In this document: piece after piece, positions 1 to 64,000 of the stretch
Layout: the number at the start of each line of letters is the position of its first letter
Numbering within the stretch: position 1 is the stretch's first letter
Made by a program: the position numbers and the translations under genes
From: a virus
Direction: 5' to 3' (one strand)
IMG/VR virus record: IMGVR_UViG_3300046810_000256
Location: 19,007 to 83,006 of that record
Length of the DNA: 64,000 nucleotides
Notes under the pieces: model-generated
Told to the model about the DNA's origin: nothing
The model's database searches: none
The model's input: the letters and a program-made list of their open reading frames with translations, nothing else

Positions 1-252
1 TGGCTTCACCGATCCATTGAGCAGCACCTGATAGATATCACCGGTACTGTTCACTCGCAGGGTGACGGTCTGGCCACTGGCAAGCATCAACATGGCTTCG
101 CGGTAGGTCGTATCGGAACTGCGGCGAGGTTTCTGACTGAATTCAGACGAAACAACGGATTGTCCCGCACGCCCCATCTGCTGACTGATCAGTTTGATTG
201 CCTTGTCAGCACCAGCGGGCGAAGAGAAGTCCAGGGTATTGGTTTTGGGCAT
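1..252 (-). CDS. Hdf/DarA N-terminal-domain protein (defence-against-restriction virion protein), runs off left edge
   Basis: Not in ORF track. Manual translation from ATG at 252: MPKTNTLDFSSPAGADKAIKLISQQMGRAG...YREAMLMLASGQTVTLRVNSTGDIYQVLLNGSVKP, resembling DarA_N (GDIYQVxLNG); preceded by late-promoter motif. Confidence 0.7.
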   Translation of the reverse strand, partial: MPKTNTLDFSSPAGADKAIKLISQQMGRAGQSVVSSEFSQKPRRSSDTTYREAMLMLASGQTVTLRVNSTGDIYQVLLNGSVKP

Positions 253-288
253 GGGGCGAATACTCGGGAGTGTGTGGAAATACCCGAT

Positions 289-329
289 ATTTTGAAGCGG
301 AAAAGCGCGGGCGTAATGTGGCGCTTTGC
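289..329 (-). promoter_or_regulatory. Late-promoter motif copy 1
   Basis: GCAAA-N30-CAAAAT upstream of Hdf/DarA-like gene. Confidence 0.7.
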
Positions 330-419
330 GCCGCAAACCCTCCCGCTTGCCTGTTCTTTCGCTGCGCTTCAGAACAGGCAAGCCCTCCCGGCCCCGTAAA
401 GGTTTCGAGTGGTTCGCCT

Positions 420-945
420 TGCTACTCACTTTTGGAAGAATCGGCGAGATTCCTGCCCCCATTGCCCGCTGAGTAGACACTTCATAGACCTGCTGCATTA
501 CCGGATCTTGTCCTGTGGGACGATCCCCGCGGCGTTTTTAACGTGGTGCCGGTCTATTCCCCTTGCCCACATGGTAATGCCCCCAGGTTGCGAGCCTGGG
601 AAGGCGTGAAGCGCGTCGCACGGTCGGCCCTGTGCAATGAATCCCCATTGGGCCGTACAGTCGCAAAGACGGGTAACAATCGCTTGATATCCAACCCCAT
701 CTATCGCATACGCTTACGTCCATTTCGGGCGCACGAAAACAACTCGGGCGCGCGAAAAAGCGCGACTGCTCGATGAGTGAGGGGGCGAATCTGTAGACAA
801 GGACGCGAGATCGCGCCAGAATTGACCTACAGAGTCGAGTTCCCCCGCCGCCAAAGCAAAGGATTCCCCTCGACTCAAGGCTAAAGGAGTTTGCACCTCC
901 GCATTAGCCCTTCAAGACCCGCTTATAGCGGGTCTTGTCGTATCT
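420..945 (+). ncRNA. Candidate large structured ncRNA
   Basis: No credible ORF; many nested stems (422-428/470-476, 484-490/551-557, 582-588/594-600, 625-630/650-655, 790-796/827-833, 879-884/904-909); ends in an 11-bp hairpin. Confidence 0.55.
913..945 (+). terminator. Terminator-like hairpin
   Basis: CAAGACCCGCT-TAT-AGCGGGTCTTG followed by TCGTATCT (weak U tract). Confidence 0.55.
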
Positions 946-1001
946 GGCGCGCAGAATAACCGCGAGAATCATCAATACGCCATAGTGGCCATTTGTACAG
1001 C

Positions 1002-1049
1002 CTGTATAAAAACACAAGTCTATCCCCGTTTATCCCCGGACAAACGGGG
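1002..1049. promoter_or_regulatory. Imperfect LexA-like box plus TATCCCCGGAC operator-like site
   Basis: CTGTATAAAAACACAA (1002-1017, CAA instead of CAG); TATCCCCGTT-TATCCCCGGAC (1021-1041). Confidence 0.45.
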
Positions 1050-1100
1050 GCGCTGAAGCCCCCTATCTGCGCCGTCTCCCGACGAACGGTCGTCCTCTCC

Positions 1101-1631
1101 TTAACTCGGCAATGGCTCACTGGTAGGCGCGTTCAAGCTGTCCTTGTGCGTATGGCGCTGCACGCTGATCCCGTCGCTGGTGATGTCTCCGCCGGTCTGC
1201 GTTACCGGCCCTTTGATGCTCAATGCGGTTGCAATGGCTGCTATTGACTCAGGTGTCAGCACCAGACTGGTACCGCCGACGACAAGCGCAATTTTCTCGC
1301 CCGCGTTGATGGTGAATACCTTGTCGGCGTTGAATTCGAAGTTATCGTGGTTCCAGCGCCGGGTTGATTGCTCGTTGCCGGTGTTCACCGGGCGGTGTCC
1401 CACGATGATCGGGTAACGCTGATCACCGTTGCGGAACGCCACCCACACCGGCATGCCAACAACCACGCGGATTTCCGTGTTGGTTGAGTCGCAGCCAATC
1501 GGGTAGCACATTTCGGCGAGCGGGAACGTCGAGGCGCCGTCGGTGTAGGGCGGGATCTCCACGCGGATCTCCCGGCGTTCACGGTTGGCGTCCACTGAGC
1601 GAACAAAGCCCGGCGCGTAATTAGGTAGCAT
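1101..1631 (-). CDS. Baseplate spike / gpV-like protein (P1 gp5-like)
   Basis: OB-fold-like N-terminus (REIRVEIP...VWVAFRNGDQRYPIIVG) and C-terminal GISVQRHTH metal-binding tip; start set at MLPNY. Confidence 0.85.
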   Translation of the reverse strand: MLPNYAPGFVRSVDANRERREIRVEIPPYTDGASTFPLAEMCYPIGCDSTNTEIRVVVGMPVWVAFRNGDQRYPIIVGHRPVNTGNEQSTRRWNHDNFEFNADKVFTINAGEKIALVVGGTSLVLTPESIAAIATALSIKGPVTQTGGDITSDGISVQRHTHKDSLNAPTSEPLPS

Positions 1632-2520
1632 TGACCAGTTTCCCCATCCACAGGCGGCTGGTGCTCTCCATCGCGCCGGTTTTCTGCATAGCCGCGTGTG
1701 CGGCGGTGATGACCACAAGATTCTCCCCGCCTACCGACAGCACACTACCGGCCTGAATCTGCTGGCACTGCTGGGAGTCGACGGTCTTGGTACGCACGAG
1801 CACGCACGAGGCGTTGCGCAGCTGGCGCTGATCGCCGCGCGGCATCAGATTGATTACCCTCGACTCGCCCATCTGCCCGGTGACGATAGCCCCGGTGTCG
1901 CCCACGCTGTAGAAGCTCGGGACTTGCTGAAGCTCAAGAAACTCGCTGTCCACCTTTGCACTTGAGTCCACCTGGCCGATATCGTCCATCGGTGCCTGCT
2001 TGGCGAGGTCGGTCAAGCGCACAACCTGCAACTTGCCACCGACCAGCACCAGCGCGGCGCCTTCTTCTTGCAGCACCCTGGCCACTCCGTAACTCGGTTG
2101 AGTGCCACGAAAGCAGCTGAAGCGCGGTACCGAAAAGTCGCTACCAATGCGCAGATAGGCGCCGCAACTGCGCAGGATGGCGGAGAATGCCGCGTCCTCC
2201 ATCACCACGGCCTGCGCCAGCGGTTCGGCCAACGGTGCGCAGCTGGCCAGCAACGCGATAACACTCATTGCTTGCTGCTGGTCTTTGCCCTGCACTTCAC
2301 CCAACGGCGGCGCCTTCTGAGTTTTGACGATCTTGTAAGCCAGATTCTCCCGGCCAGACCAGACAGTGACGCCCCGCTTCAGCTTGGCTTCCAAGCCGTC
2401 GATCAGCTTCACTGTGAACTCCAGGCTGCGTGGGATCGGCGTCAAGTCCGACCGGCTCACCCACCGAATAACCACGTCGGTGGGCAGCTGGTCGCCGCTC
2501 TCACTTAAGTAGACGTTCAT
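1621..2520 (-). CDS. Baseplate hub protein (P1 gp6-like)
   Basis: RSDLTPIPRSLEFTV N-terminus; adjacent to spike gene as in P1 5-6-24 order. Confidence 0.65.
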   Translation of the reverse strand: MNVYLSESGDQLPTDVVIRWVSRSDLTPIPRSLEFTVKLIDGLEAKLKRGVTVWSGRENLAYKIVKTQKAPPLGEVQGKDQQQAMSVIALLASCAPLAEPLAQAVVMEDAAFSAILRSCGAYLRIGSDFSVPRFSCFRGTQPSYGVARVLQEEGAALVLVGGKLQVVRLTDLAKQAPMDDIGQVDSSAKVDSEFLELQQVPSFYSVGDTGAIVTGQMGESRVINLMPRGDQRQLRNASCVLVRTKTVDSQQCQQIQAGSVLSVGGENLVVITAAHAAMQKTGAMESTSRLWMGKLVNAT

Positions 2521-3262
2521 TGCCGTCCACCATGTGTTCGAAGTCGTGGCCAATGCGCTGACGCATGTTCACCGTCTGAATGGTTGGGTAGCCTGGCGGT
2601 ACGTTGGTGCTGCCGTCGTTTGGCTCGCCTTCAGCTGGCGCCCGGAAGATCGGTACAACGCACTTGAGCGCGACGTCGGCGGCCAGGATCTTGATGTTCT
2701 TCTGATCGACGTCCACCTTCATCCAGTCGATACGCTTCGTCTCCAGCTGCATCGGCGCCGGAACTTCGTATTGGCCGAACTTGTATTTGGCATCCATGTA
2801 GCGGCGATGCGGTTCCTGCATGAAAGCGCTCAGCTGCGCCGCCAGCGACTTGGCCGAGTCGCCGTCGCTGGCGACGATCACAAGCTGAATACGTCGGTCG
2901 TGCATGTCTTGCCGGTAGTCGTACCACGAACCGCCTTCAAGGATCTGCACGCGCTCAAAGCCGGTGTGGTGGCCGCCCCAATCGGCGCCGGTACCCAAAA
3001 AATCATCATCGGTGGCCAGCAGCAGCACCGGCAGTTTCGTCGTCGCGCCTGGCGGGCCGTTTTCGTTCTTGCGGTACTGCGCCAGCATGGCTTCAACCTT
3101 GTCCAGCATCCGCCCGGACGCCCATTGCATGGCTTGAGCCGGGCGGCGCTCTTTGAAGTCCCTGACTGCCGAAGTATCCGCGTAAATCGCCTTAAACCAG
3201 TCGAGCAGGTACCAGCCAAACGCCTCCTTTTGCTGGATAAAGCTGCCGTTCATTTCGTTCAT
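2501..3262 (-). CDS. Tail completion/terminator protein (P1 gp24-like)
   Basis: Synteny and size; overlapping stop/start coupling with neighbour. Confidence 0.5.
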   Translation of the reverse strand: MNEMNGSFIQQKEAFGWYLLDWFKAIYADTSAVRDFKERRPAQAMQWASGRMLDKVEAMLAQYRKNENGPPGATTKLPVLLLATDDDFLGTGADWGGHHTGFERVQILEGGSWYDYRQDMHDRRIQLVIVASDGDSAKSLAAQLSAFMQEPHRRYMDAKYKFGQYEVPAPMQLETKRIDWMKVDVDQKNIKILAADVALKCVVPIFRAPAEGEPNDGSTNVPPGYPTIQTVNMRQRIGHDFEHMVDGNERLLK

Positions 3263-3273
3263 TGCGAACCTCG

Positions 3274-3756
3274 TTAAGCCACGTCGAGCAGCGTGATGGG
3301 ATGGCCGGACGTCTGCGCAGCGCCTGGCAGCATCCAAAGGTGCTGGGGCGTGATGCGCGCCCCCAGCTCAGACCGTAACAACGGTGTGCCGCCTTCGTTG
3401 AACGCCCAGGCCACGAACTCGGAACAGAAGAATCGATCTTTCGATTGCAGGCGCTTGGAGTGCAGGAGGATCCCCAACAGCCCCAGGTAGTCGTAACCGG
3501 CGCCGATCTTGCTCAGGGCGGCGTCTTTGACTGCCTGAGCGCTGGCACAGGGCATGTTGACCCGAGCGGCGTAGCTGGACTTTGCCAGCCGTTCCTTGAG
3601 CGGTGTCAGCGTCACGCCGCCGAACATGTTGGCGCCAATGACCTGATCGCCAAGAACAATTTCGACATGGCTGAACGCCGACCATGTAACACCACGAATC
3701 AGCAGACTGCCGATCAAGCTGCGCCGGGTGAACAGCACCTGCACCGTTTGCGTCAT
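3274..3756 (-). CDS. Permuted papain-like NlpC/P60 (YiiX/YebB-like) cysteine hydrolase
   Basis: FSHVEI...GYDY...FFCSEFVAWAF...ITPQHL; His before Cys order. Confidence 0.85.
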   Translation of the reverse strand: MTQTVQVLFTRRSLIGSLLIRGVTWSAFSHVEIVLGDQVIGANMFGGVTLTPLKERLAKSSYAARVNMPCASAQAVKDAALSKIGAGYDYLGLLGILLHSKRLQSKDRFFCSEFVAWAFNEGGTPLLRSELGARITPQHLWMLPGAAQTSGHPITLLDVA

Positions 3757-4595
3757 TGAGCACCTTCCTCTGTAGGTTCCGGCTCAGTGTCTGGTACTGG
3801 CTCGGGCGGAGGAATTATCTCAGGCGTCTCGGCCTCGCTTTGCGCCCACTCTGCATAGGTTTGTGGCCAGCCGGTGGCGTAGTCGTAGGCGGCTGGATCG
3901 TCGACGACACGCATGGCGCGGTTGTGCGCCTCGGCGACTGTGTAAATGGCCATATCGGAGCGAGTGACCGCGGCCACCACGTCGAATGCCAGCTGCGCCG
4001 TTACCGGAGTAAATGAGCCATCCAGCATTTTCCACACAATGGGTTTGTCTTCACTGTCACGCAGCGCGGTGGCCATCGTGCCGCCAGCCGCCAGTGCGTC
4101 ACGGGCGTTGTCTTTCAGACCGAGCCACTGGCTTCGGCTGAACAGATCGGAATGCACCCACTCTGTACCGACGTGAAACCCCGCCAGCACGCGCTGATCG
4201 CGCTCGGCCTTGATCCGCTCCCACGCGAGGTTCTGCGCGTCCTTGTGCAGCTTGGCCACCAGTACCGGGTCAAGCTGCCATGCGCCGTCAGTCCAGCTAT
4301 GTCCAAGCGATGGGCGCGGTTCGCTGGTGAAACCGTCAGGGAGTTCGCCCAACGCAATATGCTCTTGAGGCTCGCCGGTCGCGGTGCTGTAGATCTTGCC
4401 GCGGTAGTCGACCAACTGGCCGGGCGCGCCGTCAACGAGCGCCCACACCTTGCCTTCGTCGGGCGGCAGTAACTTCCCAGGCAACTCAATGGCATCGCTG
4501 GGCAGCTGGGGGCCCACTCCCGGCACTACAGGGAAACTCACAGGGCCAGACAATGCGCCGCAATCGGTGATTAGATAAATCGCAGTCATAGACAC
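3753..4595 (-). CDS. Tail fibre assembly protein (DUF4376-like C-terminus)
   Basis: DYRGKIYSTATG...GELPDGFT...W Tfa-like motif; AWERIKAERD...WKMLDGSF. Confidence 0.75.
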   Translation of the reverse strand: MSMTAIYLITDCGALSGPVSFPVVPGVGPQLPSDAIELPGKLLPPDEGKVWALVDGAPGQLVDYRGKIYSTATGEPQEHIALGELPDGFTSEPRPSLGHSWTDGAWQLDPVLVAKLHKDAQNLAWERIKAERDQRVLAGFHVGTEWVHSDLFSRSQWLGLKDNARDALAAGGTMATALRDSEDKPIVWKMLDGSFTPVTAQLAFDVVAAVTRSDMAIYTVAEAHNRAMRVVDDPAAYDYATGWPQTYAEWAQSEAETPEIIPPPEPVPDTEPEPTEEGAQ

Positions 4596-4596
4596 C

Positions 4597-5481
4597 TCAG
4601 ATCAGTTTCAGTCGGCCAGGGTAGGCAATGTTTTTTGGGCGAGTATCGCTGGCCGGGGTGATTACTTGGGACAGCAAGTAGCTGTTAACCATCGTGCCCG
4701 CGGCAGCCCCAGTGGCGGTAAGCGTGCCATTCAGAACCGAACCGCCTAGCGAGGTCGTTGTTTGCGGGCCACCGTTATTAACCGCTAGTAGCGCCATCTT
4801 GATGTCGCCCACACCGTCAGACTGATAGCTACCCGCCGTTCGCGAGGCGTCTAAGCCACGGGCTTCATCAAGAATTCGGATAAACACGCCTCGCCCTTCT
4901 GGCGCTCGGAAAGTCGTCGCACCATCACCGGATGTCCAGCAGCCCTCTTTACCGGCGCGTGCCGCTTCGGTAGTGAGCAATCCAGATTGCTGTGCGTGAT
5001 CCCATACCCAAGGCCATTCAGATCGCACATACAAAAGGCCTGTATGTGCAACCCAGCCGCCTGGCGAAAACGCCATGGTGGTTTCGAACACCGGGCGCCC
5101 CAGCGGCGTGGCGTCCATGCGATCAATCACCCGCCAGTTGCCATTACCGTCACTGCGCAGATGCCAGAAGTCCCCGGCGCCCATCAGAACGAAGAATGGA
5201 TAACCCTCGGGGCGCAGATGGGTGTGGAACAGCACTTTTTCGGCGCCAGCTGCTTGTACCACCAGACGGTTACCGCTGTTGTCCACCCGCTGCACCCGGA
5301 TATCCATCGAGCGGGTCGCGGGCGGCAACGTGAGCGTAAAACCCGCCGCTGTAGCATCCACCAGCAGGAAACCCGTCTCGCTGTCTGTGAGCGCCTTGGC
5401 GGCGGTGATTACTGCATTGTTCATCCCGCGCATGGCGAGCAGGCCGCTTTCGATATCGGCCAAATCATCAGAACGGCTCAT
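4597..5481 (-). CDS. Secondary tail fibre protein with tail-collar-like segment
   Basis: GDGATTFRAPEGRGVFIRILDEARGLD...GSYQ and terminal TRPKNIAYP; start set at MSRSDDL. Confidence 0.8.
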   Translation of the reverse strand: MSRSDDLADIESGLLAMRGMNNAVITAAKALTDSETGFLLVDATAAGFTLTLPPATRSMDIRVQRVDNSGNRLVVQAAGAEKVLFHTHLRPEGYPFFVLMGAGDFWHLRSDGNGNWRVIDRMDATPLGRPVFETTMAFSPGGWVAHTGLLYVRSEWPWVWDHAQQSGLLTTEAARAGKEGCWTSGDGATTFRAPEGRGVFIRILDEARGLDASRTAGSYQSDGVGDIKMALLAVNNGGPQTTTSLGGSVLNGTLTATGAAAGTMVNSYLLSQVITPASDTRPKNIAYPGRLKLI

Positions 5482-5921
5482 TGAGCATTTTCCTGTGCGA
5501 TGGAGAGCCATTGCGGAGCGACTGGGCGCTCTTCTTCGGCGGGGAACGTCGACGATTGAGGCCAATCACGCAGCGCTTTGATATACGCCAACAGTTCGAC
5601 GTATTGCTCTGTGGTGATTGTGGTTTCAGCGGACATTTCGAGTTCGTCCCGGTGCCGGTCGCGCAACCACGCAATACGCGCAATCTCAGCATCACGCCAT
5701 GCGCGGGCATCCGCGTCGGGAAACACTAGGGCTTCGGGCAGTGGCTGCTTGACTAGCTCACCGTCAACCAATCGCCAAACGCCATCCGTATCATTCAGCG
5801 TTGAATTCCAAAGCGTTTCTGTGATGCGGATTGCGCCCTTAGGAATGACTGCGTGAAAGCTTGAGTCAAACCGCCCAATGATTTCCCCTGCATCGTTAAC
5901 GACTACGTATTTCATGCTCAC
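5478..5921 (-). CDS. Tail fibre assembly chaperone
   Basis: RAWRDAEIARIAWLRDRHRDE...LLAYIKALRDWPQ...RPVAPQWL. Confidence 0.85.
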   Translation of the reverse strand: MSMKYVVVNDAGEIIGRFDSSFHAVIPKGAIRITETLWNSTLNDTDGVWRLVDGELVKQPLPEALVFPDADARAWRDAEIARIAWLRDRHRDELEMSAETTITTEQYVELLAYIKALRDWPQSSTFPAEEERPVAPQWLSIAQENAQ

Positions 5922-5922
5922 C

Positions 5923-7929
5923 TCAGCGACCGATGGCCAGATAGACGAACGGAATGGCTAGACTTCCCGAAGAACGCACATGCACTACCGACCAGTTGAG
6001 GACGTTCGCCGCAAAAAAATGATCGGTTGTAATGCTGTTGCTGTTCTGCAATTCGGAACTCCGGTAACCCAAAATTCGGAAAACTTGATTTGGAAAGGCC
6101 ATCGGGAATGCGTAGGTATTGGTCACAATCGTCGTGCCCACCTGCGCCGTCTGCTGCCCCCACTGGATAATCACGCCGCCCAGCCACGACGGCAGTGCAA
6201 GCCAGCCGTTGACGCCGAAGTTCCAAGACACACCCATGCGTAGCTTTTTCGGCGTAACGATGGTGGCGTCATCAGCACCTGCATCTGTTAGAGATTGAGT
6301 TGCGATTTTTGCGGTGCCTTGATTTTGTTCAGAGGCTTGCGCTGCGAGATACGCCAATGCTGCGATATCAATCTGCCCCTGATTGACCGGCGCGTTCCAG
6401 GCCTTGATGCACCACATCACCGCCAAGTTGCGCGGGCGCACAGTTCGCCAATATGCCGTGCCAAAGGAACCGGACTGCATCCCTGTCGCCGTGTAGTTGA
6501 TATCCGCAGCGAATCCCGGCGCAGGATCAGCATCAATCTGCGCAACGTTGGCAATTCCTTGAACCGTTGGGCCGACACCGTCGTCACCTTGAACTTTAGT
6601 GCCGACTTGATAACTGCCAACCGCACGTCCGGCATCAACCCCGCGCCCATGATCCCAGCCACGCAGGAACTCGGCGCGCGATTCTGGCAGGCGAAAGTTA
6701 CCTGCGCCCTCATCGCCCTTGTTGAAGATCATGCCCAGGTACGCAGCCAAATCCGGATATGCCGCAATGCTTTGCACGCTGCCATCCACCTCCAAATAGC
6801 CCGGCGGAACGGTGGCGTTCGGCATTGGAAGCATGCTGCCTACTGGCAAGCCAGAAGAGGTTTTAAGCAATTCCAACACTTCGGCTTTGGTGTAGCTGTC
6901 TGCCACCTTGAACGACTTGAACGCGAGGAATTCCATGCGGTCATCGACGTTGCAAGGAATCGCCAACGTGACCTTTGAGCCGTCGGCAGCCGATGCGAAG
7001 TCGTAAACCTCCCGACCGTTACGCAGCGCGATGATGCTGCCGGGAACGTGCGGGAAGGTGAACACTGACTGAGCAACTGCCGCCGTGAAGGAAAACCGCT
7101 CGAAAGCCTTGCCGCTGCCCACGCCGCCGCCCAGCTGGAACACTGCGCCGTCGTAGTTGAGGTCGTACAGCGATCCGGCTTTGATATCGCCCGCATCCAG
7201 ATCCACTAGGCCGGTATCACCGCCCCGCTTCACTGCCTTGACGCCAAGCCCTTCGATGTTGACGGTTACCGGCGTTGTGTTGGTGCTGGCGGCCACGAAC
7301 TGGAAGCGCTGGAATTTCGCCAGCGTAGGCAAAGCCGACTCGGGCGCGTCCAGCTCCAGCAGCAGCGCATTCGCCGCACTACCAGCAGAATGCTTCAGCC
7401 CCATCAGCGGGCCTGCATCCTTCGCCACGTCTGCACGCAACAGGTATTGCGGGTGCGCGTTCGCGGCCCCCTCATGTTCGGACAGGGCTGCCAGCGCCGC
7501 ACTTTGGTCGGGATCGATGACGATGGTAATGCTGTTCGCCGGTACCTGTGCAAAGGCCAGATCCGCGAACATGACGTAGGCCACGCCATTGGTTTTGTAG
7601 GACGCGATTTGTCCGTTGGCTTTCGACCAGACAAACGCAAGGGTATCGCCAGCCCAGAATGCAATCTCGCCAATCGGAACGTCGCCTACGTCCTCTTTCC
7701 ATGCGGCGCTGATCCGCAGCTGGTAAGGCGTAGGGCGGCTACCGCCAGCAAAGGGAACACGGCTACCCACTGGACTGACCAACGCCACCTCGGTGCCGTC
7801 AGGGTCGTAGTGGGCCAAGCCGAACGAAACGCTGTCTACGATGAGTTCAATCCTGGTATTGCTGGCGTTGAACGCCGCAGCCTGACCGGCGAGCGTCAGC
7901 GTGGGATTGAGAATTAAAGGATCTGCCAT
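5923..7929 (-). CDS. Main tail fibre protein
   Basis: HEGAANAHPQYL, tail collar (PVGS...PPGYLEVDGS...FRLPESRAEFLRGWD), C-terminal GVIIQWG...FPMAFPN...YLAIGR. Confidence 0.9.
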   Translation of the reverse strand: MADPLILNPTLTLAGQAAAFNASNTRIELIVDSVSFGLAHYDPDGTEVALVSPVGSRVPFAGGSRPTPYQLRISAAWKEDVGDVPIGEIAFWAGDTLAFVWSKANGQIASYKTNGVAYVMFADLAFAQVPANSITIVIDPDQSAALAALSEHEGAANAHPQYLLRADVAKDAGPLMGLKHSAGSAANALLLELDAPESALPTLAKFQRFQFVAASTNTTPVTVNIEGLGVKAVKRGGDTGLVDLDAGDIKAGSLYDLNYDGAVFQLGGGVGSGKAFERFSFTAAVAQSVFTFPHVPGSIIALRNGREVYDFASAADGSKVTLAIPCNVDDRMEFLAFKSFKVADSYTKAEVLELLKTSSGLPVGSMLPMPNATVPPGYLEVDGSVQSIAAYPDLAAYLGMIFNKGDEGAGNFRLPESRAEFLRGWDHGRGVDAGRAVGSYQVGTKVQGDDGVGPTVQGIANVAQIDADPAPGFAADINYTATGMQSGSFGTAYWRTVRPRNLAVMWCIKAWNAPVNQGQIDIAALAYLAAQASEQNQGTAKIATQSLTDAGADDATIVTPKKLRMGVSWNFGVNGWLALPSWLGGVIIQWGQQTAQVGTTIVTNTYAFPMAFPNQVFRILGYRSSELQNSNSITTDHFFAANVLNWSVVHVRSSGSLAIPFVYLAIGR

Positions 7930-7978
7930 AAAGCCCCCGGCGGTTATTTATGGCAAAGCGTAAGGCCGAAAAACGGCC

Positions 7979-8704
7979 CTACTTGGTGAAGGTTTGCATG
8001 TCCAAGCGGTCGCGCGAACTGAACAGCAGGTTCGAACCGCCGACCTTGATGCCTGGACCAATGCGGGTATAGGCGCCGACGTCGCGCGGGTGAAATTGCG
8101 ACGTCCCGGAAATGCGGCCTACGTTGAAGCCATAGGCGATACACGCAATCGGGATTGCCAAAGCTGCCCGGCGGGCGGCGCGCAGATCCAGCACGAACCG
8201 CGCAGCCACTGCTGTACGGGCGGCGGTCAGAATCCGCTCCGGAACGATTTCCGTCTCGATGTCCACGCGCAAGCGGCTGGTGAGGAAGTAGTCGGTCAGC
8301 TCCAGCCCGGCCAGCTCAATCTCATGTTCCGTCATCAGGTCGACCGGGTACACGCCCTCCTTTTCAGGCTTCAGGCACCACATCTGATCAATGGTGAAGA
8401 CGTCGCCGAACAGCGCCCGCAGGTAGAATTTCAGGAAGTGCGTGCCACGCTGGGGATTGAGATAGCGCCAGGCCTTGAACAGCATGCGGGTCTTGTCGCT
8501 GGTGGTGTCGTTGAGCAGCGCCAGCCCGTCGTTGTTCAGCCCGCGACTGATAAAGGCGTCCGGCCCAAGGTGCGGCATCCCGAGGGTGTTGGCGTCAATG
8601 ACGTCGCCCGCCAGATTTTTGCGGTAGAGGCTGACAAACAGCGCCTTGAACTCGGATTCAATGGCGTCATATTCGGCGCTGCGCAGTAATGGCTTGAGTT
8701 CCAT
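7979..8704 (-). CDS. Baseplate wedge protein (P1 gp16-like)
   Basis: NPQRGTHFLKFYL, FLTSRLRV; between BplA-like gene and fibre. Confidence 0.65.
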   Translation of the reverse strand: MELKPLLRSAEYDAIESEFKALFVSLYRKNLAGDVIDANTLGMPHLGPDAFISRGLNNDGLALLNDTTSDKTRMLFKAWRYLNPQRGTHFLKFYLRALFGDVFTIDQMWCLKPEKEGVYPVDLMTEHEIELAGLELTDYFLTSRLRVDIETEIVPERILTAARTAVAARFVLDLRAARRAALAIPIACIAYGFNVGRISGTSQFHPRDVGAYTRIGPGIKVGGSNLLFSSRDRLDMQTFTK

Positions 8705-10089
8705 CAGTTCGCTGTCTCCGTGACGACTTCCAGGCTCTCTTCAGTCACGTACCGGAAGTGTTCGGGTAAGTCCGCCGTGTCGTCGCCGATCATGTCGACA
8801 GAGATATCAGCAACGCGCTGTGTCAGCGCCGGAATGTTCTTGCGCAGCAGGTCGTAGATGTCTTTCTTAAGCATCTTCGCTTCGCCGCGCTTGGCCCAGT
8901 CAGATTCGCGCCCGTAATTCTCAAGGATCAGCGCTCGCACGGCCTGCATCGTTGCCGCAGAGTCATATGTCGAGGGAACGTAGAGGGTGAGCTTGAGCGG
9001 TACCGCCTTCTCAATCGCGTCCACGAACTTGATGCGGTAGCTGTTATCGGCAGTGGTGATGATCAGCCTGATTTCGCTTTGCAGCGCGCTCGGGGTTACG
9101 CCGTTCTTCAACACGGACACGAACAGCTTGTTCATGTTCTCGACGCTGGCGGGCCGCACCGATTCCTCTTTCAGCTCGTTCCACACGTTGAGGAACGTGA
9201 CAGCGCCAAGCTTTTTGCGCACCAGAAAGTCGAAGTTGGCCCGGTAAACGGCGTTCTCGCTGTAGATGCCCGGAAACGAGCAGATTTCCCGCATGGTCGT
9301 GACGCTCATGGGCGCCTCACCCGCCTGGCTCACGTCAGACAGCACCATGGTCGCCTTCTCCGTGGCATCGGTGTATTCGAAGTAAAACGCCATGCCCACG
9401 CTCGGGCTGATTTCGCCCTCGGTGTCATAGATGGAGATATTGAGCTTTGTGCCTGTGGCTGGCTGTGTCCCGGCCAGACCGGTAACGCCGAACACCAGAC
9501 TGAGCACCTGATTTTCATCGGTCTGAATGTGATAGACCAGATCGCCATCCAGCACGTTGCAGAACTCGGGGGCGTACTCCCAACCGGTCACAGTTACTTC
9601 AGCGATATAGCCAATATCAGGCTCTGCCAGTTCGACAGGATAAAACGGCTGATTCTGCGCCACCGCATGCGTCACGGTTCGCAGCTCCACCTGGCGGGCG
9701 ACGATGGTGCCAGTGCCACCAGCTGCTACTTGGGCGCCGGTCGTAACCCGCCACATACGCCCATTCTGATCGCGCAGCACGCGCCCGCCGAGGATCTTCA
9801 GCAGTTTCGTGCCGCCGTTCGTGACGGTAATGGCGGCGATGCACGGGCGACCGAATGGCAGAACACCCTTTACCGAGGCGTCCGCCAGCACTGTCACGTC
9901 GCGCGCCTTCAGGTAAGTCTCACCCGCTGTTACCTCCACCTGATTGGCCACGTCGGCGAGCATGGCCGCCATGGACGCCAGCCCTTGCGTAATCAGCGGA
10001 TCACCGATCTGGAAGCGCTTGGTCAAGGTCGGGTAATTGGTGATTTCGTCTACGGCGCTCTGTAGGAACTGGTCTTTAGTAATTGCCAC
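8704..10089 (-). CDS. Baseplate wedge protein (P1 BplA / J-like)
   Basis: 461 aa; KARDVTVLADA, AVYRANFDFLVRK; synteny. Confidence 0.7.
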   Translation of the reverse strand: MAITKDQFLQSAVDEITNYPTLTKRFQIGDPLITQGLASMAAMLADVANQVEVTAGETYLKARDVTVLADASVKGVLPFGRPCIAAITVTNGGTKLLKILGGRVLRDQNGRMWRVTTGAQVAAGGTGTIVARQVELRTVTHAVAQNQPFYPVELAEPDIGYIAEVTVTGWEYAPEFCNVLDGDLVYHIQTDENQVLSLVFGVTGLAGTQPATGTKLNISIYDTEGEISPSVGMAFYFEYTDATEKATMVLSDVSQAGEAPMSVTTMREICSFPGIYSENAVYRANFDFLVRKKLGAVTFLNVWNELKEESVRPASVENMNKLFVSVLKNGVTPSALQSEIRLIITTADNSYRIKFVDAIEKAVPLKLTLYVPSTYDSAATMQAVRALILENYGRESDWAKRGEAKMLKKDIYDLLRKNIPALTQRVADISVDMIGDDTADLPEHFRYVTEESLEVVTETAN

Positions 10090-10393
10090 GGGATACCTCT
10101 GACAAGTCGGAAAGGCTCAGCATCTGCCCGGCCACTTCGATATGAACGTTTTTGATCTCGATGCCCTCGGACGTGGCATACAGGTTGATCGTCCCCGGCG
10201 GGAACGCGCCCAACACAGGAATGTCTTTGAGCAGCTTGGCCAGGAACCAATCGGCCAACGGCGAGTTGAGCGGCTTTTGCAGCATTTCCTCGACGGGGTT
10301 GCCGTAGGTGCTGCCGTAGTAGGTGTTCGGCTTGGTCGCCCACCAGTGCGCGATCATGCGAAAAATCAGGTCAGTGTTTAACGTTTCGGCCAT
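10076..10393 (-). CDS. Sheath initiator / W-like baseplate protein (P1 PmgA-like)
   Basis: HWWATKPNTYYGSTYG motif; between tape measure and BplA-like genes. Confidence 0.65.
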   Translation of the reverse strand: MAETLNTDLIFRMIAHWWATKPNTYYGSTYGNPVEEMLQKPLNSPLADWFLAKLLKDIPVLGAFPPGTINLYATSEGIEIKNVHIEVAGQMLSLSDLSEVSRGNY

Positions 10394-10421
10394 GACGGGC
10401 GCGCTCAGAATGCTTTGCGGC

Positions 10422-10462
10422 ATCTTGGCAAAGAAAACCGCCACCTTTCGGCAGCGGTTTGC
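10422..10462 (-). promoter_or_regulatory. Late-promoter motif copy 2, overlapping a terminator hairpin
   Basis: GCAAA-N30-CAAGAT; spacer folds AAACCGCTGCC-GAAA-GGTGGCGGTTT. Confidence 0.7.
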
Positions 10463-10465
10463 GGG

Positions 10466-13063
10466 TTACAACTGCATGCCAATCCCGCCAGCGGAGACGT
10501 GAGCAATGCTCCTATCCTGTACGTTTTGCGATAGCGGCGTTTCAAGGTTCACCGTCGTAGGGCCTTCTTTGCCCCCACCAGATCCCGGCGGTGGCGCTTT
10601 CACCTCGGCCATGCTTGGAATCTTCACTTGGCTGGCGTCTGCCGCTGCTGGCGCATAGCTCGCCACTTTGGGGGCCGCCAGCGTTGCCGGTATCGCGTTG
10701 TTTGCCACGGACACCGGGCGAACCTGTGAGGGGGCCATGATGCCGATTGGCGTAGCGGCCTGGGCCCCGGCAAGGCTTTTGGGTGACGCCACCGCCGCCA
10801 TGGTGCTGGCCACCGCCGTGCCGACTGCCGCGGGCGCCGCTACCTTCATTTCGTCCGCGCGCCGGGTAGGCGTCAGATCGCCCGCCTTGGCTTGCGCCAG
10901 ATAGGTTTCTTCGTACTTCTTCTGCACGTCGGCCAGGCCGTTGGTGCCGCCGTTCGTGAGCTTGCGCGCCTTGACCATGTCCCCGGCCTGAGCCGCCTTG
11001 TCGGCGCCGGAGCTTTTCCAGTGCTGCACCGCGATCTGCGCCGAATACTTCGGATCCGCCGCCAGCTCAGGGTTGTTCACAAGGTCTACGCCCAGCTTCT
11101 TGCCCATTTCCTCATACTGGGCGCGCCCGGTCAGCTGCAACGCCCCACGCCCGCGAAACTTGTAGCCGTCGCCGGGATCCTTGTTCCCCATACGCCCGCC
11201 ATAGACCTTGTTGGCGATAGCCTCGGGGTTGTTGGCGTCGGCGCGGGCTGACTCGGCATCCTTGTAGTATTTGGGGAAAACCTCCTGCAAGCGCTTGGCG
11301 CTGTAGTTCAGGTTCTCTTCTTTCTTCGTGAAACCGCCCGACTCGTGGTCAACGTTGGCCATCAGCATGGCCTTGGATTTAGGGTCTGTAATGCCGCCCG
11401 CGTCCATGGCCTGAATCAGCTGATCCTTGGCGGCGTTGGAACTGCTCGATCCAAACTTCCCGCCCGTTGCCTTGTAGAGCATGTTTGAACCGGCGTCAGC
11501 GACACTGCTCGCCTTGTCGGCCACGTAATCCTTGCCGTCCTGCACCTTGTCCATCACGGTGTCTTTAACGCCCAGCACCGCATCGGTGGCCTTGTTCCAG
11601 GCGTCTTTGATCCACTGTCCAACAGCGGTGAAGGCTTTGGCCTGTACATCAAGGAAGCCCTTGAAGCCATCCGATACAAAGTTGAATGCAGCGGTGGCCG
11701 CTTCAAGTGCGCCATCCTTCAAGCTGTTGAAGGCATCACCGATCTTGCCCGGGATTGCATCCAAGTCCACGGTCGACAGCCACTCGCCGACCAAACCGCC
11801 CAAGGCATCACCGATAATGCCGCCAGCGATGACGCCAGCAGGGCCGCCGAGCATGCCCACGAGGCCACCAACGATGCCGCCGACACCACTGCCGACGTTG
11901 CCCCACTTGTTTTTCTTGTTCTCCTCGGGAGACAGGTTTGGATCGTCATCTGCCATCGCGTCGGACGCGAGCATTGCGCCACCGAACAAGGCGCCGATAA
12001 AGGGGATCTTTTTCAGCAGCCCCTTGCCCAACTTCGCCGCACCGCCACCCATACTTTTCAGCAGCCCCTTAAGGCCGCCGCCTTTCGTTGCGGATGCGGC
12101 TTTGGCTGCGTTTTTTGCGTCTTTCGCAGCCGCCGCGGCAGCTTTCCCCTTGCCATCAATTGGTGAGCCGTCTGCGCTCAAGGCATTACGGGAGTGGGAG
12201 TTGTCCCGCCCTCGCCCACTGCGCCCACCGACATCCCCACCACGAGAAGAGCGACGGGAGCGACGGCCCGGCAGGAGGCTGCTGGCAGCCTTCAATAGCC
12301 GAGAAGCACCCAAGAGCCGCCCCAGCGCTTTGAACGGCGCCAGCACAGCGCCAACGAGCGCCAGCAGCATCCCGAGCATGCCGCCCATCCCACCACGGCC
12401 CTTACCCTTGTTCGCGTCTTCCTGGCCTCGCCAGATGCGGCGCAGCCAGGTGACGTTCTCCCGGTGCTCTTTGGTTTGCTTGGCGTCCTTGTCGCGCCCG
12501 AACAGGCGCCCCAGCGGCTTGAACAGTGACAGGGCTGGCGACAGCAGGCTGCTCACCTCTTTGGCCGCCTGAATAGCCGGGTCAACATTGTCGACGTCGG
12601 CGGTCAGCTTGCTGCTCATGTCCTTGGCTGCGTCGACAATCGAACTGCCGATTGCCTGGGCGGCGCCTGGGCCCATTGATCCGTCTGCGCTGGCGCCCCT
12701 TGCCGAGCTGCTGCCACCCGTGAAGCGTCCGGAAGCGTCTCGTGTTCCCGCCTGGCGCGGTGTGGCCGCCATGCGCTCAGACACAGGACGGCCCGAACTC
12801 CCGCCACCGGAACGCGAAGGCGAACGCGGTGAGGCTGGATCGTTGGCGGCGGCGCTGGTGCTGATCGATGCGCGGCGAGCGCCAGCAGGTTCGGGCTGCA
12901 CTGCCGGACGTCGCTGGCTCAGGCCGCCCAGGTGCTTGACGATAGCGCTGGTGTTGCTCTCGATCTGGCGCAGCAGCTTCAGCTCTTGCGCCAGCTGCTC
13001 AACCTCATCAGCAATACTCTCGCCGCGCAGAAAGCCGGTCGACGAATCATGTTCGATGGCCAT
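10466..13063 (-). CDS. Tape measure protein (P1 Sit-like) with GH19 muramidase/chitinase domain
   Basis: Ala/Gly-rich helical repeats and hydrophobic segments; HESGGF...ENLNYSA...IANKVYGGRMGN...DGYKFRGRGALQLTGR. Confidence 0.85.
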   Translation of the reverse strand: MAIEHDSSTGFLRGESIADEVEQLAQELKLLRQIESNTSAIVKHLGGLSQRRPAVQPEPAGARRASISTSAAANDPASPRSPSRSGGGSSGRPVSERMAATPRQAGTRDASGRFTGGSSSARGASADGSMGPGAAQAIGSSIVDAAKDMSSKLTADVDNVDPAIQAAKEVSSLLSPALSLFKPLGRLFGRDKDAKQTKEHRENVTWLRRIWRGQEDANKGKGRGGMGGMLGMLLALVGAVLAPFKALGRLLGASRLLKAASSLLPGRRSRRSSRGGDVGGRSGRGRDNSHSRNALSADGSPIDGKGKAAAAAAKDAKNAAKAASATKGGGLKGLLKSMGGGAAKLGKGLLKKIPFIGALFGGAMLASDAMADDDPNLSPEENKKNKWGNVGSGVGGIVGGLVGMLGGPAGVIAGGIIGDALGGLVGEWLSTVDLDAIPGKIGDAFNSLKDGALEAATAAFNFVSDGFKGFLDVQAKAFTAVGQWIKDAWNKATDAVLGVKDTVMDKVQDGKDYVADKASSVADAGSNMLYKATGGKFGSSSSNAAKDQLIQAMDAGGITDPKSKAMLMANVDHESGGFTKKEENLNYSAKRLQEVFPKYYKDAESARADANNPEAIANKVYGGRMGNKDPGDGYKFRGRGALQLTGRAQYEEMGKKLGVDLVNNPELAADPKYSAQIAVQHWKSSGADKAAQAGDMVKARKLTNGGTNGLADVQKKYEETYLAQAKAGDLTPTRRADEMKVAAPAAVGTAVASTMAAVASPKSLAGAQAATPIGIMAPSQVRPVSVANNAIPATLAAPKVASYAPAAADASQVKIPSMAEVKAPPPGSGGGKEGPTTVNLETPLSQNVQDRSIAHVSAGGIGMQL

Positions 13064-13066
13064 GGC

Positions 13067-13978
13067 TTACTGCCCACCGAGGACGGAACCAACAACCGAC
13101 AGGACTTTCTTGACGCCGCTGGTAACGGTGGCCATGGCGCCCTTGTCGTCTTCCTTCTCCGGCTCAGGCTGGTAGCCGGGCAGCTCAGTGCGGGCCATGA
13201 ATCGGTTCGCGCTGTCGAGCATTGCGGTGCCCGGATCCATGTTGATACCGCGCTCCATCACCGCCGGTGCGCTGTCGAGCATGGGCGCCTCGATCTTCGC
13301 CTGGCGCAGACGTTCCAGCAGCCTGGCGTTGTACTCAGTCAGTTCATCGTTGATTTTGTATTGCTTCAAGATGTCGTTACTGAGCCCTTCGGCGAAGGCG
13401 TCAGACTCTTTGATCATGTTGTCGACCGAATCCAGCAGCGCGGCGCTTTCCGTTGGGAAGGTGTCGACCGGCGCGAATACGCCCGGCGTCACACTGTCCA
13501 GCATCACCGCATAGCCGCGGTTGTTGTCGTAGTTCGGCGCACGCACCAGATCCATGCCGAAATACCCCTTGGGCACGCGCAGGCCGTTCTCTTCAGGCGC
13601 GTAGATTGCCGAACTGAAGCCATAGGCCTTGCTGTCCCACAGACGCGCGCCAACACGCCCCGGCGCGGTATCAAGAAACTCTTGCTCGTGCTCCACGTCA
13701 CCATTTGGGTAGCACTTGAGGTAGAGCGTGCGGCACGTCGGCTCAAGCACTACAGGCACGTTGTCCACCATGACGGTTTCCGGAACGTCCAGCCCGTATT
13801 TCTCCCGGTACTGGTGGCCGATAAAGCCATAGATGTCACCCTTGCGGATCGACTCCTGAAGCGCCGCACCGTTGAACAAGCGCATGGCGGCATCAATGTC
13901 GATTGCGCGCTTCTGCCCGGTGAAGCTGCGCTTGATGTCGTTCAGGTTGTAGCGGATCACGCCCGTGCGCTTACTCAT
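13067..13978 (-). CDS. Prohead processing protease (P1 Pro-like)
   Basis: YGFIGH, VEHEQEFLDTAPG, GFSSA, FGMDLVRAPNY; follows portal. Confidence 0.75.
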   Translation of the reverse strand: MSKRTGVIRYNLNDIKRSFTGQKRAIDIDAAMRLFNGAALQESIRKGDIYGFIGHQYREKYGLDVPETVMVDNVPVVLEPTCRTLYLKCYPNGDVEHEQEFLDTAPGRVGARLWDSKAYGFSSAIYAPEENGLRVPKGYFGMDLVRAPNYDNNRGYAVMLDSVTPGVFAPVDTFPTESAALLDSVDNMIKESDAFAEGLSNDILKQYKINDELTEYNARLLERLRQAKIEAPMLDSAPAVMERGINMDPGTAMLDSANRFMARTELPGYQPEPEKEDDKGAMATVTSGVKKVLSVVGSVLGGQ

Positions 13979-15596
13979 CTAGATTGTCCTCGTTGTCTTT
14001 GTTGCCGCCAGCGTTCGCGCCTGGTGGTAGATCCATGTCGAAGTCGCCGCCACCGCCTGGCTGTACCGGTGGTTTCGCGTTGGCCAGCCCCTTGGCGAAC
14101 ATTTCCGCGCCCTCTGTGTCCATTTCCGCGACCTTGGCCAGCATGTACACCACGACGTCTTCCGGCAGACCCAGCTCACGCAGCTGCGCAAGGATCTGCA
14201 CGAGAATCGCGGCCTTGTTCATCGCTTTTTCGGAGCTCGACTGTTTCTCGGCCTCAAGCGCCGCGATACCGCCGTAGAAATTGATCGTGTAAGGGCGTTC
14301 GGTGTCCGGCCAGCACTTGCCGTACTTGGCCATCATGTGGCGGTCGATGGTGTCGTTGCAGGTCTTGGTGTAGCTGGTGCGCATCATCCGAGCGCGTTCG
14401 GCGCCCATGGCGCTGGTGCGGTTCGATCCGCCGTCGCCCAGGCCGCCCGACAACTGATCAGCGAAACCCATTTGGGAAATATCGGTACCGAGCGTGCCCG
14501 CCAGCTTCTTGGCGTGAAACATCACGTCTTCAATGCCGAGGTTCTGGCCGTTGGCGCCGGAAGCAATGCTGCTCACTTGGGTCAGCTGCTTGTTGTTGGA
14601 AACCGGAATAACGTTGAAATTACGGGACGTCGAATAAACGCCTTCCTGAATCTGCTTGTGCGCCCGCTCTTTCATGGCGGTGAGCATTTTGGTCAGGTTC
14701 TCGATGGTCTTGGCGCGCTGTTCCTTGGTGGTGTCGGCCAGGTCAATCGTCAGCAGAACCTCTTCGATAGAGCTAGCGATACGCTGCCCCACCAGACCGC
14801 GCAGCGCCGAATACAGGTTGTCAAAGTCCTGCTCAGCGGCCTCCAGCAACGAACCGCCCACCAACCCCGGGAGCGGCATGACATCGCGCAGGTTGACGGC
14901 TTCAAGATTGATCTTCTGCGCGTTCTCAATGATTTTCGTCTGAGGCAGCACCAGCATGCGCGGCATTTTCCAGCGCACGATATCCATGTGGCTGAGCTTG
15001 CTCTGCATCTTCTCGCCCAAGCTCACTACATAACCAACTGTGCGGCCCAGTTCTTCATAGGGCTGCACCAGCGGTGTCCAGAGCGTTTCATGGTCGAACG
15101 CCACAAGCCCTTCGCCCTTGATGGTGTACGCGCGAGCGTAGGAGTCGCCAAACCCGGCAGCGTTGAAACCCATGGAGTGGCAGCTGTCGTTCAGCATCTT
15201 GATGACTGGCGCCAGCTCGTCGACCATCTTCTGATCAGCACGACTGATATGCGGCTTCGCCTCAAGGAAAACGGTTTCCCCGGTGGTTTCGTGCCCGCCA
15301 AGTGCCATCTGGACGTTGTTGCGCAGGGCCGTGGAGATAAGCCCTTCCTGCATCATGAAATGGTATTTCATGTAAATCTGCGAGCGGGTGCGCACCGGCT
15401 TGCCGGAGTTGCCCAGCAACATCTCGACGCCGACATAATCCGCATCGAAGGTGTCCACTTGATCCAGTCGCCGCATCGCGTGCTGATTGGCTTCGCTGGC
15501 GCTCATGTCGGAGAGTTGGCCGCCCATGATCAGGTCACGGGCGCCACCAATGAATCGCGACACCAGCCCTTTTTGGGGTTCAGTTGAATTAGCCAT
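13971..15596 (-). CDS. Portal protein (P1 Prt-like)
   Basis: 541 aa; ALGGHETTGETVF, FGDSYAR, GFADQLSGGLGDGG. Confidence 0.8.
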   Translation of the reverse strand: MANSTEPQKGLVSRFIGGARDLIMGGQLSDMSASEANQHAMRRLDQVDTFDADYVGVEMLLGNSGKPVRTRSQIYMKYHFMMQEGLISTALRNNVQMALGGHETTGETVFLEAKPHISRADQKMVDELAPVIKMLNDSCHSMGFNAAGFGDSYARAYTIKGEGLVAFDHETLWTPLVQPYEELGRTVGYVVSLGEKMQSKLSHMDIVRWKMPRMLVLPQTKIIENAQKINLEAVNLRDVMPLPGLVGGSLLEAAEQDFDNLYSALRGLVGQRIASSIEEVLLTIDLADTTKEQRAKTIENLTKMLTAMKERAHKQIQEGVYSTSRNFNVIPVSNNKQLTQVSSIASGANGQNLGIEDVMFHAKKLAGTLGTDISQMGFADQLSGGLGDGGSNRTSAMGAERARMMRTSYTKTCNDTIDRHMMAKYGKCWPDTERPYTINFYGGIAALEAEKQSSSEKAMNKAAILVQILAQLRELGLPEDVVVYMLAKVAEMDTEGAEMFAKGLANAKPPVQPGGGGDFDMDLPPGANAGGNKDNEDNLDE

Positions 15597-15628
15597 TCAC
15601 GTACACACTGAGGCTTGAATTAACCCCC

Positions 15629-15669
15629 AGCGTACAGGCGCAAAAACGCCTTCCCCGGCGCCGGTTTGC
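15629..15669 (-). promoter_or_regulatory. Late-promoter motif copy 3
   Basis: GCAAA-N30-TACGCT upstream of portal. Confidence 0.7.
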
Positions 15670-15740
15670 GCGTCAATCGGACACAAAAAAGCCCCGGCGC
15701 AATGGCGTCGAGGCTTATCGATTTTGCATTGGTCGGCGGT

Positions 15741-16154
15741 CTATCGGGCGCCCTTGCTGTGCTTCTGCCAAGCCTGTAGCGGTGTGGTCACGCCTTCATG
15801 CGTGGTCAACCACTGGTACCGCTCTTGCTCGCTCAGGTCTTGCCACCATTCCGCCGCTTCATCACCGCCTTCCATGGTCAGGTCAATGATCGTCTCTAAG
15901 GTGGGTTCGCCCGGCTCGCGGTGCTCGTTGTACATTTCAAACAACACTTCCGGCGTCATCGGCTTGCGCGGCAGGTTGTCGACAACCTCATAGGTGTAAC
16001 TGCCTTTCCCGCCCAGCAGTGTGCCATTGCCACGCGCGGAACCAAACTTGATGGCATCGACGGCGTTGTCGATCATGTCGCCGATATCCTTTGTCTCGAT
16101 GGCCTCAATCTCAATAACGATCTTCACCTTGAGGCGTTCTTGTTCCGGGGGCAT
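15741..16154 (-). CDS. Hypothetical protein
   Basis: ORF with GGAG RBS before MPPEQ; followed by terminator-like hairpin near 15685-15717. Confidence 0.65.
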   Translation of the reverse strand: MPPEQERLKVKIVIEIEAIETKDIGDMIDNAVDAIKFGSARGNGTLLGGKGSYTYEVVDNLPRKPMTPEVLFEMYNEHREPGEPTLETIIDLTMEGGDEAAEWWQDLSEQERYQWLTTHEGVTTPLQAWQKHSKGAR

Positions 16155-16207
16155 GGGGCGCTCTCCAATGAGCCACAATAATGCGCCCACCATGCCACCG
16201 GCTGGCT

Positions 16208-16717
16208 TTACTCGTCTAGATCCTCGCTCGCCTCTTCGTCTGGCCGAGGGTTCAGCAGGTATTTGCGGGTGTATGGAAAAATGTTCACGTTGCCGGTGAC
16301 GTCGACAATCTCAAAGTTGACGATCACCCCGCCCCCCATCAGCACTGATACCAGCATGCGCTTACCGGGCTGCACATAACCTTCGGTACCGGGATCCGCC
16401 AGCGGCTCAATAGACGCCTCAAGGATGCCATCCGCGTAATCCATCCGGCTATTGTCGTCGGAGGTGTTACCCAAGGGCGCGGCGTACCCTTGGGAAAAGT
16501 GAATCATCGCCTCGCCCGTCTCAACCCACTCGTAAGCCGTTTCGTCCTCATCGCTCATCACGCCCAGCGGGCCGATGGTTGGATAGCCGTCTGCGGTCGC
16601 GTCGTCGCTGGTACGGGTCACCTTCTTGTCGAAGAGCACGCAGGGGATGGCATTGGGTTCGCGCAGCGTGCGCTGGCGGTTTGCCCGGTTGATTTGAATG
16701 GCCACGTTATGAAGCAT
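16208..16717 (-). CDS. Head-tail connector protein (P1 gp7-like)
   Basis: Synteny with gp25/gp26-like genes; GYPTIGPLGVMSDEDE. Confidence 0.5.
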   Translation of the reverse strand: MLHNVAIQINRANRQRTLREPNAIPCVLFDKKVTRTSDDATADGYPTIGPLGVMSDEDETAYEWVETGEAMIHFSQGYAAPLGNTSDDNSRMDYADGILEASIEPLADPGTEGYVQPGKRMLVSVLMGGGVIVNFEIVDVTGNVNIFPYTRKYLLNPRPDEEASEDLDE

Positions 16718-16726
16718 GTTTTACCC

Positions 16727-17830
16727 CTAAGTCTTTTCTACGGCGCTGAGCGCTGCGGCGATCTGTTTCGCGCTGAAGCCTTGAGCCTTCATGGCCGCGG
16801 TCAGTGCCTGGTGCTGGACGGCTGAAACCTTCCTGTTCACCTTGTCGGGCTTGCTGGCACGTAACTTGTCATTGGCAGCCTTCACCCTGCGCGCTTCCTG
16901 CTGGCGCTGGTACGACGGCTGCGCCTGGCGCTGGGCCTTCTTCTCTTCAGACGTGCGGATCACTGAGCCGCGCTTACCCTTTTTGACGTCCTTCAGGGCC
17001 TGCTCAACGAACTGTTGCTGCTCGGCCACGGTGACCAGCGACTTCTTGTTGCTGAGTGTCCGGCGCCCGCGCTCGATCATCGACTTGGCGTAAAGGTTGA
17101 AGGTCGCCCCGGCGGTGATGGTCGCCATCACACGAATGACGTGCTTGCAGGCGATACCCTTCATTGTCGGGTTTCGGATGCGCGGAAAACCGTCCTCGGG
17201 CCGCCCGTAGTTGAAGTTGCCGATGCTCGCGATATAGCGGTACCAGTAGGTGTGACGGCCACAGTCACAGTCAAACTTCAGTTTGCCCGCCAGCATTCGG
17301 CGCGCAGCCTCAAGCGCGTTGTTGCCGTCGGCCAGCACCATGTCGTAGTCGAGGAACTGCACATAGACGTGGTGCCTGGCCACGTCGGACTTTGCGCTGG
17401 CGTTGGTCTGGATATGCACCACGCCGCCGCTGTTGCTGACGGGAATGATTCGGTGAATCTCGCGGGTGGCGCGCGCCCGGTCGTCTGGCGATGACAGGTT
17501 GATCACTTGCTTGGCCAGGATGCCGCCGCTGGCGCCAGACACCGGCACGTTGCCTTTGCGCTGACCGTGACGGCGCTGAATGTCGTGTACTGCCGCCCGG
17601 AATGCGATCAGGTCGTCAACGGTCAGCGGCCTGAACTCACCGCCGAGTGTGGTGAACAGCCCCCGCTTGTGGTCGTACAGCCCCGCCATGTCGTCGGCGG
17701 ACAGAATCGCGCTCTGATCACCGATCCGCTGCTTGCGGTCAGCCTCAAAGCTTTTGCGCGCCTCGGCACTCAACTTGTTCGCTGCTACCACCAGCGGGTC
17801 GCGGGCGCTCGGCCCCTTCTTGGCAGCCAT
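16727..17830 (-). CDS. P1 gp25-like protein with SWIM-type Zn finger
   Basis: FDCDCGRHTYWYRYIA...PRIRNPTMKGIACKH. Confidence 0.7.
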   Translation of the reverse strand: MAAKKGPSARDPLVVAANKLSAEARKSFEADRKQRIGDQSAILSADDMAGLYDHKRGLFTTLGGEFRPLTVDDLIAFRAAVHDIQRRHGQRKGNVPVSGASGGILAKQVINLSSPDDRARATREIHRIIPVSNSGGVVHIQTNASAKSDVARHHVYVQFLDYDMVLADGNNALEAARRMLAGKLKFDCDCGRHTYWYRYIASIGNFNYGRPEDGFPRIRNPTMKGIACKHVIRVMATITAGATFNLYAKSMIERGRRTLSNKKSLVTVAEQQQFVEQALKDVKKGKRGSVIRTSEEKKAQRQAQPSYQRQQEARRVKAANDKLRASKPDKVNRKVSAVQHQALTAAMKAQGFSAKQIAAALSAVEKT

Positions 17831-18126
17831 CAGCGCACCGACCTTGTAGCGGTAACGATGCCGCATTTCTGCTTGAGGTAGGCCAAGTGCTCTCTGGTAG
17901 GCAGCACCACGTCTTTTTCGATCAGCTCAGAGTCAACCGTCGACAGCCCGGCTGCCGCCATGATCGCCAGCGTCTCAGTGGCGTCACCGTACACGCGCAG
18001 CGCCATCATGGGCAGGTGATAGCGCTCGCTCGGGAAACTGCGCACCACTTGGCGACGGGATGAATACGACGGCTCAGTCAGTGCGAACTTGCGCACCTCC
18101 AGATAAAACCGGGCTTCGGGGATCAT
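17830..18126 (-). CDS. Baseplate protein, tail X/LysM-like (P1 gp26-like)
   Basis: ALRVYGDATETLAIMAAAGL...VVLPT. Confidence 0.65.
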   Translation of the reverse strand: MIPEARFYLEVRKFALTEPSYSSRRQVVRSFPSERYHLPMMALRVYGDATETLAIMAAAGLSTVDSELIEKDVVLPTREHLAYLKQKCGIVTATRSVR

Positions 18127-18563
18127 GGGATTTCAACTGCCTGTGATGCTAACGCTTTGGTTCGATCCTTAGCGCCCACCGCGACCTCAACCCGCTCAGC
18201 GCTATCCCAGCGCAACCGCGCCGTCACAGTCATCAATGCCGAAGTGTCCCCCCAGTCATAGAACGCGCCAGGCTCACTAATAACAACCCCGCTGAGCGTG
18301 TACAAGACAATGCCTTTTGCGCCCGAAACGATCTTCGCCGTGAGCTTCTTCCCGTGGACGGCCTCAAGGAATTTCCACGCGTGCCCGGCTTCCGTTTCAT
18401 ACATGGCGAACGGCCCGCTATTGCTACCCGGCATCGGAATAGGCGCCTTGAAGCAAAGCAAGCCGATATCTTCGAAGCCATCAATAACAATCATCATGTC
18501 CACCGCTACATGCCGAGGCCTGCAATTGCATTTCAATCCAGTCATTACACGGGGCTCCATCAA
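18123..18563 (-). CDS. Divergent paralog of tail tube protein
   Basis: DMMIVIDGFEDIGLLCFKAPIP / GPFAMYETEAG / YDWGDTSALM align with DAVLVIHGHEKIQLLCKQFPWP / GPIALYEVQPG / RDWENDTALL of 54136-54606. Confidence 0.6.
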   Translation of the reverse strand: MMEPRVMTGLKCNCRPRHVAVDMMIVIDGFEDIGLLCFKAPIPMPGSNSGPFAMYETEAGHAWKFLEAVHGKKLTAKIVSGAKGIVLYTLSGVVISEPGAFYDWGDTSALMTVTARLRWDSAERVEVAVGAKDRTKALASQAVEIP

Positions 18564-18573
18564 TTGATGGCGG

Positions 18574-18614
18574 ATTATCGCGGCGCCAGCGCTGGCGCTT
18601 ACGGGGCACTTTGC
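18574..18614 (-). promoter_or_regulatory. Late-promoter motif copy 4
   Basis: GCAAA-N30-GATAAT. Confidence 0.7.
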
Positions 18615-18624
18615 ATGCTCCGGA

Positions 18625-18654
18625 CAAAATAAACCCCGCTCGGGGGCGGGGTTA
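18625..18654 (-). terminator. Intrinsic terminator
   Basis: Minus strand AACCCCGCC-CCCG-AGCGGGGTT then TATTTTGT, after the 18671 gene. Confidence 0.65.
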
Positions 18655-18670
18655 CTGGTTGCTGGTGATT

Positions 18671-19486
18671 CTAGAAATTTCCGTACGTGCCGGGCCGGAA
18701 ATAGGTGTCGCGCGGAAAACCTAAACGTTCATCTTCTTCATCAGCGCTCAGCAGACATATGGCTTCAAGCTCTCGCTCCACTCGTGGGTTCTTTGCTGCG
18801 AGCTCTACAAGGCCTTCGCTATCAACACTCATGTTCAGTGTTGAAACCTGAGACAGCCCTTCCATAGACGGACATTTGATGTCTTTGGTGATAATCCCCT
18901 GCTTGTATCGGTCGATGTATGGTGCGTAGCAGTCCCGATACGTCGCACGCAACAACTCACAGGCGGGACGTGTCTGAAGACAGATTTTACTAAAAAGCAT
19001 GCTTGAGCCCATTTTCCGGAACTCACGCGGCAAAGCGCAGTTAAACGAATGATCTAGGATCATGATCCGAGGGGAGCCCAGCTCGCTGGCGTACGCTTCA
19101 AGGCGCTGCGCGTACTCTCTTTCCTTTCCATGATCGGTGCTGCCGTGAAGTGTGCGCTCACTCAACAGAATTGCCCGACGCCGCCCGCCAGCTTGCCGAG
19201 AGGCGGCGACGATGAAGTGATAGGTGTGGAATCGGTAGTTGTCGCAAACAACCGCCAGAAAGTGTTCAAACGCCTCGCCGTGCTTAATCGGGCCATCACC
19301 AGCCAGCGCATTCTCAACCAACTGAGGGATTTCACTTGCCTTGAGTGAGGCACCGGGATGGCGGATTTTAGTGTTGCCAGAATTCCAAATCTTCACCGTG
19401 GATACGGAATAAGCTGCTTTGCTCAGCTGCCCCATCCGCGCACGGTATTCAAGATTCTCATCGTGACGACTGCGCTTGATAGTCAT
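18671..19486 (-). CDS. Hypothetical protein (lower-GC accessory gene)
   Basis: 271 aa ORF coupled to LytTR gene. Confidence 0.7.
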   Translation of the reverse strand: MTIKRSRHDENLEYRARMGQLSKAAYSVSTVKIWNSGNTKIRHPGASLKASEIPQLVENALAGDGPIKHGEAFEHFLAVVCDNYRFHTYHFIVAASRQAGGRRRAILLSERTLHGSTDHGKEREYAQRLEAYASELGSPRIMILDHSFNCALPREFRKMGSSMLFSKICLQTRPACELLRATYRDCYAPYIDRYKQGIITKDIKCPSMEGLSQVSTLNMSVDSEGLVELAAKNPRVERELEAICLLSADEEDERLGFPRDTYFRPGTYGNF

Positions 19487-19881
19487 GCTGCCACCGCAGA
19501 CGGCAGTTCTTGCTGGCCGAGGTAGGCGGCATAGCGCGGGTAGATGTCGATTTTCCCTCGGCGGGAGACGGAGAACTCGCGCCCGCCTACCAGACAGAAG
19601 TGGTCACGGGTGAAGGACGATTGATTCTTGCGCCGCTCATTACGGGATGTCAGCCCCTCAACCGCTTCAACCCGCACCAGGCTGGCGCGATGGATACGCA
19701 CAAGGCCCGAATCACCGGCCTCGATATCTTTGAGCGTGTGCTTTCCGGTCAGCAGCCACTCAACGCCGTCGGCATCCAGCGCCGACACAAACTTCTGATC
19801 AGCCCAAAACGCAACGAACACAGATGAGTCGACTTTCTCAGGGCGGCGGTGCCAGTTCTTTCTGTAGCGGCGCAGTTGCAT
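19483..19881 (-). CDS. Stand-alone LytTR DNA-binding domain protein
   Basis: TLKDIE...LVRIHRASLVRVEAV...FSVSRR. Confidence 0.85.
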   Translation of the reverse strand: MQLRRYRKNWHRRPEKVDSSVFVAFWADQKFVSALDADGVEWLLTGKHTLKDIEAGDSGLVRIHRASLVRVEAVEGLTSRNERRKNQSSFTRDHFCLVGGREFSVSRRGKIDIYPRYAAYLGQQELPSAVAA

Positions 19882-19896
19882 AGCATTACCTCAATC

Positions 19897-19907
19897 TATC
19901 CCCGGAC
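19897..19907. promoter_or_regulatory. Operator-like TATCCCCGGAC
   Basis: Perfect copy just upstream of LytTR start, abutting TAGATT on minus strand. Confidence 0.55.
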
Positions 19908-20005
19908 AATAAAAGGCGCTTTTGTGCGCATAAATGGCCGAAAACACGGGGTTTGTTCTCTGCTTTCCGCAGAATATACAACAACAAACAATAAAATGTA
20001 TGTTT

Positions 20006-21556
20006 TTAAGCGACGTCGGCGAGAAGGTCAGCTGCTTTGCTTAGAGTCGCCTGGGCCCGCGAAGACTGAGCCGCCTCGGTTTCTTCACTGCACGCGATGT
20101 AGTTGACGTCCTCAAGGAAGACCATGCAGATGGTGTCAAACAAGTCCGGGGATGACAGGCCATCGGCGGCCATGCTCTCTTTGCTGGCGATCTTGTAGCG
20201 CCCCAGCTCATCGAACGAATACGGCAGTCGTGAGCCTTGGTCGATCAGGTCGCGCTTGTGCTTCTTGCCCAGCTTGACCACGCCGTCTTTGATTGCCTCG
20301 GTGGCATGCACGGTGCATTGCGCGCGCTGGTTGATGAATCGCTTGCGGTTCTCGTTGGAATGCGGCTTGGCGCCCCACAGAACGCCCTGAATGATCATGC
20401 TGCCCTCTTGCAGCTCTTCCAGTCGGCGCTGGAACTGCTTACCCATGGCCGAGACGTCGATAACGATGGTGACGTTTGGCAGGCGCATGGCGTAATCGCG
20501 CAGCTTGACCGCCAGCGGCGTCCAGTCCTCAGTTGCGCTGTAGATCGGCACGTCGACCACCTCCACCCGGCGGCGGCGCTCGTTCGCCATCCGGTCGCCC
20601 TTGCCGGTGACGCGGAAGTGGGTGGCCACGGTCTTGTCTCGCCCAACGCCAGCCGCGACGTCGACAACGATAATGTGGCCCCACTCTTCGCCTGGCAGGA
20701 TCGGGCTCGCCTGCTCTATCGCCCGTTCGATCAGCACCGAACTCAGCAGGTATTTGCTGAGGTTGGTCGGGAACATGCCCCGCACCTTGATCTGATATTC
20801 CGGCTCCATCGTGCCGCCGTACTGGAGCCGCTTTTCCTTGATGAACTTGAGGCTGACAATCGGGCTTTCTTCGGAGTTGAATACCAGCGGTACCCAGCCA
20901 CCGCCGCGGTAGATGGACTGGCCGTGGTGCGTCTCCCAAAAGAAACCGGTAGAGCGCGTCGGCTGGCTGGCCATGATGAAGCGGTTGCGCTCGTCGGTCA
21001 GTGCGCCACCGATTACGCCAAAGTTCTCGTCTGGAATGCCGGACGCTTCGTCCGCCAGCCATAGCAGGTACTCGCCGTGGGTACCGGCCAAGTTCTCAGG
21101 CGAGCCGCGTGGAGCGGTACGGGTGGTGACGTACCATGTGGCGCTGTTACCGACCACATAGACTTTCTCAGCTTGGATAACCACGTAGTCAGCGATCCAC
21201 GCATGCGGCCCTTTGCGGATCTCCGCCAGCATGGTGGTGATTTCCTTCCACACACCCTCTCGCACCGTCTTGAGCTTCGGCGCGGTTACATAGGTGTTGG
21301 AATTGAGATAGCACAGCAGGTGCCAGAGGCAGATGACCCCGAAGCTGCGGGTTTTACCAGTACCGTGGCCAGACGATACCGACACCCGACAGCCGTAGAC
21401 TGAGGATTCATCAAAGAGCTCTTGTTGTTGCGGTGTGACATCCATCAAACACGCTTCAACCGCAAAGGCGTACAGGTTGAAGGCGTAGCGTTCGATGAAA
21501 GCGGGCCACCTCGGGTCTGTTTCTAAGCGCAGACGCTGGGCTTTCGGCTTGGCCAT
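20006..21556 (-). CDS. pacB: Terminase large subunit
   Basis: Walker A SGHGTGKT, Walker B WLADEAS, RNase H-like nuclease VVDVAAG...VID...SPDLFD. Confidence 0.95.
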   Translation of the reverse strand: MAKPKAQRLRLETDPRWPAFIERYAFNLYAFAVEACLMDVTPQQQELFDESSVYGCRVSVSSGHGTGKTRSFGVICLWHLLCYLNSNTYVTAPKLKTVREGVWKEITTMLAEIRKGPHAWIADYVVIQAEKVYVVGNSATWYVTTRTAPRGSPENLAGTHGEYLLWLADEASGIPDENFGVIGGALTDERNRFIMASQPTRSTGFFWETHHGQSIYRGGGWVPLVFNSEESPIVSLKFIKEKRLQYGGTMEPEYQIKVRGMFPTNLSKYLLSSVLIERAIEQASPILPGEEWGHIIVVDVAAGVGRDKTVATHFRVTGKGDRMANERRRRVEVVDVPIYSATEDWTPLAVKLRDYAMRLPNVTIVIDVSAMGKQFQRRLEELQEGSMIIQGVLWGAKPHSNENRKRFINQRAQCTVHATEAIKDGVVKLGKKHKRDLIDQGSRLPYSFDELGRYKIASKESMAADGLSSPDLFDTICMVFLEDVNYIACSEETEAAQSSRAQATLSKAADLLADVA

Positions 21557-21607
21557 ATGATCCTTAAACACAAAGGGGCCAGTTCCCCGGCCCCTGTCAC
21601 TCTACGT

Positions 21608-22327
21608 CTACGCCGTTCGCACTTTCAGAGACGGTTTGCGGTCTTGCGTGGCGTTCAGAACGAACGCTTTCCAGCTGCTGCCAGACGCCCAGCAGCTCAA
21701 CGTGGTTTGTGTCGCCCGGAAAAATCCTTTGCGTCGACCTTGGCCAGAGTGCAACACCATGCCGCCACCGCTGCGGGCAAGCCCTTCACGCGCCACCTGA
21801 AAGCTCACCTCCGGCATGGTGCTGGCGTCCTCCATCAACCACATGGGATCGCGCCCACCGAAACCGGCCATGTGTTCCGGGGAATGCGCGCTGGCGGCCA
21901 GAAAGAGCACGCCACAGCCTGAATACTCTGCCTGCTGGCGAAGTCTGATGCTTCTGATGGTGATTCGCAGGTAACCGACCAACCATGCGTGCTCGCCCTC
22001 AATACGCTTGACCAACTTGCTGTATTGCTCACAGCAGCGAAGCATGTCGCCGAAGGGCACGGCCACCATAGTCATCGACTCGGGGCGGCACAGCAGGCGC
22101 CAGAACGCGATAGGCGCCAGCGGGCTGATCATTCCCCGCTCCATCGGATTCATGTCTGACGCCATCGACACCTGGCAGTCAGGCAGCTGCACACTTTCGA
22201 AGGCTCGCGCCAGTTGATCGTCCACTACCATCCCGCACACCTCACGCGCGAACGCGGCCAGGTCGTTGGCGTAGCGCCGGACGAAAGCGGGCCAGCGCTC
22301 GTCATCTTGAATCAGGCTCGTGCTCAT
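21608..22327 (-). CDS. Degenerate paralog of terminase ATPase domain
   Basis: Colinear with PacB N-terminal ~240 aa (DERWPAFVRRYA vs DPRWPAFIERYA; SPEHMAG vs SPENLAG; RRKGFF vs RSTGFF); Walker A lost. Confidence 0.85.
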   Translation of the reverse strand: MSTSLIQDDERWPAFVRRYANDLAAFAREVCGMVVDDQLARAFESVQLPDCQVSMASDMNPMERGMISPLAPIAFWRLLCRPESMTMVAVPFGDMLRCCEQYSKLVKRIEGEHAWLVGYLRITIRSIRLRQQAEYSGCGVLFLAASAHSPEHMAGFGGRDPMWLMEDASTMPEVSFQVAREGLARSGGGMVLHSGQGRRKGFFRATQTTLSCWASGSSWKAFVLNATQDRKPSLKVRTA

Positions 22328-22923
22328 GCTGCGGCCTCGCTGGCCAGCTGCGCCAACTCGCGCTCGTGTTCGGCGATCAGCAGCGCGCCAGCCTTCTCGA
22401 TGGCGCGAAGTCGTGACTCTTGTTTCATGGGGGCGTGAGGCCATGGCCAGACGGTTGGCGCGAAGTCCGGCACCAGCAGCTGAAGCAAGTAACCCGCCGC
22501 CGCGCGCAGCAGCTCGTCATCGCGATAGCGCAGGTCGCGTTCCGGGTGATACCCCTTCACCAGCAGCTGGCGCTGGCGCTCGCTCAGAATGGCGTTCTCG
22601 CTCGGGCCGGTGATTGGCATGGATGACCACAGCGCCAGCGGCTGCTCCCATCCATTGGCGGCCTTCTGCGCCCATTCAGTTGTGGTCATGCGCGCATATG
22701 GCCGCGTCACGGAAATACCCTGATCACGCCCACGGCGCACCAGAAGCCACGCTTTTGGCTGCTGAGTGGCGTGGCGAGACTGCGCCAGCGATTCCCACAC
22801 CAGAAACGTCTTCTGTGTGTGGGCGTTCACGTACTCGCCCGTCTCGGTGTTGAATGCCAGGTCACTGATACCCGCATGCCGACACGAGCGCTCAAAATGT
22901 TCGCGACTGAAAAAGAGGGTCAT
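22324..22923 (-). CDS. Conserved phage hypothetical protein
   Basis: ERQRQ..KGY..ERD...WPW...KAGALLIAE pattern seen in many phage proteins. Confidence 0.7.
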   Translation of the reverse strand: MTLFFSREHFERSCRHAGISDLAFNTETGEYVNAHTQKTFLVWESLAQSRHATQQPKAWLLVRRGRDQGISVTRPYARMTTTEWAQKAANGWEQPLALWSSMPITGPSENAILSERQRQLLVKGYHPERDLRYRDDELLRAAAGYLLQLLVPDFAPTVWPWPHAPMKQESRLRAIEKAGALLIAEHERELAQLASEAAA

Positions 22924-23180
22924 GGTGTTGTTCCCGCCGCTGCTGGCTTGAATTGAAAGAGTTCGACAGGCGCCGCCGGTAAGTCGAATACGGCGGCGAG
23001 CCATGGGTGGATAGCATCCGGATCGCTGGCGCCGTCGAAGCGCCAGCGTTCTGCCGGGAAGTGTTCGCGCAGTGCGTGCTCGATCTCGCCCGCGCCATTG
23101 CGCAACCACAACTCATTCCCGCACTCACGCTCAACTGACAGCGTTTCGCCGGTCACAAGGTTCGTCACGGTCTGGCTCAC
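22920..23180 (-). CDS. Hypothetical protein
   Basis: Overlap coupling on both sides. Confidence 0.65.
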   Translation of the reverse strand: MSQTVTNLVTGETLSVERECGNELWLRNGAGEIEHALREHFPAERWRFDGASDPDAIHPWLAAVFDLPAAPVELFQFKPAAAGTTP

Positions 23181-23668
23181 TTCATTTCCCCGGTCTTGCG
23201 GTTGATCTCGGTTGGCTTGGTGAAAGCGCGGGAGAATCGGAATTCAGCAATGACCTGATTGAAACTGTGTTCTACCCGGTCGAAATACTGATTCCCTTCG
23301 GCCATCAACGCCTGCGCCAGCCACGCGGCGGGGACGCTGCGCCCCTCTTCCACGTAGGTGGCCAGGCTCCGCACCAGCCGCTGCTCGGCGTAGGTACCGC
23401 TGAAGCCCGGCAGCAAGCGGCCCTTGCCGCGAACCGTCGTCGCCAGATCCACCGGGCGAGCGTCCGCGGTCGGCAGCACCAGATAGAACCCGCCGAGGCG
23501 CTTGGGCTCCAGGCGTGCAACACGGTCTTTTCTGCCAAAGATGCGCAACCCCGCCAGCGCCAGCGAATTGAAAATCAGGTTCGCGGTGTCCAGTCGGTGC
23601 TGCTGGCGCTCAGTCAGCGCGATTGCCGCGGGCGGTGTCAGTTGCACGGGTGCTGCTTGCATATCCAT
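23177..23668 (-). CDS. Hypothetical protein
   Basis: 163 aa ORF in operon. Confidence 0.65.
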   Translation of the reverse strand: MDMQAAPVQLTPPAAIALTERQQHRLDTANLIFNSLALAGLRIFGRKDRVARLEPKRLGGFYLVLPTADARPVDLATTVRGKGRLLPGFSGTYAEQRLVRSLATYVEEGRSVPAAWLAQALMAEGNQYFDRVEHSFNQVIAEFRFSRAFTKPTEINRKTGEMK

Positions 23669-23671
23669 CCC

Positions 23672-23842
23672 CTAAATCTTGAGCCGCATCTGTGCGCGGT
23701 CACATTCGTTTTCACCGTGCGGGAGCTTGTGGGCCAAGGCTTCACAGTTCCTGCGCCCACAATCACGGCAGTAGGTGTAGGCGGGGGCGCTTCGTGGCCT
23801 CCGCCAGATGACGCGATTGCTTTCGCAAAAACGGCAGTTCAT
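23672..23842 (-). CDS. Small Zn-ribbon protein (56 aa, below ORF-track cutoff)
   Basis: MNCRFCESNRVIW...YTYCRDCGRRNCE...; fills the operon gap. Confidence 0.55.
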   Translation of the reverse strand: MNCRFCESNRVIWRRPRSAPAYTYCRDCGRRNCEALAHKLPHGENECDRAQMRLKI

Positions 23843-23868
23843 CAGTCCTGTCCCGGTCTATCCCCGGA

Positions 23869-25155
23869 CTAGGCGGGACGCGCTTCGATCATCGCCTGCG
23901 CGTACACCCATCGGCGATTAGCAAAGGCGGCCATGCTTTCGTCTGATTTTTGCTTCAGCGGGCAGTTGATGGCGAAGTCATCGCGCAGCTCTGTCAGGTA
24001 CAGACCCAGCTTCTTCTCTGGCGCTTTCGGCGCGGTGGCCGGGTCGGCGTAGGCTGGCACGGGTTTTTCGACCGCCAGCGGCAGTTCAACGCTGTGATAC
24101 GCCATGCAGAAGGCATCAAACAGGTCGGCGGCTGGGAGTTGGGCGGCTGCGATGTGCGAAGGCTTGGCCACGAGATAGCGATTCTCGGCGCTCAACTCAT
24201 AAGGGATCTTTGAGCCCAACAGCACCAGCGGATCACTCAAGCCGCAATCGGATGGCAGCAGCAGCTTCAGGTTTTTATTCCGAATCGCCTCGGCAGTCAG
24301 AACACTGCATTCAGTGCGGCGGTTCACGAAACGCTTGCCGTTGCCACCTTTTGGCAGCGCTTGACCCATCGTCATTCCGTAACACCTGACATGGGGACTC
24401 ACAACGTCTTGAAGGTACTTGAGCAACTGCACGCCATCGCCGAAGGCATCCACGAGAATCGTCGTAGGGGCTGATAGCGCATTGACGTGCCGCAGCAACG
24501 CATCGCCGTAGGACTTCAGATCACCGCCGTCTGTGAGGATTGGATAGCTGGCCACCTCGACCAGTCGGCGGGCGTCAGGGCTGTCATACACGCGCATGTG
24601 GGCGGCAACAGTCATTCCTCCACGACCAGCACCGCCGAGACGGACACCGATTACATGCTTCGCCTCGACACCCTCGGGAATCGGGCTTTCGATGGTCAGC
24701 GCCAGGGCGATATCGGCGTCACTGAGCAGGTAGCCGCGACGATCCTGATTCTGCGCCCGAAGAATCGCGGGGACTTCGTTGTTCGAAGCCATCAATGCAG
24801 GCTGTACCTTGCCTTTGACCACCACTTGCAGCTGGCCAGATGAATTAGGACGAACGATGTCTTTGATGGCCGTCGCCACCGGGGAGGCCAGGTAACTGGT
24901 CAGCAGCGGGCGCAGGCGGTAGTGGGTTTGTGCGAATCGCTGTTTACGGCCAAAGCCTTCCTGAACCGACACGGGCTTACAGTTCGGAACATCTACCCAG
25001 TAATGCACACCACGGGCGGCATTAGCGCGATCCGGCGCCGATACCTTGTAACCTTGGGTGATGAGCCATTGCTTGAAGGACGTCACGTTGCACGCCAACA
25101 GCAGATCGGTGTCGTGCGATTGTCCTTTCGGTTTTACTGCGGGGTTCGACATCAT
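23869..25155 (-). CDS. Protein containing a degenerate paralog of terminase nuclease domain
   Basis: About residues 140-357 colinear with PacB C-terminus (KRFVNRRTEC vs KRFINQRAQC; GSKIPY vs GSRLPY; ADLFDAFCM vs PDLFDTICM). Confidence 0.85.
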   Translation of the reverse strand: MMSNPAVKPKGQSHDTDLLLACNVTSFKQWLITQGYKVSAPDRANAARGVHYWVDVPNCKPVSVQEGFGRKQRFAQTHYRLRPLLTSYLASPVATAIKDIVRPNSSGQLQVVVKGKVQPALMASNNEVPAILRAQNQDRRGYLLSDADIALALTIESPIPEGVEAKHVIGVRLGGAGRGGMTVAAHMRVYDSPDARRLVEVASYPILTDGGDLKSYGDALLRHVNALSAPTTILVDAFGDGVQLLKYLQDVVSPHVRCYGMTMGQALPKGGNGKRFVNRRTECSVLTAEAIRNKNLKLLLPSDCGLSDPLVLLGSKIPYELSAENRYLVAKPSHIAAAQLPAADLFDAFCMAYHSVELPLAVEKPVPAYADPATAPKAPEKKLGLYLTELRDDFAINCPLKQKSDESMAAFANRRWVYAQAMIEARPA

Positions 25156-25442
25156 TCAGCTCCTAGCGGGTTGGCCGTGAACGGCCTCAGATTTTTTGTG
25201 TTCCCGCGGCGGATGGCCGAGGGACGTTTTTCAACAACAGGCTTGATCCACAGCTGCCCTGTTTTGAACAGGAACAGCTCCCACAGCCCAAGCTTGATTT
25301 TGGTGTCACCCTTCTCGTACAGACGCCACGATTCGCGGCTCACGTAGATCAGCTCCCCCGCAGCGGTTTCGCTCAGGCTCGCGTTCTTGCGGGCTTGCCG
25401 GATGTTTTTTGGGGTCGGTTCGCGGTCGGCGGGGAGCGTCAT
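25152..25442 (-). CDS. XRE-family HTH protein
   Basis: IRQARKNASLSETAAGELIYVSRESWRLYEKG. Confidence 0.85.
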   Translation of the reverse strand: MTLPADREPTPKNIRQARKNASLSETAAGELIYVSRESWRLYEKGDTKIKLGLWELFLFKTGQLWIKPVVEKRPSAIRRGNTKNLRPFTANPLGAE

Positions 25443-26566
25443 GCGTCACCGCCGTTATCATCCAGCCCGGCGATATCGGCCATACGCTGGGCCATCGCGT
25501 CTCTCTGCGCTTGTGTGGCCTGCATGCCTTTCGCGTAGGCGTCATTCAGCGCAACCGTATCTACAACGGCCACAGGCGCCTGCGCCGGTTCGATATTCAT
25601 GTTGAAGATGCGGCCCAGCATTTCGAGGTAAGGGCGGGCGTCGTGGATCTTCATTTCCAGCCCATCTTTGGTTTCCTTCACGCCGCCGTACAGAGCCAGC
25701 GCGCCAGGCGAAAGGTGCCGGGTGTCTTTGAGCACGAGCTGGCCAATGCCATTGCCATTGCACTCAGGGCATTCCGGGTTAGGGTCGAGGTTGGCGTCGA
25801 AGCCCAGGCCGCCCAGCTCGTCGAGCACCGGTAACGGCTTGCGCTTCGCGGCCTTGGCTTCGGCCAGCGCCTCAGCATGGCGCGCCTTGCGCTCTTCCAG
25901 CTGACGCGGGGTCATCTGGTACCGGAAATCTTTGCCGTGGCAGCACCGGCAGCAGCGGTAAACGTATTCGACCAACTCCCGAGGGTCTGCCATCGCCGCG
26001 CCGTAGATGCGCTGAATGACTCGCCCGGTGATTTCCTCAGTCTTGGCAAACAGCTCCGCACGCTTGGCCAGCGTGTATGGGTGTTCCTTAACCTTCTTTA
26101 ACAGGCGACTGGCTGCTGCTGCCGCCACTGCATCGGATTTGCACTCGTAGCCTGCATCGAGATAGGACTGAGTGCCGTTTTGTGTGACCAGCCAAAGGTC
26201 GACAAACTTCGCCTGACGGGCGTCGAGATCGTGCAGACTCCCGGCCTGCAAGGCTTCCAGCTCTTTCGGTTTCAGCTTGACCGCTTTCTTCACTCGGGTG
26301 CTGCCGCCTGTTCCGCGAGGCGTTTTTGCTTGCGCCGGAGCACCCGGTACCGCCGCAGCAGGTTTTGCAGCACGGGGCTTTCGGGCTAAAGTAGCAGGCT
26401 TTTTAGGTGTCTTTGGAGAGGTGGCTTTTTGAACGCGGCCAGCACTCACCTTAACTTCTGGCTTTTTAGGGGGTGCAAACACAGGTTTGCCAGCCTTGTC
26501 CGGGGATTGATTATCCTCGGCTGGCTTAGCGCGCTCTTCGATACCCTCGATCTTTTTCCGTGCCAC
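25439..26566 (-). CDS. pacA: Terminase small subunit with Cys-rich Zn insertion
   Basis: RQAKFVDLWL..NGTQSYLDAGY...AASRLLK HTH; CRCCHG and CPECNGNG; GVKETKDGLE. Confidence 0.85.
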   Translation of the reverse strand: MARKKIEGIEERAKPAEDNQSPDKAGKPVFAPPKKPEVKVSAGRVQKATSPKTPKKPATLARKPRAAKPAAAVPGAPAQAKTPRGTGGSTRVKKAVKLKPKELEALQAGSLHDLDARQAKFVDLWLVTQNGTQSYLDAGYECKSDAVAAAAASRLLKKVKEHPYTLAKRAELFAKTEEITGRVIQRIYGAAMADPRELVEYVYRCCRCCHGKDFRYQMTPRQLEERKARHAEALAEAKAAKRKPLPVLDELGGLGFDANLDPNPECPECNGNGIGQLVLKDTRHLSPGALALYGGVKETKDGLEMKIHDARPYLEMLGRIFNMNIEPAQAPVAVVDTVALNDAYAKGMQATQAQRDAMAQRMADIAGLDDNGGDA

Positions 26567-26639
26567 TGGTCATCAACCTTAAATGCAAAGTCTTTTGGCT
26601 ATCGGCCACGTAAAAAACGCCAACTTTCTGCGCGTTCGG

Positions 26640-26915
26640 CGCAAAAAAACCCGCAACTGCGGGCCGGATCCTGAAAGGACTAGCCCGCCGAAACGGGCTC
26701 CCCAATACCGTACAGGGGCCGCCACGGCTGGCGCTGCAATGGTGTCGAGACCATTTCCCCAATTTTGACCGTTATCCAACTCCGAATGCCTGATGGTGGC
26801 TCCCTGTCAGAAGCCCCCAATAACGGCGGAACCGTGTGAACAGCCCCCTCCGCCCAGCACCTAGCGCACGACAGCCCGGCATGGCCACCCTATGCCGGGT
26901 GGCTGGCTTACAAGC
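26640..26915 (-). ncRNA. Candidate structured RNA ending in terminator
   Basis: Stacked hairpins (CCCG-TTTCGG-CGGG, TCC-TTTC-AGGA, ATGGT..ACCAT, CCGTTAT/ATAACGG, CCCGGCAT..ATGCCGGG), then CCCGCAGTTGCGGG-TTTTTTT. Confidence 0.4.
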
Positions 26916-26920
26916 CGGTG

Positions 26921-27670
26921 TTAAAACAGGGCGTGTTGTACCGCTTCTCTCACCTGCTGCACCGTGCAGACAGGATGCTCGAATTCAATCAGGGCAGATT
27001 CGCGATGTTTGCGCGAAATGTGGTCTTTCATCACCACCGAAAACTCAGAAATAAGGCGCTCAAGACCTGCTCCGCCACGCAACCCCTCAAAAACAGCGCC
27101 GTGATGCTTGCGGATGACCCCCAGCGAATCGCTCAGCTCAATGGAGAGGCCTGCCAACTTACCCAGCAGCACCCGATCCATGCTCGCGCCTTCGACGCTC
27201 ACGGCCATCACCTGGGCCAAGCCTTCCATATAACGCTGGTTGTATTTGGTGAGCACACCCGTGAGCACGCCGGTGATCAGCGCCTGATTACCCTCTTCAG
27301 GCGCAAGGCCGAGATCGTCAGTGCGGCCCAGCAGGTAGTCAGTGGTGACGCTGTAAAGGTCGGCCAGGATCTGAAGGTTCTTCAGACTTGGCGAGCGGTG
27401 ACCGTTTTCAAAGAGGCTGATCATGGTCAGATTGGAATGACCGAGGCGCATAGCTACTTCAAGATCCTTGAGGCCCGCGGCGCGGCGGGCTTTCACAAGG
27501 CGAGCCGCAACGACATCACGCAGCGCTTGCTCTTCTTCCTTGGAACGGCTGGCCGGGCTCATGCCCTCCCCGCATTCCTCAGAATCGAACATCAGCATGC
27601 TTTCAGGCGCCGCTGCTTGCGCACCTTCCACCGGCATTACCGCGTTTTCGTTATCACCGATATCAGACAC
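26921..27670 (-). CDS. XRE-family transcriptional regulator
   Basis: RLVKARRAAGL...ISLFENGHRSPSLKNLQILADLYSVTTDYLLGRTD plus extended C-terminal domain. Confidence 0.9.
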   Translation of the reverse strand: MSDIGDNENAVMPVEGAQAAAPESMLMFDSEECGEGMSPASRSKEEEQALRDVVAARLVKARRAAGLKDLEVAMRLGHSNLTMISLFENGHRSPSLKNLQILADLYSVTTDYLLGRTDDLGLAPEEGNQALITGVLTGVLTKYNQRYMEGLAQVMAVSVEGASMDRVLLGKLAGLSIELSDSLGVIRKHHGAVFEGLRGGAGLERLISEFSVVMKDHISRKHRESALIEFEHPVCTVQQVREAVQHALF

Positions 27671-27918
27671 TTTGACGTCACCCTTACGACCACTGCTGTC
27701 AGAGCGCCATTAGATTGTATCCCCGTACCATTCGCAACCCCGGAACGCCCAAAAAGTTCCCAGTCACCCACGCGAAAATTGCCAACTTCTGGATTATTGG
27801 CCTGAACTGTTTTGGGAATTAACCGCCTTTTTAACGATGTTTCCGCGTGGATCCAATCAAATAGCACCTAATGACCGTCTGTCAGCACATCGGCGCACAA
27901 TTCAGCATGTAACCGGTT

Positions 27919-28203
27919 TTATGCCGCATTTTCAGCGCTCTCCAGCGATTGAGCGCGCTCGTGAATCGCCAGCATTACGACCTTTAGCGCCTCACAGCGT
28001 GCGCGGTTAACCGTTTCCAGGCGTGCAAGGTAGGTACGCCGGGCGTGAAGGTCTTGGCTCATCAGGTACTGGCCGACATACTGGTCATGTAACCCCAAGC
28101 CATTCCAACAATAGCGATTTGTTGGCGGATAGCATGAACCGCAACGAAGTACGTGATTCATGTATCCCTCATGCGCTTGAAACGTGGCGTCGTCGAGCTG
28201 CAC
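27919..28203 (-). CDS. Hypothetical Cys/His-rich protein
   Basis: H..RCGSC.....YC motif. Confidence 0.6.
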   Translation of the reverse strand: MQLDDATFQAHEGYMNHVLRCGSCYPPTNRYCWNGLGLHDQYVGQYLMSQDLHARRTYLARLETVNRARCEALKVVMLAIHERAQSLESAENAA

Positions 28204-28707
28204 TTAGAATTCCTCCACGCTCCACGTAGGATCCCGGCCTTTGCTACCGGCCACCTTCTTCACAGCGATGAACTTGAATACCGGGAACATCCGCGCGGCC
28301 ACCTTGATTTTCACCCGAGCGTCATCCATCCAGACGCCCTTTACCTCATGCACCTCCAAGTGCCCACTGGCGAGCTGTACGAGGAAATCCGGTGCATATG
28401 TGGTCTTTTCTGCCAACGTCAGACGGAACGGTTCAAACTGGTACCAAACAATCTCACCAGCCATACGGCGCACTTCAAGGTGCGCCCGATAAGCCTCTTC
28501 GGTCTTGTTCAGCTCGCCTTTCTCCAGGCGCCCCAACGCCTGCATAGCCTTCATGCCCCCGCCACGGGCTGGCTTCTTCGCCTCATCGCCCGCCATGCGC
28601 AAGTGCTCCGGAACCGACTTGCTCCCGGTCTGCTTGCCCAGCGCCCGGCGCGTCATGTCCGGTGGCAGCCTGGCCAGATCCTCTTCTGAGAAAATGCGCT
28701 TGCTCAT
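28204..28707 (-). CDS. DUF1064-like PD-(D/E)XK nuclease
   Basis: LNKTE...YAPDF...HEVKG. Confidence 0.8.
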   Translation of the reverse strand: MSKRIFSEEDLARLPPDMTRRALGKQTGSKSVPEHLRMAGDEAKKPARGGGMKAMQALGRLEKGELNKTEEAYRAHLEVRRMAGEIVWYQFEPFRLTLAEKTTYAPDFLVQLASGHLEVHEVKGVWMDDARVKIKVAARMFPVFKFIAVKKVAGSKGRDPTWSVEEF

Positions 28708-28907
28708 CAGGCCACCGCACCGCTACAGCAATGACAGGAACGCACAGAGCCACGCGCCCGCAGCCAGATCATGTATTCGCGCTGCACCCGTTCATCCATG
28801 TAGTCGTCGAGGTCGCGCCCCATCGGGCCTTTCTTGCGTTCAAACGGGCCTTCGTTGTCACTCTCAAAATCACTGCGAGCCTCATCGGCCACTTCAAACA
28901 CGCTCAC
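28707..28907 (-). CDS. Hypothetical protein
   Basis: GGAGG RBS, GTG start, directly after late promoter. Confidence 0.55.
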   Translation of the reverse strand: MSVFEVADEARSDFESDNEGPFERKKGPMGRDLDDYMDERVQREYMIWLRARGSVRSCHCCSGAVA

Positions 28908-28965
28908 TGCACAGCCTCCAGATGATCAAACGGGGTACGGAACTGGCCCCTGAATGGCGTCAGCC

Positions 28966-29006
28966 AATGTAATGGCGCGCACGGCGGCGCCACCCGCAGG
29001 GTTTGC
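28966..29006 (-). promoter_or_regulatory. Late-promoter motif copy 5
   Basis: GCAAA-N30-TACATT. Confidence 0.65.
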
Positions 29007-29039
29007 AGGTGTTCGCATCAATCAGGGAGAGATTCCGGG

Positions 29040-29840
29040 TCAGGCTTGCAGCTGCTGCTCGGGCTGCTTGTCTACTTGACGGCGCAGGTAGAGCGCGGCC
29101 AGATCCATTGGGTACAAGGATCGCTCACCGGCCTGAATCGCGGTGTCGAGCGTCCACTGGCTGGTGCTCGCATTCAGGCGGTGCCAACCGGTGTTTGGGA
29201 AGTAGCCGAAGTAGGAAAGCTCTTCAGTGGCTTCGCACAGCAGGAAGTGAGTCGCCATCGACTCCGCGCCCATCATTTGCTGAATCTCGTCCAAGTGGTG
29301 CGGACGCAACGCGCCGGGCAGTGCATGGCCGTTGTAGTCGATTGGACGCTCCAGTCCCATGGATTCGCTGCGCTCCAGATGAAACGCCAGTGACCGCACC
29401 GGGCCTGCATCATCGTTTACGGCGAATGCTGCATGCTTGAACAGACGTCGCGCCCGCGGCAAACGCTCTTCTGTCGGCTCTTCTACCGGAACCCGTGGCC
29501 TTGCCACCAGTTTCGGGTGAAACACGCCAGCAGCGGCATCAGAGGGGCTTTGCGCAGGATCGCCAGCAGTTGACGCAGGTGCTTGCCGTGCTCTGGATGG
29601 CTTCAGCAGCTCGGGACGCTCACGCAGCGGCAGAAACTCGTCTTCGCCGACGATCACACTCCCCACCACACGCCCGAGGTCGACTTGATCCAGTACGAAC
29701 TCAACCAGCGCCAGCCCGCGCGCCAGCAACAGATTCAAGTTCTGATGCCCGCAACGCTTCAGCAGACTCTCGACCCGCGCCAAGCTGTTTGGCGTCATAG
29801 AAAACGTAATGTCGTGCCGCTGTAGTGCCTGACCGGTCAT
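29040..29840 (-). CDS. Hypothetical protein, possible N-terminal ribbon-helix-helix
   Basis: Start MTGQ after AGAGG; ITFSMT..SLARVESLL...LLARGLAL. Confidence 0.6.
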   Translation of the reverse strand: MTGQALQRHDITFSMTPNSLARVESLLKRCGHQNLNLLLARGLALVEFVLDQVDLGRVVGSVIVGEDEFLPLRERPELLKPSRARQAPASTAGDPAQSPSDAAAGVFHPKLVARPRVPVEEPTEERLPRARRLFKHAAFAVNDDAGPVRSLAFHLERSESMGLERPIDYNGHALPGALRPHHLDEIQQMMGAESMATHFLLCEATEELSYFGYFPNTGWHRLNASTSQWTLDTAIQAGERSLYPMDLAALYLRRQVDKQPEQQLQA

Positions 29841-29870
29841 AGAAACCTCTGAACGTGTTGAATTGATATG

Positions 29871-29910
29871 CGACATAATGACATAAAGGCACTGTATCAC
29901 AATAGCGTTT
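29871..29910 (-). promoter_or_regulatory. Early promoter repeat copy A
   Basis: CGCTA-TTGTGA-N16-CATTAT-GTCG with TG extension. Confidence 0.7.
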
Positions 29911-29998
29911 CTGTGTTTTTGTGCTGTTTGCGCTCTCCCGGTAGCCAGACACGAAAAAGCCCGCACGCGGCGGGCTCTTCAGCGGACGGTATAGCGGC

Positions 29999-30244
29999 CT
30001 ACCCTGCTGCGGCTTCTTCGGCCTCAGCGTCCAGTACCAGCTTGTTCACGCCCCCGATCAACTCACCCACGGCGGTGTTGTAGGCCTGCTCAGCCTGGGC
30101 GCACTCGCGCAGCACCTTGTTGCGCTGCCGGGTTGTCATGCTGGTCAGCTGCTCCAGTGGCTTCATGGCCTTGCGGTGCTCGGCGCTGGCGTCGTTCACC
30201 GGGTTGATGAATTGGCGCAGGGCCACAGTGTCAATCTTTGCCAT
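29999..30244 (-). CDS. Hypothetical protein
   Basis: Start MAKID; followed by terminator-like hairpin near 29954-29977. Confidence 0.6.
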   Translation of the reverse strand: MAKIDTVALRQFINPVNDASAEHRKAMKPLEQLTSMTTRQRNKVLRECAQAEQAYNTAVGELIGGVNKLVLDAEAEEAAAG

Positions 30245-30461
30245 GTCGGGTTTGTCCTGGCTCATCGAATTTGTGGGTTTGCACGTACCGGGCAAGATCG
30301 ATGCAGGCCGGACAGTCCACCAACGCATCCGTGGGCAGCCCCTGCTCGATGTCGCCATGCTTCACGCCGCACAGCGTCACGTATCCCTTGCGGCCAACGT
30401 AATGCGTCTGGTCACGCTCAGGGTGATAGGTCTTTTCAGCCAACGGCAATTGCTTGGCCAT
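30231..30461 (-). CDS. Hypothetical protein (Cys/His motif)
   Basis: TH...TLCG...VDCPAC. Confidence 0.6.
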   Translation of the reverse strand: MAKQLPLAEKTYHPERDQTHYVGRKGYVTLCGVKHGDIEQGLPTDALVDCPACIDLARYVQTHKFDEPGQTRHGKD

Positions 30462-30503
30462 CTGTCTCTACCTGTCATGTCATTAACTACGATAACGGCG
30501 CGG

Positions 30504-30734
30504 TCAGTACGCCCCGCCGCCTGCCTTGTGCCAATAGGCGCCATTCGCATCGGGCACCATCGGGTGCCGATCCATACTTGATGGCCAGCTTGCATACAGT
30601 GCTGGGTTACCGTCCTCAAGGAACACCACTGCATCCGGATGGCCACCTTCGTGCAGCTCGTTGATCAGGTCGGCCATGTCCTGACAGATGCTCTCAAAGC
30701 GCCTGATTTGCTTGGCGGTCAGTTTCTTTGCCAT
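30504..30734 (-). CDS. Hypothetical protein
   Basis: AAGGA RBS; in early operon. Confidence 0.6.
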   Translation of the reverse strand: MAKKLTAKQIRRFESICQDMADLINELHEGGHPDAVVFLEDGNPALYASWPSSMDRHPMVPDANGAYWHKAGGGAY

Positions 30735-30748
30735 GGTGGGTATTCCTT

Positions 30749-31027
30749 TCAGTTGCGGCTCACGGCGCGGTACGCCTCATAGGCTTCGAATTGCTCGTTG
30801 AAAGCGTCGGCCAGATCACATTCGGCGGAGACGGGCGCCATGACGTGCTGCACTGCTCGGGCAAAAGTGTCGCCCAGCTCCCGACGAGCCTCGCGGGCCT
30901 CTTTCTTCTCTGGCTGGCCGTTGGCCGGGTGCATCGCTTTGGCATCGGCGCGCAACCAGTCGGCCAGGATGTCCACCACGTAGCCGGGCAGCTCAATCGG
31001 GAACGGGTTGTTCTTGGCGTCGGTCAT
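30749..31027 (-). CDS. Hypothetical protein
   Basis: AAGGA RBS. Confidence 0.65.
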   Translation of the reverse strand: MTDAKNNPFPIELPGYVVDILADWLRADAKAMHPANGQPEKKEAREARRELGDTFARAVQHVMAPVSAECDLADAFNEQFEAYEAYRAVSRN

Positions 31028-31042
31028 CGTGGGATTCCTTTT

Positions 31043-31315
31043 CTACTCAAAGCCCAATGGGACGGTTTCAATTTCGAAGCGGTTGGCAGATCCATGACCT
31101 GGCGCCGGGTGCTTGTCCTCCCACTGGCGTAAAAGGCTTTCCCAATCGTCAACCACGTCATCAGCCAGGGTCAGCACGCTTGGCCGCGTGCGGTGATGCG
31201 CCTCTACCACGGCCAGATACGCCTTGGCCTGTTCTGGCGTAGTAAAGGCCCGCACCGGGTCGCGACCTTCATAGTCAACCACCGCCATCACCAGATGAAT
31301 CAGCATGGTGTGCAT
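31043..31315 (-). CDS. Hypothetical protein
   Basis: In operon. Confidence 0.6.
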   Translation of the reverse strand: MHTMLIHLVMAVVDYEGRDPVRAFTTPEQAKAYLAVVEAHHRTRPSVLTLADDVVDDWESLLRQWEDKHPAPGHGSANRFEIETVPLGFE

Positions 31316-31320
31316 TCCTT

Positions 31321-31539
31321 TCAGTGCCGCACAGGCGCTGGAATGCCGCCTATGTTCTGCGCCAGCGCGTCGACGCTTTCCAGCGTTTCTTTGATGGCGG
31401 CCAGCACCTTTGCCTTGGCCTCGCTTTCGCGCACGCCCGGTTTCGTTGGGGCTAGCTCAAGCAGCGCCAGTGTGTTTTCTAAGCGCCTTCTGACTAAGGC
31501 CAGATCCTCGCGCGCCTCATCAAGCCCGTCACCATTCAT
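31321..31539 (-). CDS. Hypothetical protein
   Basis: ATGA coupling at 31536-31539. Confidence 0.55.
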   Translation of the reverse strand: MNGDGLDEAREDLALVRRRLENTLALLELAPTKPGVRESEAKAKVLAAIKETLESVDALAQNIGGIPAPVRH

Positions 31540-31799
31540 TGCGGCTCTCCAGGGGTTGTCGACTTTGGTGGGTGCCGGACACAGAACGGACATACCCAAC
31601 CGGCGCGCTTTTTCAGCCATCCGCCATCGCGGGCGTCCTGCTCCAGAGAGCGCATTAACTCCAGCAGGTCAGCCCGGTTGTCGTCGGCCATTCCCATCGG
31701 CCCGGCGTTGTCCGCTGTAAAGCAGCGCTCACCAATATTGCCGACTCCCTCGACTTCATCGCTGCGCTCTTCACAACGCAATTCAACCCATGTGCCCAT
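31536..31799 (-). CDS. Hypothetical protein (Cys motif)
   Basis: ELRCE...GWVCPFC; AAGGA RBS. Confidence 0.6.
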   Translation of the reverse strand: MGTWVELRCEERSDEVEGVGNIGERCFTADNAGPMGMADDNRADLLELMRSLEQDARDGGWLKKRAGWVCPFCVRHPPKSTTPGEPQ

Positions 31800-31857
31800 T
31801 CTTGATTCCTTACTGGTGGGCTGCGCAGATTGGCAATCTCAGCCGCTCGCCAGCATA

Positions 31858-31873
31858 CTGGTTATACATACAG
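31858..31873. promoter_or_regulatory. LexA (SOS) box
   Basis: CTGGTTATACATACAG = CTG-N10-CAG with AT-rich core, 17 bp before ATG at 31891. Confidence 0.8.
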
Positions 31874-31890
31874 CTTTAAGGCATTCATCC

Positions 31891-32139
31891 ATGCCCCAGG
31901 TACTACCACCGTTCATTCCGGTGACCCAAGACGAATTGCGCACTCTGTGGGTCAAGTATCCCGCCCCCGAGGTTCGCCGGTTGGCGCTTGAGGTTGCCCG
32001 GTACCGCAACGTGCTGGCCGAGATCGATCGGCTTTACAGAATCACCCATCAAGCTTGGCGGGACACGCAGGGCGGCAACCTCACGGCTCTGCACGAGCTC
32101 CAAGCGCTTATGTATGCAGAGCGCGAGCGGCTTCCTTGA
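31891..32139 (+). CDS. Small putative SOS-inducible protein
   Basis: MPQVLPPFIPVTQDELRTLW...EVRRLALEVARYR; lone plus-strand gene behind LexA box. Confidence 0.75.
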   Translation: MPQVLPPFIPVTQDELRTLWVKYPAPEVRRLALEVARYRNVLAEIDRLYRITHQAWRDTQGGNLTALHELQALMYAERERLP

Positions 32140-32142
32140 GCC

Positions 32143-32403
32143 TCAGCCGTCAGGACGATCAGTCAGCACTAGATGGCCAAGTTCGATCTGTACGAGGTTC
32201 CGACTGCGCAGACTGTCAAAATCTTTGCGGCGGGCAGGATTTGGAAGCCGTTCCGGAACCCAGCCATTGCGCCCCCAATAAACACCAATGGGCTGAGCCT
32301 CAAGGCGTTTCAGTATCGCCTTTTCGCCATCAGACAGCGGCGCTTCCCCAGCGCTTGCGGTGCGCGTCACTGGTGCGCTTCCCACTGCGGGCGGCGCAGC
32401 CAA
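32143..32403 (-). CDS. Hypothetical protein
   Basis: In operon; true start may be GTG at 32370. Confidence 0.5.
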   Translation of the reverse strand: MAAPPAVGSAPVTRTASAGEAPLSDGEKAILKRLEAQPIGVYWGRNGWVPERLPNPARRKDFDSLRSRNLVQIELGHLVLTDRPDG

Positions 32404-32612
32404 ACGAATTCATGGCAGAACGTCACGAACTGCTGAAGCTCGCCATCTTGCTGGGCGGCCAGCACTTCGTCATAGCCGGTGGCCTTGTCGATCATGGCGT
32501 CAAACGGGCTGCGCGCCAGCTTCTCGCCGAGGTGGCAGCCGGTCAGACGGTTGAAGCCCTGCACAAACTCAGGCATGCCAGCGCACGCCAGGAGGCAATC
32601 GTAGAAAGTCAT
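32367..32612 (-). CDS. Hypothetical protein
   Basis: Overlap coupling. Confidence 0.6.
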   Translation of the reverse strand: MTFYDCLLACAGMPEFVQGFNRLTGCHLGEKLARSPFDAMIDKATGYDEVLAAQQDGELQQFVTFCHEFVWLRRPQWEAHQ

Positions 32613-32869
32613 GTCAGCTTCCGATTTGTTGGGTTGATTTCAGGCAGGTCGTCGACCTCGCTGCCGTGTACGTGGCCAAGGCCGACATCGACGCGCAGAT
32701 CCAGAGCGCTGCCGGAATACCAGATTTCACTGCCTTGCACCCTCACCGAACGCTGGCGCAGCCAACGGTAGCGATCAGCGAACAGGCGCAGCTCCGCCAG
32801 TTCGTCCGCTGTCGGCAGTTCAGGCGCCAGCTCAATGGGTTTTTTCACTTTCGGCCTTCCGTGCTTCAT
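32609..32869 (-). CDS. Hypothetical protein
   Basis: ADRYRWLR motif common in phage early proteins. Confidence 0.55.
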   Translation of the reverse strand: MKHGRPKVKKPIELAPELPTADELAELRLFADRYRWLRQRSVRVQGSEIWYSGSALDLRVDVGLGHVHGSEVDDLPEINPTNRKLT

Positions 32870-33059
32870 CTGCTCGGGCCAACCATTTGCGGGCCTCTTT
32901 CTTCAGCCACTCAGACATCACCCGCCCTTCAGCGAATTCGCTGGGAACATTCGTCCAGCCCATCAGTAGGTGTTCTGCCGCTTCGTTCAAAGCCTCATAG
33001 CGGCCATCCATCTGTCTGGCGGTCAGCTTCTTGGCCATGGCTACGCTTCCCCGGCGCAT
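32832..33059 (-). CDS. Hypothetical protein
   Basis: Likely start MAKKLTA at 33038. Confidence 0.5.
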   Translation of the reverse strand: MRRGSVAMAKKLTARQMDGRYEALNEAAEHLLMGWTNVPSEFAEGRVMSEWLKKEARKWLARADEARKAESEKTH

Positions 33060-33547
33060 TTAAACGCCTTCGCATGCCCTACGCACACCTTCGTCGGGTT
33101 ACCTCTGTCATCCGTCTCCGCGTGACACATGAACCCTTTCTGATCGAATGACATGTAAGCGGCGTCACTGGTGGCCATCGGCGATTGGTTCGCCATTGAG
33201 CCGAGCCGGTAAGCGCAGCCTTCGCAGGCGCCAGCAGGATCACACTGGGCAGCAAGTGCCACACCCTGACACGCGCCCAATATTGTCGGCAGGTTCACGC
33301 TGTCGAACTTATCCGGATGCATTCCCAGCTCACTGATGAGCACCAAATCGGTCATGTCCCGGCAGTTGTCCGCGACAGAGTTCGCCATCCCAATGAACTG
33401 GGCGAATAGCTCAACAAGGCTTTCAGCCCCGTACTGTTCCAGATAGTCACTCAGCCCGGAGATTCGCCCGGCCAGCGGCAGGTTGACCAGCGCGGCAACA
33501 TCCTCAGCCTGGCGCGGGGTCATCGTGTAATCCGTGTGCCCGCTCAT
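33041..33547 (-). CDS. Hypothetical Cys-rich protein
   Basis: CEGCAYRLGSMAN...FMCH...CVGH. Confidence 0.7.
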   Translation of the reverse strand: MSGHTDYTMTPRQAEDVAALVNLPLAGRISGLSDYLEQYGAESLVELFAQFIGMANSVADNCRDMTDLVLISELGMHPDKFDSVNLPTILGACQGVALAAQCDPAGACEGCAYRLGSMANQSPMATSDAAYMSFDQKGFMCHAETDDRGNPTKVCVGHAKAFKCAGEA

Positions 33548-33789
33548 GCGCCACCACTGTCGAGATAGATGCCGTAACTTTTCACAGTGTCGGTGTCTTC
33601 GTGGCCAGTGTTGGCGCGCTCAAGAATAGCTTCACAGCTCGACCGGCGGCGGATTTCGTCTTGAAGTGAATCATCTGCAACGGTGACATGCAGGTTGCTA
33701 TCAATGCCTACCAGTACCAGACCCGCCCGCTTGCAGCTCAGTAGCGCGGCTTCCAGCTTCTTGATTGCGGCCAACTGATTCTTCTTCAT
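33544..33789 (-). CDS. Hypothetical protein
   Basis: In operon. Confidence 0.6.
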   Translation of the reverse strand: MKKNQLAAIKKLEAALLSCKRAGLVLVGIDSNLHVTVADDSLQDEIRRRSSCEAILERANTGHEDTDTVKSYGIYLDSGGA

Positions 33790-33791
33790 CG

Positions 33792-33950
33792 CTACTTCAC
33801 TTCGTCGAAGTGCCACTGCACGCAGTCGAAGGCCGCTTGCTTAGCCTCTTCGTCAATCTGTTCTTGGGTCGCATCGTCCGGCACTTCAAACTCAAACTCT
33901 ACTTCTGAGCCCTGGACGTCGGTTTTGATCGTGCCCTGAAAAGTACGCAT
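33792..33950 (-). CDS. Small acidic protein
   Basis: MRTFQGTIKT...VPDDATQEQIDEEA; first gene after early promoter B. Confidence 0.65.
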   Translation of the reverse strand: MRTFQGTIKTDVQGSEVEFEFEVPDDATQEQIDEEAKQAAFDCVQWHFDEVK

Positions 33951-33977
33951 CGAATCGCTTCCTGTGAAAATCATTAA

Positions 33978-34016
33978 CGACATAATGACACAAAAGCACT
34001 GCAACACAATAGCGCT
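33978..34016 (-). promoter_or_regulatory. Early promoter repeat copy B
   Basis: CGCTA-TTGTGT-N16-CATTAT-GTCG. Confidence 0.7.
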
Positions 34017-34041
34017 TTTGTGTTTGTCTGCCGGGCACTGA

Positions 34042-34692
34042 TCAGAACGATTCTTCAGCCTGAGCCGTCGCACCTGCATAGGTCACGTTCGGCGCTTCGA
34101 AGCGCACAATCAGATCCGTCGACTTGCCGTCATTGAACAGCCTCACTGACGCGCGCCGGACGTCTTCCTGCGCAGCCTTGAGAATGGCGTCGATATCGGC
34201 ATACCCGAGGGTTTCAGGCACTTCAAGGTAGGTGTAGGTGATGTCACCGGTGGCAAGGGCAGCACTTTCGAAGGCCGCGAACTTCTGCACGTACTCGTCT
34301 TGGCTCTTGGCTGTGTTGCGCAGCGTCACCATGTCGATAAACGACTTCGTGTTTTCCATCGAAATGATGTTGAAGGACTTCGACAGCGCGTCGGTAACAC
34401 GCTGGTACATGGCTTGCTGGTACGGCGCGATCAGCGCAACGGCGTCCAGCTTGTTCTCACGGAAGAACAGCGCCACGGTGAATTTCTGGCCGACGAACTC
34501 AAAGTTGTCAGTGCAGCGCCCGGTGTGCTCGGGGTTCGAACAGTCGTAATAGCCCGCCGAGCGCGTGTATTTATCGATGGGCGTGCCGTAGGTGTAGTCC
34601 TTGAAAAGACTCACGCCCGCCGATGCACTTGGAATGCCGGTGAGCAGGCCGAGGCCGGTGGTTAGCGCAAGCGCGATGAGCTTTTTAGACAT
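34042..34692 (-). CDS. Secreted/periplasmic protein
   Basis: Sec signal MSKKLIALALTTGLGLLTGIPSASA. Confidence 0.75.
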   Translation of the reverse strand: MSKKLIALALTTGLGLLTGIPSASAGVSLFKDYTYGTPIDKYTRSAGYYDCSNPEHTGRCTDNFEFVGQKFTVALFFRENKLDAVALIAPYQQAMYQRVTDALSKSFNIISMENTKSFIDMVTLRNTAKSQDEYVQKFAAFESAALATGDITYTYLEVPETLGYADIDAILKAAQEDVRRASVRLFNDGKSTDLIVRFEAPNVTYAGATAQAEESF

Positions 34693-34766
34693 CAAGAAAG
34701 TCCCTTTCGGTATCAGTGTTGGCGGTATATCGCCGAACGATACTATGAAAGGGACAGGGCCGGTTA

Positions 34767-35132
34767 TCAGGCGCCTGCGGTGGGCCTGGGCTTCTTGGCG
34801 GTCTTGAGCCGGTAGTTTCGGCAGCAGCTGGTGCAGAACACACGCATGGCACCGGACCGGGTTTGCTTGAGCAGGCCGCCGCACTCGCACCGGTTAGTTT
34901 CCAGATACTTGGACACCGCGACGTTGATCGCGGCACCGTTGTTTCGCCTCGGGCGGGTAAGCCCCAGCGCCTTGCAAACCCGCCGGTAATCCTGCGCTAT
35001 CCACTCTTCACCTGGCTCGTGGCCAAGGCCGTCGCCAAGCATGTCGCCCAGTTTGATCAGCTGGTCATACAGGTACTTATTTGGATCTTCCGGGGGCGTA
35101 GGCTTGTGCTCTTCAAACAGGTCTGACTGCAT
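34767..35132 (-). CDS. Hypothetical protein with C-terminal Zn ribbon
   Basis: CECGG...CTSC. Confidence 0.65.
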   Translation of the reverse strand: MQSDLFEEHKPTPPEDPNKYLYDQLIKLGDMLGDGLGHEPGEEWIAQDYRRVCKALGLTRPRRNNGAAINVAVSKYLETNRCECGGLLKQTRSGAMRVFCTSCCRNYRLKTAKKPRPTAGA

Positions 35133-35532
35133 GGGCGGTCACCTCTTCCGGCGTCACCAGCACTGCCGGTACCAGCACTACGTCGCCACGGTGCAGCCTC
35201 ACCAGCGCCCGGCAGAACGCTTGCAGGAGCGTGGAACCACCGGCAATTCGACAAAACCCCTCGGGGCTGTTTCTCTTGGCAAAGACGCGAAACTCAGCAG
35301 GATCGCTGTCGGTAACCATGCCGAAGCACTTCGCATACTTGTCCATCAACGGCCCGCCCTGATTCCAGTCCATCCAAGGCCGGAATGCGTAGCCGGTCGA
35401 CGCTAGGGCAACACGCCAGTAGGTGCCGTTGTGCGGGGGCGACAACTTCACTTCAACCCCCAACACCTGCGCCACCGCCCAGCCTAGCGCCCACCCTTCC
35501 AAGTCGCGCAGCGCCACCTCGACCATGTTCAT
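35113..35532 (-). CDS. NinX/DUF2591-family protein
   Basis: LEGWALGWAVA...PWMDWNQGGPLMDKY...AFCRALV. Confidence 0.8.
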   Translation of the reverse strand: MNMVEVALRDLEGWALGWAVAQVLGVEVKLSPPHNGTYWRVALASTGYAFRPWMDWNQGGPLMDKYAKCFGMVTDSDPAEFRVFAKRNSPEGFCRIAGGSTLLQAFCRALVRLHRGDVVLVPAVLVTPEEVTAHAVRPV

Positions 35533-36209
35533 GATTGGTCACCGGGTGCGCTGTAGTCCTTGATAACCGGCCATTGCGGTTCGCGGTACAGACCGTGCCC
35601 CTTGTAGAACTCAATTTCAGCCGGGGTTAGACGGTTGGCGTCACGTCCCATCATCGACACGATGCCTTCCAGCGCGGCGCGGGTTTGGTCAATAGCATCC
35701 GGCGCCGCAACCGCTGTACCAACCTGCCCCATCACTACCCAACCGCGTATCCAGTCCATCAACGTGTAAGGAATGGCGAAAGTTTTGCCCCCGTATGAGA
35801 GCAGCGCTACCGGCTCGTGCTTTGGCTGCATTGGCGCTTTCCAAAGCAACACCGGCTTGACGTTACACTTTTCTACGGGGGCAGGCAGCTTGCGATCTTC
35901 AGGCACCGGGGGGTGCGTGAAGGGCGTGAACAACTCGCTGTCCGACAGAGCGATTTGTATGTCCTTCACAAGATCATCCATGTTGCTGTATTCGTCCCGC
36001 ATGCCGTCGCTTTCGTCGATGGCTCTTTGCAGCAGGATATCCCGCTCCGCGATCTTGGTAAGCAACTGCTTACGATCCAGCCATGGTGTCGGGCACTCGC
36101 CAGGCGGGCGCGTTCCAAGCGCTCCGGACGCCTTGCACCCGAAGCATATGTGCCAACCGCCGTCATCCATCTCAACCACTTCCATGTGATGCTTGTCTGG
36201 CCCGTTCAT
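35529..36209 (-). CDS. Hypothetical protein
   Basis: Overlap coupling. Confidence 0.6.
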   Translation of the reverse strand: MNGPDKHHMEVVEMDDGGWHICFGCKASGALGTRPPGECPTPWLDRKQLLTKIAERDILLQRAIDESDGMRDEYSNMDDLVKDIQIALSDSELFTPFTHPPVPEDRKLPAPVEKCNVKPVLLWKAPMQPKHEPVALLSYGGKTFAIPYTLMDWIRGWVVMGQVGTAVAAPDAIDQTRAALEGIVSMMGRDANRLTPAEIEFYKGHGLYREPQWPVIKDYSAPGDQS

Positions 36210-36550
36210 TCGTTTGCACCCTCTGGCATCGTCTCCACCACAATCACGCCGTATTGCCTCAGCGCCTCGAATAGATCGCTCACATACGCTCCGCCATTGA
36301 ATTCCGGCCCGCCGTCAACGTCCTCAAACGTCTCGTGGTACTTCGGATCATTCCGAGACGGCACGCGGACGTAGCGCAGGTAGGTGTCTGCTGGCCGGGC
36401 GTACAGCGGTGCTCCATCTGGCAACGCTCGCCCAGCAGTGTTGAGATAAGCCCGCACAGGTAGAGGATCGTGATAAACGCGCCCCACTGTCTGATCAGGC
36501 ACCAGCGCCAGCTTGCTCAGCGGCCCAGTACCGTCGCGTGCGGCGGTCAT
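36206..36550 (-). CDS. Hypothetical protein
   Basis: Overlap coupling. Confidence 0.55.
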   Translation of the reverse strand: MTAARDGTGPLSKLALVPDQTVGRVYHDPLPVRAYLNTAGRALPDGAPLYARPADTYLRYVRVPSRNDPKYHETFEDVDGGPEFNGGAYVSDLFEALRQYGVIVVETMPEGANE

Positions 36551-36846
36551 GACTTCACCTTCTTGTCTTGCGCACACTTCGGGCACCCGCCATCCGCTAC
36601 AAAATCAAGAAAAGTGTGTGTGCAGTCAGACGCCAGCCAATCAGGAATAGTCAGTTCCGGCGTTCGCAGGTCAGGTGACGCAGGTATTTTCCCCGTCCCG
36701 TTGCAAGGGTCGCAAATAGTTGTAGGTGATTCTTCAATGCCGGTGCCGACCGTTCCGTAACCGCCGCAGCGTTTGCACAGAATATCCTTGCTCATACATT
36801 GCTCCATGGGTACAGGCGAGATCCGCTTATTGTCGGTCATCGTCAA
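36547..36846 (-). CDS. DnaJ-type Zn-finger protein
   Basis: CKRCGGYG...CDPCNGTG. Confidence 0.65.
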   Translation of the reverse strand: MTMTDNKRISPVPMEQCMSKDILCKRCGGYGTVGTGIEESPTTICDPCNGTGKIPASPDLRTPELTIPDWLASDCTHTFLDFVADGGCPKCAQDKKVKS

Positions 36847-37697
36847 ACATCCCCCTTGCCCTTGTTCGCTGATACGGCGGCGCTTATCAGATCGCGTAGA
36901 TGCTCTATCAGTGGCTTGTGTTTACCCGGTCGCCAGTCGATTGCCCACTCGTTAATGGTGCCTCCGTTGTGCAGCATCCACTCACTGCGCGCGCGCTCCT
37001 TGGTCAGTTGTTCATGCAGATCGTCAATCAGGTGGAAGTCCGGCGCAGCGCCAACTGGCGGCTTCCACAGTTCGGCGCCGTTGTAGGTGTACCCCTTGGC
37101 CTCCAGCGTCCGGACGGCGGCCAGTGCCGCAGTAAATGTTTCGAGGGTATAGACCGGTGTTTTTTTGCACATGCGGTCAGTTATCTTTTCCGCCAAGTCG
37201 CGATCAAACACAGCCTTGCCGCCGCCACAAGCGGCGTAGTCGCCGATCCAGGCGAAAGGCTCTATGGCAGCAGCTCCACCAGAAACTGCTGCATGGAATG
37301 CGGAGCTAACACACGCTGCCTCGGGGTCAATGATTTTCAATAGCTGTGAGTATTGAGCTTGGGTGATTGTCGCGTCTGCCGCCGAGCGCCCGTCTTTCCA
37401 CAACACGTTCAGTTGGCAAAGCCCGGTACCGTGCTCGAGTTTTTTTCGCAGCTGCTGCACGTCGTCATCGTCGTTCGCAGCCGCTTGCATAGCCTCGACC
37501 AGCGCCAGCCCGGCATCCGTGAATTCGTAGCGACCGAAGCCGAGCGAGCGAACAAGGCCTACACGCGCCAGCGACTTCATACGCGCTTTGGGCACGTCGT
37601 AGCCTTGGTCGTCTTCACAGGTTTCGTGGAACCGAAGGACGTCGGTACGCTGCTGCTCAGTGATCGCCAGCGGCAATTCGATTGTTTGCTCAGTCAT
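36843..37697 (-). CDS. Hypothetical mosaic phage protein
   Basis: GYTYNGAELWKPPVG module. Confidence 0.65.
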   Translation of the reverse strand: MTEQTIELPLAITEQQRTDVLRFHETCEDDQGYDVPKARMKSLARVGLVRSLGFGRYEFTDAGLALVEAMQAAANDDDDVQQLRKKLEHGTGLCQLNVLWKDGRSAADATITQAQYSQLLKIIDPEAACVSSAFHAAVSGGAAAIEPFAWIGDYAACGGGKAVFDRDLAEKITDRMCKKTPVYTLETFTAALAAVRTLEAKGYTYNGAELWKPPVGAAPDFHLIDDLHEQLTKERARSEWMLHNGGTINEWAIDWRPGKHKPLIEHLRDLISAAVSANKGKGDV

Positions 37698-38413
37698 ACC
37701 GCGCTCCCCGCGGACTGACCAACGTCGGCATCCGCAACCAGTTCAAATTCGTCGCCGTGCTCGTCGCAGCGGCATTCAACCTCATTCGTTTCGCCAACCG
37801 GCTCACACTCGCAAAACTGGGAAACCAGCTTTTCAAACAAGGTGTCCGCCATGTCTTCGGCAACTTCGGCTCTTGTCACACAGACGCTGCGCAGCTCGTT
37901 GGTAGATCGATGACGAAATTGGAAGGTCAGCGGGTCAGCGTGTGTTTTGAGGCGAAGGCCTTCTACCGCCTTGCTGTAAATGAACTTGATCTGATCCCAG
38001 GAAATTGTGTGGCTCTGGCTGTACTCGCCTTCACCGTCGCAAATCTCGCAATACTGGTTCGGCTCATCAAGCTCGCCGCAGTCGGGGCATTCTTTGGTTG
38101 CCGTCACCTTGAATTCCCCCAGCAGCAGCGCTTTCGCTCCATTCTCAGCGGTCAGCCTTCTAGGCATGATGCAGTAGCCTTCAGGTATCGCGACCGGATC
38201 TTGCCGGGCGGGCACAGGCGCATCGAGAAGAGCGCGCAGCTCCCGCGCAGTCGGGTCACCCGCCATCATGTATTCGGGCGTATCACTCTGGCCGCCCGCT
38301 TCTAGGATTCGGTCATAGCCCGCCTGATAAATTCGTTTCATGGCGAGCAGCGCTTGCTCAAGAGCATTCCGCGAAACACCGTCAATCGTTGGGTTATTCA
38401 TCAAGCTCACCAT
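37694..38413 (-). CDS. Hypothetical protein
   Basis: LTAENGAKALLLGEF...CPDC..CEICDGEG. Confidence 0.7.
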   Translation of the reverse strand: MVSLMNNPTIDGVSRNALEQALLAMKRIYQAGYDRILEAGGQSDTPEYMMAGDPTARELRALLDAPVPARQDPVAIPEGYCIMPRRLTAENGAKALLLGEFKVTATKECPDCGELDEPNQYCEICDGEGEYSQSHTISWDQIKFIYSKAVEGLRLKTHADPLTFQFRHRSTNELRSVCVTRAEVAEDMADTLFEKLVSQFCECEPVGETNEVECRCDEHGDEFELVADADVGQSAGSAV

Positions 38414-39371
38414 CCTGTTCGGGCGCTACGAACTCGCAGGAATCGCAGTGCCATGCGTAGTTGTTCTCTTTCAGGTTTCCGGCGTCGCAATTGGGGCACT
38501 TGTGGCCATCCGGCTTTTGAATAGACGCGGGCAACGCTTTCAGCCAGTTGCGCAGCGACTGATATTCCGCGTTCCGAAAGCTGCCGAATGCGTAGATGAA
38601 TGGCTTAGTGTGGTTGTGGCCGTCACGAGCCAGGAAGTCGATACAGCCTTGCTCGGTAAAGCAGGCGGTTACGAACACGTCGATATCCTTCATCGCGTAG
38701 CGCTCCCAGTGGCTGGGATAGTCTTCGCTGGATTGATATTTCTGCTCCAGCGTTTTCGCGTATGACGGTGACGCCTTGTTGTAGTCTCCAGATTGCGTTT
38801 CGACCCACACAATGCGGTCATGGTCGTGCGTGTCCAATGTGACGAATTCGCGCTTTTCCATCACTGCGAACAAAGGCTGATCGGTGCCGCGGTTGTCTTG
38901 GGTGTTGATCAGTCGGCCAATCCCCGCAGGCAAGGCCAGCTGTGCGCGGAGGCTTTCACTCTCATCGCGCGCTGCGCTCACCCGGTTAACCGCACGATCA
39001 TACTCGCCCGTTGCTTGGCCAAGCTCGGCCCGCAGTCGCTCCACTTCGCTGGCTTCGGCGTAGGTGTAAAGCTTCCGGACTTCGTACTCAGCCGGATCTG
39101 CCTGACAGAGCTCAAGACTTTCGCCGCTGACCTCTTCCCAGCAGCTGGAGCCATGGGTGCGAACCATGTACACCGGCTGCGCATCAACTTGCGATTTTGC
39201 GCAAGCTGCCATTTCCTCTTGGCTCTTCAGCAGCGCGCGGATTTCATCAGCAGCAACCTTATGACGCTGGATTGCTGCGCCATTGGCCAGCGTATCCAAG
39301 TCTTGAGTGATAGCACGCAGGGCAGTGGTTAGGGTGTCTCGCGACAGGTTGCCGATCATTGAATTATTCAT
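38394..39371 (-). CDS. Ead/Ea22-like mosaic protein
   Basis: TQDNRGTDQPLFAV...FVTACFTEQGCIDFLARDGHN module. Confidence 0.6.
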   Translation of the reverse strand: MNNSMIGNLSRDTLTTALRAITQDLDTLANGAAIQRHKVAADEIRALLKSQEEMAACAKSQVDAQPVYMVRTHGSSCWEEVSGESLELCQADPAEYEVRKLYTYAEASEVERLRAELGQATGEYDRAVNRVSAARDESESLRAQLALPAGIGRLINTQDNRGTDQPLFAVMEKREFVTLDTHDHDRIVWVETQSGDYNKASPSYAKTLEQKYQSSEDYPSHWERYAMKDIDVFVTACFTEQGCIDFLARDGHNHTKPFIYAFGSFRNAEYQSLRNWLKALPASIQKPDGHKCPNCDAGNLKENNYAWHCDSCEFVAPEQDGELDE

Positions 39372-40419
39372 GGCGGCCACTTCCCGCGGGTGCGTTGCTG
39401 AACTGGATAGGCGCATTACACGGGCAGCGGATCTCTTCGTGCATGATCGACATGCAGAAGCCTTCCCCGTGGCAGTCGTTGCACGGGCTTTGGGTGGACA
39501 GGGGATTCTTCAGCGCCTCGATCACTGCCTGTACGACCATCACGCCGCTGTCGCCGGTTGAGTCTGCGGAGAACCCCGCCAGCGCGTAATGAACGCCGGG
39601 CTTATTGGCGATCCGCTGGAAGTCTTCCCACTGGAAGCCGGTGCCGTTACCAGACAACGCGTCGGCCATCGCAGCAGCTGCGAACTCGGCAATGGGCAAT
39701 GTCACTGGCACCTGTCGGGCGGCGATTGTTTCCATGTCGGCAAGTAGTCGGTGATGACGGGCTTGAAGCTCAGCCAACGCGGTTTCGACCTCACTGGCGA
39801 CCGGTGCCACCGGCTGTTCGCCAACCTGCGCCAGCGAGTCGATAGCCTGGCGCCAAGTCCCGAAGGTCTGGCCGTCGTGTTGATCATGGTCTGCCGGTGG
39901 GATAAACCATTGGCCCACGCTGTCGTCGAAGTACGGCACCAGCGCGAATTCCTGCATGTGCAGGCGTTCGTACAAATCCACTCGGGCGGTGTCGATCAAA
40001 CCAATGGCCTTGATATCCACCCCCGGCGCTTCCGGGTTGTTGATGTAGTGGCTGGCCAGCAGATGCCAGCCCGACGTTTTTCCGTCTTGGCCATCCATCA
40101 GGCGCCACGCTTCACGAATCAGCTCATCGGCCAGGTGCAGACGCCCCTGCAACTCATCGTTGTAGAGAGTGACCTGTGTGGTGTTCTTGTAATGCTCCGT
40201 GCGTGCCGTCTCGGCAGCGCCGCCAAATACCTTGGCCCGGATTTGCTCAAGCTGGCTAATCAGGAAGGCCAGGGATTGCAGGCCGACCAGCTTGGAGCGC
40301 TTGCCATTCAGGTGTACCCACAAAGCGCCGTCGCTGTGCTCGATCTTGTCCAACGTGCCGACGGCTTCAGGGTAGGCGTCGAGCGCGTCGATTGCGTAAA
40401 ACTCTGGTTTCTGGCTCAT
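39364..40419 (-). CDS. Hypothetical protein
   Basis: 351 aa ORF in operon. Confidence 0.7.
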   Translation of the reverse strand: MSQKPEFYAIDALDAYPEAVGTLDKIEHSDGALWVHLNGKRSKLVGLQSLAFLISQLEQIRAKVFGGAAETARTEHYKNTTQVTLYNDELQGRLHLADELIREAWRLMDGQDGKTSGWHLLASHYINNPEAPGVDIKAIGLIDTARVDLYERLHMQEFALVPYFDDSVGQWFIPPADHDQHDGQTFGTWRQAIDSLAQVGEQPVAPVASEVETALAELQARHHRLLADMETIAARQVPVTLPIAEFAAAAMADALSGNGTGFQWEDFQRIANKPGVHYALAGFSADSTGDSGVMVVQAVIEALKNPLSTQSPCNDCHGEGFCMSIMHEEIRCPCNAPIQFSNAPAGSGRHE

Positions 40420-40625
40420 AGGTGCAATCTTCCTTTGATCTCGGTGTACTGGTCGGCGCTGAGCTTGTTGTGGTGAATTGCGTCACGCAGCAGGGTTTGT
40501 GCTGCATCGACATGGGCAGCGGTCTGGCCTGCTGAGAGCTTTTCGACTGTCTGCTCAAGGTGGACGCGACTGGTGAAGACGATCCCGTGCGCCTTCCACG
40601 GGAATTTCTGTTGGCCGGTGCTCAC
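40416..40625 (-). CDS. Hypothetical protein
   Basis: Overlap coupling. Confidence 0.55.
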   Translation of the reverse strand: MSTGQQKFPWKAHGIVFTSRVHLEQTVEKLSAGQTAAHVDAAQTLLRDAIHHNKLSADQYTEIKGRLHL

Positions 40626-41014
40626 TGGTCACCGCCTTGGCCTTGATTTGCGACGAGGAACGCGGCGACCGCGGGCGCAAGGGCGTCATTTGGGCGATCC
40701 AGACGCAGCAGGCACTTTTCCAGCAAGCGCAGAGCCTGGGCCAGCTCCGAATCATCATTGGCCGCTCGCTCCACCACTTGCGGAGTGTGGTGCGGCTTGC
40801 CGTATGCCAGCCCTTGAGCTTGGACGCAGCGCAGCGCCTCACGCACCGGCATGCGGCTGGTGCCGTAGTGATTGGCGATAGCCTGCTGATTCAGCTTGGT
40901 GCCGACCGGCAGTGTTCCGTCATTGATGACTTGGGCGAGTTGTGCAGCGATAAACAATCCATCTACAGGGCCATCCGGACGCGGCCCCAGCGCTTTCAGC
41001 AGAACTTCACACAT
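40622..41014 (-). CDS. GntR-family HTH protein
   Basis: INDGTLPVGTKLNQQAIANHYGTSRMPVREAL. Confidence 0.85.
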   Translation of the reverse strand: MCEVLLKALGPRPDGPVDGLFIAAQLAQVINDGTLPVGTKLNQQAIANHYGTSRMPVREALRCVQAQGLAYGKPHHTPQVVERAANDDSELAQALRLLEKCLLRLDRPNDALAPAVAAFLVANQGQGGDQ

Positions 41015-41061
41015 ACAACCTCCGTGTTGGCGCCGCCACCGTGCAGGCGGCGCCGCAATGA

Positions 41062-42069
41062 TCAGGCCTTGGCCCGCTTCAGTTGATCCAGCAACACCGT
41101 CGGCAGACCTTTCAGGGTCAGCGTGCCGCTCTCTTCATCGAATTCGATCTTGGTGCCGAGCAGGTGCGCTTCGAAGCTGATCGACAGCCCCTCAGTGCGC
41201 CCGGTGAAGCGACGGAATTGATTGAGGGTGCGCTTGTCGGCGGGGATCTCAGGCGACAGGCCGTAAGCAGCGGCGCGGGCGAAGTCGGCGAAGGCCTTCG
41301 GGTTTTCTTCGTCGATCACCTCGGAAAGCTCGTCCAGCGTCACCAGCCCGCCGATCTTGGCTTGACTGCTGGCGTAGTCGAGCAGCGTGAGGGTCTTTTC
41401 CCTCACGCTTTCCTTGGGCAGATCCTCTTCTTTCACAAAGTCGGAAAACGCCTTGAGCAAGGTGCGGGTTTCGCCGGGGCCGTCGACGCCTTCCTGACAA
41501 CCGATGAAGTCGCGGAAATAGTCCGTCGCCTTGCGCCCGTTCTTGCCCTTGATGAAGGAAATGTACTGCCTGGAATTCGGGTTGCTCTGCCACTCGGAAA
41601 TATTGATCCGCGCCGCCAGGTGCAACTGGCCGAGGTCGAGGTGGCGCGATGGGGTTACGTCCAGTTCGTCGGTGACCGACACGCCGTCGCTGTGATGCAG
41701 CAACGCGATGGCCAGATAGTCGGTCATGCCTTGCTGGTAGTGCGCGAACAGGGCGTGGCCACCCACGGACAGATTCGATTCTTCCATCAGTCGCGTTAAG
41801 TGCTCTACGGCGTCCCGAGAGAAGTCGACAAACCCATAACCGCCAGACAGGTAGCGTTTCAGCCAGCCACTGAACGGAAAGGCGCCAGACTCAGCATGGA
41901 ACAACCCCCACGCCTTGCCCTGCTTGCCGTTGTAGGCCTCGTTCAAGTCGCCCAGCAGGTTCTCAGTGGCATCCGATACAACCAGCTCAGTGTCGCGCGT
42001 GTGCAGCATGGCCGGGGAGCCGTCCGGCTTCTTGTCGATGTGGTAAACGATGGCGTGGCGCAGTGGCAT
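41062..42069 (-). CDS. yejK: Nucleoid-associated protein YejK/NdpA
   Basis: [17 protein letters not shown]...[12 protein letters not shown]...[12 protein letters not shown]...DFIGC. Confidence 0.92.
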
Positions 42070-42117
42070 ATTCAGATTCCTTGATGGATGGCGCACCTAC
42101 AGCGGTGCGCCAGCGGC

Positions 42118-42891
42118 TCAGTGGCCGTAGGTGTGGTCGCCTTCACGGCAGTCGATGATCAGTTTCGCGGCGCCGAAATACATGGCTGCGATGTACCGTT
42201 TCCACTTCGATGTCATGCCGAAGTGGCGACCGATTGGCTCGCCTTCCAGCAGAGCGGCGAACACCTCGCCGTACTCAAAGCCGCGGTCTGTGTGGCCGGT
42301 GATGCGGACGCTGATGCGGTTGGCATAGTCAAAATCTGAGCGCGGGCGCTCTTTCAGGCCATGCGCGGCTCGATAGCTGGTTTCTGGCTCGGCATCGAAA
42401 AGGATGTGGATGTAGCGCTGACGAGTGCCGTCGCCTTCGGTGATGGTGATGTGGGGAACGTGCCAGCCCTTTTCGGTGGCCTTCTCCTGATTCACTTCGA
42501 CGAACGCATCCAGCAGCTGATTGAGGCTGATGAACTCCGGAATCATGTCGTCGTGCAGAACCTCATTAATCGCCTGCTCTGCGCGCCGAAGCATGTCGCC
42601 GGTCACGCCTGCATCCATCCAGCGGTCTTTGAGCGCTGTAATGATTAGGTCGTTGTAACGCGGCAGCTCGATCACGCTGGCAATATTCGCCGGCAACGCA
42701 TGGGCGATTTCTTCGCGCACTTTGCTGCTGAAGGAGCCGTGTGGGGCAAAAGCGTCTTTCAACACCTCAGTAAACAACCGCTCTACACACGACTGGATGA
42801 TCTCGCCCGGGCGGTCGCTGGTAGCAAAGGCCGTGACATGTTCTGTCAGCACCTCTTCAAGCGTCTTTTTCTTCTTCACTGCTGCACACAT
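42118..42891 (-). CDS. Conserved phage hypothetical protein
   Basis: 257 aa; ELPRYN motif. Confidence 0.7.
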   Translation of the reverse strand: MCAAVKKKKTLEEVLTEHVTAFATSDRPGEIIQSCVERLFTEVLKDAFAPHGSFSSKVREEIAHALPANIASVIELPRYNDLIITALKDRWMDAGVTGDMLRRAEQAINEVLHDDMIPEFISLNQLLDAFVEVNQEKATEKGWHVPHITITEGDGTRQRYIHILFDAEPETSYRAAHGLKERPRSDFDYANRISVRITGHTDRGFEYGEVFAALLEGEPIGRHFGMTSKWKRYIAAMYFGAAKLIIDCREGDHTYGH

Positions 42892-42922
42892 AGTGCTACT
42901 CCCTACTTCACACTTGTGAAAA

Positions 42923-43276
42923 TCAGTCGGCGGCGTGGGCGATGTCGAGCATCACCCGGCGCCCTATGAACGGTTCCAGACGGCGCGCCAGCAGCGTGGC
43001 CAATTCCTGCCACCCCGCCTTTGTGCCGATCCGGCTGCCCTCCAGCGCCTCAACAAGAATCACCGTGTTGATTCGATCCATTTCCACCGCCAGACCGCCT
43101 TCCAACCGCTGCGCAAGATCGGCAGCAGCGCACGCCCAAACATCAGCGCAAAACACCGGCTCTTCAGCCGCTTGAAAGGTTTCGAGCATCACCTGAGCGG
43201 TGGCCAAGAACCGAAGCCGGTCGAGCAGGACACCCGCTGCGACTCGGCTGATAAGCATTGGTGAATTCATCGTCAA
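42923..43276 (-). CDS. Hypothetical protein
   Basis: First gene after early promoter C. Confidence 0.6.
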   Translation of the reverse strand: MTMNSPMLISRVAAGVLLDRLRFLATAQVMLETFQAAEEPVFCADVWACAAADLAQRLEGGLAVEMDRINTVILVEALEGSRIGTKAGWQELATLLARRLEPFIGRRVMLDIAHAAD

Positions 43277-43299
43277 AGCCCTGAATGGCTAACCGTCGA

Positions 43300-43340
43300 C
43301 GACATAATGACACAACATCACAATAACTCAATAGCGTTTT
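43300..43340 (-). promoter_or_regulatory. Early promoter repeat copy C
   Basis: CGCTA-TTGAGT-N16-CATTAT-GTCG. Confidence 0.7.
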
Positions 43341-43369
43341 TATGGTGTTGTGCGCCGACTACTGCGCAG

Positions 43370-43789
43370 TCAGGCCGCGCCCCGGTTCTCATGGCCCTGA
43401 TACTGTTGGCTGGCGTACCACTTGCTCAGCAGCGCCCGAACTTCGCCAGGCACTTCCCGGCCCGCCACCTCAACCATCTGCACGCACGACTCCAGCAGCA
43501 CAATCTCCCGGTCGTACTCGGCGATAAAGTCCGCCTTGTTGCCGTGAACCGCTTTCATCGACTTCAGTGGGCCGGTACCGGGCTGGTGATGACCGGCACA
43601 GAGCGGCAGCACGTACCAGTGCGCGTGCTTCTTCGTGCGTCCGTCACAGTGATGGATCGACACATACGCCTGTTCTTCGTAGTTGCGCGGCCTGCCGTCC
43701 AAGATGCAGCAGATACAGCCACACACGTCCGCCACGGTGTCATGCCACCGCTGTTCGCCCTTCGTCTTGCTTCTTCCGTCCATTGCCAT
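43370..43789 (-). CDS. ref: Ref-family RecA-dependent HNH nuclease
   Basis: GCICC...IHHCDGRTK..AH..VLPLCAGHHQ...AVH. Confidence 0.85.
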   Translation of the reverse strand: MAMDGRSKTKGEQRWHDTVADVCGCICCILDGRPRNYEEQAYVSIHHCDGRTKKHAHWYVLPLCAGHHQPGTGPLKSMKAVHGNKADFIAEYDREIVLLESCVQMVEVAGREVPGEVRALLSKWYASQQYQGHENRGAA

Positions 43790-43801
43790 GTCTCACCACC
43801 C

Positions 43802-44893
43802 CTACGCGGTCAGTCGCTCTTTCATCGGGCCGCCAACGAGTTTCCCGAGCAATACTCTGGCCTCTTTGGCAGCGTTGGTAATTTCGGGCTTGGCGCCAGT
43901 CTTTGGAGCGGGCGCGACAGGTTTGGGCGCGGCCTTGGCGGCGGCTTCCACAACTCGTTCGGCCTCTGCTCGGCGTGTGCGCTGCTTTTCCTGCGCCTGC
44001 GCTTTCACCACGTAGGATTCGCAGTGGCGAAGCAATGAGCTGACGGGATGGCAAGTGTCGACAATGGCGTGATGCGTCACAGCCTCGACGTAGTAGCGGA
44101 CGGTGATGGGGGCGATGTCTTGCCCGATGCGCTCGACCACCTTGGCCATCTGGCCGCCGACGGTGGCGTTGTAGATCGGCCACTGGTGGTATTTGGCGTT
44201 GAATGCCATGGCGTAGGCCAGCCAGGTGCGGAATGTCTTGCTGGCTGGGTTTTGCGGGTAGTTGTCCGGCGCCAGCGACAAGGCTTTGCGCTCTACGTCG
44301 CTCAGCGTAGCGGTCGCTCCCACAGGGTCACCCAATGGGGCCGGGGCGCTGGCCACCGAATGCGCAGGCTTCGCTCCCGCAGGATCGTCTGTGAGATTTT
44401 TAACTGCTCTTTGAATGCTAACTGCTTGTTTATTATTAACTAAAGCGTCGGGCTTTGCCGGATCCGGCTTAGCCGTATGCGGTGAATCCGTCCCCGGCGC
44501 CACCGTTTCCGGATTTGCCGTAAACGGTTTCTCTTTGTCCTTTTTCTGGCTGGCGATGAAGGCCGAGCCAGCGTCTAGATCAGGGGTTTCCGACACTTCG
44601 TAAGTCATGCCTTTGAATGAACCGCCCACGCGGTCGTACTGGCGCACCACGTAACCGGCCATTTGCAGCTCTTTGAGGATGCCGTAGACCTTGTCACGGC
44701 CCGAGCGCTTGCCCAGGCAATTGCGAGTGCGCGCCAGCAAATCCTCTACACGGACTTCCCAATGGTCGGGCTTGCTCAGCAGGTACACGAGCATGCCGCG
44801 CGCCTCCCAACTCAGCCGGTTGTCTTCGATTGTTGTGGTCGGCAGGACGTAGAACTGGGTTTTGCGGACGGCGCGAATGATGCTCACAGGCAT
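43802..44893 (-). CDS. Phage replication initiator (winged HTH)
   Basis: DNRLSWEARGMLVYLLSKPDHW...ILKELQMAGYV; internal iteron-like repeats. Confidence 0.8.
   Translation of the reverse strand: MPVSIIRAVRKTQFYVLPTTTIEDNRLSWEARGMLVYLLSKPDHWEVRVEDLLARTRNCLGKRSGRDKVYGILKELQMAGYVVRQYDRVGGSFKGMTYEVSETPDLDAGSAFIASQKKDKEKPFTANPETVAPGTDSPHTAKPDPAKPDALVNNKQAVSIQRAVKNLTDDPAGAKPAHSVASAPAPLGDPVGATATLSDVERKALSLAPDNYPQNPASKTFRTWLAYAMAFNAKYHQWPIYNATVGGQMAKVVERIGQDIAPITVRYYVEAVTHHAIVDTCHPVSSLLRHCESYVVKAQAQEKQRTRRAEAERVVEAAAKAAPKPVAPAPKTGAKPEITNAAKEARVLLGKLVGGPMKERLTA
44395..44527 (-). repeat. Putative lytic origin: five 15-bp-spaced CCG-N3-(A/C)CGG iterons plus AT-rich tract
   Basis: CCGTTTACGG/CCGGAAACGG/CCGGGGACGG/CCGCATACGG/CCGGATCCGG then TTTAGTTAATAATAAAC. 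Confidence 0.65.
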
Positions 44894-45162
44894 CCCCCGA
44901 ATTGGCAGGTTGCATGGGCAATAGGCGAGCTGATTGCGTCGATCCGGCGCGAACGCCTCTCAAAAATCGCAAAAAGAAGGATTGCAAAGCACAGGGAGGC
45001 TTTGCTATGGAAGCAATTATGGTAAAGTCGGGGCACGGTGTTCGACATCTCCTGATGTTATTGGGCGATGCGGCAGTTCCCACGGCTGACAGCTTTGATA
45101 AAAAGCAGGCCTAAAGCATGGAAGGCTTTGTGGTGCAAATGGTCTAAACATCGTATGCGTCT

Positions 45163-45207
45163 AAAAAAAGAACCTTCGCTTGCAGGCGGGATAGGTTCTT
45201 TTTTTTT
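45163..45207. terminator. Bidirectional terminator-like hairpin
   Basis: A7-GAACCT...AGGTTC-T10. Confidence 0.65.
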
Positions 45208-45282
45208 GTCCTGAATTCGGTGGATCTTGGATAAGCTGGGCGCTGTATACCATACAGGCGTATTGCCAGCCAATTAATCCCG

Positions 45283-45319
45283 CATCCCCGGACATTGTAA
45301 ATACTGTTCTTTTGAACAG
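45283..45319. promoter_or_regulatory. Operator-like CATCCCCGGAC plus LexA-like box
   Basis: 45283-45293 and CTGTTCTTTTGAACAG at 45304-45319. Confidence 0.55.
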
Positions 45320-45330
45320 CCCTCCCCCGA

Positions 45331-45807
45331 TCAGAGCTTCCGAGGCAGTTTTTTCAGCTTCGCAACAGCCTTTTCGTAGAACGCTTCCGACACGCCCCGC
45401 AGCCCTAAACAAGCCTGCTCCATCTGGGCAAAATTACGCTTTCCCACAGCCTCTACCGCCGCCTCGCCGCGCGCGTCCGCCATGCGCTTTAGACGCTTGG
45501 CTCGATACAGTGACGCCCGCAATTCTGGATACGGATAAGGCTGATCCAGATAGCCAAACGGCAGCCCTGCGGCCTCTTCGACCTTATGCGCCAGGAACTC
45601 GGGGAAGCCTCCCCGGTCTTGCATCGCCTGAGTGATTTGGTTCGCAAGGGAGTGGCATTCCGTCTCTGGAAGATGCGTAAACAGCGCACGGATCCCCTTT
45701 GGACTGTGCAGGTCTGCATACAGACTAAATCGCTGTTGTCGTGCCCGCTTCCCGGCGTCAACCGCTTCCTTCGCGGTGCTGGCGCCTTCAAACACTTCTA
45801 GGTTCAT
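45331..45807 (-). CDS. Hypothetical protein, candidate repressor
   Basis: Divergent from rdgC, flanked by ATCCCCGGAC sites; AHKVEEAAGLPFGYLDQ resembles the end of phage repressor HTH domains. Confidence 0.55.
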   Translation of the reverse strand: MNLEVFEGASTAKEAVDAGKRARQQRFSLYADLHSPKGIRALFTHLPETECHSLANQITQAMQDRGGFPEFLAHKVEEAAGLPFGYLDQPYPYPELRASLYRAKRLKRMADARGEAAVEAVGKRNFAQMEQACLGLRGVSEAFYEKAVAKLKKLPRKL

Positions 45808-46043
45808 GCTCAAGATTCCATAAGTAAACCGAGGGTAATTTACGCGCAACCCCATAAAAACGCTATTAAAGTTTGGTAAACCTGTTTACTCTGCGCGATC
45901 TGGAAAAGCGAGCCGCAAACAGTACCGTCCGGGGATCATTCAGGACAGGACAAGATAAGAACGGCTCCGATTGAGAGGGGCCATTCCCAGTCAAGTTCGT
46001 GCGCGGCTCAAGGCCATGCAGCCACCATCAGTAAGGAAACAGC

Positions 46044-47216
46044 ATGTTTTTCACGAATCTTTTGCTCTACCGCATCACCCAAGCCGTCGACCTGTCTGCC
46101 GACACTCTGGAAGCGGCCCTGGCCAACACACCGGCCCGAGCTTGTGCTAATCAAGAATTGACCACCTACGGATTTACCGCCCCCTTCGGCAAAGGCGAAG
46201 ACGCCCCGCTGGTGCATGTCAGTGGTGACTTCCTGCTGGTGAGCGCCCGCAAGGAAGAACGCATTTTGCCGGGCAGCGTTGTGCGTGATGCGGTGAAGGA
46301 AAAGGTCGAAGAGATCGAAGCCGATCAGATGCGCAAGGTGTACAAAAAAGAACGTGACCAGATCAAAGACGAGATCATTCAGGCCTTTCTGCCGCGGGCG
46401 TTTGTCCGCCGCTCCAGCACGTTCGCCGCGATTGCGCCGACGCTGGGCCTGATCATCGTCAACAGCTCCAGCGCCAAGCGCGCCGAGGATCTGCTGTCGA
46501 CATTGCGCGAAGTGATGGGCTCGCTGCCGGTGCGCCCGGTGACGGTGAAGATGTCCCCTACTGCCTCCCTGACTGACTGGGTGCGGACGCAGAAGGCTGC
46601 CGATGACTTCTACGTGCTCGATGAGTGCGAGTTGCGCGACACCCACGAGGACGGCGGCATTGTCCGCTGCAAGCGCCAGGACATGACCGGCGAAGAGGTG
46701 CAACTGCACGTCAGCACCGGGAAGATCGTCACGCAGCTGTCGATGGCCTGGCAGGACAAGCTGTCGTTTGTGCTCGACGACAAAATGGTGATCAAGCGCC
46801 TGAAGTTTGAAGACTTACTGAAGGATCAGGCCGAAAACGACGGTGGCGACGATGCCCTCGGCCAGCTCGACGCCAGCTTCACCTTGATGATGCTGACCTT
46901 TGCCGACTTCATCCCGGCATTGATAGAAGCGCTGGGCGGTGAAGAGTTGCCGGAAGGTATTTACGCGGTCGACCACGCTGCTGGCGTGTCGATGACCATC
47001 AGCACCCCGGAGGGCGTGACGATGACAATCGGCGCCGACGACGAGCTGCTGGCCGAAGCAATCGCCTTTGTCCGCGAATCGGGCCGCGCTTCCACCAGCG
47101 CAGTGCAGCGCAAATTCAAGATCGATTACAACCGGGCCGCGCGCCTCATTGAGAGCATGCAGGCTGAAGGCATCGTGAGCGCGATCAACGAGAAAGGCGC
47201 CAGAACCATCTTGTAA
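46044..47216 (+). CDS. rdgC: Recombination-associated protein RdgC with C-terminal FtsK-gamma-like wHTH
   Basis: [10 protein letters not shown]...[12 protein letters not shown]...LPRAF; C-terminal [31 protein letters not shown]. Confidence 0.93.
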
Positions 47217-47268
47217 CAGCACTGCCAGGCGGGACACAGCGCCCGCCACTACGCCAAGGATTAGCGAA

Positions 47269-47532
47269 ATGATCGTGAATTTTGATGGCCGCCGGGAAAC
47301 CACCAGCGGCGAGAAACCGAACAAGCCAGTGAAATGGACAGGCAGTTTTGTCGTAACCGACGCGGCTGGAAACACCCTTGAAACGGAATGGGAATCCAAC
47401 AGCGTCCCTCGCATGAATTATCAAGGCGCTCGCAACCGCGCTACGCAAGTAATCAACAGCATGACGGCGCGACTCTTCGAACAACACAAGCAGCCAATCC
47501 GAAAGGCGGCTTACAACCTGACGACGCGATGA
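47269..47532 (+). CDS. Hypothetical protein
   Basis: AAGGA RBS. Confidence 0.6.
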   Translation: MIVNFDGRRETTSGEKPNKPVKWTGSFVVTDAAGNTLETEWESNSVPRMNYQGARNRATQVINSMTARLFEQHKQPIRKAAYNLTTR

Positions 47533-48008
47533 GACATTACGAGATAGAAGGCGCTGACCAGCGACTGCCGCAGTTTCTGGTTACACCGCAAGTCGGTACC
47601 CGGATTCAAAGCGGCAAAGCGTGCCTGATGATTTTGCCGTTTCGCCCACAACCGTCGGTGTGTATGCACTCACTGGAACGTCTTGGGCTCGAGAGTTTTT
47701 CGGAAGACGATTTGCTGTCGGCGGCGCGATTGGCCTTCAGTTGGGGGTTCATCGCGCCACCGATTCGCATGGGTTACGCCTTCGAACTAGCGCACGAATT
47801 CGTACCAGAAAAGTGCCAGAAACTTGGTACGGGGATAGTGCGACAAATGGGCATAACACGCCTACTTGATATAACGGCTAAGCACTGGAAGTTATGCGGC
47901 TACGCCAGTCGAGAAGACTTTAATTCGTACTGGCATCAGGCCGCCGCAGATTTGAATGAGCACCCTAACCCGTGGTGCTGGCTCATCGAATTCACATATA
48001 AGGGGTGA
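47529..48008 (+). CDS. ASCH/PUA-like phage protein
   Basis: ATGA coupling at 47529; RLLDIT...FNSYW...NPWCWLIEF. Confidence 0.6.
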   Translation: MRHYEIEGADQRLPQFLVTPQVGTRIQSGKACLMILPFRPQPSVCMHSLERLGLESFSEDDLLSAARLAFSWGFIAPPIRMGYAFELAHEFVPEKCQKLGTGIVRQMGITRLLDITAKHWKLCGYASREDFNSYWHQAAADLNEHPNPWCWLIEFTYKG

Positions 48009-48011
48009 GAT

Positions 48012-48305
48012 ATGGCTATACCTGTGATCGCCGCGTTGTTGCTCCACGTCATATGGCTCGCGCGTCGTTACGAGCACGCTAAGCCTGGCGTAATGAAGTG
48101 GGTACGCACGCTCGCCGCGTTCGCTTCACTGACGCTGACCACAGTTTTGTTCTGTTTGATCTATAACAATGTGAGCCAATTGGCACAGCGAAATATTTAT
48201 TTCGAGGTCGGTTCAGTCGGCAGACAGGCATCACCTGTCACATCTTCTCCTGATAATTCAATTTGTTACACCGAGAGCAGCAATCTTGACGATAATGGTA
48301 AATGA
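48012..48305 (+). CDS. Small membrane protein
   Basis: Two hydrophobic segments. Confidence 0.55.
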   Translation: MAIPVIAALLLHVIWLARRYEHAKPGVMKWVRTLAAFASLTLTTVLFCLIYNNVSQLAQRNIYFEVGSVGRQASPVTSSPDNSICYTESSNLDDNGK

Positions 48306-48364
48306 CAACTACCGTCCGTCGTCTAATTGCAGTGCTATTGGAACTTAGCTTTTCGCTTGATACC

Positions 48365-48600
48365 TTAGCGAGTGTGGGGCGCAGTGTGGGGTCAGCTTTT
48401 TCGGATATCCGGAAAACCCTTATTCCACAAGGCTTACAGGCCGATCCTGCCGGGGATACACCATCCCCGTAGCTTTCGGTAAAATCTGCGCCTCTAACCC
48501 CCAATGAAGTACGGACTGGGAAAGCTCCCACAACCCCTGTCACTCAGTCCGAGAATGGAAGCTGCAAGCAATGCGAACCCATACCGTTACACCCTGCAAA
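48365..48600. other. Putative attP region
   Basis: Non-coding region upstream of integrase; tandem AGTGTGGGG arm-like repeats at 48371-48392; tRNA-3'-like ATCCTGCCGGGGATACACCA at 48444-48463. Confidence 0.4.
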
Positions 48601-48613
48601 AAGGTCGAAAACT

Positions 48614-49828
48614 ATGCCGCTCAATCAAAAGGTTATCGCGACGATAACAGTCCCCGGCGTCTACCAGGATAAGAACGGACTGAGCCTTAAAGTCAGATCC
48701 GCCAGTTCTAAATCTTGGATCTTTCGCTACACATCACCCTCTGATGGCGAACGCCATGACATGGGCGTAGGGTCGTTCCCTGAAGTCAGTCTGACTGACG
48801 CCAGGAAGAAAGCGACCGAACTTCGCGCCATGGTTAACAAAGGGATTGATCCTCTTGAGCAACGCAAGGAAGCGTCGAATGCATCGGTAACCTTCAAAGA
48901 CGAAGCGCTAACTTTCATTGAGCGCCATCGTGCAGGGTGGTCGGATAAACACGCCACTCAATGGCTGAACTCGCTGACCGAATACGCCTTTCCTGTCATC
49001 GGCAACTTACCAATCGGCTCCGTCGAAACGGCGGACGTGATTAAGGTGCTTGACCCTATTTGGCTGGAAAAACCTGAAACGGCGCGCCGCGTGCGCAACC
49101 GTATGGAGCGCGTGTTTGATCATGCCAAGGCCTACGAACGTCGCGACGGTGAAAACCCGGCACGGCTGAAAGGCCATCTGCAAAACCTCATGCCGAAGAA
49201 TCAGAACACGGTCAAGCAGCTGGAAAGTATGGAGTTTTCCCGCCTGCCGTCGTTCATGTACGTGTTGGAAGGTGAAGACTCGCGCACCGCCCGATGCTTG
49301 CAGTTCCTGATTCTGACTGCCTGCCGTACCAGCGAAGCGCTGGGCGCAAAGTGGGAAGAAATCGACATGATCAACCGCGTTTGGACGATTCCGGCGGCGC
49401 GGATGAAAAACGGCGAAGAACATCAGGTGCCATTGAGCGAAGAGGCGTTGCAGGTGCTCCGCGATACCGGCTCTAAAGGCCGTAGTGAGTACGTGTTTCA
49501 CGGCCCGCGGTCGACTTCGATGCTGCCGGACAACTCACTGCGCCGTCTGCTGCGCAAGCTGGGCGAGCACTGCACGCCTCACGGCTTCCGCTCGACGTTC
49601 CGCACCTGGGCCGATGAGAAAACCGCGTTCTCGTTCGAACTGTGTGAAATCTCACTGGCCCACGTCGTGGGCAACACCACGTCGCGCGCCTACGTGCGCG
49701 GTAACCAGCTCGAAAAACGCCGTCCTTTGATGGCGCGCTGGTCTAAGTACGCAATGGAGCGGGTGACACCGCAGCACCCGGTAATGGCAAAAAAAGCCGT
49801 CTCCGAGCAATCCGCGCGTCTTCAGTAA
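48614..49828 (+). CDS. P4-type tyrosine integrase
   Basis: Arm-binding N-terminus (GLSLKV...KSWIFRY...GVGSFPEVSLTDAR); catalytic R (ACRTSE), K (MKNG), HGFR, LAH, Y (RAY) intact. Confidence 0.95.
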   Translation: MPLNQKVIATITVPGVYQDKNGLSLKVRSASSKSWIFRYTSPSDGERHDMGVGSFPEVSLTDARKKATELRAMVNKGIDPLEQRKEASNASVTFKDEALTFIERHRAGWSDKHATQWLNSLTEYAFPVIGNLPIGSVETADVIKVLDPIWLEKPETARRVRNRMERVFDHAKAYERRDGENPARLKGHLQNLMPKNQNTVKQLESMEFSRLPSFMYVLEGEDSRTARCLQFLILTACRTSEALGAKWEEIDMINRVWTIPAARMKNGEEHQVPLSEEALQVLRDTGSKGRSEYVFHGPRSTSMLPDNSLRRLLRKLGEHCTPHGFRSTFRTWADEKTAFSFELCEISLAHVVGNTTSRAYVRGNQLEKRRPLMARWSKYAMERVTPQHPVMAKKAVSEQSARLQ

Positions 49829-49842
49829 CTGGTGACGCACTA

Positions 49843-49875
49843 AAACCCGGCGGCATCCTCGCCGCCGGGTTTCCC
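49843..49875. terminator. Terminator hairpin after integrase
   Basis: AAACCCGGCGGC-ATCCTC-GCCGCCGGGTTT. Confidence 0.7.
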
Positions 49876-50000
49876 CTTACAACACCACTCCATTCCCTGA
49901 GCTAGACTGTTAAAAACGCGCTTTTTTGGGCGTTTTGCAGGCATTTGGCCATCAAAAATACTATCCCCGGACACTTTTTGTCAGAAAGTGACGTTGCGTG

Positions 50001-50315
50001 TCACTTGGTCTGCGCGCTGGTTACCGGCAGTGGGCCACGTCCCTGCATACCCTTCGCAGCGTTCTGCATGTTGATGCAGTCAATCACCTGACTTGCACAT
50101 GCGGTCAGCGCGGCTTCCGCCTCATCAATGGCGCGGTACGGATCCTCATTGAGCTTGAGCGGAGGACGCCCCGGCAGCGGGCACGGCACCAGACTCGCGC
50201 AGACCGGTGGCGGCGGCGCGATAGGCAACGGGGTCGGTGGTTGCGGGTCTTGCGTAGCGCAGCCCGAGAGCAGTAGGGACAGGCAGGCGGAAGTAATCAG
50301 TAATCGCTTTGTCAT
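50001..50315 (-). CDS. o-spanin (Rz1/LysC-like lipoprotein)
   Basis: Lipobox LLSGC, Pro-rich, CASQVIDC; overlaps i-spanin. Confidence 0.85.
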   Translation of the reverse strand: MTKRLLITSACLSLLLSGCATQDPQPPTPLPIAPPPPVCASLVPCPLPGRPPLKLNEDPYRAIDEAEAALTACASQVIDCINMQNAAKGMQGRGPLPVTSAQTK

Positions 50316-50601
50316 TGCGTTTGAGCTCTTCAAAGTTGCGGTTGATCTGCACCGACTGGGTGGCCAGCGTGTTGTTCAACAGGCGAGTCGCCTGGCTGAC
50401 TTGCGCCAGCTGTTCCTGCACCAGCGTGCGGTCATTCAGCGCCTGCGCCAGCAGCTCGTTGCGCTCGGTCAGCGTGCTGACGTTTTTGGCCAGGGTGTCG
50501 ACCTTCTGCTGTGCTGCGTTCTCGCTCTGCCGGTAGTGATCGGCTGCCCACAACGACACCACCACGACCAAAGCACTGCCAAACAAGCCGTATACGTTCA
50601 T
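50146..50601 (-). CDS. i-spanin (Rz/LysB-like)
   Basis: N-terminal TM plus coiled coil. Confidence 0.8.
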   Translation of the reverse strand: MNVYGLFGSALVVVVSLWAADHYRQSENAAQQKVDTLAKNVSTLTERNELLAQALNDRTLVQEQLAQVSQATRLLNNTLATQSVQINRNFEELKRNDKAITDYFRLPVPTALGLRYARPATTDPVAYRAAATGLRESGAVPAAGASSAQAQ

Positions 50602-50630
50602 ACCTACCTCTTTAGCGCCTCGGCGCTCAG

Positions 50631-50951
50631 TTATGCCTTGTCGGGTTCATCACGGGGCGCCAGCTCCTTGCGCGGGCGCTCTACCGCTTTACCGGCGACG
50701 TAACCGGTGGTGACAGCCCCCAGCACCATGCCGGAAATAACCTCCAGCGAACCGGCGATGATCCGCACCAGCTCAGTGGCTTGCGGGCTGCCCTGCGCCA
50801 TCCAAACCACGCCGCCCATCACGCCGCCGAACACACACATGATTGCCGACAGCACAGTCACGCACAGCGCGAAGCCGAAGCGCTTCACCGACGGTCTGCC
50901 GGTGGTGCCTTCTTCGACAAATCGGCCCAGCCAGCGCAGTAGTTCGTTCAT
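50631..50951 (-). CDS. Putative holin
   Basis: Two TM helices, charged C-terminus, within lysis cassette. Confidence 0.6.
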   Translation of the reverse strand: MNELLRWLGRFVEEGTTGRPSVKRFGFALCVTVLSAIMCVFGGVMGGVVWMAQGSPQATELVRIIAGSLEVISGMVLGAVTTGYVAGKAVERPRKELAPRDEPDKA

Positions 50952-51643
50952 GCCTGCATCGCCTTTTGTGCCCGCGCCAGATACGCCACGCGCGAGTCAT
51001 ACCCGATCAACCCGCCGTTAATCTTTTTGGTGATCAATTCGAAGCTACCGACGTCGGCCAGCGCATTGAGGCCGCGGCTGTGCCAGAACCACGCTGCCGA
51101 TTGCGCGGCACCTTCTGGCAGGCGCAGATAGTCCGGCACCAGCGACAGCTCCAAGCCAATCGCCTTGCCGAATTCCAGATGGTTGGCTTTAAACGTCAGC
51201 TGCTTGAGCCCGGCGCCGCGATAGCGCCAGCCGTCGCCGCTTTCTTCCGTGCCGTTGCTGAATCGATTGGCATAGACGTTGTTGGCGATGGCTTCCGGGT
51301 TGCGCGCCAGCTTCAGCCCCAGGGCGTTCGGCTTGTTGCGCCACTTGTCGTCAATCATCACCTTCACATAACCGCCCTTCCCGTCTGGCACGGCGTACCG
51401 GCTGGCCCAAGTGTTGGCCAGGCCGTCGGCGCTGTAATTCAGCCCCTCGGTCACTCGCGTGAACTCCATCGACTCGTGGGCGATCTGTGCCAGGAATGCG
51501 GTGATGCGGTGAAAGGTGTTGATCTGCCGGGCGCGCATGGCCACGTTCAGCGGTGCCAGGTACTGGGCGCAAGCATCGCGCCCCTTTTGCGTGGTGCAGA
51601 CCGCTTTGAGCTGCGCCAGTGTCACCAGTTCTTTATCGGCCAT
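50948..51643 (-). CDS. GH19 endolysin
   Basis: AFLAQIAHES...EGLNYSA...GDGWRYRGAGLKQLT...ITKKINGG. Confidence 0.92.
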   Translation of the reverse strand: MADKELVTLAQLKAVCTTQKGRDACAQYLAPLNVAMRARQINTFHRITAFLAQIAHESMEFTRVTEGLNYSADGLANTWASRYAVPDGKGGYVKVMIDDKWRNKPNALGLKLARNPEAIANNVYANRFSNGTEESGDGWRYRGAGLKQLTFKANHLEFGKAIGLELSLVPDYLRLPEGAAQSAAWFWHSRGLNALADVGSFELITKKINGGLIGYDSRVAYLARAQKAMQA

Positions 51644-51947
51644 TGCCCCGCTCCCGTTCCAGTTGTTCAACCTTGAAACCGAGGCGAGCGGTCAGCTGCT
51701 CAAGCGTCTCCGTCTTGTCTTCCAGCTTGCCCACGCGCTGCGTCAGCGACGCCACGTCACGGTCTGTCAGCGTCTGTTTAGCGGCGATCTCGCCGATGGA
51801 CTTCGCCACGCCATCCAGCTTTGTGCTGAAGGCCGTAACCGAAGAGCCGATATTGCTGCCCAGCCAGCAGAGGACGGTGAAACACAGCATTTGCGCCAGA
51901 TTCATCACCCACTTCACCGCCGGTCTTTCCCAAACCTGAGAGGTCAT
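51633..51947 (-). CDS. Putative holin/antiholin (single TM plus coiled coil)
   Basis: First gene of lysis cassette. Confidence 0.5.
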   Translation of the reverse strand: MTSQVWERPAVKWVMNLAQMLCFTVLCWLGSNIGSSVTAFSTKLDGVAKSIGEIAAKQTLTDRDVASLTQRVGKLEDKTETLEQLTARLGFKVEQLERERGNGR

Positions 51948-51982
51948 ATCCGGATCCCATTACCCATAAGCACATGGCCATC

Positions 51983-52023
51983 ATTTTCCGATGGCCATGC
52001 AGGTAATCCGGGAGGGGGTTTGC
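51983..52023 (-). promoter_or_regulatory. Late-promoter motif copy 6
   Basis: GCAAA-N30-GAAAAT upstream of lysis cassette. Confidence 0.7.
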
Positions 52024-52024
52024 G

Positions 52025-52273
52025 CTATCTGCGCCGCGGGGCGCTGACTTTGGCGATGATGTTCAGGCCTTTGATGACGTTGTTGATGCCGCCGATGATC
52101 GAAGACAGTCCTTTGCTTTGATTCTCCTGGCCCTTCTTCCAGTTTTGGTAACTGGGGGACTCAAACAGCGCAACAACTTCGCTTTGCGGCATTTTGGCTG
52201 CGGTGATCAGGTCTTGATGGAAGTACAAGGCCAAGTCAGCCTTCGTGTTCGTCATCTGCTTCCAGTAGTTCAC
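52025..52273 (-). CDS. Putative tail assembly chaperone extension ORF
   Basis: Overlaps the upstream ORF in the +1 frame. Confidence 0.55.
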   Translation of the reverse strand: MNYWKQMTNTKADLALYFHQDLITAAKMPQSEVVALFESPSYQNWKKGQENQSKGLSSIIGGINNVIKGLNIIAKVSAPRRR

Positions 52274-53036
52274 ACGTCCCTCTGCTGATTCCGGTACGGG
52301 GGTGAAATCGGGCAGGCCCCAGCTCGGGTACCTCCTTTCCGCCTTCCAGAACCGTGCCCGGCTCAGTCACCTGCGCCGCCAGCACACCCTGCGCGTTGAA
52401 CACAGCGTGAACAAAGTGCTGAAGCTGCTGCGCGGCTTGTGAATACGCATCAAACAGCTGCAAAAATTCGCTCTCCGGAGCGGTGCGCAGCAGGTCAATA
52501 CGAGCCTTCAGCGCTTTTCCATACGACACCGGGTCGACGTACTCAATCGGCGCCTCATTCACGCCACGGATACAGGCCGACATGACCCCAATCTGCCAGC
52601 TGAAATAGGTCTTGGACAACGAGCCCGTTTCTACCAGCGTCTCAATCGCTTCGGCTTGGTAACCATGCAGCGGCGTGCAGATATGCGGCTCGCCCAAATG
52701 GTCGAACTCGATATGCTCCACGTAGTCAGCGCCAGCCAGCAGGTAGTCGTGCAGATGACCTTCGCCCAGCTTGAAGTCAGGCCCGTCGTCGAGCACCGCC
52801 GCCAGGTAGAAAATCACGACGTTCATGCGCTCATTCACCGACCAAAACAGTGGATCGGTTACTGTCTCGTGACCCGGTGGGCGCGGTAGGTGCTCACAGA
52901 CGGCATTGAGAAACGCGGTGATCGTGCGCTGTGAAAACCGGTATGGGATGGCGCACAGTTCCTGCACCTGGCCGATAGTGAGCTCGCGGGGCTGCACGGA
53001 AATGCGCAACGAATGCACGGGTTGGATTGACTTCAT
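52236..53036 (-). CDS. Tail assembly chaperone (P1 PmgB-like)
   Basis: RELTIG..., DPLFWSVNER, C-terminal PARF; start MKSIQ. Confidence 0.6.
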   Translation of the reverse strand: MKSIQPVHSLRISVQPRELTIGQVQELCAIPYRFSQRTITAFLNAVCEHLPRPPGHETVTDPLFWSVNERMNVVIFYLAAVLDDGPDFKLGEGHLHDYLLAGADYVEHIEFDHLGEPHICTPLHGYQAEAIETLVETGSLSKTYFSWQIGVMSACIRGVNEAPIEYVDPVSYGKALKARIDLLRTAPESEFLQLFDAYSQAAQQLQHFVHAVFNAQGVLAAQVTEPGTVLEGGKEVPELGPARFHPRTGISRGTCELLEADDEHEG

Positions 53037-53737
53037 AGAGCCCCAAACGATTCGTACTGAGTGAAAGTCAGGTTCAACGCCGAAAACTCTTCGACTTGCC
53101 GGTTTTGCGCCACTTGGCAGTTCACCGGGACAAGAACCCACGATTTTGAATAGCCCCGGCCCTCTTCAATGGCGCCGTGGGTAATGGTGAAGGTGTTTGC
53201 GTAGTCGCCCGGCAGGCCAAAGGTGCCATCCGGATGCGCGTGCTGAAGCTTCAGCTCTTCGAACCACGTCTTGATTTCGCCGTCGACGTCGTAGCAGGTC
53301 AGCGTCAGTTCGACCGGGTCGGCGCCGCTCGGCACCTGTACGAACCCGGAGCCAATCTTTTTGGTTTCGTACCCCAGCTGCACGCCGTTGTAGCTGAACT
53401 CCGTGGCCAGCAGGTTCACACGCGGGGCCCCGACTTTGCCGATAGGCTCTACCAGCACATGCCACAGGTTGGAGCGCTCGCGCAGAACGCTCATGGATTC
53501 CTCATACATTGCGTACAAGGTCGCCCAGGACGTGCCCGCAAGCGCGACGTTGCCGCTGCCGTAGGAGCTCGTCGGCCCGAGGAAGTTGTCCATCAACCCG
53601 TTCGCCGCTGCCGAGAGGTTGCCGTTAAGCAGGTTCCCGGCAATCTTGGTGAACTTGACGACCGGCGCCGACGCACTGATTGCGCCCAGCGCCTTATCCA
53701 TCGCCTGGTTGCCGAGGCGTTCGAAGATGCTGGCCAT
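53033..53737 (-). CDS. Tail tube initiator-like protein (P1 Tub-like)
   Basis: Synteny PmgC-Tub-PmgB; ends LTFTQY. Confidence 0.55.
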   Translation of the reverse strand: MASIFERLGNQAMDKALGAISASAPVVKFTKIAGNLLNGNLSAAANGLMDNFLGPTSSYGSGNVALAGTSWATLYAMYEESMSVLRERSNLWHVLVEPIGKVGAPRVNLLATEFSYNGVQLGYETKKIGSGFVQVPSGADPVELTLTCYDVDGEIKTWFEELKLQHAHPDGTFGLPGDYANTFTITHGAIEEGRGYSKSWVLVPVNCQVAQNRQVEEFSALNLTFTQYESFGAL

Positions 53738-54126
53738 CAGATGGTTACCCAGTCTTCACAGAAGCACAGCTGAGGCAGCGTCCGCAGATACTCTGCGATT
53801 CCCATTTCCACCTCGGCAACAGACCGACCGAATAACTCGGCACCCTGCGTGCGGGACGCCTCCAGCGCCATGCTGTTCTCTTTCTCCAGATACAGCAGCC
53901 ACAGCGGGCGGATGATCGACAGTTCACTGGTGTTCAGGTCGACGTCTTGCTCTGCGTTGGCGCCGACCAGCGCCGTGGCGTCCACATCCACGCCACTTTT
54001 CAGGTCGGCATATCCGCAATACTGCCGCGCGGCATCCCGCAAGCTGCGCTCCACCTGTTCATCAGTGAGCACGCAGCCAATCGGCAGTTCGGCCATGTGC
54101 TGCGCGGTCAGTTGGCGGATCTTCAT
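53737..54126 (-). CDS. Head-tail adaptor (P1 PmgC-like)
   Basis: IIRPLWLLYLEKEN...EASR..GAELFGRSVAEV. Confidence 0.6.
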   Translation of the reverse strand: MKIRQLTAQHMAELPIGCVLTDEQVERSLRDAARQYCGYADLKSGVDVDATALVGANAEQDVDLNTSELSIIRPLWLLYLEKENSMALEASRTQGAELFGRSVAEVEMGIAEYLRTLPQLCFCEDWVTI

Positions 54127-54135
54127 GCCCGCCCC

Positions 54136-54606
54136 TTACTTGTTGGCAAACCAGTGGAAGTGCAGCGTGCCCGCCAACAGCAGCGCCGTATCGTTTTCCC
54201 AGTCGCGATCAGGGGTATCCATCACCATAAAGGCGCCCTTGATATCGTGGCTGTAAGCGTTGTCTTCTGGACGTCCAGCGTATGCCGTCGCTTCGAACAC
54301 GCCGCCGTTCTCGATCATCTTGATCAGCTCTTCGCCCACGGTGCCTGGCTGCACTTCATAGAGCGCAATTGGGCCTTCGAATTTGGTTTTGTTGTTCTGC
54401 GGCTGCGCCATCGCCTGCCCGTTGGGGCCAAAAAATTCCATGGCATCTTTGACCGTCGCCACCGGCCACGGGAACTGCTTGCACAGCAGTTGGATTTTTT
54501 CGTGACCGTGAATGACCAGCACCGCGTCGGCGGTCGAGGCTTTGCGCCCCAGGTCTAGCGTGTTTTGAAAGGTCTGAGAAAGCACCTGATGCGTGTTGAC
54601 TGTCAT
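54136..54606 (-). CDS. Tail tube protein (P1 BplB-like)
   Basis: LLCKQFPWP...GPNG...QPQ...DRDWEN...GTLHFHWF; own late promoter. Confidence 0.7.
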   Translation of the reverse strand: MTVNTHQVLSQTFQNTLDLGRKASTADAVLVIHGHEKIQLLCKQFPWPVATVKDAMEFFGPNGQAMAQPQNNKTKFEGPIALYEVQPGTVGEELIKMIENGGVFEATAYAGRPEDNAYSHDIKGAFMVMDTPDRDWENDTALLLAGTLHFHWFANK

Positions 54607-54639
54607 CGGGGACACCCCTGAGTGTGTGTATTCAGGGCA

Positions 54640-54680
54640 ATCATCGGGCAAAAAAAACCCCGCACAGCGGCGGGGTTTGC
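54640..54680 (-). promoter_or_regulatory. Late-promoter motif copy 7, overlapping terminator
   Basis: GCAAA-N30-GATGAT; spacer CCCCGC..GCGGGG-T8. Confidence 0.7.
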
Positions 54681-54696
54681 ATGGTTTTGCAAGGCG

Positions 54697-55854
54697 TTAC
54701 CGGGCAAAGAATCGCTTGATGTCCGCTCGATCCAGCGCCGTGAGCGTGGCCATGCTGACCTGCACCGTCAGATGTATGAAATTGCCTTGGGAGTCCTTCG
54801 GGCCATGCAACGGATAGCTGATCGACTCCACCACCATCGGCGAATAGGTCTGTGCCGCGTAGGTCAGCCCGAGCAGCTTCGGCGCGAAGGATGGAAACAG
54901 CGCCTTGATAAAGCTGTCGACGTCGCGCGCGGTTTGCACCACCTCGGACAAAATCCCCTCTTCGGCCAGCTCTTGCGGGAATACCCACTCCAGCAAGCGC
55001 TGCAATGGCGCCATCACTTCTTTGGCCGCGTCCGTAGTCGCGCGGAACTCCATACTGAAGTTCATTCGCACGGGCGGCGCCCCGCTGAACACCTGGCGCG
55101 AATTCAGCTTGGTCATGCCGGTGCGGCCTTCCAGCTCTTTCACCGCGGCCTTGAGCTTGTCGGCGCCCGCATCGATCATGCTGCCGATTTTGCCATTCGG
55201 GTCAGGGTTTACAGCCTGTAGCGCATTGAGTACCGGCACCAACGAACCGCTTTGAATCATTGCCGTCAGTGCAGGGGCTTTGGTTTCCGGCCCCATGTTT
55301 TCGAACGGGCTCTGCCAGTTCATTGGGGCTTCAAACGAACCCTCTTCCATGGGGCCAAATACCCCTTCGTATTCAGTGATGTCGGCCACGCCTTTGGAGT
55401 CGCACACGAATATGCGCGCCATCAACAGGGGCGACATGCTCCCCCAGTCGCTGCCCAAGTCATTGCTGGACATTCGCATGCCCAGCAATGAATCAACGGC
55501 GCCGCCAATCCCGAGCCCGGCAGTGTCGCCGTCGAGCAGGGCATTCACGGAACCGCTGATCTTCTCGCCAACTTCGGAAAAGGTGGTTTCCCCATTCCAC
55601 AGCGCCGAGACGGTACCGGTGACCGTCTCGGCGCCGCTTTTGAGCAGGTTCAGGTTCTCTTTGCCGCCGACGAACCCCGCAAGCGTGTTTTCCGCTTGCT
55701 TGGCCGCGCCAGTGATAAGACCCCCACCAACCCGGCCAGCAGCATTTGCAGCAGACCCCAGCAGTTTGTTCGACGTGCTCCCTGCCAGGGTGCCGGTCAC
55801 ACCCTTGAGGGAGCTGGACGCCCACTCGGCGCCCTTGTCGATGCTGAAGTTCAT
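54697..55854 (-). CDS. Baseplate/tube initiator protein (P1 PmgG-like) with Gly/Ala-rich N-terminus
   Basis: NWQSPFE...NSRQVFSG.PP...MVVESISYPL; synteny. Confidence 0.6.
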   Translation of the reverse strand: MNFSIDKGAEWASSSLKGVTGTLAGSTSNKLLGSAANAAGRVGGGLITGAAKQAENTLAGFVGGKENLNLLKSGAETVTGTVSALWNGETTFSEVGEKISGSVNALLDGDTAGLGIGGAVDSLLGMRMSSNDLGSDWGSMSPLLMARIFVCDSKGVADITEYEGVFGPMEEGSFEAPMNWQSPFENMGPETKAPALTAMIQSGSLVPVLNALQAVNPDPNGKIGSMIDAGADKLKAAVKELEGRTGMTKLNSRQVFSGAPPVRMNFSMEFRATTDAAKEVMAPLQRLLEWVFPQELAEEGILSEVVQTARDVDSFIKALFPSFAPKLLGLTYAAQTYSPMVVESISYPLHGPKDSQGNFIHLTVQVSMATLTALDRADIKRFFAR

Positions 55855-55857
55855 GGC

Positions 55858-56583
55858 TTACAGGCCCATTTTCCGGCGCAGGCGCATGGACTTCGCACGC
55901 TTGATCTTCGCCGCGCCACTGAAGGCCTTGCGCTGCATCTTGCGAACTGCCGCCTTCTGCGCCGCGTTGAGGCGAATGGTGCCCGCGATACGCTTGTTGA
56001 TGCGGATCTTCTTGCCGCCACGCACCACCACTTTTTTGCGGTAGGTTGCGTCCAGCATGTTGTCGTCGGTTTCATCACCGTCAACAAAGCGACCGGCATC
56101 GTCCAGCATGGCTTCTTCGCCATCCGGCAGCTTGTCCAGCAGCGCTTCATGCACGCGCTCGGCCACGTCATTGTCGAAAGAGGCATCGCCCAGCAGCGCG
56201 TCGATATCGTCGGCTGCAATGCCCTTGTCTTCCAGATAGTCGCCCACGACTTCAGCGACCATACCCGCGTATTGCACTTCGTCTTCGGTCAGGTCGTTTT
56301 CGCTGTGCGCGGCGGTACCGACGATCAGCGCCAGCAGGCGATCACCGTAGCCCTCATCACCGTCGAGGTCATCGGTTTGCGCCCACTCGGCGATCACGCG
56401 CGTGGCATCCAGGCGCATGTCCTCGGTGTACACAATGTCCGGCACTTCGTCGTTGTTGTTATTGTTCGGCAGTGCCGCGTTGTCGAGCATGTTGCCGTTA
56501 TTTTCGACTTGACCGGCAGCGGCCTTATGCACGGCGTCCGCCACGGCGTTCGAGTTTTTCAAGATGTCACTGATCAGGTACAT
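55858..56583 (-). CDS. P1 gp21-like virion protein
   Basis: Acidic body, very basic C-terminus (VVRGGK...AAQKAAVRK...RAKSMRLR). Confidence 0.65.
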   Translation of the reverse strand: MYLISDILKNSNAVADAVHKAAAGQVENNGNMLDNAALPNNNNNDEVPDIVYTEDMRLDATRVIAEWAQTDDLDGDEGYGDRLLALIVGTAAHSENDLTEDEVQYAGMVAEVVGDYLEDKGIAADDIDALLGDASFDNDVAERVHEALLDKLPDGEEAMLDDAGRFVDGDETDDNMLDATYRKKVVVRGGKKIRINKRIAGTIRLNAAQKAAVRKMQRKAFSGAAKIKRAKSMRLRRKMGL

Positions 56584-56593
56584 GTAAGCCCCC

Positions 56594-58249
56594 TTAAGAC
56601 TGGCGAACGATGGTTTGTTGAGCTTTGGTGATGCGGTTGGTGCCCTGGTAGCAGACGTCGTACATGACCGACATGATGTCGTAAGGCGCCGATTCGTCCG
56701 GTTGAGTCAATGTCTGCCAAGCAGCACCATTCAGCTCACCGGTACCGTTGAACCAACCCGCCGACTCACAGGCTGGCAGCAGGTTTTTAGCCATGAAACG
56801 GGTCATCATGGTGATGGCGTCGTTCATTGGCTTTTGCAGCGTTTCCTGACCGTAGGCCGAAACCTTGTCGTCAAGGAACGTCGCCATTTCGGCCACGGCG
56901 ATCAACTTGCTGGCGCCAGTGGTTTGCGCACCGGTCAGCGAGTCGAGCCAGGCGTATTTGCCGCCGCTGGTTGGGTAGTCCTTGAAGATGCACGGGTTGA
57001 TCTGGTTTTCCGCCAGCAGCTCCAGGTCATCCACTTCGTTCACGTCATACGTCTGCGTGATGTTGGTACCGCTCAGGCCGTAGTCGCTGCCTGCGATTAC
57101 ACGGTTACGCGGTGCGATGCCTTTGGCGTTCACCTGAGCATTACGCGCGCAGCGCAGGCCGATCTGCTGGCCGGAGGTACCGAAAAACGCCTTACCACCG
57201 GCAATCGGGTTGTCGCGCTTGAGCGGCGCCCAAAAGCACTGGCCGTACAGCGTTTTGACGCTGGCGCCAATCGACTGCACGAATACCACCGCCGCTTCCG
57301 GCGAGAGCCGGCCAGGCACGTCGAACGGGAACTGTTTATTCAGCTCTTTGCCCAGGTCAGCCATCAGCGCCAGCAGCGCTACGTTTTCGGTACCGCCAGC
57401 ATTCAGGTAGGTGAAATTCGGCTTCGCGCGGCGCAGACGATCCGCTGCGGCGGCCATTTCTGCCGCGGTGTAGACGGTTCGGCCTTCGGTGAAGTACTTC
57501 AACAGCGCCGAAGTGAACTTGTCCTGATTATTGGCCTTGCCGTAGAAGCCACAAGCCACCGGTACCGAGGCGTCAGCGGCGACCTCGATCACGTCCAGAT
57601 CGTCGGTACCCTTGTCGATGACGTCAGCGATGTAGCTGCTGTTACCGAACTCATCGGTAGCCCGCGGATCCAGCGAGCCGGTGAACGGCCCGATGATGGT
57701 CTTGCCGCTTACCTGATCAACGAACTGCACGGTGATGATCTTCGACGGCGCTGGCGCCCCCTGCTCCGTCTCAGCCGCTTGCGCGTTGATTTCACAGGTC
57801 AAGCCATCGTTAAAGCATTCGTGGTGCTTGAACGCGATCAGAGCGCCGTCTGGCAGACCATCGCTTTCAAGGCCAGTGCTCCATACAGCCGGTGCAGCAC
57901 CACCGTCCTCCGCCGGAATGCCCGTGCTCACGATCAGCAGCTTGTTCACGGCATCGGTGGCGATCAGGCGCGAAACGACAGCCTGCTGCATGCCATAACG
58001 CAGTGCTTCGTAAACTTGAATCTGCGCTTCACCCAATGGGGAAACGGTCAGGCTCACAGCGGCACCCAGCTTGCGGTCGAGACGTTCAAGCGATACCAGG
58101 GAGACTTTATCGACACGGCCACGGGTAAAGCGACCGATGAAGCCGCCGTTGTAATCCGAAGCGACAGAACCAATCTCGGACTTGTCCGCGATGTAGTTCT
58201 GCTGGACGCCGGAGCGCTTATTGATGGCGCGGGACATGTTTACAGTCAT
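56594..58249 (-). CDS. Tail sheath protein (P1 gp22-like)
   Basis: 551 aa; GRFTRGRVDK, SLDPRATDEFG, LAENQINP. Confidence 0.8.
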   Translation of the reverse strand: MTVNMSRAINKRSGVQQNYIADKSEIGSVASDYNGGFIGRFTRGRVDKVSLVSLERLDRKLGAAVSLTVSPLGEAQIQVYEALRYGMQQAVVSRLIATDAVNKLLIVSTGIPAEDGGAAPAVWSTGLESDGLPDGALIAFKHHECFNDGLTCEINAQAAETEQGAPAPSKIITVQFVDQVSGKTIIGPFTGSLDPRATDEFGNSSYIADVIDKGTDDLDVIEVAADASVPVACGFYGKANNQDKFTSALLKYFTEGRTVYTAAEMAAAADRLRRAKPNFTYLNAGGTENVALLALMADLGKELNKQFPFDVPGRLSPEAAVVFVQSIGASVKTLYGQCFWAPLKRDNPIAGGKAFFGTSGQQIGLRCARNAQVNAKGIAPRNRVIAGSDYGLSGTNITQTYDVNEVDDLELLAENQINPCIFKDYPTSGGKYAWLDSLTGAQTTGASKLIAVAEMATFLDDKVSAYGQETLQKPMNDAITMMTRFMAKNLLPACESAGWFNGTGELNGAAWQTLTQPDESAPYDIMSVMYDVCYQGTNRITKAQQTIVRQS

Positions 58250-58260
58250 TTGCAGCCCCC

Positions 58261-58617
58261 TTATTCAGCCGCATCGCTAGCGGCTTTATCAGCTGCTTTG
58301 CGTGGCGAAGTTTTTTCTTTAACGACATCCGGGACTTCGATAACCACAAAGTCTTCAGCGTCGCTGTTATAGCGGGCCGCCAATGCCGCGCTGTCGGTGA
58401 CCAACACCCATGCCTGCTCAAAGCTCTTGACCTTGAACGGCACGGCGATTTCGCCCGGCGCGATAACGTCATTCAGGCCCGTCGACGGCACCAGCAGAGG
58501 CTTGAACGACTTGTGGGTGATGGTTGCAGCAAATGGGAATACCCCAACTGCGCAGATGGCTGCCGCCAACTTGCTCGGGTCATCCCCGTCACCCTTCTTG
58601 ATTTGAATCTTCGCCAT
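58261..58617 (-). CDS. Hypothetical structural-operon protein
   Basis: Between capsid and sheath genes. Confidence 0.65.
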   Translation of the reverse strand: MAKIQIKKGDGDDPSKLAAAICAVGVFPFAATITHKSFKPLLVPSTGLNDVIAPGEIAVPFKVKSFEQAWVLVTDSAALAARYNSDAEDFVVIEVPDVVKEKTSPRKAADKAASDAAE

Positions 58618-59239
58618 ATTTCACCTGTAAGCCCTTGTCTGAATCCCAGCGCTCTCGCAGCGCACGGCCAGCGAATTCGCGTTTGATTGCGTCGTATTGC
58701 TTGGCCGTCGGGCACTGCACCGTTTTCTGAGCGAACTGCAAAAGCCTGGTGTTCAACGGGCGCACCACAAGGATGTTCCGGGTGTTGTTCACAAGGGTCA
58801 GTTCGGCAGGAAATTCGGCAATGTCCGGCAAACCCCACACCGAAGACTGTACGGCCTCGGCGGCACCTTCTTCGGCGGTGGTTTGCGTGCCTTCGGCGTC
58901 GTCAGCGTCATCGCTTTCAGGCGGCGGTTTCGGCTTCCAGTCCGCCGGGAATCGCCCCATGCCGGGGAAGAAAACCCGTTCCCGCACCACAAGCTGCGCG
59001 GTCGGCTGATCTGCCTGGCCAGCGCCATCACCCGGCGGCGCATCGGCAGCTGGTGCAGCGGTGGAATTCGTTACGGTTGAGGTGTCACCAGTTGCTGCCT
59101 TATCGACGGGTGAAGAAACGGGCGCATTCGCGCCCGTTTCTTTGGTGTCGAGGGCATCACTGGCTTTAGCAGCAGCCTGCCGAGGTGCCCGAGGCTTTTT
59201 AGCCCCGGATTCGCTGGCGGGTTTAGTTGGCTTAGCCAT
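58589..59239 (-). CDS. Hypothetical protein with low-complexity N-terminus
   Basis: Immediately downstream of capsid gene. Confidence 0.65.
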   Translation of the reverse strand: MAKPTKPASESGAKKPRAPRQAAAKASDALDTKETGANAPVSSPVDKAATGDTSTVTNSTAAPAADAPPGDGAGQADQPTAQLVVRERVFFPGMGRFPADWKPKPPPESDDADDAEGTQTTAEEGAAEAVQSSVWGLPDIAEFPAELTLVNNTRNILVVRPLNTRLLQFAQKTVQCPTAKQYDAIKREFAGRALRERWDSDKGLQVKYGEDSNQEG

Positions 59240-59251
59240 GTCGCCCCCTTA

Positions 59252-60934
59252 TCAGTCCACCAGTGTGTCGACGTTTTTGACGGTGATCAGCGCGCAGCCC
59301 ATTGCGGACAACTCGTGCGGGTTGATCTCGGTCAGGTTGCGGCCATACAGCGCCGCGCCCGACTTCAGGTCGCTCAGAATGCCCAGCGGGATCAGCGTCG
59401 GCGCCATAGCGTCGGAGAACACGATTGGGTTACGGGCAACCTGCGCCGCACGACCGATTGCCAACATTTCCAGGTCGGTGTCGGTTTCGTTGACGTGGCG
59501 CGGGGTGTAGTAGACGTCGTACTGGTTTTTGTAGCGGCCTACGCGGTACACACCTGGACGAGCCTGTACGCCCGACGGAGTGAAGTCATCCGCGCCCATG
59601 GTGCGGAAGTTGGAAGCGCCCTTGGCACCCACGAACAGGTAGGAAATACCGTATTCCATGGTGTTGTTGGCGACTTCTTGATCCACCTCGCCCATGAAGG
59701 CGGCGAAGTCGCGCCAGCGTTGAGCACGGGACTTTTGCAGCAGCTGGTTGGCCGCGTCGAAGTCGAACATCTTGCCGGTGATTGCCGCAACTTCACGCAG
59801 CTTTTCCAGTGCAAGGTAATAACGCTCGTTCGCCTGTTGACGACGGGCAGAGTTCACAGCAACGGTCAGGAAGTCCGCGCCCAGCTCGTTCTGCGCCTGG
59901 CTGCGCGCGCCTGGCGCGGTTTGCATCAGCACGCGGTATTCAGCGCAATACAGGCTGAAGCTCTCGGCCTTGGTCTTGATCGAAGGCGCCAGCTCAGGCT
60001 TGGCTTCGTAGTCGATGAAAGCCACGACTTTCGGGGAAACACCGGCAGGCAGAGCCGGGTTGAACGCCAGCGTACCGGTACCCACCTTGTAGCTGACAGA
60101 ACCCGAAATGGCGTATTTCGCGCCTTCGAAAGTCAGTTGACCTGCAATCTGGCGGTCATCGGTGTTGGCGTTAGGGTTGATTTCAATCGCCACCTTCAGA
60201 CCGTTGACCTTGACGTAAGTGCGAGTCGGCAGCAGCGGAACGCCTGCGCCAGCACCGGCCAAATCAGTTTTGAATGCGAAAGTCGCAGAAGCGCGGTCGC
60301 CAGCGATTTGCGGAACCACAGTGCGCTCAGGGCTGATGTAGTGCTGGCCGCTGTTCACGCCATCCAGAATGTCGCCATCTTTGTGCGCGCCGAAGTTGGA
60401 GCCCGCGGTAGTGTTGACGATGGCCAGCTTCGACTCGTTCGACGAGAGGTCAGACGGCAGATAGGCACCGATTGGCAGCGACTCTGCCAGACCACCACAA
60501 ATAGCCACGGCGATGCGGTTCGGCTGGTGAGACAGCGGGGTCGATTGCATCGAGCTGCTGACGCTATCCAGGGTCACGCCATTGAGCAGGACTGTCGAAC
60601 CTTCGGCAACCGACAAACCTTGCGCCAGTGCCGAGTCGATCATATCCGCCGACGGAACGAAACCATGCTCATACTCGAAACGACGGATACCGTCGAGCAA
60701 GGACGCGAGAACCTGCGGGCGGTGCTTTTCGTCCACAGCGGCCATCAACGGCGCCATACGAGCCGGAAGCATGTCATCGGGGTTTTTCAGCGCTTCGCCG
60801 ATGGCGGTAACTGCCGTTGGCGAGGTGCTGTCGAGCATGGCGCCACCAGCGCGGCTCAGGCGCAACAGCTCGTTAACCTTCTGCTCGTCCGCTGCCAGAG
60901 TCGTGTCGGGCGCGTAAATATTGCTCTTGCTCAT
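59252..60934 (-). CDS. Major capsid protein (P1 gp23-like)
   Basis: 560 aa; FIDYEAKPELAP, VYRVGR...VYYTP, IGRAAQVARNPIV; strong RBS and late promoter. Confidence 0.85.
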   Translation of the reverse strand: MSKSNIYAPDTTLAADEQKVNELLRLSRAGGAMLDSTSPTAVTAIGEALKNPDDMLPARMAPLMAAVDEKHRPQVLASLLDGIRRFEYEHGFVPSADMIDSALAQGLSVAEGSTVLLNGVTLDSVSSSMQSTPLSHQPNRIAVAICGGLAESLPIGAYLPSDLSSNESKLAIVNTTAGSNFGAHKDGDILDGVNSGQHYISPERTVVPQIAGDRASATFAFKTDLAGAGAGVPLLPTRTYVKVNGLKVAIEINPNANTDDRQIAGQLTFEGAKYAISGSVSYKVGTGTLAFNPALPAGVSPKVVAFIDYEAKPELAPSIKTKAESFSLYCAEYRVLMQTAPGARSQAQNELGADFLTVAVNSARRQQANERYYLALEKLREVAAITGKMFDFDAANQLLQKSRAQRWRDFAAFMGEVDQEVANNTMEYGISYLFVGAKGASNFRTMGADDFTPSGVQARPGVYRVGRYKNQYDVYYTPRHVNETDTDLEMLAIGRAAQVARNPIVFSDAMAPTLIPLGILSDLKSGAALYGRNLTEINPHELSAMGCALITVKNVDTLVD

Positions 60935-60986
60935 GTCTTACCTCGTTGCCAGTTTTTTGGGCTGCGCCCGATCTGTGTCAGCAACG

Positions 60987-61027
60987 ATTTTGGGACGTAA
61001 AAAACCCCCATCTGGATGGGGGTTTGC
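60987..61027 (-). promoter_or_regulatory. Late-promoter motif copy 8, overlapping terminator
   Basis: GCAAA-N30-CAAAAT; spacer CCCCCATC-CA-GATGGGGG-T6. Confidence 0.75.
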
Positions 61028-61051
61028 ATGGTTTTCGCGCCGCCGGGTCGC

Positions 61052-64000
61052 TTACTTGTGCAACACGATCAAGCGGGCATTTGCCGAGGTTTGCGCCAAA
61101 AGCGCATTGTCTTGGAACGTTCCGCCATCCAGCTTTTCGACATCGGCGTTGTGAGTGTCCAGCCAGGCGCGGAACTGCTCGGCCTTCTGATCCTGCCCAA
61201 AGAACACGCCCTCACCCGCAATCGCCACCAGCGTGCCGCCGCTGGCCAACATGCCGTAGGCGCGCATGATGTGCTCGGCGTCCTGGCGCTTGGAGAACGG
61301 CGGATTCATCAGAATTGCCTTATAGGGCTCGTCTGGCGTGAAGGTGTTGAAGTCTTGGGCGACCGCCGTATAACCCTTGAGCGTGAGGATGTCGCGCAGC
61401 TGACTGCTGATCTCGACCACGTCCACTTCGCCACCGGCAGCCGCTGCCGCGTCGGCAAGGTTGCCATTGCCCGCGCTCGGCTCCAGTACGCGCATGCCTT
61501 TACTGATCCGCGCCAGGCGCGCCATGCGGTGAGCCACGGCAACCGGAGTCGGGAAAAAGTCGATCCCTACTTTCTGGCCGACAATGGCACGCTCTGCTTT
61601 GACCACTGCGCTCTCTTCCTGCTTTTCCGCCAGATGCGGCAGCAGCGCCCTGCAAGCATCCTGCAACTGCGCGTCATTGGTGATGCCCATGCGGTTCAGA
61701 CGGTCGATCCGCGCCAGCATTTCCATCACGTCTTTCAAATCCCACTGTTCCTTGACCGTCCCCAGCACCTTGTATGCCTTGCGGGTGATGGCGATATCGC
61801 CGTCATTCACCAACGGCCAGCGCTCGACGCGGGCGCCCAGCTTGCTCAGGGCCGCGATCAATTTAGAGTTGCCCGCCGCGGCTTTCTTGGCCAGCGTCGT
61901 CGCCGCGCTCTTGTATCGACCAGACCACACCAGCCGCGGCGGCATGGTGACGTGTTGCAGCAGCTCGGGCCCAAACGGCTGGCCACGGCGCGCCAGCTGA
62001 TCGCTGTAGGTCAGTTGGCGCTCTGAGTCGTACTTTGCCCGGACAAGCGCATTGTTCAGCTCCTGTAACTGCGCGCGACTGTTGAGACTGGTCAGCGGCC
62101 CCGCCGCGCCGATTTCTATGGCGTCGGCAATGCTGTTGAGCGTCCTGCCGTCGGCCTCATCGGCAGCTGCTCGTGCATAGGCGCTCGCCGCCATCCCGGC
62201 CCGACGGTGCGTGTTGGTCTTGCGGTCAGCGTTCATGCCTTCCTGGCCACCGGCAATAGCCTTGTCACCGGCTGCGCGCAGTTTCTCCACCTGGTGGGAA
62301 ATGGCTTGCTGCTGTCGCTCCAGCGCCGCGCGAGTGTCACGTTCCTGCTTTTCCGCTTCCTGTTCCGGACTGAGCACTACCGGCGCCGGGGCGGCCTGAA
62401 TCGCGCTCGTGTCGCCCGCCAAGTGTTTTTCGCGGATGAAGTAACCGCCGTTCATGCGCCAGGTATAAGGATCGATGGCCTTCGCTTCGGCCAGCGTCAA
62501 ATCTGTGCGGATGATCCCGCGCAGCACCTTTTCGCGCTTGGTCGTGTACTCAATGATTTCGTACTGGGGCGCTGGCGCCGTGGGCGAATTTTTGACGCGC
62601 TCGGCCAGATGATCGTCTGCCCACTTGCGCACATAGGCCACGTACTCGTCTTTGTTGGCAGATATGCGCCCGCCCTTCTGCCGCTCAAACTCGCCCGCGC
62701 GGCTCCCGGCCCAACCGAGGAACCCGGCATTGCTGTTGTTGGTGGGCAGCTCTTCAAGCGTGTCGAGATAGGCCTGATAGATCGGGTTTTCGGATACCCC
62801 GGCGCCGATTGTCCGGTCAAACTTGGCCTGTTCTTGCGCATGGCGCTCAGCAACGATCCGGGCAGTTTCTTCGGCTACAGCTTGTTTGCGTTCCGCGTCC
62901 TGCTCTTGCGACTGTTGCTGTGTGGCCAATGCCTGCGCAGCGGTATCGATACTGTCCTGTTTGCGCTGTGCAATGGCGGCCTGTTCGTCCTGGTAGGCTT
63001 GCACGTCTTCCGGTGCTGCATCCTCACCGAACACCGTGCGGTACTTCTCCGCCCCCCAGCGCTGCGCCATCAGGCTTTTCAGCTCTGGCAGGTTGCGAGC
63101 AATGCCGGACAGCTCCCCGTCCGCCGCCACCGAAACACCGCCCTCGGCGTAGCTGTAGATGATCGCGCCCGATGGCAAAACCTCTTGTGAGCTCGGCAGA
63201 TACTGCGCCAGCCGCGCCTGGCTCTTGCTCAGCAAAAGCCCCGTCGACGTCTTGGAGTACTTCGCCTGATCAAGATAGGCATGCGCGTAGGCATCCAGCG
63301 CCGCAACGTCGCCCATCACCAGCACACCGCCATTCTTCTGCGGCAATAACCCGGTGATCAGCTGCTGACTTTTGGCCGGGGAACTGTGATCGTTTGCCGC
63401 TGGCGCGCTCGCGTCAACGGCGACCACTGCCAGTATGGTGATATTGATATCATCGTCTGCTACAGTGTCCTCGACGGCGTTTGGCTCCTGCACTTGAGGC
63501 AGAGCGTCAAGCATCCCGTTGGCGGCGTCATCGGAGCGGGGCCCTACCCCTGCATAATCCGTGACGCCGTTTTTGTATGCCTTCCAGCTACCACGCTCGG
63601 CGTGAGAAACGCTGTAGAACAAATTCCCCTTGCCGTCCTCGGCCACCGTCACACCCGCCGTCACCAGCAGATCGTCGACCTTCACCTGTTTCTGAATGAA
63701 GTAGAACGCCACAAATGCGTCATTGCGCTCTTTGTGCGGCTCCTGGCGCGCGCCAGCGGTACCGGTTTCCAGAATTTCACGCACGTACTCGATCAGACGG
63801 GCCTTGAGCACGTCCGATTTCATGCCCTGCTTGGACTTCTTCCAGCCGGTGCTGTTAACGCTCACCGGCCCCACCACGGACTGGATCAACTGCCCCTTCA
63901 GATGCTCCTGATAGAACTGCCGCGCCTTCTCAAACGCGACTTGGCCAGCCTCCGCGTCTGGCTTCTGTGGCTGGCCCAGCAGTGCGCGAATCGCCAGCCC
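61052..64000 (-). CDS. Large polyvalent (DarB/DdrB-like) protein with LPD3-like domain and C-terminal amino-methyltransferase; 5' end off window
   Basis: Frame open to 64000; DFFPTP, VLEPSAGNG (motif I), NPPF (motif IV). Confidence 0.8.
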   Translation of the reverse strand, partial: GLAIRALLGQPQKPDAEAGQVAFEKARQFYQEHLKGQLIQSVVGPVSVNSTGWKKSKQGMKSDVLKARLIEYVREILETGTAGARQEPHKERNDAFVAFYFIQKQVKVDDLLVTAGVTVAEDGKGNLFYSVSHAERGSWKAYKNGVTDYAGVGPRSDDAANGMLDALPQVQEPNAVEDTVADDDINITILAVVAVDASAPAANDHSSPAKSQQLITGLLPQKNGGVLVMGDVAALDAYAHAYLDQAKYSKTSTGLLLSKSQARLAQYLPSSQEVLPSGAIIYSYAEGGVSVAADGELSGIARNLPELKSLMAQRWGAEKYRTVFGEDAAPEDVQAYQDEQAAIAQRKQDSIDTAAQALATQQQSQEQDAERKQAVAEETARIVAERHAQEQAKFDRTIGAGVSENPIYQAYLDTLEELPTNNSNAGFLGWAGSRAGEFERQKGGRISANKDEYVAYVRKWADDHLAERVKNSPTAPAPQYEIIEYTTKREKVLRGIIRTDLTLAEAKAIDPYTWRMNGGYFIREKHLAGDTSAIQAAPAPVVLSPEQEAEKQERDTRAALERQQQAISHQVEKLRAAGDKAIAGGQEGMNADRKTNTHRRAGMAASAYARAAADEADGRTLNSIADAIEIGAAGPLTSLNSRAQLQELNNALVRAKYDSERQLTYSDQLARRGQPFGPELLQHVTMPPRLVWSGRYKSAATTLAKKAAAGNSKLIAALSKLGARVERWPLVNDGDIAITRKAYKVLGTVKEQWDLKDVMEMLARIDRLNRMGITNDAQLQDACRALLPHLAEKQEESAVVKAERAIVGQKVGIDFFPTPVAVAHRMARLARISKGMRVLEPSAGNGNLADAAAAAGGEVDVVEISSQLRDILTLKGYTAVAQDFNTFTPDEPYKAILMNPPFSKRQDAEHIMRAYGMLASGGTLVAIAGEGVFFGQDQKAEQFRAWLDTHNADVEKLDGGTFQDNALLAQTSANARLIVLHK

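Follow-up and report, generated by a model that had tools for sequence, protein, structure and literature searches.

What fills a gene-free gap between the baseplate and Dar genes of a phage? In the window, by which we mean the whole 64,000-nucleotide stretch of viral DNA that was analyzed, such a gap of 848 nt (253-1100) extends from the ATG at 252 of a DarA_N-domain gene (PF18788) to the stop at 1101 of a baseplate-spike-like gene (phrog_11), both on the minus strand. An earlier note on this DNA, which placed the gap correctly between these genes, had read positions 420-945 as a new class of large plus-strand phage non-coding RNA. We propose that positions ~340-960 are, in all likelihood, a ColE1-type origin of replication (theta, RNA-primed and Rep-independent) in a distant P1/D6-like Pseudomonas phage-plasmid, i.e., a compact, so far unannotated module of ~620 bp in an 83-kb phage that also lives as a plasmid. 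As read from the sequence, the case for this comprises homology, a covarying structure on the strand of the primer RNA (RNA II), the architecture and promoter of an antisense RNA (RNA I), the distances of G-runs from the predicted origin, and conservation.

Structure and homology of the gap

Against dinucleotide shuffles, positions 420-945 fold better than the shuffled sequences on both strands: the plus strand reaches -196 kcal/mol (z -3.5) and the minus strand -216.8 kcal/mol (z -3.9). A comparative structure from 11 sequences recovers most of the helices that the earlier note had named, many of them with compensatory changes, and 34 of its 77 pairs change on both sides as against 2-7 in slid controls. 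The helices are:

422-429 / 468-476: helix CTACTCA/TGAGTAG, with five covarying pairs
477-483 / 608-614: helix CTTCA/TGAAG, recurring in the comparative structure
581-601: helix CCCAGG/CCTGGG, recurring
625-655: helix CGGCCC/GGGCCG, recurring
790-833: helix TCTGTAG/CTACAGA, recurring
879-909: helix GGCTAA/TTAGCC, recurring
helix GCATTA/TAATGC, also recurring
913-937: 11-bp hairpin, in which one A-U pair has become G-C in L003, a compensatory change

The claim of a conserved and intricate fold is thereby borne out, whereas its strand, extent and class have to be revised. When read on the minus strand, 97.4% of the cells of the covarying structure pair, versus 87.5% on the plus strand, where there are 90 G-U cells and some of the G-U pairs are invariant. 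The large RNA hence belongs to the minus strand, like the flanking genes, and the plus strand holds only the ~115-nt RNA I. Further, the element reaches further left than 420, with a G-rich zone at 384-398 and an origin hairpin at 345-383. Two frames, 543-776 on the plus strand and 538-723 on the minus strand, stay open in near-identical phage copies; conserved small ORFs were nevertheless rejected, as the homologous plasmid segment changes length by non-multiples of three and most of the plasmids acquire stops.

A blastn search with the gap as query found nothing similar among 50,697 phage records, and an Rfam scan of positions 1-3000 returned nothing at E<=1. The gap is homologous to ColE1-like origins. 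In blastn, 11 small plasmids of 2.9-6 kb match it at 67-72% identity, and the matching segments of these plasmids contain no gene. A profile built from the phage clade only retrieves plasmids of Zymobacter (E 1.7e-45), Oceanimonas (9.7e-34) and Aeromonas (3.8e-19), and one built from these three plasmids only retrieves positions 290-706 of the window on the minus strand (4.3e-49) and ColE1 itself (3.9e-26). The direct match between the window and ColE1 is marginal (82 nt, 65% identity, E 0.017) and, therefore, the link to ColE1 is transitive, running through the small plasmids. One of these, Oceanimonas pOCEGK02, has been classed as 'ColE1-only' (PMC8683028, S3 Table). In the Zymobacter plasmid a Rop gene lies beside the match, convergent as in ColE1; a search for rop (PF01815) gave no match in G000, G001 and G002, with the control genomes silent too. 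Rop is optional in the ColE1-like family.

A new class of large plus-strand RNA unrelated to replication could draw on the absence of any Rfam family at threshold, and on the plus strand also beating its shuffles. However, it is confronted by the homology to ColE1-like origins, by the strand preference of the pairing with its invariant G-U pairs, and by the position of the only plus-strand promoter (794-822), which lies well inside the stretch. A replication origin that explains the region, which the earlier note had itself named as evidence against its reading, is what the comparisons point to, and we regard the new class as exceedingly improbable.

The predicted RNA II and its antisense regulator

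Interpreted as a ColE1-type origin, the module would contain the following elements:

366..945, minus: predicted RNA II pre-primer of ~580 nt, placed by alignment to ColE1 and small ColE1-like plasmids and by the covarying structure
953..958, minus (read 958-953): -10 hexamer TATTCT of RNA II, aligning with the ColE1 -10 TAATCT
790..833, minus: extra hairpin of the phage clade in the 5' part of RNA II, with the RNA I promoter on the opposite strand
642..645, minus: G-run carried by the loop of covarying hairpin 625-655, at about -278 relative to the predicted origin
384..398, minus: G-rich stretch of the RNA (C-rich in the template), at -17 to -31 relative to the predicted origin
345..383, minus: origin hairpin of 13 bp, whose loop with an invariant AGCGCAGCG holds the predicted RNA-to-DNA switch
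829..945, plus: RNA I antisense regulator of ~115 nt, with three hairpins (832-876, 879-909 and 913-937)
794..822, plus: RNA I promoter (TAGACA, 17-nt spacer, CAGAAT), the sole sigma-70-like site in 200-1150

RNA II is predicted to start at A945 and to pass from RNA to DNA near 366-368. Its -10 hexamer is invariant in the six phage-plasmids that bear the origin; no -35 hexamer was found at a spacing of 16-18 nt, a promoter scan reports no minus-strand promoter, and a TTGATG 11 nt upstream of the -10 is not conserved. The G-run at 642-645 aligns with the G6 run that lies 268 nt upstream of the ColE1 origin, and the G-rich segment at 384-398 with the ColE1 G6 run at -21; in ColE1, these G-runs drive the persistent RNA-DNA hybrid. 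The extra hairpin at 790-833 varies in its inner stem with compensation, and the small plasmids are gapped there. The origin hairpin, conserved with compensatory changes in the 11 sequences, is a signature of this origin subfamily, and a 23-nt signature from it retrieves small plasmids of Aeromonas, Oceanisphaera, Kushneria and Rheinheimera along with an 82.7-kb Pseudomonas contig. A match in the chromosome of a Maricaulis MAG was set aside, as it shares the 23-mer alone with no alignment elsewhere.

The complement of RNA I is exactly the first ~115 nt of the predicted RNA II. Both hexamers of its promoter are invariant, while the spacer between them varies. RNA I folds with a z of -4.9, and five relatives share a consensus fold in which one change is compensatory; its last hairpin (913-937) is terminator-like, but has a U-poor tail. 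In an Rfam scan of positions 780-1000, which returned only sub-threshold rows, the RNAI model (RF00106) covers plus-strand positions 830-938 in a full-length alignment and scores 12.3 bits (E 5.7), as compared with a gathering score of 47. The same model exceeds its gathering threshold in plasmids of Aeromonas, Oceanimonas and Rheinheimera, where the hits lie on the strand that corresponds to the plus strand of the window, 110-145 nt beyond the conserved core, matching the place of RNA I in the window. Thus, this RNA would act like RNA I, yet is no member of RF00106 as currently modelled.

From these features we infer the transcript ends, the enzymology and the firing of the origin in Pseudomonas along the following lines. 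The host RNA polymerase would initiate RNA II near 945 on the minus strand. The ~580-nt transcript would then fold such that the G-run loop at 642-645 and the G-rich segment at 384-398 keep it hybridized to its template around 366-398. RNase H would cleave this hybrid near 366-368 and DNA polymerase I would extend the resulting primer. RNA I, transcribed from the plus strand (~829-945) by its own promoter, would 'kiss' the hairpins of the nascent RNA II and divert its folding, thereby setting both the frequency of firing and the specificity of incompatibility. Against this proposal stands the general view that replicons of the ColE1 type do not function in Pseudomonas.

Conservation, carriage and the other replicons

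The six origin-bearing phage-plasmids come from different samples, two of them from cultured Pseudomonas. The origin is carried on a circular 80,993-bp plasmid of P. fluorescens DR133, for which PLSDB lists no replicon, and on an 82,730-bp contig of P. azerbaijanoccidentalis SWRI74. Among the six, the origin core is 93-96% identical as against 73-82% for the flanking genes, a difference that could partly reflect recent exchange rather than selection; at the level of sequence, the origin appears to be under tighter conservation than its neighbors. Divergence among the relatives is concentrated in the hairpins through which RNA I and RNA II interact, and a wastewater contig matches throughout except at 839-905, where it is diverged but of equal length. 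A 153-nt contig from a rhizosphere metatranscriptome covers 546-698, although a contig in an RNA library does not show transcription; likewise, a contig from a leaf-litter metatranscriptome has a related origin over 339-646 in another backbone, which is no proof of transcription either. The left boundary of the module is marked by the point at which a related origin in another backbone diverges from the window (339), and by clade identity falling to 82-86% in the adjoining segment:

253..339, minus: DarA_N gene leader, not part of the origin module, with a small hairpin at 320-332

Three of the six origin-bearing genomes were checked for another replicon, and each of the three has one that is based on a protein. 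The present genome has an RPA rep gene ~6 kb from the origin, and no rep gene adjoins the module. In G001 and G002 the slot of the RPA gene is taken by a gene for a winged-helix protein of 186 aa, next to which there are repeats; Pseudomonas plasmids commonly encode this protein, often at record position 1, and in one instance it was annotated as 'replication protein'. The notion that the origin is the sole replicon of the P. fluorescens DR133 plasmid was dropped, G001 and G002 having no RPA but this winged-helix protein with its repeats. RepL (PF05732) gave only a 14-bit sub-threshold match, in G002, and Rep_3 and ParB_N had no match in the genome. Given the protein-based replicon in each genome checked, the ColE1-type origin is a second replicon, auxiliary in the plasmid state or used after induction, and it is not needed to explain maintenance of the plasmid. 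In the more distant relatives L009 and L006 the same gap holds an RPA-family rep gene and iterons spaced 21 bp apart; in L005 and L008 it holds a PAAR-like small ORF and in L007 some other sequence of ~465 nt. That L005-L009 might hold the origin in diverged form was also considered and rejected, blastn and a profile search of the loci compared having found nothing.

The coexistence of two replicons raises the alternative that the module descends from the origin of a co-integrated small ColE1-like plasmid and is now a relic that no longer fires and is merely carried. The other replicon in each genome checked and the RNA II promoter without a -35 hexamer would fit such a history, as would the precedent of ColE1 origins known from large plasmids as co-integrates, whose function there has been posed as a question (PMC8683028). 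However, a decaying passenger accords poorly with a core so much more conserved than the genes beside it, with compensated substitutions in the stems, and with invariant RNA I promoter hexamers and RNA II -10 amid varying spacers and loops. Moreover, the module is minimal, with no mob, rop or transposon remnants beside it, and has been kept in six genomes from different samples. A relic is hence unlikely, and we favor a working origin.

Possible regulatory setting and comparison with known systems

Three further elements lie between the baseplate-spike-like gene and the origin:

1046..1063, minus: terminator-like hairpin after the baseplate-spike-like gene, read from the sequence as a 6-bp G+C stem followed by GTTTGT
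1031..1042, minus: TGTCCGGGGATA motif, with ~12 genomic copies that precede genes and share their orientation
992..1017, no strand assigned: 9-bp inverted repeat (992-1010) overlapping a LexA-like CTGT-N8-ACAA box (1002-1017)

The hairpin, which a simple terminator scan did not flag, probably ends the tail operon. The TGTCCGGGGATA motif, invariant in five of five aligned relatives and represented, among other places, 20 nt ahead of the ATG at position 19881, is a candidate late-type promoter element that would point through the origin towards the dar operon. The segment 992-1017, which shortly precedes the RNA II promoter, may be an operator region. Its inverted repeat occurs once in the genome and is conserved in relatives, including L005, which is without the origin; L002 and L035 have a perfect CTGT-N8-ACAG box. 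The single genomic occurrence led us to reject the repeat as a general late promoter of the phage. The native -35 of RNA II appears to have been replaced by phage sequence that carries the LexA-like box, the unique inverted repeat and the recurrent late-promoter-like motif, all pointing through the origin.

In view of these features it is conceivable, though on balance doubtful, that the origin is wired into the regulatory circuit of the phage and serves as an induction-triggered (lytic) origin. If so, primer synthesis would be low in the lysogen, with the Rep-and-iteron replicon maintaining the plasmid, and upon SOS induction or late activation it would outrun RNA I; the module would then be a protein-free counterpart of the oriL/RepL of P1.

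The same arrangement could alternatively reflect co-option of an origin-derived RNA pair, with a structured leader and its antisense RNA controlling the dar (anti-restriction) operon rather than replication. In favor of it, the predicted RNA II is co-directional with the DarA_N gene, its end falling ~110 nt short of that gene's ATG, and upstream there is a promoter-like motif, repeated elsewhere in the genome, with the same orientation. In L005 the upstream inverted repeat is found immediately in front of the dar gene, the origin being absent. Nevertheless, the parts shared with autonomous small plasmids are those specific to replication (the G-run loop, the G-rich zone near -20 and the origin hairpin), and these have no evident role in a leader. 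As a substitute for replication we find this role very unlikely; the two roles are not exclusive.

As a replication origin, the module stands out by its setting. ColE1-type origins are a textbook feature of small, multicopy, narrow-host-range plasmids of enterobacteria. Here, such an origin, in bare form, is retained at one fixed site by a clade of Pseudomonas phage-plasmids of ~80 kb, next to a protein-based replicon; for this host and this kind of element, origins of the ColE1 type have scarcely been described. A literature search found no report of a ColE1-type origin in phage-plasmids, which is no proof of absence. The broadest survey of ColE1 plasmids recovered essentially none in Pseudomonas, its one record being linear and 1,350 bp long, and asked whether they are absent from Pseudomonas or merely missed, and whether they function inside large replicons (PMC8683028). 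Protein-based replicon typing is blind to such origins and, therefore, replicase-based surveys of phage-plasmids undercount replicons. The module is also a candidate protein-free origin for Pseudomonas vectors, and a manageable system for asking how an RNA origin under copy-number control can coexist with a replicon of low copy number and with a lytic cycle.

The closest known systems are the origins of small plasmids such as Oceanimonas pOCEGK02 (NC_016747.1), Zymobacter pZB5060 (NZ_AP018934.1) and those of 3-6 kb from Aeromonas, to which the origin and the 3' ~400 nt of RNA II can be aligned at 67-72% identity. Common to both are the covarying helices, the loop with the G-run, the G-rich segment near -20, an origin hairpin whose loop holds the invariant AGCGCAGCG, and an antisense RNA at the same place on the same strand. 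In contrast, those plasmids are autonomous, 3-8 kb in size, and some have rop, mob and a putative repB, whereas here a 620-bp module sits in an 80-83 kb phage of Pseudomonas; the 5' part of the phage version (the RNA I region) is unalignable with theirs and has an extra hairpin, and its RNA II promoter appears to have lost the -35 and abuts candidate phage regulatory motifs. The likeness to ColE1/pMB1 lies in an RNA II of comparable length (~580 nt here versus 555 nt in ColE1), an RNA I with three hairpins over the 5' end of RNA II, G-runs at about -270 and -20, and some sequence blocks that can still be aligned; unlike there, a hairpin takes the place of the ColE1 A-run context at the origin, and neither rop nor a primosome assembly site was found in the phage.

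The dual replicons of phage P1 (oriR/RepA in the plasmid state and oriL/RepL in the lytic state) likewise place two separate replication modules in one phage-plasmid, and one of the two P1 modules is activated by transcription through it. However, both P1 origins use initiator proteins, while one module here is protein-free and RNA-primed, and no RepL was found, though the Pfam model may not cover the RepL of P1. Finally, ColE1 co-integrates resemble this genome in that a ColE1 origin resides in a replicon of >25 kb that also has a protein-based replicon. Of the reported co-integrates, 61 of 62 are from Enterobacterales, and they have junctions with transposons or IS elements and bring along ColE1 cargo, for instance rop, colicins or resistance genes (PMC8683028). 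The present case, by contrast, is a Pseudomonas phage-plasmid with a bare module at one fixed, clade-wide site between two virion or late operons.

Homology of the intergenic element

The viral record is 83,006 bp long with terminal repeats of 127 bp, and the window corresponds to its bases 19007-83006. The element lies in an 848-nt gap without genes (253-1100), the region in which an earlier note had proposed a new class of phage non-coding RNA, and is flanked as follows:

1101 (stop), minus strand: baseplate-spike-like gene (phrog_11)
next to the spike gene: tail protein gene (phrog_1390)
252 (ATG), minus strand: gene with a DarA_N domain (PF18788, E 1e-13)

The phage is a distant P1/D6 relative, its baseplate protein sharing 22-23% identity with the P1 and D6 proteins and 34% with that of Xanthomonas phage Rb1. 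We found no DNA similar to the gap stretch in the phage collection, and Rfam returned nothing for it at E<=1. The element probably lacks a conserved coding frame: two small frames remain open across the near-identical phage copies, and in small plasmids the homologous segment shifts in length by non-multiples of three, with stops gained in most.

These plasmids emerged from blastn against plasmid sequences, which recovered the Pseudomonas fluorescens DR133 plasmid (CP048608.1; circular, 80,993 bp; 91% identity) and eleven plasmids of 2.9-6 kb from Zymobacter, Oceanimonas and Aeromonas whose matches to window 349-698 (67-72% identity) overlie no gene. In the Zymobacter plasmid, a gene for Rop ('plasmid primer RNA-binding protein') adjoins the match and is convergent with it, like rop of ColE1. 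Further, the Rfam RNAI model (RF00106) exceeds its gathering threshold on the Aeromonas and Oceanimonas plasmids, and also on Rheinheimera and further Aeromonas contigs; the hits lie on the strand equivalent to the window's plus, 110-145 nt past the conserved block. Ares-Arroyo et al. (PMC8683028, S3 Table) list Oceanimonas pOCEGK02 in their survey as 'ColE1-only'.

To avoid circularity, one profile was built from the five phage copies alone and another from three small plasmids alone. The former matched the three small plasmids (E 1.7e-45, 9.7e-34 and 3.8e-19) and did not find ColE1 itself; the latter matched both window 290-706 on the minus strand (E 4.3e-49) and ColE1 at 627-955 (E 3.9e-26). 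Directly compared, the window and ColE1 share a marginal, colinear match of 82 nt (65% identity, E 0.017). Thus, the link to ColE1 is transitive, running through the small plasmids, but firm. We identify the element as a diverged origin of the ColE1 type whose host and carrier are unusual, and the proposal of a new RNA class falls away.

Within IMG/VR, the origin signature is confined to this phage-plasmid clade; among species-representative genomes, it occurs on small contigs of Aeromonas, Oceanisphaera, Kushneria and Rheinheimera, and on one 82.7-kb Pseudomonas contig. As a side observation, near-threshold Rfam 'sar RNA' matches (39.9 and 44.7 bits; gathering score 43) occupy the expected place of RNA I in the Zymobacter plasmid (L010 3488-3554) and a Kushneria contig (L033 1484-1550 and 5235-5301); these are probably RNA I of a different shape and not sar. 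The 7,661-bp Kushneria contig carries the signature twice, 3,751 bp apart, probably reflecting either a head-to-tail dimer of a ~3.75-kb plasmid or a run-around in its assembly.

Anatomy and strand of the transcripts

The alignment with ColE1 yields the following parts:

958-953, minus: RNA II -10 hexamer TATTCT, aligned with the ColE1 -10 TAATCT
642-645, minus: G-run in a hairpin loop at -278, aligned with the ColE1 G6 run at -268
384-398, minus: G-rich stretch at -17 to -31, aligned with the ColE1 G6 run at -21
345-383, minus: 13-bp origin hairpin, its loop aligned with the ColE1 origin context
794-822, plus: RNA I promoter (TAGACA, 17 nt, CAGAAT), the only sigma-70-like promoter in 200-1150

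From the -10 alignment, RNA II is predicted to start at about A945, and from that of the hairpin loop, the RNA-to-DNA switch is predicted near 366-368, making RNA II ~580 nt long as against 555 nt in ColE1. The G-runs of ColE1 are the elements that keep the transcript hybridised to its template. RNA I would start near 829, and its region (826-948) folds into three hairpins (832-876, 879-909 and 913-937; z -4.9), the last being terminator-like and ending at the RNA II start, as in ColE1. The Rfam RNAI model aligns at full length to 830-938 with only 12.3 bits; hence, the window's version has RNA I architecture and lies outside that family as modelled. As the match to a related origin in a different backbone stops exactly at position 339, and likeness to the small plasmids begins at the -10 hexamer, the module can be placed at about 340-960.

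The stretch folds better than its shuffles on both strands (z -3.5 on plus and -3.9 on minus), the minus strand being more stable by 21 kcal/mol. For the RNA II 3' part, a consensus of 77 pairs was derived from four phage-plasmids and seven small plasmids (eleven sequences in all), with 97.4% of cells pairing; 34 of these pairs are altered on both sides, versus 2-7 in slid controls, and no shuffle reached the observed covariation. The earlier note was thus right to posit a large structured RNA, and most of its helices are among those with comparative support, but its choice of the plus strand has to be reversed: read there, the same pairs form in only 87.5% of cells, and 90 cells are G-U, including several invariant ones, which places the large RNA on the minus strand.

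On the RNA II strand, window 866-876 (GAGUCGAGGGG) can pair with either 833-840 or 775-784, its partner being CUCGACUC in the alignment consensus and CCCCUCACUC in the single-sequence MFE; the two helices exclude each other and recall the folding switch of RNA II in ColE1.

Variation among relatives and the sequence upstream of RNA II

The gap recurs in five further elements, with flanking genes identical in kind: L002/G001, L003, L004/G002 (the DR133 plasmid), L015 and L035 (an 82,730-bp contig of P. azerbaijanoccidentalis SWRI74). Between the window and the first four, identity is 93-96% in the origin core (340-790), versus 75-80% in the DarA_N gene and 73-77% in the spike gene. Variation clusters upstream of the -10, in the RNA I promoter spacer, and within the RNA I/RNA II hairpins, where it affects loops and inner stems and the stem changes are compensated. 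Such clustering is what one would expect of incompatibility determinants of the ColE1 type. Likewise, an 8.9-kb wastewater contig (run X10), colinear with window 2-1600, has diverged only over 839-905, at equal length, this being RNA I hairpins I-II; judged by its sequence, it is a naturally occurring variant whose RNA I would differ in specificity.

Upstream of the RNA II -10 the sequence is phage-specific; there is no -35 at a workable distance, and a TTGATG 11 nt upstream is not conserved. Three elements occur here, all oriented like RNA II and pointing through the origin:

992-1010: 9-bp inverted repeat TTTGTACAG-N-CTGTATAAA, occurring once in the genome
1002-1017: LexA-like box, CTGT-N8-ACA(A/G), overlapping the inverted repeat
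1031-1042, minus: motif TGTCCGGGGATA, found ~12 times genome-wide, preceding genes and oriented with them

The inverted repeat also precedes the dar gene of L005 (7673-7697), a relative without the origin, and the LexA-like box is a perfect CTGT-N8-ACAG in L002 and L035 (7/8 in the window). The ~11 other sites of TGTCCGGGGATA (variant GGTACGGGGATA), including window 19897, 23859, 27718, 45283, 47826 and 49962, precede start codons by 15-60 nt; the motif resembles a late or activator-dependent promoter element of the phage. Since these elements point through the origin, the arrangement would allow primer synthesis to be tied to induction or late transcription.

A second replicon and its precedents

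In two more distant relatives, L009 and L006, the same gap holds a different replicon, and the window's own genome (G000) carries a version of it ~6 kb away, outside the window. The protein-based replicons are:

L009 7525-8801 and L006 2511-3834: RPA-family rep gene (PF10134, E 4e-52 and 1e-63) with four or five iterons at 21-bp spacing, in the spike/DarA gap
G000:C1 about 12,260-13,600 (L018 1417-2728): complete RPA-family replicon; rep gene of 341 aa, five direct iterons GTAATTYACCCACC at 21-bp spacing and two inverted copies
L021 (CP048608.1) 872-1432, minus: 186-aa winged-helix protein
L021 1486-1734: direct and inverted 19-24-bp repeats beside it

Thus, one intergenic site is used by two unrelated replicon types. 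In L005/L008, a small PAAR-like ORF of about 87 aa (L005 7404-7666) fills the gap directly after the spike gene. G001 and G002 lack RPA and have in its place the winged-helix protein with adjacent repeats. Homologues of this protein are found in 57 Pseudomonas plasmid records and are widespread on Pseudomonas plasmids of 36-111 kb, often at record position 1 and annotated once as 'replication protein'; it is probably an under-annotated Rep family.

A protein-based replicon is hence present in every origin-bearing genome checked (G000, G001 and G002), where the ColE1-type origin is a second replicon, so its activity can no longer be argued for on the ground that nothing else could do the work. 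It is very probably under selection, and may act as an auxiliary plasmid origin or as an induction-linked one.

The 1,035 ColE1 plasmids catalogued in PMC8683028 span five orders and include a single Pseudomonas record, linear and of 1,350 bp; of its 62 large co-integrates, 61 are enterobacterial, and the function of the ColE1 origin inside large replicons was left open. In the literature that we searched, no phage-plasmid is reported to carry an origin of the ColE1 type. Given the additional protein-based replicon, the arrangement is comparable to the two-replicon design of P1.

Follow-up and report, generated by a model that had tools for sequence, protein, structure and literature searches.

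In this P1-like Pseudomonas phage-plasmid, the packaging operon holds three single-domain paralogues of the large terminase (TerL) in addition to the genes for the small terminase (TerS) and TerL itself. The three paralogues arose separately, each contains one TerL-derived domain, and each has lost residues needed for catalysis. All three are under purifying selection, and they are probably protein mimics. The window, the whole stretch of DNA that was analyzed, is 64,000 nucleotides long. It was examined together with a comparison set of 19 related phage loci or genomes of 77–95 kb, of which 8 are close relatives and 11 are more distant.

Organization of the packaging operon

The named genes of the operon are all encoded on the minus strand. 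The first of them (25439–26566, "pacA") is predicted to encode TerS from its Pfam Terminase_2 (E 1e-13) and phrog_51 matches. It is kept in 19 of 19 loci and is 28% identical to the TerS of Xanthomonas phage Rb1, while tblastn against P1 PacA gave no match. TerL (20006–21556) is a PacB-type enzyme predicted to be working. The open reading frame that contains it (20006–21571) matches phrog_2 and has 35% identity to P1 PacB over 92% of its length, and its start is likely the ATG at 21556 (MAKPK). TerL is 90–91% identical among close relatives, with dN/dS values of 0.04–0.09. A phmmer search of TerL against PDB sequences returned no matches, and with a TerL profile the sole PDB matches were to E217 and Sf6, confined to the C-terminal nuclease motif.

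Several genes lie between the two terminase genes. A 96-aa protein with a weak HTH_31 match (25152–25442), found in 19 of 19 loci at 44–86% identity, overlaps both the TerS stop and the start of NucL, a 428-aa protein (23869–25155) discussed below. Next are a 56-aa Cys-rich, zinc-ribbon-like protein (23672–23842; kept in 18 of 18 related loci, 46–91% identity) and a 163-aa protein, o163 (23177–23668), which is present in the close clade and absent from locus L026. An 86-aa protein taken from the open reading frame list (22920–23180) has homologues in 13 loci; its gene overlaps the o163 stop and ends 1 base before the o200 start, with no overlap there. The conserved operon protein o200 (22324–22926) is 200 aa long, as alignment of 18 loci places its true start at Met62 of a 261-aa open reading frame, and several PHROGs without an assigned function match the ~80 aa at its C-terminus. 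The o200 stop overlaps the start of ATPL (21608–22327, 239 aa). A GC-rich hairpin (21574–21595) followed by TTTGTGTTT lies between the stop of ATPL and the start of TerL; it is a candidate attenuator, conserved in 8 genomes with compensatory changes in the stem. Downstream of TerL, a 132-aa protein (o132, 19483–19881), conserved across loci and with a weak LytTR hint, precedes o271 (18671–19486), and the sequence of a terminator-like hairpin (18632–18653) closes the operon. Searches of Pfam, NCBIfam and PADLOC found no family for ATPL, NucL, o163, o200, o132 or o271.

Terminase-domain copies and their lost catalytic residues

ATPL is colinear with TerL residues 16–242 (30% identity, E 9e-28). 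Its predicted model (pLDDT 84) has as top Foldseek matches the TerL ATPase domains of P74-26, HK97 and T4 (gp17), with TM up to 0.67, and ATPL is predicted to adopt the ASCE ATPase fold of terminase type. Among PHROGs it matches only the TerL-type phrog_5902, and a search of INPHARED phages returned only the Rb1 terminase itself. Most ATPL homologues are 236–240 aa long by independent gene calls, with one of 219 aa. These calls, together with the ATGA/GTGA overlap, bear out the shorter start at 22327, chosen in the sequence-only reading, within an open reading frame that extends to 22444. The ATPL start overlaps the stop of the upstream gene (ATGA or GTGA) in 7 of 8 close and 5 of 6 wider genomes, and in the sixth wider genome, L033, the two frames overlap by 17 bases. 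Of the 14 genomes with ATPL, 13 show translational coupling to o200 through this overlap; in L005 the ATPL start lies 5 bases past the o200 stop.

TerL has the Walker A motif GHGTGKT and the Walker B motif LWLADE. At the Walker A position, ATPL instead has SDMNPMERGMIS, which includes a 3-residue insertion, and the P-loop GxxxxGK[T/S] is absent from all 24 ATPL homologues. Walker B ADE is replaced by MED, HD, ED or EG (WLMED, WIIHD, WIIED, FLVEG), with loss of the catalytic Glu. The Q motif and C motif are also lost. The best-conserved part of the protein is the set of N-terminal helices common to ATPL and TerL.

NucL contains a copy of the other TerL domain. Residues 142–353 align with TerL residues 274–485 (34% identity, E 4e-25), within a nuclease-like core spanning residues 142–355 (24091–24732). 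The model of the core (residues 141–357) matches the E217 TerL nuclease domain with Z 20.0 and an rmsd of 2.7 Å over 198 residues, as well as Sf6 gp2 with Z 19.3, and an RNase H-like nuclease fold is predicted. With catalytic positions assigned by motif alignment and not from a solved PacB structure, the first nuclease Asp of TerL (D304) corresponds to Arg172 in 21 of 22 aligned NucLs; the remaining one, the short form of L026, has no core. At the other two positions the acidic residue is mostly retained. Conservation within NucL is lowest in the core, which is preceded by an N-terminal domain (residues 1–100, 24856–25155) that is not TerL-derived and is 50–89% identical between alleles, and followed by C-terminal helices (residues 385–428, 23869–24003) whose motif LRDDFA..CP...RRW.YAQAM is invariant in long and short forms. 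A profile of the N-terminal domain picks up 21 representatives; every distant one is a short form of 169–246 aa without the core. These short forms show that the core was inserted into the linker of an older packaging-operon protein of ~200 aa. ESM Atlas and VIA-align, the latter run on the whole model, returned no fold for the N-terminal domain, and no NucL homologue was found among INPHARED phages.

The sequence-only reading had described these two genes as colinear copies of the PacB ATPase and nuclease domains, one of them coupled to its neighbor. That description holds: both match terminase domains by sequence and predicted fold, and together they cover both TerL domains (16–242 and 274–485) in reversed gene order. 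The erosion of key catalytic motifs that it reported is likewise seen in the relatives, with Walker A and the catalytic Glu gone in the ATPLs and the first nuclease Asp gone in the NucL cores.

It had missed a third copy. o271 is a dead copy of the TerL nuclease domain that has diverged strongly from it, as judged from sequence. An HMM of 8 o271 orthologues matched the TerLs of the clade with E values of 1e-14 to 4e-10, blastp gave values down to 2e-8, and in the alignment o271 is colinear with the nuclease domain and its catalytic Asp residues are lost. Additional nuclease-like copies are found downstream of TerL in 3 of 19 loci. The first nuclease Asp was lost convergently, being replaced by Arg in NucL, by Val or Cys in most o271 copies (L024 retains Asp at that column) and by Val in the downstream copies.

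Distribution, selection and allele exchange

Among the 19 loci, 14 have ATPL and 7 have the NucL core; o271 was scored in the close loci and is present in 8 of 8. ATPL and the NucL core occur together in 7 of 8 close genomes. ATPL is also found in 6 of the 11 more distant relatives, all without the core, and the full set of loci with ATPL and no core is L026, L031, L033 and L036–L039. The presence of ATPL in relatives that lack the core, and the insertion of the core into an older protein made of the N- and C-terminal parts, indicate that the two had separate origins. Even sister loci in the TerL tree differ: a downstream copy is found in L039 but not in L038. The trees have long branches and an unresolved base, and do not place the duplications in time relative to the split from P1 and Rb1.

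Reading frames are open in every relative (~22 NucL clusters and ~24 ATPL homologues). The dN/dS values are 0.11–0.36 for ATPL, 0.17–0.30 for NucL and 0.09–0.23 for o271, with bootstrap intervals below 0.45. With neither frameshifts nor neutral dN/dS among the relatives, and with confident predicted folds, the earlier view of intact genes and not decaying pseudogenes is borne out.

The copies evolve 10–100 times faster than TerL. ATPL end branches reach up to 1.8 changes per site, compared to 0.00–0.10 for TerLs within the family. Between L006 and L023, NucL has a dS of 1.16, while flanking genes have 0.10–0.27, and the NucL and ATPL trees conflict with the TerL tree. These results indicate that the copies swap alleles by recombination.

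Possible roles of the copies

No enzyme of tailed phages is more conserved than the large terminase, which is also a main trigger of bacterial pattern-recognition immunity. Tentatively, and short of even confidence, we favor the view that the copies are accessory, conflict-type mimics of terminase domains over a role as a regulatory packaging subunit. Their catalytic residues are lost, yet they are selected, which argues that they act by binding. ATPL, the NucL core and o271 would do so exclusively, mimicking terminase domains at the time the terminase is made, and would occupy or mask factors that recognize those domains, either host sensors or hijacking elements. Because ATPL lies upstream of the conserved hairpin, its synthesis may precede and exceed that of TerL. 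Optional presence, rapid evolution, recombination of alleles and convergent loss of catalysis all point to a conflict-type role. The copies are less likely to be indispensable for the packaging reaction. Host sensors are known to target terminase domains (PMC13601566; PMC13581612), and for Avs2 and Upx the ATPase domain by itself suffices (PMC13601566).

Other observations caution against this assignment. Location within the late packaging operon, the coupling of ATPL to o200 and the insertion of a nuclease domain into an operon protein fit a packaging role equally well, and fast evolution can also mean few structural constraints, not conflict. A ligand that binds a sensor would normally activate it, not block it. 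SeAvs3 and EcAvs2 read terminase-bound ATP and active-site residues (PMC13601566). The copies lack this ATP site and these residues and would be poor ligands for both sensors, so the simple idea of a decoy that titrates Avs1–3, raised in the sequence-only reading, appears weakened. That reading's other proposal was that the copies may be dominant-negative regulators of the phage's own or a competitor's packaging.

One of the closest known counterparts is T4 vs.8, an uncharacterized stand-alone paralogue of the T4 terminase ATPase domain that exists beside the real terminase (Evans et al. 2026, PMC13601566). Walker A and B are intact in vs.8, whose co-expression activates EcAvs2 (PMC13601566). 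ATPL is similarly a stand-alone homologue of the TerL ATPase in addition to the real terminase, but lacks both Walker motifs; vs.8 was compared by its published description. ATPL resembles PacB-type TerLs (P1 PacB and the phage's own TerL) as a paralogue of the ATPase domain in sequence and fold, the NucL core does so for the nuclease domain, and o271 by sequence. Unlike those enzymes, the copies are single-domain, far faster-evolving and optional, and their catalytic motifs are lost. As TerL-domain look-alikes encoded in TerL's own operon, they resemble the TerL-fold ligands of Avs1–3 and Upx, but differ from Avs2 and Avs3 ligands in lacking the ATP site and active sites. Literature searches on terminase paralogues, pseudoenzymes and decoys found neither such an arrangement nor a terminase-mimic anti-defense protein, in line with the initial impression that no system like this had been described. 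In phage D6 (NC_050154), only its real pacB was seen, with no extra copy. The broader proposal, that tailed phages repeatedly evolve dead single-domain mimics of their own terminase, made together with the enzyme and in excess, that blunt host or satellite factors such as Avs/Upx-type sensors or motor hijackers, is conceivable but doubtful.

Instead, the copies may belong to the phage's own pacase as subunits that regulate or scaffold it without catalysis, a possible reading to which we give limited credence. Using interfaces that they have retained, they would attach to PacA, PacB, the portal or the cut pac end and adjust pac cutting, the assembly of the motor or the protection of ends. This would be consistent with a single, terminator-closed operon shared with TerS and TerL, the coupling of ATPL to o200, the splicing of a nuclease copy into a conserved operon protein, a conserved hairpin that may set the ratio to TerL, the fact that the helices common to ATPL and TerL are conserved best, and purifying selection. 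However, the copies are optional among close relatives with near-identical TerL, and they evolve far faster than their supposed partners (identities of 90% for TerL and 65–80% for TerS, down to 27–38% for ATPL). Moreover, P1 and Rb1 package with adjacent pacA and pacB and no gene between them.

It is improbable that the copies are neofunctionalized nucleic-acid binders with no tie to terminase partners, such as nuclease-dead RNase H-like domains that hold DNA ends or junctions against host exonucleases. NucL does keep the RNase H-like fold and two of three acidic positions, and loss of the first Asp alone recurs in three lineages, but the core is the part of NucL that is least conserved and ATPL would be left unexplained.

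Far less likely still is that one full terminase duplicate was split, as the sequence-only reading claimed, and that ATPL and NucL work together as a two-piece pseudo-terminase. The two span both TerL domains and usually co-occur in close genomes, but the idea is largely refuted by the loci that have ATPL without the NucL core; in addition, the core sits in an older protein, gene order is reversed with four genes between, the allele histories of ATPL and NucL differ, and further nuclease copies exist. Patchy presence and high divergence might suggest functionless remnants of partial tandem duplications heading for loss, a very unlikely reading that is contradicted by frames without frameshifts or stops, dN/dS not near 1 with bootstrap upper bounds well below it, conserved start–stop coupling and confident predicted folds.

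One phage family thus keeps up to three selected, enzyme-dead copies of terminase domains beside the real gene, and these are gained, lost and exchanged as alleles. This pattern points to a binding-only function that is so far undescribed. The genes are directly testable in culturable hosts, as Pseudomonas fluorescens-type strains carry the element as a plasmid. If the copies are packaging regulators, they would represent pseudoenzyme subunits evolving in a viral motor. If they jam terminase sensors or hijackers, they would represent a new counter-defense principle, self-mimicry of a core virion-assembly enzyme, and such jamming would help explain how phages cope with sensors of "immutable" features.

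The element and its packaging operon

The source record is 83,006 bp long, has direct terminal repeats and is rated complete in IMG/VR; the window covers its bases 19007–83006, and its best-matching DNA sample is a rhizosphere metagenome. Related proteins are found in Pseudomonas strains on contigs of 78–86 kb, and one such contig carries the annotation of a P. fluorescens plasmid. This identifies the element as a phage-plasmid of fluorescent pseudomonads, of the P1-like kind. Its PacB-type large terminase, TerL, is encoded on the minus strand (20006–21571), matches phrog_2 and shares 35% identity with P1 PacB over 92% of its length. The ATG at 21556 (MAKPK, with AAGGA ahead) is a more likely start than the GTG at 21571; the TerLs of P1, Rb1, Acinetobacter phage ABMM1 and the related locus L025 begin with MA(K/R). 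Three related TerL genes, of 663–770 aa (L031:9583–11877, L042:8597–10909 and, in ABMM1, L028:682–2673), carry an in-frame insertion of ~150–250 aa exactly in the Walker A loop, between GHG and TGKT, which is probably an intein.

The small terminase, TerS, is recognized by a Terminase_2 match (25439–26566, minus strand). In P1 and Xanthomonas phage Rb1, pacA and pacB are adjacent with nothing between them, whereas in this family four to five additional conserved genes intervene, all on the minus strand: an HTH protein (HTH96, 25152–25442), the N- and C-terminal parts of the protein NucL (23869–25155), a 56-aa Cys-rich protein (CxxC...CxxC; 23672–23842, between NucL and o163), o86 (22920–23180) and o200 (22324–22926). 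The Cys-rich protein looks unannotated, but its conservation in all 18 related loci, at 46–91% identity, marks it as a real core gene of the operon. Stop–start overlaps link TerS, HTH96 and NucL, o163 and o86, and o200 and the downstream gene ATPL; o86 ends one base before the start of o200. Terminator-like hairpins lie before TerS (26648–26665) and after o271 (18632–18653), a gene downstream of TerL. Upstream of the operon is a repressor-type gene of the HTH_3/RstR-like kind (26921–27670, minus strand); between it and TerS come ~290 nt of structured non-coding sequence (26629–26920) and a terminator.

Catalytically degenerate copies of both terminase domains

A search of the genome against itself placed TerL-like sequence at exactly three sites, TerL, ATPL and NucL. 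The ATPL reading frame (21608–22444) aligns with TerL residues 16–242 at 30% identity over 233 residues (BLASTP, E 9e-28), which bears out the sequence-only reading of 21608–22327 as a colinear ATPase-domain copy. That reading's start at 22327, giving 239 aa, is also correct. The start codon sits in an ATGA/GTGA overlap with the upstream stop in 7 of 8 close genomes and 5 of 6 wider ones (in the sixth, L033, the two frames overlap by 17 bases), and independent gene calls give 236–240 aa for most homologues and 219 aa for one. The AlphaFold2 model (pLDDT 84, pTM 0.85) has as its best Foldseek matches the terminase ATPase domains of P74-26, HK97 and T4 gp17, with TM up to 0.67.

Catalytic residues were assigned by motif and fold alignment. 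In every ATPL homologue, an unrelated, longer loop replaces the TerL Walker A sequence GHGTGKT, and the Q and C motifs are lost; the Walker B ADE has become MED, HD, ED or EG. In a tree whose base is not settled, 13 of 14 ATPLs group together, separate from every TerL, and the copy in locus L024 lies nearer TerL. A GC-rich hairpin followed by TTTGTGTTT (21574–21595, minus strand) lies in the 51 nt that separate the stop of ATPL from the ATG of TerL; eight genomes retain it, with compensatory changes in the stem. This hairpin may act as an attenuator and determine how much of the upstream proteins is made relative to TerL. Were it to attenuate transcription, the genes ahead of it, ATPL among them, would yield more product than TerL.

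NucL residues 142–353 align with TerL 274–485 (34% identity over 219 residues, BLASTP E 4e-25), in agreement with the earlier proposal that 23869–25155 contains a colinear nuclease-domain copy. In the model of the 428-aa protein, this core is well predicted at residues 141–357 and superposes on the TerL nuclease domain of Pseudomonas phage E217 (Z 20.0, rmsd 2.7 Å, 198 residues) and on Sf6 gp2 (Z 19.3). TerL D304, the Asp that ends strand 1, is Arg172 in all core-bearing NucLs (21 of 22 aligned; relative L026 is without the core), and the other two acidic positions are mostly retained. Erosion of key motifs in both copies, as originally described, is upheld.

Neither the ESM Atlas nor structural alignment of the whole model gave the N-terminal domain of NucL a fold. 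A search of 1.84 billion representative sequences with a profile of this domain found 21 proteins; close relatives are 393–448 aa long, and all distant ones, at 169–246 aa, have just the N domain and the invariant C-terminal motif LRDDFA..P...RRWEYA, joined by a variable linker. The close relative L026 has a 196-aa form lacking the nuclease core, and between NucL alleles the N and C parts are 50–89% conserved versus 30–62% for the core. The nuclease copy is therefore an insert, placed in the linker of an operon protein that is older than the copy.

A further, more diverged nuclease-domain paralogue, o271 (18671–19486, minus strand), lies one gene downstream of TerL. A profile of eight orthologues detects the TerLs of the clade at E 1e-14 to 4e-10, and pairwise BLAST with TerL reaches 2e-8. 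The two align colinearly over the stretch that begins in the linker between the domains and ends in the C-terminal helix, with the catalytic Asp positions mostly lost.

Selection, exchange and distribution of the copies

Three contigs from IMG/VR and three from Pseudomonas genomes carry the whole operon in the same gene order, and all copies are open reading frames there. Nei–Gojobori dN/dS in the first comparison set was 0.18–0.36 for ATPL, 0.18–0.28 for NucL, 0.08–0.09 for TerL and 0.15–0.29 for TerS, with dS saturated for most genome pairs. For L006 and L023, the closest pair and one with unsaturated dS, it was 0.11 for ATPL (bootstrap 0.04–0.26), 0.09 for o271 (0.04–0.17) and 0.04 for TerL. 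With frames open and ratios well below 1 (0.09–0.36), the copies are not pseudogenes, in line with the earlier proposal, and it is very unlikely that they are functionless junk.

Terminal branches of ATPL are as long as 1.8 changes per site, versus 0.00–0.10 for TerLs within the family. Between L006 and L023, dS is 1.16 for NucL (L006:8004–9299, L023:8004–9284) and 0.10–0.27 for flanking genes; the L023 NucL groups with the window's allele and their TerLs do not group. The ATPL of locus L005 shares 38% identity with ATPLs from genomes that match it at 90–94% in TerL. These discrepancies indicate that alleles were swapped between relatives: NucL by recombination in L006/L023, and the L005 ATPL by the same kind of replacement.

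Queries with the short NucL forms yielded 11 further phage contigs of 77–95 kb, with TerLs 62–69% identical to the window's. All 11 share TerS, HTH96, the ~200-aa protein made of the NucL N and C parts, the Cys-rich protein, o86, o200 and TerL. ATPL is present in six and missing in five (present in L037–L039, not in L035 or L040). Three have a different nuclease-like copy directly after TerL, 34–45% identical to it and with the first Asp changed to Val (L035:9928–10815, L039:11199–11918, L040:9962–10846); L038, whose TerL is sister to that of L039, is without it. One has a nuclease-like gene elsewhere. A 353-aa protein upstream of the operon in L037 (1734–2795) has a TerL-nuclease-like C-terminal half with acidic residues seemingly kept, and could be a paralogue with nuclease activity. 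The nuclease tree, whose base is not settled, has three separate, well-supported groups: o271, the cores of NucL and the copies downstream of TerL. The sequence-only reading had one terminase duplicated and split in two; the distribution of ATPL and the NucL core, together with the short NucL forms, points instead to separate histories, and a split pseudo-terminase is highly improbable.

Possible functions of the copies

From these features we infer that binding is the only function left to the copies. Full-text literature searches turned up no account of terminase pseudoenzymes, of decoys that are terminase paralogues or of terminase domains duplicated in this way. No dead terminase-ATPase copy was found in the E. 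coli phage-plasmid D6 itself. Closest among published proteins is vs.8 of T4, which resembles a terminase ATPase and stands alone; it retains its Walker motifs and activates EcAvs2 (PMC13601566), unlike ATPL with its replaced Walker A and changed Walker B.

We tentatively favor a role as mimics in conflict. It is consistent with copies that are optional, evolve very fast while under purifying selection, exchange alleles, arose repeatedly and lost catalysis convergently, and host sensors have terminase among their major targets. Action in the phage's own packaging is the competing reading and somewhat less likely: operon position, coupling of ATPL to o200, the placing of the nuclease copy within an operon protein and conservation of the hairpin speak for it, yet the copies are dispensable among near-identical TerL backgrounds, and their fast evolution is mismatched to slow partners. 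Other binding roles are unlikely.

Within the conflict role, decoys of Avs sensors deserve separate consideration. Avs1–3 directly bind terminase, EcAvs2 and Upx are activated by the ATPase domain alone, and what Upx reads seems to be unfolded core strands, whatever their sequence (PMC13601566, PMC13581612). SeAvs3 and EcAvs2 read terminase-bound ATP and active-site residues (PMC13601566), which are missing from the copies, and sensors of this type are normally activated once a ligand binds; both points count against Avs decoys specifically. Speculatively, the two could be reconciled if loss of the ATP site would keep the copies from being additional triggers.

Follow-up and report, generated by a model that had tools for sequence, protein, structure and literature searches.

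A putative pseudo-ATPase paralog of the large terminase lies between pacA and pacB in Pseudomonas P1-like phage-plasmids

Results

A terminase paralog beside an intact terminase

The packaging region of a P1-like phage-plasmid encodes, immediately upstream of its intact large terminase gene, a protein (ATPpar) that sequence comparison supports as a pseudoenzyme paralog of the viral packaging ATPase. The window that we analyzed is a stretch of 64,000 nucleotides, the final 64 kb of an 83-kb IMG/VR virus record, and all genes discussed here lie on its minus strand (Table 1). By gene content the element is assigned to the P1-like myovirus phage-plasmids, in their Pseudomonas branch: its PHROG matches include portal, tail sheath, baseplate and PmgG-like head morphogenesis proteins, and its relatives are Pseudomonas plasmids of 80–95 kb. 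A megablast search of the phage collection with this region gave no match. In the direction of transcription the gene order is pacA, HTH96, NUCpar, Zn56, o163, o86, o199, ATPpar, hairpin, pacB. The resident TerL is 35% identical to P1 PacB (E 2e-91), and no sequence-level relative of it was found in the PDB. Its mechanical open reading frame (20006–21571) opens at a GTG at 21571, within the tail of the hairpin; the start of pacB is probably the ATG at 21556, which is preceded by an AAGGA ribosome-binding site.

Table 1. Features of the packaging region, with positions in the window.
Feature	Position	Strand	Evidence and remarks
pacA / small terminase (TerS)	25439..26566	-	Pfam Terminase_2, E 1e-13; phrog_51 match
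HTH96, small XRE-type helix-turn-helix protein	25152..25442	-	weak Pfam HTH_31 and NCBIfam matches; syntenic in all clades
NUCpar, 428 aa	23869..25155	-	middle part a degenerate copy of the PacB nuclease domain
Zn56, 56 aa, CxxC...CxxC	23672..23842	-	conserved in all clades
o163, cassette ORF	23177..23668	-	
o86, small cassette ORF	22920..23180	-	
o199, 199 aa	22324..22923	-	stop codon shares ATGA with the ATPpar start; precedes ATPpar in all clades examined
ATPpar, 239 aa, stand-alone P-loop-less paralog of the PacB/TerL ATPase domain	21608..22327	-	BLASTP, orthologs, AlphaFold2/Foldseek, dN/dS
Promoter-like element GCAAACC-N-TAGAGT	21599..21639	-	lies in the ATPpar 3' end, upstream of pacB
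GC-rich hairpin, 9-bp stem, then U-rich tail	21574..21595	-	after the ATPpar stop, ahead of the ribosome-binding site of pacB
pacB / large terminase (TerL), intact	20006..21556	-	phrog_2 match; Walker A SGHGTGKT and Walker B LADEAS present
o271	18671..19486	-	two genes downstream of pacB; PacB nuclease-domain-like by profile match

BLASTP aligns ATPpar with residues 16–242 of the neighbouring TerL (71 identities in 233 positions, 30%; E 7e-28). This match is far beyond chance and specific to the resident PacB lineage; pairwise comparison of ATPpar with P1 PacB gave no similarity (E 0.39). An initial annotation of this DNA had read the segment from 21608 to 22327 as an ATPase-domain paralog of a terminase, and both this alignment and the family tree, where ATPpar falls in a single clade beside the Pseudomonas PacB branch, bear that reading out; the blocks that it had listed as shared (RWPAF..RYA, LLC, HAW, SPE..AG, GFF and SLK) are all present in the alignment of ATPpar with TerL. 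The PHROG family phrog_5902 is matched by ATPpar and the resident TerL alike, and searches of Pfam, NCBIfam and PADLOC returned no match for ATPpar, TerL or NUCpar. Translation of ATPpar starts at the Met at 22327 in all 11 close orthologs (the mechanical open reading frame extends to 22444). The protein ends at about TerL residue 242, so that the C-terminal RNase H-like nuclease domain is absent from the chain; a stop codon, a hairpin and then a separate, complete TerL follow.

AlphaFold2 run on a 12-sequence alignment gave a pLDDT of 55. We therefore used a model (pLDDT 92.4) built on a 97-row alignment, which included TerLs and thus biases the model toward the TerL ATPase fold. The top matches of this model in a Foldseek search of the PDB are the TerL ATPase domains of P74-26, HK97, T4, Sf6 and D6E. 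The modeling shows ATPpar with the TerL ATPase fold, which the protein is thus predicted to keep.

Loss of the ATP site

In the BLASTP alignment, the P-loop of TerL (VSVSSGHGTGKT) is paired with VSMASDMNPMERG in ATPpar: the Walker A motif SGHGTGKT has become SDMNPMERG, and the Walker B motif WLADEAS has become WLMEDAS, with the D-E pair inverted to E-D. The signature GK[ST] is absent from 12 of 12 close orthologs, from the version in pKF715C and from the other representative clusters of the family. W-L-x-E is invariant among the close orthologs, and the inversion recurs across the family, since many of the distant stand-alone members carry W-L-x-E-D-A.

We compared 34 members of the paralog family column by column with 44 PacB-type TerLs, using as cut-off a conservation of at least 80% in the TerLs (Q49, S64, S67, G68, G70, G72, K73, H165, D174, E175, S177, P204 and R206). 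Every position for nucleotide binding or hydrolysis that passes this cut-off is relaxed in the paralogs. Leu takes the place of the adenine-binding Gln (Q49), the P-loop is relaxed throughout (S64, S67, G68, G70, G72 and K73), the invariant His before Walker B (H165) is Gly or variable, and the coupling motif SQPTR is lost (P204 and R206). The Walker B Asp (D174) is Glu in 79% of the family, and the catalytic Glu (E175) is Asp in 59% and Asn, Gly or Glu in some members. The equivalent of R206 is conserved in 24% of the paralogs, and no candidate trans-acting Arg is conserved among them. Kept, or more conserved than in TerL, are an N-terminal helical block (D9, R11, A20, L23, A25, F26, A27 and C31), the core strands of the sheet, PE.LAG and W163-L164-x-E166. 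The C-terminal third is poorly conserved across the family and often shortened.

The comparison gives good support to the view of ATPpar as a pseudo-ATPase, predicted to lack all residues for ATP binding and hydrolysis, and shows that the protein should be incapable of using the canonical ATP site. Three further points of the initial annotation hold up here: the destruction of Walker A, seen in the alignment and, as the lack of GK[ST], across the family; the swap of D and E in Walker B, which is evident in the alignment and has frequent E-D counterparts in the family; and the description of the module as ATP-blind, which is well supported by relaxation at all of the conserved nucleotide-handling positions.

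Distribution, origin and selection

A word-indexed search recovered 11 orthologous clusters of 236–240 residues that are 56–95% identical to ATPpar, and an exhaustive profile search of 1.84 billion representatives recovered 122 relatives. The full-length TerLs among these all carry S-x-x-SGHGTGK[ST] and h-h-h-h-DEA. About 34 clusters (clustering at 50% identity) are stand-alone proteins of 185–262 residues with intact open reading frames, none of which has GK[ST]; the most divergent are 23–31% identical to the window protein. In a maximum-likelihood tree the 34 stand-alone members fall together on one side of a branch supported at 98% (SH-aLRT), and the PacB clade of the window's own element is the first to branch on the other side. 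This placement, together with the lack of pairwise similarity to P1 PacB, indicates that the family arose by duplication within the Pseudomonas lineage. Thus the phylogeny shows ATPpar as a predicted duplicate of its own element's PacB lineage, born in the Pseudomonas branch of the P1-like phage-plasmids.

All named members of the family are from Pseudomonas, on contigs of 81–88 kb, and the pair of ATPpar and PacB is present in 2 of 401 sampled Pseudomonadaceae species genomes. Family members are annotated solely as 'hypothetical protein', with no functional annotation, and our literature search found no description of a dead terminase paralog. Scans of viral contigs with five queries (P0020, P0032, P0026, P0077 and P0087) returned no relatives.

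Pairwise dN/dS values are 0.11–0.26 for ATPpar, 0.04–0.09 for TerL and 0.17–0.30 for NUCpar. ATPpar is under purifying selection that is about two to three times more relaxed than that on TerL, and it bears no marks of a pseudogene: its reading frame is intact in all relatives and its dN/dS is well below 1. The subclades of ATPpar do not follow TerL similarity; an element whose TerL is 84% identical to that of the window (G351/L027) has an ATPpar of another subclade, only 32% identical. No proteins of the region diverge more than ATPpar, NUCpar and o271, which are 30–42% identical where TerL is 84% identical, and the genes flanking TerL are likewise divergent (39–60% at the same TerL identity).

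The cassette between pacA and pacB

ATPpar lies directly upstream of pacB in all seven elements for which context is available: the window, L009, L010 and L011 (TerL about 91% identical to that of the window), L027 (represented with G351; 84%), and L007 (plasmid pKF715C) and L012 (66–67%). The order kept in these seven elements is pacA, HTH, X (NUCpar or its counterpart), Zn56, a small open reading frame, o199, ATPpar, hairpin, pacB. Starts and stops overlap by 4 bp at pacA/HTH96, HTH96/NUCpar, o86/o199 and o199/ATPpar; this arrangement shows ATPpar as the last gene of what would be a translationally coupled cassette, or operon, beginning with pacA. In phage P1, pacA abuts pacB and the cassette is absent; in L014 (TerL 37% identical) the matches to TerS and TerL are no more than about 65 bp apart, again with the cassette absent; and in L013 (TerL 40% identical) no copy of ATPpar was found. 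The cassette is therefore best regarded as a lineage-specific insertion.

Some other features of these genes were observed. PacA has an N-terminal tail of about 100 residues rich in Lys, Pro and Ala, and a Cys-rich segment of CxxC type is inserted within its Terminase_2 domain. The orthologs of o199 begin at MTLFF, and the C-terminal ~80 residues of o199 match eight PHROG families of proteins of 186–685 residues with no assigned function; by these matches this part is a widespread phage domain. A search for o199 in the ESM Atlas gave no lead. The 114-kb Pseudomonas psychrotolerans plasmid CP018759.1 (W01) has two TerL matches of equal score, at 13981–14619 and 108223–108861, about 94 kb apart; an overlap in the assembly or a partial duplication may be the cause, and the plasmid has no ATPpar.

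A regulatory boundary before pacB

The hairpin follows directly on the ATPpar stop codon (read 21595 to 21574 on the coding strand; minimum free energy -21.1 kcal/mol, z -2.2). In L027, L007 and L012 the same place is taken by a hairpin of another sequence, and in each of six lineages a hairpin with a sequence of its own is found just downstream of a promoter-like box. In those six lineages the GCAAACC and CGTA(G/C)AGTG boxes are invariant and have fixed spacing, while the sequence of the ATPpar 3' end around them varies. The 9-mer CGTAGAGTG taken alone has no repeat in the window; it is the -10-like part of a longer spaced pattern, GCAAA-N31-A-NNN-T, that occurs 21 times in the window against an expectation of 8.6 ± 3.5, a count that none of 100 shuffles reached. 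Of these copies 17 are on the coding strand, and one is the element at the ATPpar 3' end. The simplest reading of these sequence features is that pacB would have its own promoter and that the hairpin would end or dampen the transcript of the pacA cassette. Because the hairpin and the promoter-like box separate ATPpar from pacB, production of the two proteins in fixed proportion would not be required.

Other PacB-derived proteins

Residues ~73–362 of NUCpar are a degenerate copy of residues ~200–490 of PacB, the nuclease domain (hhalign alignment to PacB ~200–480, probability 99.8%, E 5e-28; BLASTP against PacB/TerL, E 2e-21), and are flanked by conserved N- and C-terminal domains that are unrelated to PacB. 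The first catalytic Asp is replaced by Arg172, which is invariant in the orthologs; a second acidic position is also lost, and two others are retained. The counterpart of NUCpar in pKF715C and L012 shares these N- and C-terminal domains but lacks the nuclease-like insert. ATPpar thus does not depend on the insert, since these two elements have ATPpar without it. We also considered whether ATPpar and NUCpar are the two halves of one split copy, and rejected this: they overlap on PacB residues ~200–242, their genes are in reverse order, and ATPpar occurs without the insert in pKF715C and L012.

Profile comparison of the o271 orthologs with a TerL alignment (hhalign) gave a probability of 94.5% and an E value of 7.5e-8 over 195 columns, and the ortholog in G351 matches TerL by BLASTP with an E value of 9e-5. 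By these matches o271 is probably a third degenerate PacB-derived protein of the packaging region, similar to the nuclease domain. Elsewhere in the window, a 146-residue open reading frame (18123–18563, minus strand) is weakly similar to one of 171 residues (54136–54651, minus strand; 25% identity over 126 residues, E 2e-5), and this similarity makes it a possible further paralog, in shortened form, of a virion gene.

Discussion

Proposed role of ATPpar

We propose that ATPpar is a non-catalytic accessory component or regulator of the machinery for pac cleavage and packaging (the pacase) and is produced along with PacA; we judge the chances of this proposal to be about even. ATPpar would be co-produced with PacA as an accessory or regulatory packaging component and would act through protein-protein or protein-DNA contacts, without catalysis. 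It might, for example, hold PacA or PacB inactive, or correctly assembled, until a procapsid is available. The N-terminal helical block, which is lineage-specific, and the W-L-x-E-D face would most likely make up its contact surface, because these are the conserved parts of the protein. The residues that have been retained are lineage-specific and ATPpar has no similarity to P1 PacB, which points to a partner encoded by the element; since the features are specific to the PacB of this lineage, a packaging component of the element itself (PacA, PacB, the portal or pac DNA) would be a likelier partner than a broad host sensor. Several observations count against an accessory role: ATPpar evolves faster than its neighbours, which would also fit a role in conflict or specificity; its C-terminal third is poorly conserved and often shortened; and the hairpin and promoter-like box set it apart from pacB.

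In a different reading, ATPpar and the other cassette proteins would interfere with the pacases of related P1-like elements that are co-resident or superinfecting, or else ATPpar would fit PacA to its own pac site, with diversification of alleles as the outcome. The high divergence of ATPpar, NUCpar and o271 relative to TerL, the failure of ATPpar subclades to track TerL similarity and the lineage-specific character of the retained features would all fit. However, dN/dS is well below 1 overall, and all genes flanking TerL are divergent too, so that ATPpar is no clear outlier; we regard this reading as unlikely. Quite unlikely, in our view, is a poison or brake, an idea of the initial annotation, which also took the interaction surfaces to be kept. 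ATPpar would here insert into or cap the ring or spiral of PacB ATPase domains and slow or block translocation or headful cutting. ATPpar shares its fold with the PacB ATPase domain, and the acidic pair at Walker B, often kept as E-D, could receive the basic finger of a neighbouring subunit. But ATPpar has neither the nuclease domain nor the coupling motif, and such a poison would be directed at the element's own motor, from a gene in the packaging region and with no visible relief; the decay of the C-terminal third and the lack of a conserved trans-acting Arg (the R206 equivalent being so rarely kept) do not favor mimicry of a ring subunit. That the duplicate has no function and is simply decaying is extremely improbable: the catalytic residues are gone and evolution is faster than that of TerL, but open reading frames are intact in the ~34 clusters even at the lowest identities, dN/dS stays in the range given above, and length, position and start are conserved, all of which contradict a pseudogene.

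Two other readings place the function of ATPpar outside packaging. Host sensors bind the TerL ATPase domain directly (PMC13601566), and the stand-alone TerL-ATPase-like protein vs.8 of phage T4 engages EcAvs2 (PMC13601566); ATPpar could thus be a decoy that imitates the terminase ATPase fold and occupies host TerL sensors (Avs1-3, Upx) without triggering them, and it is consistent with this that the genome has several degenerate copies of core virion or packaging proteins. Yet Avs2 and Avs3 read TerL-bound ATP and active-site residues (PMC13601566), exactly what ATPpar has lost, its kept features are lineage-specific and not the universal pattern that a broad sensor would require, and it matches no PADLOC or anti-defence family, so that a decoy seems very doubtful. 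It is likewise improbable that ATPpar and the two degenerate PacB nuclease-like proteins, possibly with the putative shortened tail-tube paralog of 146 residues, are together 'blind' mimics of signature virion and packaging proteins that soak up host pattern-recognition immune sensors; the sensors, for example ones that grip the ATPase core independently of the active site, would then not be set off. If true, such mimicry would be a hitherto undescribed type of counter-defence by decoy. The remaining reading is that of a re-used scaffold, in which ATPpar, o199, X/NUCpar, Zn56 and HTH96 jointly serve some cassette function other than packaging, and its adjacency to pacB marks only its birthplace. 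The other cassette genes have no known function, and the cassette could therefore serve something besides packaging; ATPpar co-occurs with o199, Zn56, X and HTH96, shows translational coupling to o199 in every clade with context, and is divided, like the rest of the cassette, from pacB by the hairpin and promoter-like box. We nevertheless think it very unlikely, as the cassette begins with pacA, has kept its place between these two genes, pacA and pacB, over deep divergence (TerL 66–91% identical), and holds a second PacB-derived domain, that of NUCpar.

Comparison with known systems

Non-catalytic paralog subunits are found in other ATPase machines, among them the delta-prime subunit of the clamp loader and the RAD51 paralogs. 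The likeness of ATPpar to these, which we offer as an analogy only, would be that a fold is kept, nucleotide handling is lost, and the protein is selected beside an active relative. With the ATPase domains of P1 PacB and other TerLs (ASCE P-loop), the likeness is one of homologous sequence and the same predicted fold, by derivation from PacB of its own lineage. In contrast to those domains, ATPpar is without Walker A, the Gln of the Q motif, the invariant His, SQPTR and the nuclease domain, and its Walker B is E-D, with the second position variable. The closest described case is T4 vs.8, which is likewise a separate gene, with a TerL-ATPase-like domain only, beside a complete TerL (PMC13601566). 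It is homologous to the T4 terminase's ATPase domain and, as reported, retains Walker A and B and shows toxicity with EcAvs2 (PMC13601566). By comparison with this published description, ATPpar has lost both Walker motifs, belongs to the PacB branch and not to the gp17 branch, lies in the pacA-pacB interval, and is part of a conserved family of its own.

A second dead copy was found in a Citrobacter freundii P1-like plasmid (NZ_CP114569.1, 36781–37572; L036, 4998–5789). This stand-alone protein of 263 residues corresponds to the N-terminal part of PacB, matches the window TerL with an E value of 6e-28, is about 40% identical to enterobacterial PacB, and has P-N in place of D-E at Walker B. Unlike ATPpar, it overlaps the end of ref, is not in the pacA-pacB interval, and keeps the Lys at the P-loop position. 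It probably arose separately from the ATPpar family, with the qualification that an AU test on separate origins for two smaller groups of short P-loop-less proteins did not reject a single-origin tree (p 0.124). Loss-of-function copies of the terminase may thus arise repeatedly in the P1-like group.

Packaging motors are usually treated as assemblies of the small and large terminase only. A conserved, catalytically dead copy of the motor's ATPase domain within the packaging operon of an entire P1-like phage-plasmid lineage suggests an extra, non-enzymatic layer of control. Such control could bear on pac cleavage or the assembly of the motor, on how elements compete, or on host immunity. The ATPpar family, with its ~34 clusters, is a defined and experimentally tractable set of terminase pseudoenzymes.

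Among the related PacB-type TerLs we also observed many of 640–860 residues with an insertion placed exactly within the P-loop, before TGK[ST] (P0028, P0034, P0050, P0051, P0054, P0066, P0070, P0102, P0121 and P0132; L021 and L022; plasmids H18 and H20). Two plasmids annotate such TerLs as Hint-domain homing endonuclease, and from their sequences the insertions look like inteins at the Walker A site.

Follow-up and report, generated by a model that had tools for sequence, protein, structure and literature searches.

Few phage enzymes have been studied as thoroughly as the large terminases (TerL), which are regarded as catalytic hallmark genes present in one copy. Packaging accessory proteins of the lambda gpFI type are small, are encoded near the terminase genes, consist of two modules joined by a flexible linker, and are reported to help the terminase-DNA complex meet the prohead. 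The solved nuclease domains of TerL enzymes (E217, 8DKR; Sf6 gp2, 4IDH and 5C12; T4 gp17, 3CPE; G20c; HK97; HCMV UL89) have an RNase H-like fold and a full acidic triad for metal binding, made up of an Asp ending beta-1, an Asp or Glu ending beta-4 and an Asp opening the C-terminal helix (D244, D296 and D444 in Sf6). The first of these residues in Sf6 gp2, D244, ligates both metal ions (PMC4678813), and a 'drifting' of active-site residues among terminase nucleases was documented (PMC4678813). A limited literature search returned no description of dead paralogs of TerL domains, of the domain arrangement reported below, or of terminase decoys.

The window analyzed here is a stretch of 64,000 nucleotides and comprises bases 19007-83006 of an IMG/VR virus record of 83,006 bp. 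The ends of the record overlap by 127 bp, and it therefore represents a circular or complete element. The apparent source sample is a rhizosphere metagenome. Portal, baseplate, tail and lysis genes are found on the minus strand of the window. Relatives of the element are contigs of about 80-95 kb, including circular plasmids of cultured Pseudomonas; among these, the circular plasmid CP048608.1 of P. fluorescens DR133 (80,993 bp) provides a cultured carrier. The resident large terminase (P0002, 521 aa; 20006..21571, minus strand) is of the PacB type (phrog_2 TerL, E 3e-32), has all catalytic residues in the motifs VVDVAA, IVIDV and DLFD, and belongs to the lineage from which the domain described below arose. 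Since this TerL is 35% identical to PacB of P7 and 33% identical to PacB of D6, the element is a P1-like phage-plasmid of Pseudomonas, and the label 'PacB' used in the initial annotation was a fair one.

The gene under study, P0001 (23869..25155, minus strand), is an intact open reading frame of 428 aa including the first Met, which encodes, in this order, an N-domain, a linker, an insert, a second linker and a C-tail. Since the homologs begin with MSN, translation more likely starts at the second ATG, at 25152. Full-length homologs (n=19) are 48-85% identical to P0001. When 1.84 billion representatives were searched exhaustively without a profile, 49 relatives were found, and a word-based search for shorter forms yielded two proteins only. 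The cultured-phage collection contained no match to P0001 and none to the DNA of the locus, and the rest of the 83-kb genome holds no further copy of the N-domain or the tail. Pfam gave no family at E ≤ 1 for P0001 and nothing for 21 relatives. For the terminase C-terminal families of Pfam (Terminase_6C, Terminase_3C and similar) P0001 stayed below the gathering threshold, a result of little weight since the resident TerL is also without a match to them. The sole match in PHROGs was a weak one in the tail, to phrog_20565, a family of unknown function. A scan for promoters and terminators gave signals no higher than those in shuffled sequences.

The insert (residues 141-357; 24085..24735, minus strand) is a TerL-nuclease-like domain with an RNase H-like fold, assigned by BLASTP and by the fold match of an AF2 model, and is predicted to be catalytically degenerate. 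By BLASTP, residues 142-353 of P0001 are 34% identical to residues 274-485 of the resident TerL (E 2e-21). A family HMM built on this segment matches the resident TerL with E 1e-49 and TerLs in general with E 1e-27 to 1e-51. The similarity is far beyond chance: the insert and the nuclease domain of P0002, the PacB-type TerL of the element, are true paralogs. The AF2 model of the whole protein reached a pLDDT of 85.7 with a 71-row alignment, compared with 50.9 when 19 sequences only were used, and the insert has a pLDDT of ≥ 90 over most of the domain. Structure prediction followed by Foldseek, a check proposed in the initial annotation, was applied to the whole protein and returned the terminase nuclease fold for the insert (E 7e-9, probability 1.00). 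Against solved TerL nuclease domains, residues 141-360 of the model gave VIA Z values of 19.9 for E217 (8dkr_A; rmsd 2.8 over 198), 19.6 for Sf6 gp2 (4idh_A) and 15.7 for T4 gp17 (3cpe_A). The fold is the same as that of the solved enzymes listed above (rmsd 2.6-3.3 over 176-207 residues), although their identity to the insert is only 10-13%. Sequence searches of the PDB with the family profile, the TerL and the nuclease-domain profile reached no terminase structure, the sole trace being a match with E 1.1 to 8dkr; the catalytic residues were therefore mapped by strand ends and offsets and not from a printed structural alignment. The presence of a terminase nuclease-domain paralog in this reading frame, as originally proposed, is thus borne out alike by sequence (E 2e-21, E 1e-49), by fold (Z 19.9) and by the tree given below.

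The active site was compared in an alignment of 66 nuclease-type domains, comprising 28 full-length TerLs, 26 proteins of the same architecture as P0001, and 12 stand-alone paralogs. The segment HVIGVRLG of the insert aligns with HIIVVDVA of the TerL, and the first catalytic Asp is replaced by R172 (codon at 24640..24642, minus strand, confirmed by translation), at the C-terminal end of beta-1 (strand 166-172 of the model). This position is Asp in 28/28 TerLs, Arg in 26/26 inserts of the P0001 type, and Val, Met or Phe in 12/12 stand-alone paralogs. Counting from the first residue of the aligned range puts Sf6 D244 on R172, which is an approximate mapping. The later acidic residues are retained. 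The second, D236 in TILVD (24448..24450, minus strand), lies at the end of strand 231-236 and is invariant (26/26). The third position is occupied by D344-L-F-D347 in ADLFD (24115..24126, minus strand), at the start of helix 344-353, where D344 is found in 23 of the 26 inserts and position 347 is Asp or Glu. The replacement of the first Asp by Arg and the retention of the motifs TILVD and ADLFD were both read correctly in the initial annotation. No alignment with an intact triad was obtained, the beta-1 Asp being missing in all 26 inserts. The active site is, in addition, more degraded than was first seen. The Asp of the GVGRD loop, invariant in TerLs, is Gly in 25/26 inserts, and the TerL-invariant Lys located 12 residues before DxxD, which by its spacing resembles Sf6 K428, is Pro in 21/26. 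Residues invariant in the inserts include R172, D236, G241, G264, N278, R280 and P318. With the metal-bridging Asp lost, and with it two further residues near the site that TerLs keep invariant, the insert most likely cannot cut DNA and would work by binding, which agrees with the original proposal of a nuclease-dead module. The Asp residues that remain may do no more than pair with the new Arg.

PacB-type TerLs (P0002 and PacB of P7, D6 and P1) are homologous to the insert and have in common with it the fold, the second and third acidic motifs, and a helix with the pattern N.R..C..A.EAIK. They differ from P0001 in that the P0001 chain contains no N-terminal ASCE ATPase domain (Walker A/B), and its nuclease domain sits between an unrelated N-domain and tail. 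By descent and fold the insert belongs with the nuclease domains of PacB-type TerLs; P0001 itself is not a terminase, because the catalytic triad is incomplete and the ATPase half is absent.

The N-domain (residues 14-101; 24853..25116, minus strand) is a basic alpha/beta domain with a pI of 9.8 and a net charge of +7, modeled by AF2 with a pLDDT of 91-96 and recovered by its domain HMM in long and short members of the family. The order of its elements in the model is b-a-b-(a)-b-b-b-a-a. Linker 1 (residues 102-140; 24736..24852, minus strand) is predicted to be disordered (pLDDT 44-56; 26-69% identity to relatives), and neither of the two linkers is confidently folded. The C-tail (residues 383-428; 23872..24009, minus strand; pLDDT 88-96) consists, in the model, of two helices at residues 385-396 and 408-425, shows the motif LRDDFA..CPL....E..AAFA.RRW.YAQAM..RP, and its HMM matches every positional ortholog in 20 loci. 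The initial annotation had placed about 140 aa and a 70-aa tail, both unrelated to TerL, on either side of the nuclease domain. No similarity to TerL and no Pfam family was found for residues 1-140, in which the strand order of the domain of about 90 aa is unlike that of an ASCE ATPase domain. The extents had to be revised, since the 140 aa consist of this ordered domain and a disordered linker of about 40 aa, and the 70 aa consist of a linker of about 25 aa and a two-helix module of about 45 aa. The fold-search lists for the whole-protein model were filled by matches of the nuclease domain. Atlas neighbors of the N-domain, all with TM ≤ 0.55 and thus leads only, are small viral hypothetical proteins, DUF1257, the N-domain of RNase HIII and the DNA-binding domain of RnlA; a TBP-like nucleic-acid-binding fold is likewise only a lead. 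An assignment of the N-domain to the PD-(D/E)xK or VRR-NUC nucleases was dropped, the candidate acidic and Lys positions not being conserved in the short forms.

Both end modules define a protein family to which P0001 belongs. It contains the N-domain signature HD.DLL..F..WL...YA.TH.RLR together with the tail signature DLRDDFA...RRW.YA..M, and the domain HMMs match it with E 6e-75 (N-domain) and E 6e-36 (tail); a further 38 proteins contain both, some of them with the insert and some without it. Family HMMs sorted the 49 relatives into four groups, namely long forms composed of N-domain, nuclease and tail; short forms; forms with another middle; and real TerLs together with nuclease-only ORFs. 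The short forms (P0032-P0043; loci L006 and L012-L022) have the same N-domain, C-tail and operon slot as P0001 and are 169-246 aa in length, with a variable or Pro/Ala-rich linker in place of the nuclease-like domain. In proteins of up to about 350 aa the middle, of up to about 200 aa, is of another kind, some with His-rich HxH repeats, and their N-domains are diverged yet recognizable. The two modules and linker of this family recall the gpFI-type proteins by analogy of build only; gpFI is without a terminase-derived domain.

The operon begins with the small terminase (P0003, 375 aa; 25439..26566, minus strand; Pfam Terminase_2, E 1e-13; phrog_51, E 3e-18), followed by a small Xre-type HTH-like gene (P0007, 96 aa; 25152..25442, minus strand; HTH_31, E 0.003, below the Pfam cut-off). 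ATGA overlaps join the stop of terS to the start of the HTH gene, and the stop of the HTH gene to the start ATG of P0001, which has GGAG 7 nt upstream. The window and 20 related loci, the TerLs of which are 62-91% identical, have in common the gene order terS, the HTH gene, the N-domain/tail gene, a 56-aa ORF with a CxxC..CxxC (zinc-ribbon) pattern, variable genes, a P0005-like gene, an optional ATPase-dead paralog, and terL. The 56-aa ORF (23672-23842 in the window) lies directly downstream of the N-domain/tail gene in 20/20 loci, and P0001 occupies the same position, after terS and the small HTH gene and before this ORF. From the ATGA overlaps and the conserved order it follows that the N-domain/tail protein is co-translated and a constant component of the packaging operon. 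The conserved HTH and zinc-ribbon neighbors and the basic N-domain fit a set of DNA-recognition accessory proteins.

Further copies of TerL domains were found near terL. Directly upstream of it lies a paralog of the TerL ATPase domain that is without Walker A (21608..22327, minus strand; gene model after CP048608.1). It aligns by BLASTP with residues 16-242 of the TerL at 30% identity (E 6e-28) and has DMNPMERG in place of GHGTGKT. The Pseudomonas clade has this dead ATPase copy, as do 6/11 more distant loci. Stand-alone dead nuclease genes adjoin terL in four loci (L016, 9881-10840; L019, 10590-11309; L021, 9922-10815; L015, 1842-2909). The inserted nuclease form is confined to the clade of the window. 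The stand-alone dead paralogs are of the same TerL lineage as the insert, and the beta-1 Asp is missing from 12/12 of them; they differ from it in being separate small genes upstream or downstream of terL, in having Val, Met or Phe instead of Arg, and in being without the N-domain and the tail.

The N-domain/tail protein is the older unit, into the linker of which the nuclease domain was inserted, because this protein is fixed in 20 loci, is usually about 170-250 aa in length without a nuclease, and has its short forms at the base of the tree. The initial annotation had the flanking domains added to the nuclease domain; the order of events is the reverse, as the N-domain/tail protein pre-exists in the same operon slot in 20/20 loci. 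In the tree of N-domain and tail the nuclease-bearing forms make up one derived cluster, within which two short forms are nested (P0032 of L006, and P0033). In an AU test a grouping of the long forms without P0032 and P0033 was rejected (p 0.012), this grouping having been named after the tree was seen. In L006 a single ORF retains the counterparts of residues 1-126 and 381-427; the TerL of that locus is 86% identical to the one in the window. In the tree of nuclease domains the Arg-type inserts are monophyletic (SH-aLRT 99) and sister, with weak support (SH-aLRT 82), to a clade of 8/12 of the stand-alone dead paralogs; the other four, including that of L015, fall among the more distant TerLs. 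The insert clade and its sister paralogs stand beside the TerLs of this phage group, in a clade (95) from which the more distant TerLs are absent. The simplest history is that the insert entered the linker a single time and was later lost cleanly on one or more occasions. The insert was probably derived from the stand-alone paralog lineage when this was already dead, as the weakly supported sister grouping suggests.

None of the 26 inserts has a frameshift or a stop, and each is intact along its roughly 220 aa, even at an identity as low as about 40%. Ratios of dN/dS were determined by the Nei-Gojobori method against five relatives and were 0.20-0.33 for the insert, 0.13-0.30 for the N-domain and 0.08-0.26 for the TerL nuclease domain; dS of the insert is near saturation, so that these ratios are rough. 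A pseudogene reading was rejected on the intact ORFs and on dN/dS. The dN of the insert was 0.32-0.70, compared with 0.06-0.15 for the TerL nuclease domain, a difference of about five-fold. In the same genome pairs dS was higher for the P0001 gene (1.1-1.7) than for terL (0.5-0.8), which suggests older or exchanged alleles. Identity within the family is 44-58% for the insert and 58-83% for the N-domain and tail. When the 6.5-kb locus was compared with contigs from other samples, identity was 93-96%, with the exception of about 24186-24806, inside the insert, where it was below 85% over stretches equal in length. The insert is thus under purifying selection and yet changes fast, within a locus that is stable elsewhere.

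As the preferred explanation, held with roughly even confidence, P0001 would be a tethered, non-catalytic TerL look-alike carried on a packaging-operon protein and competing for the site used by the nuclease domain of TerL. The N-domain and tail would anchor P0001 to the packaging complex or to pac DNA, and the dead domain would take the site normally used by the TerL nuclease domain, be it on DNA, on the portal or on another terminase subunit. Such occupation would tune cleavage or assembly rather than catalyze. We infer the binding role, the tethering and the competition with TerL, and the position in the operon is a sign of co-expression only and not of a role in packaging. Against the preferred explanation, the local divergence peak in the insert is unusual for a domain that mimics a very conserved partner, and the insert evolves at about five times the rate of the TerL nuclease domain. 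The insert is also dispensable in nature, as L006 (P0032) and P0033 have lost it and most relatives never had it. Retained nuclease activity at a rearranged site, formed for example by D236, E282 and D344/D347 with Arg172 in phosphate binding, is very improbable. Two of the three classical acidic positions are kept, a near-invariant Glu (E282) stands in the conserved N.R..C helix where TerLs have Gln, and active-site drifting is known from terminase nucleases (PMC4678813). However, the lost Asp is the ligand common to both metal ions, two more TerL-invariant residues near the site have been lost with it, and the residue at the same place is apolar in 12/12 stand-alone paralogs, which points to inactivation as the common theme. 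A tolerated passenger, left over from a partial duplication of terL in a recombination-prone locus and lodged in a linker that tolerates insertions, with no function of its own and slowly being lost, is doubtful as well. The linker of the family is highly variable (40 to 200 aa, with His-rich HxH repeats in some relatives), the insert has been lost at least once with the gene kept, and other rearrangements of the terL locus occur, such as inteins and extra domain copies. A passenger would nevertheless hardly account for 26/26 diverged copies without a frameshift or stop, a dN/dS of 0.2-0.3, an Arg172 that is invariant along with many fold-defining residues (D236, G241, G264, N278, R280, P318), or a model that is confidently folded over most of the domain.

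The insert might otherwise be a conflict protein that, like the dead ATPase paralog upstream of terL and the stand-alone dead nucleases of relatives, mimics TerL toward a variable outside partner, either a host immune sensor for the TerL fold (a STAND NTPase of the Avs1-3 type) or the terminase of a rival phage or satellite, and acts as a decoy, sponge or poison subunit; this is unlikely, though the least so of the alternatives. Dead copies of TerL domains occur in at least three forms (inserted with Arg, stand-alone with Val, Met or Phe, and ATPase-dead). Their distribution is patchy and includes gains as well as secondary losses, and the insert is the fastest-evolving part of its gene, with a peak of local divergence between near-identical relatives. 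The higher dS of the P0001 gene than of terL also suggests allele exchange. A conflict protein would account better than the preferred explanation for the patchiness, for the rapid change and for the dead ATPase copy that exists in parallel, and fast evolution with patchy gain and loss is compatible with a role as mimic or decoy, of which the initial annotation had raised the decoy, beside DNA-end binding, as a possible function. On the other hand, binding of a TerL-like fold is expected to trigger Avs and not to silence it, the overall dN/dS is well below 1, the higher dN may also stem from relaxed constraint after the loss of catalysis, and the gene lies in the packaging operon and not in an early or anti-defense island; no description of a terminase decoy, moreover, came out of the limited literature search. 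In favor of such a mimic, the large terminase is a direct binding partner of Avs1-3 (PMC13581612), and the structure of Avs3 with terminase (8dgc) is among the fold matches of the insert. In a related reading, which is somewhat less likely again, the insert, the dead ATPase paralog and the stand-alone dead nucleases of relatives would form a phage-encoded set of TerL mimics, maintained to engage terminase-sensing host immunity of the Avs1-3 type or the terminases of rival elements.

P0001 thus carries a selection-maintained and, as its active site suggests, catalytically disabled copy of a terminase domain spliced into another protein of the operon, and this phage-plasmid group has a wider habit of keeping dead single-domain copies of its terminase. 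The system can be tested, as a cultured carrier (CP048608.1) exists and L006 provides a natural insert-less control allele. If these copies are regulators of packaging, they would represent a new kind of subunit for pac-type terminases. Should they instead mimic TerL toward host sensors or rivals, this would amount to a new principle of counter-defense, and a set of TerL mimics, if real, would comprise the first natural decoys made from a phage's own hallmark protein.

Directly upstream of terL, which encodes the resident PacB-type large terminase, lies a gene (window 21608-22327, minus strand) whose product is paralogous to the ATPase domain of TerL and matches its residues 16-242 at 30% identity (E 6e-28). 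It carries DMNPMERG in place of the Walker A sequence GHGTGKT and ED instead of DE at Walker B. The paralog was found in the Pseudomonas clade and in six of the 11 more distant loci. The 36-nt gap between its end and the start of terL holds a GC-rich hairpin of nine pairs followed by a weak T-run (21574-21595, minus strand), a candidate attenuator or processing site. Stand-alone TerL-nuclease-like genes adjoin terL in four related loci (L016, 9881-10840; L019, 10590-11309; L021, 9922-10815; L015, 1842-2909), and the first catalytic Asp is replaced by V or F in all of them. In two other relatives the terL ORF itself is enlarged to 773-777 aa (L018, 9550-11868; L022, 8918-11248) by about 240 extra residues, inserted in frame after approximately residue 70, near the P-loop. 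This insert is probably an intein; terL of a related plasmid is annotated as a 'Hint domain-containing homing endonuclease'. The proteins P0058 and P0073 (863-869 aa) look similar to these enlarged ORFs.

The small terminase (window 25439-26566, minus strand) has a long N-terminal extension rich in Lys, Pro and Ala, and its Terminase_2 domain is interrupted by a Cys-rich insert (CCRCCHG ... CPECNGNG) with a weak zinc-finger match. A 56-aa ORF with a zinc-ribbon-like CxxC...CxxC pattern lies between P0001 and the next gene (window 23672-23842, minus strand) and is kept at the same position in all 20 related loci, with identities of 77-91% among members of the close clade, falling to 46-59% for the distant loci. 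It is missing from the annotation of the P. fluorescens DR133 plasmid (CP048608.1) and is likewise unannotated in the window. P0005, the gene upstream of the ATPase-domain paralog (window 22324-23109, minus strand), is kept in all related loci. Numerous PHROG families (e.g., phrog_9763, 6628 and 11504), which are of very different lengths and all of unknown function, resemble its last approximately 80 aa at their own C-termini; this segment looks like a C-terminal module that they share.

The 6.5-kb packaging locus is 93-96% identical to contigs from other samples, and the only part below 85% identity is window 24186-24806, inside the nuclease-like insert of P0001, where the compared stretches are equal in length. 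Among proteins sharing the N-domain and C-tail of P0001, the positional orthologs P0055 and P0063 of relatives such as L016 have a linker with His-rich HxH/HTH repeats or other, unassigned segments of 140-200 aa. Since members of this family carry such different segments there, the linker is a general insertion site.
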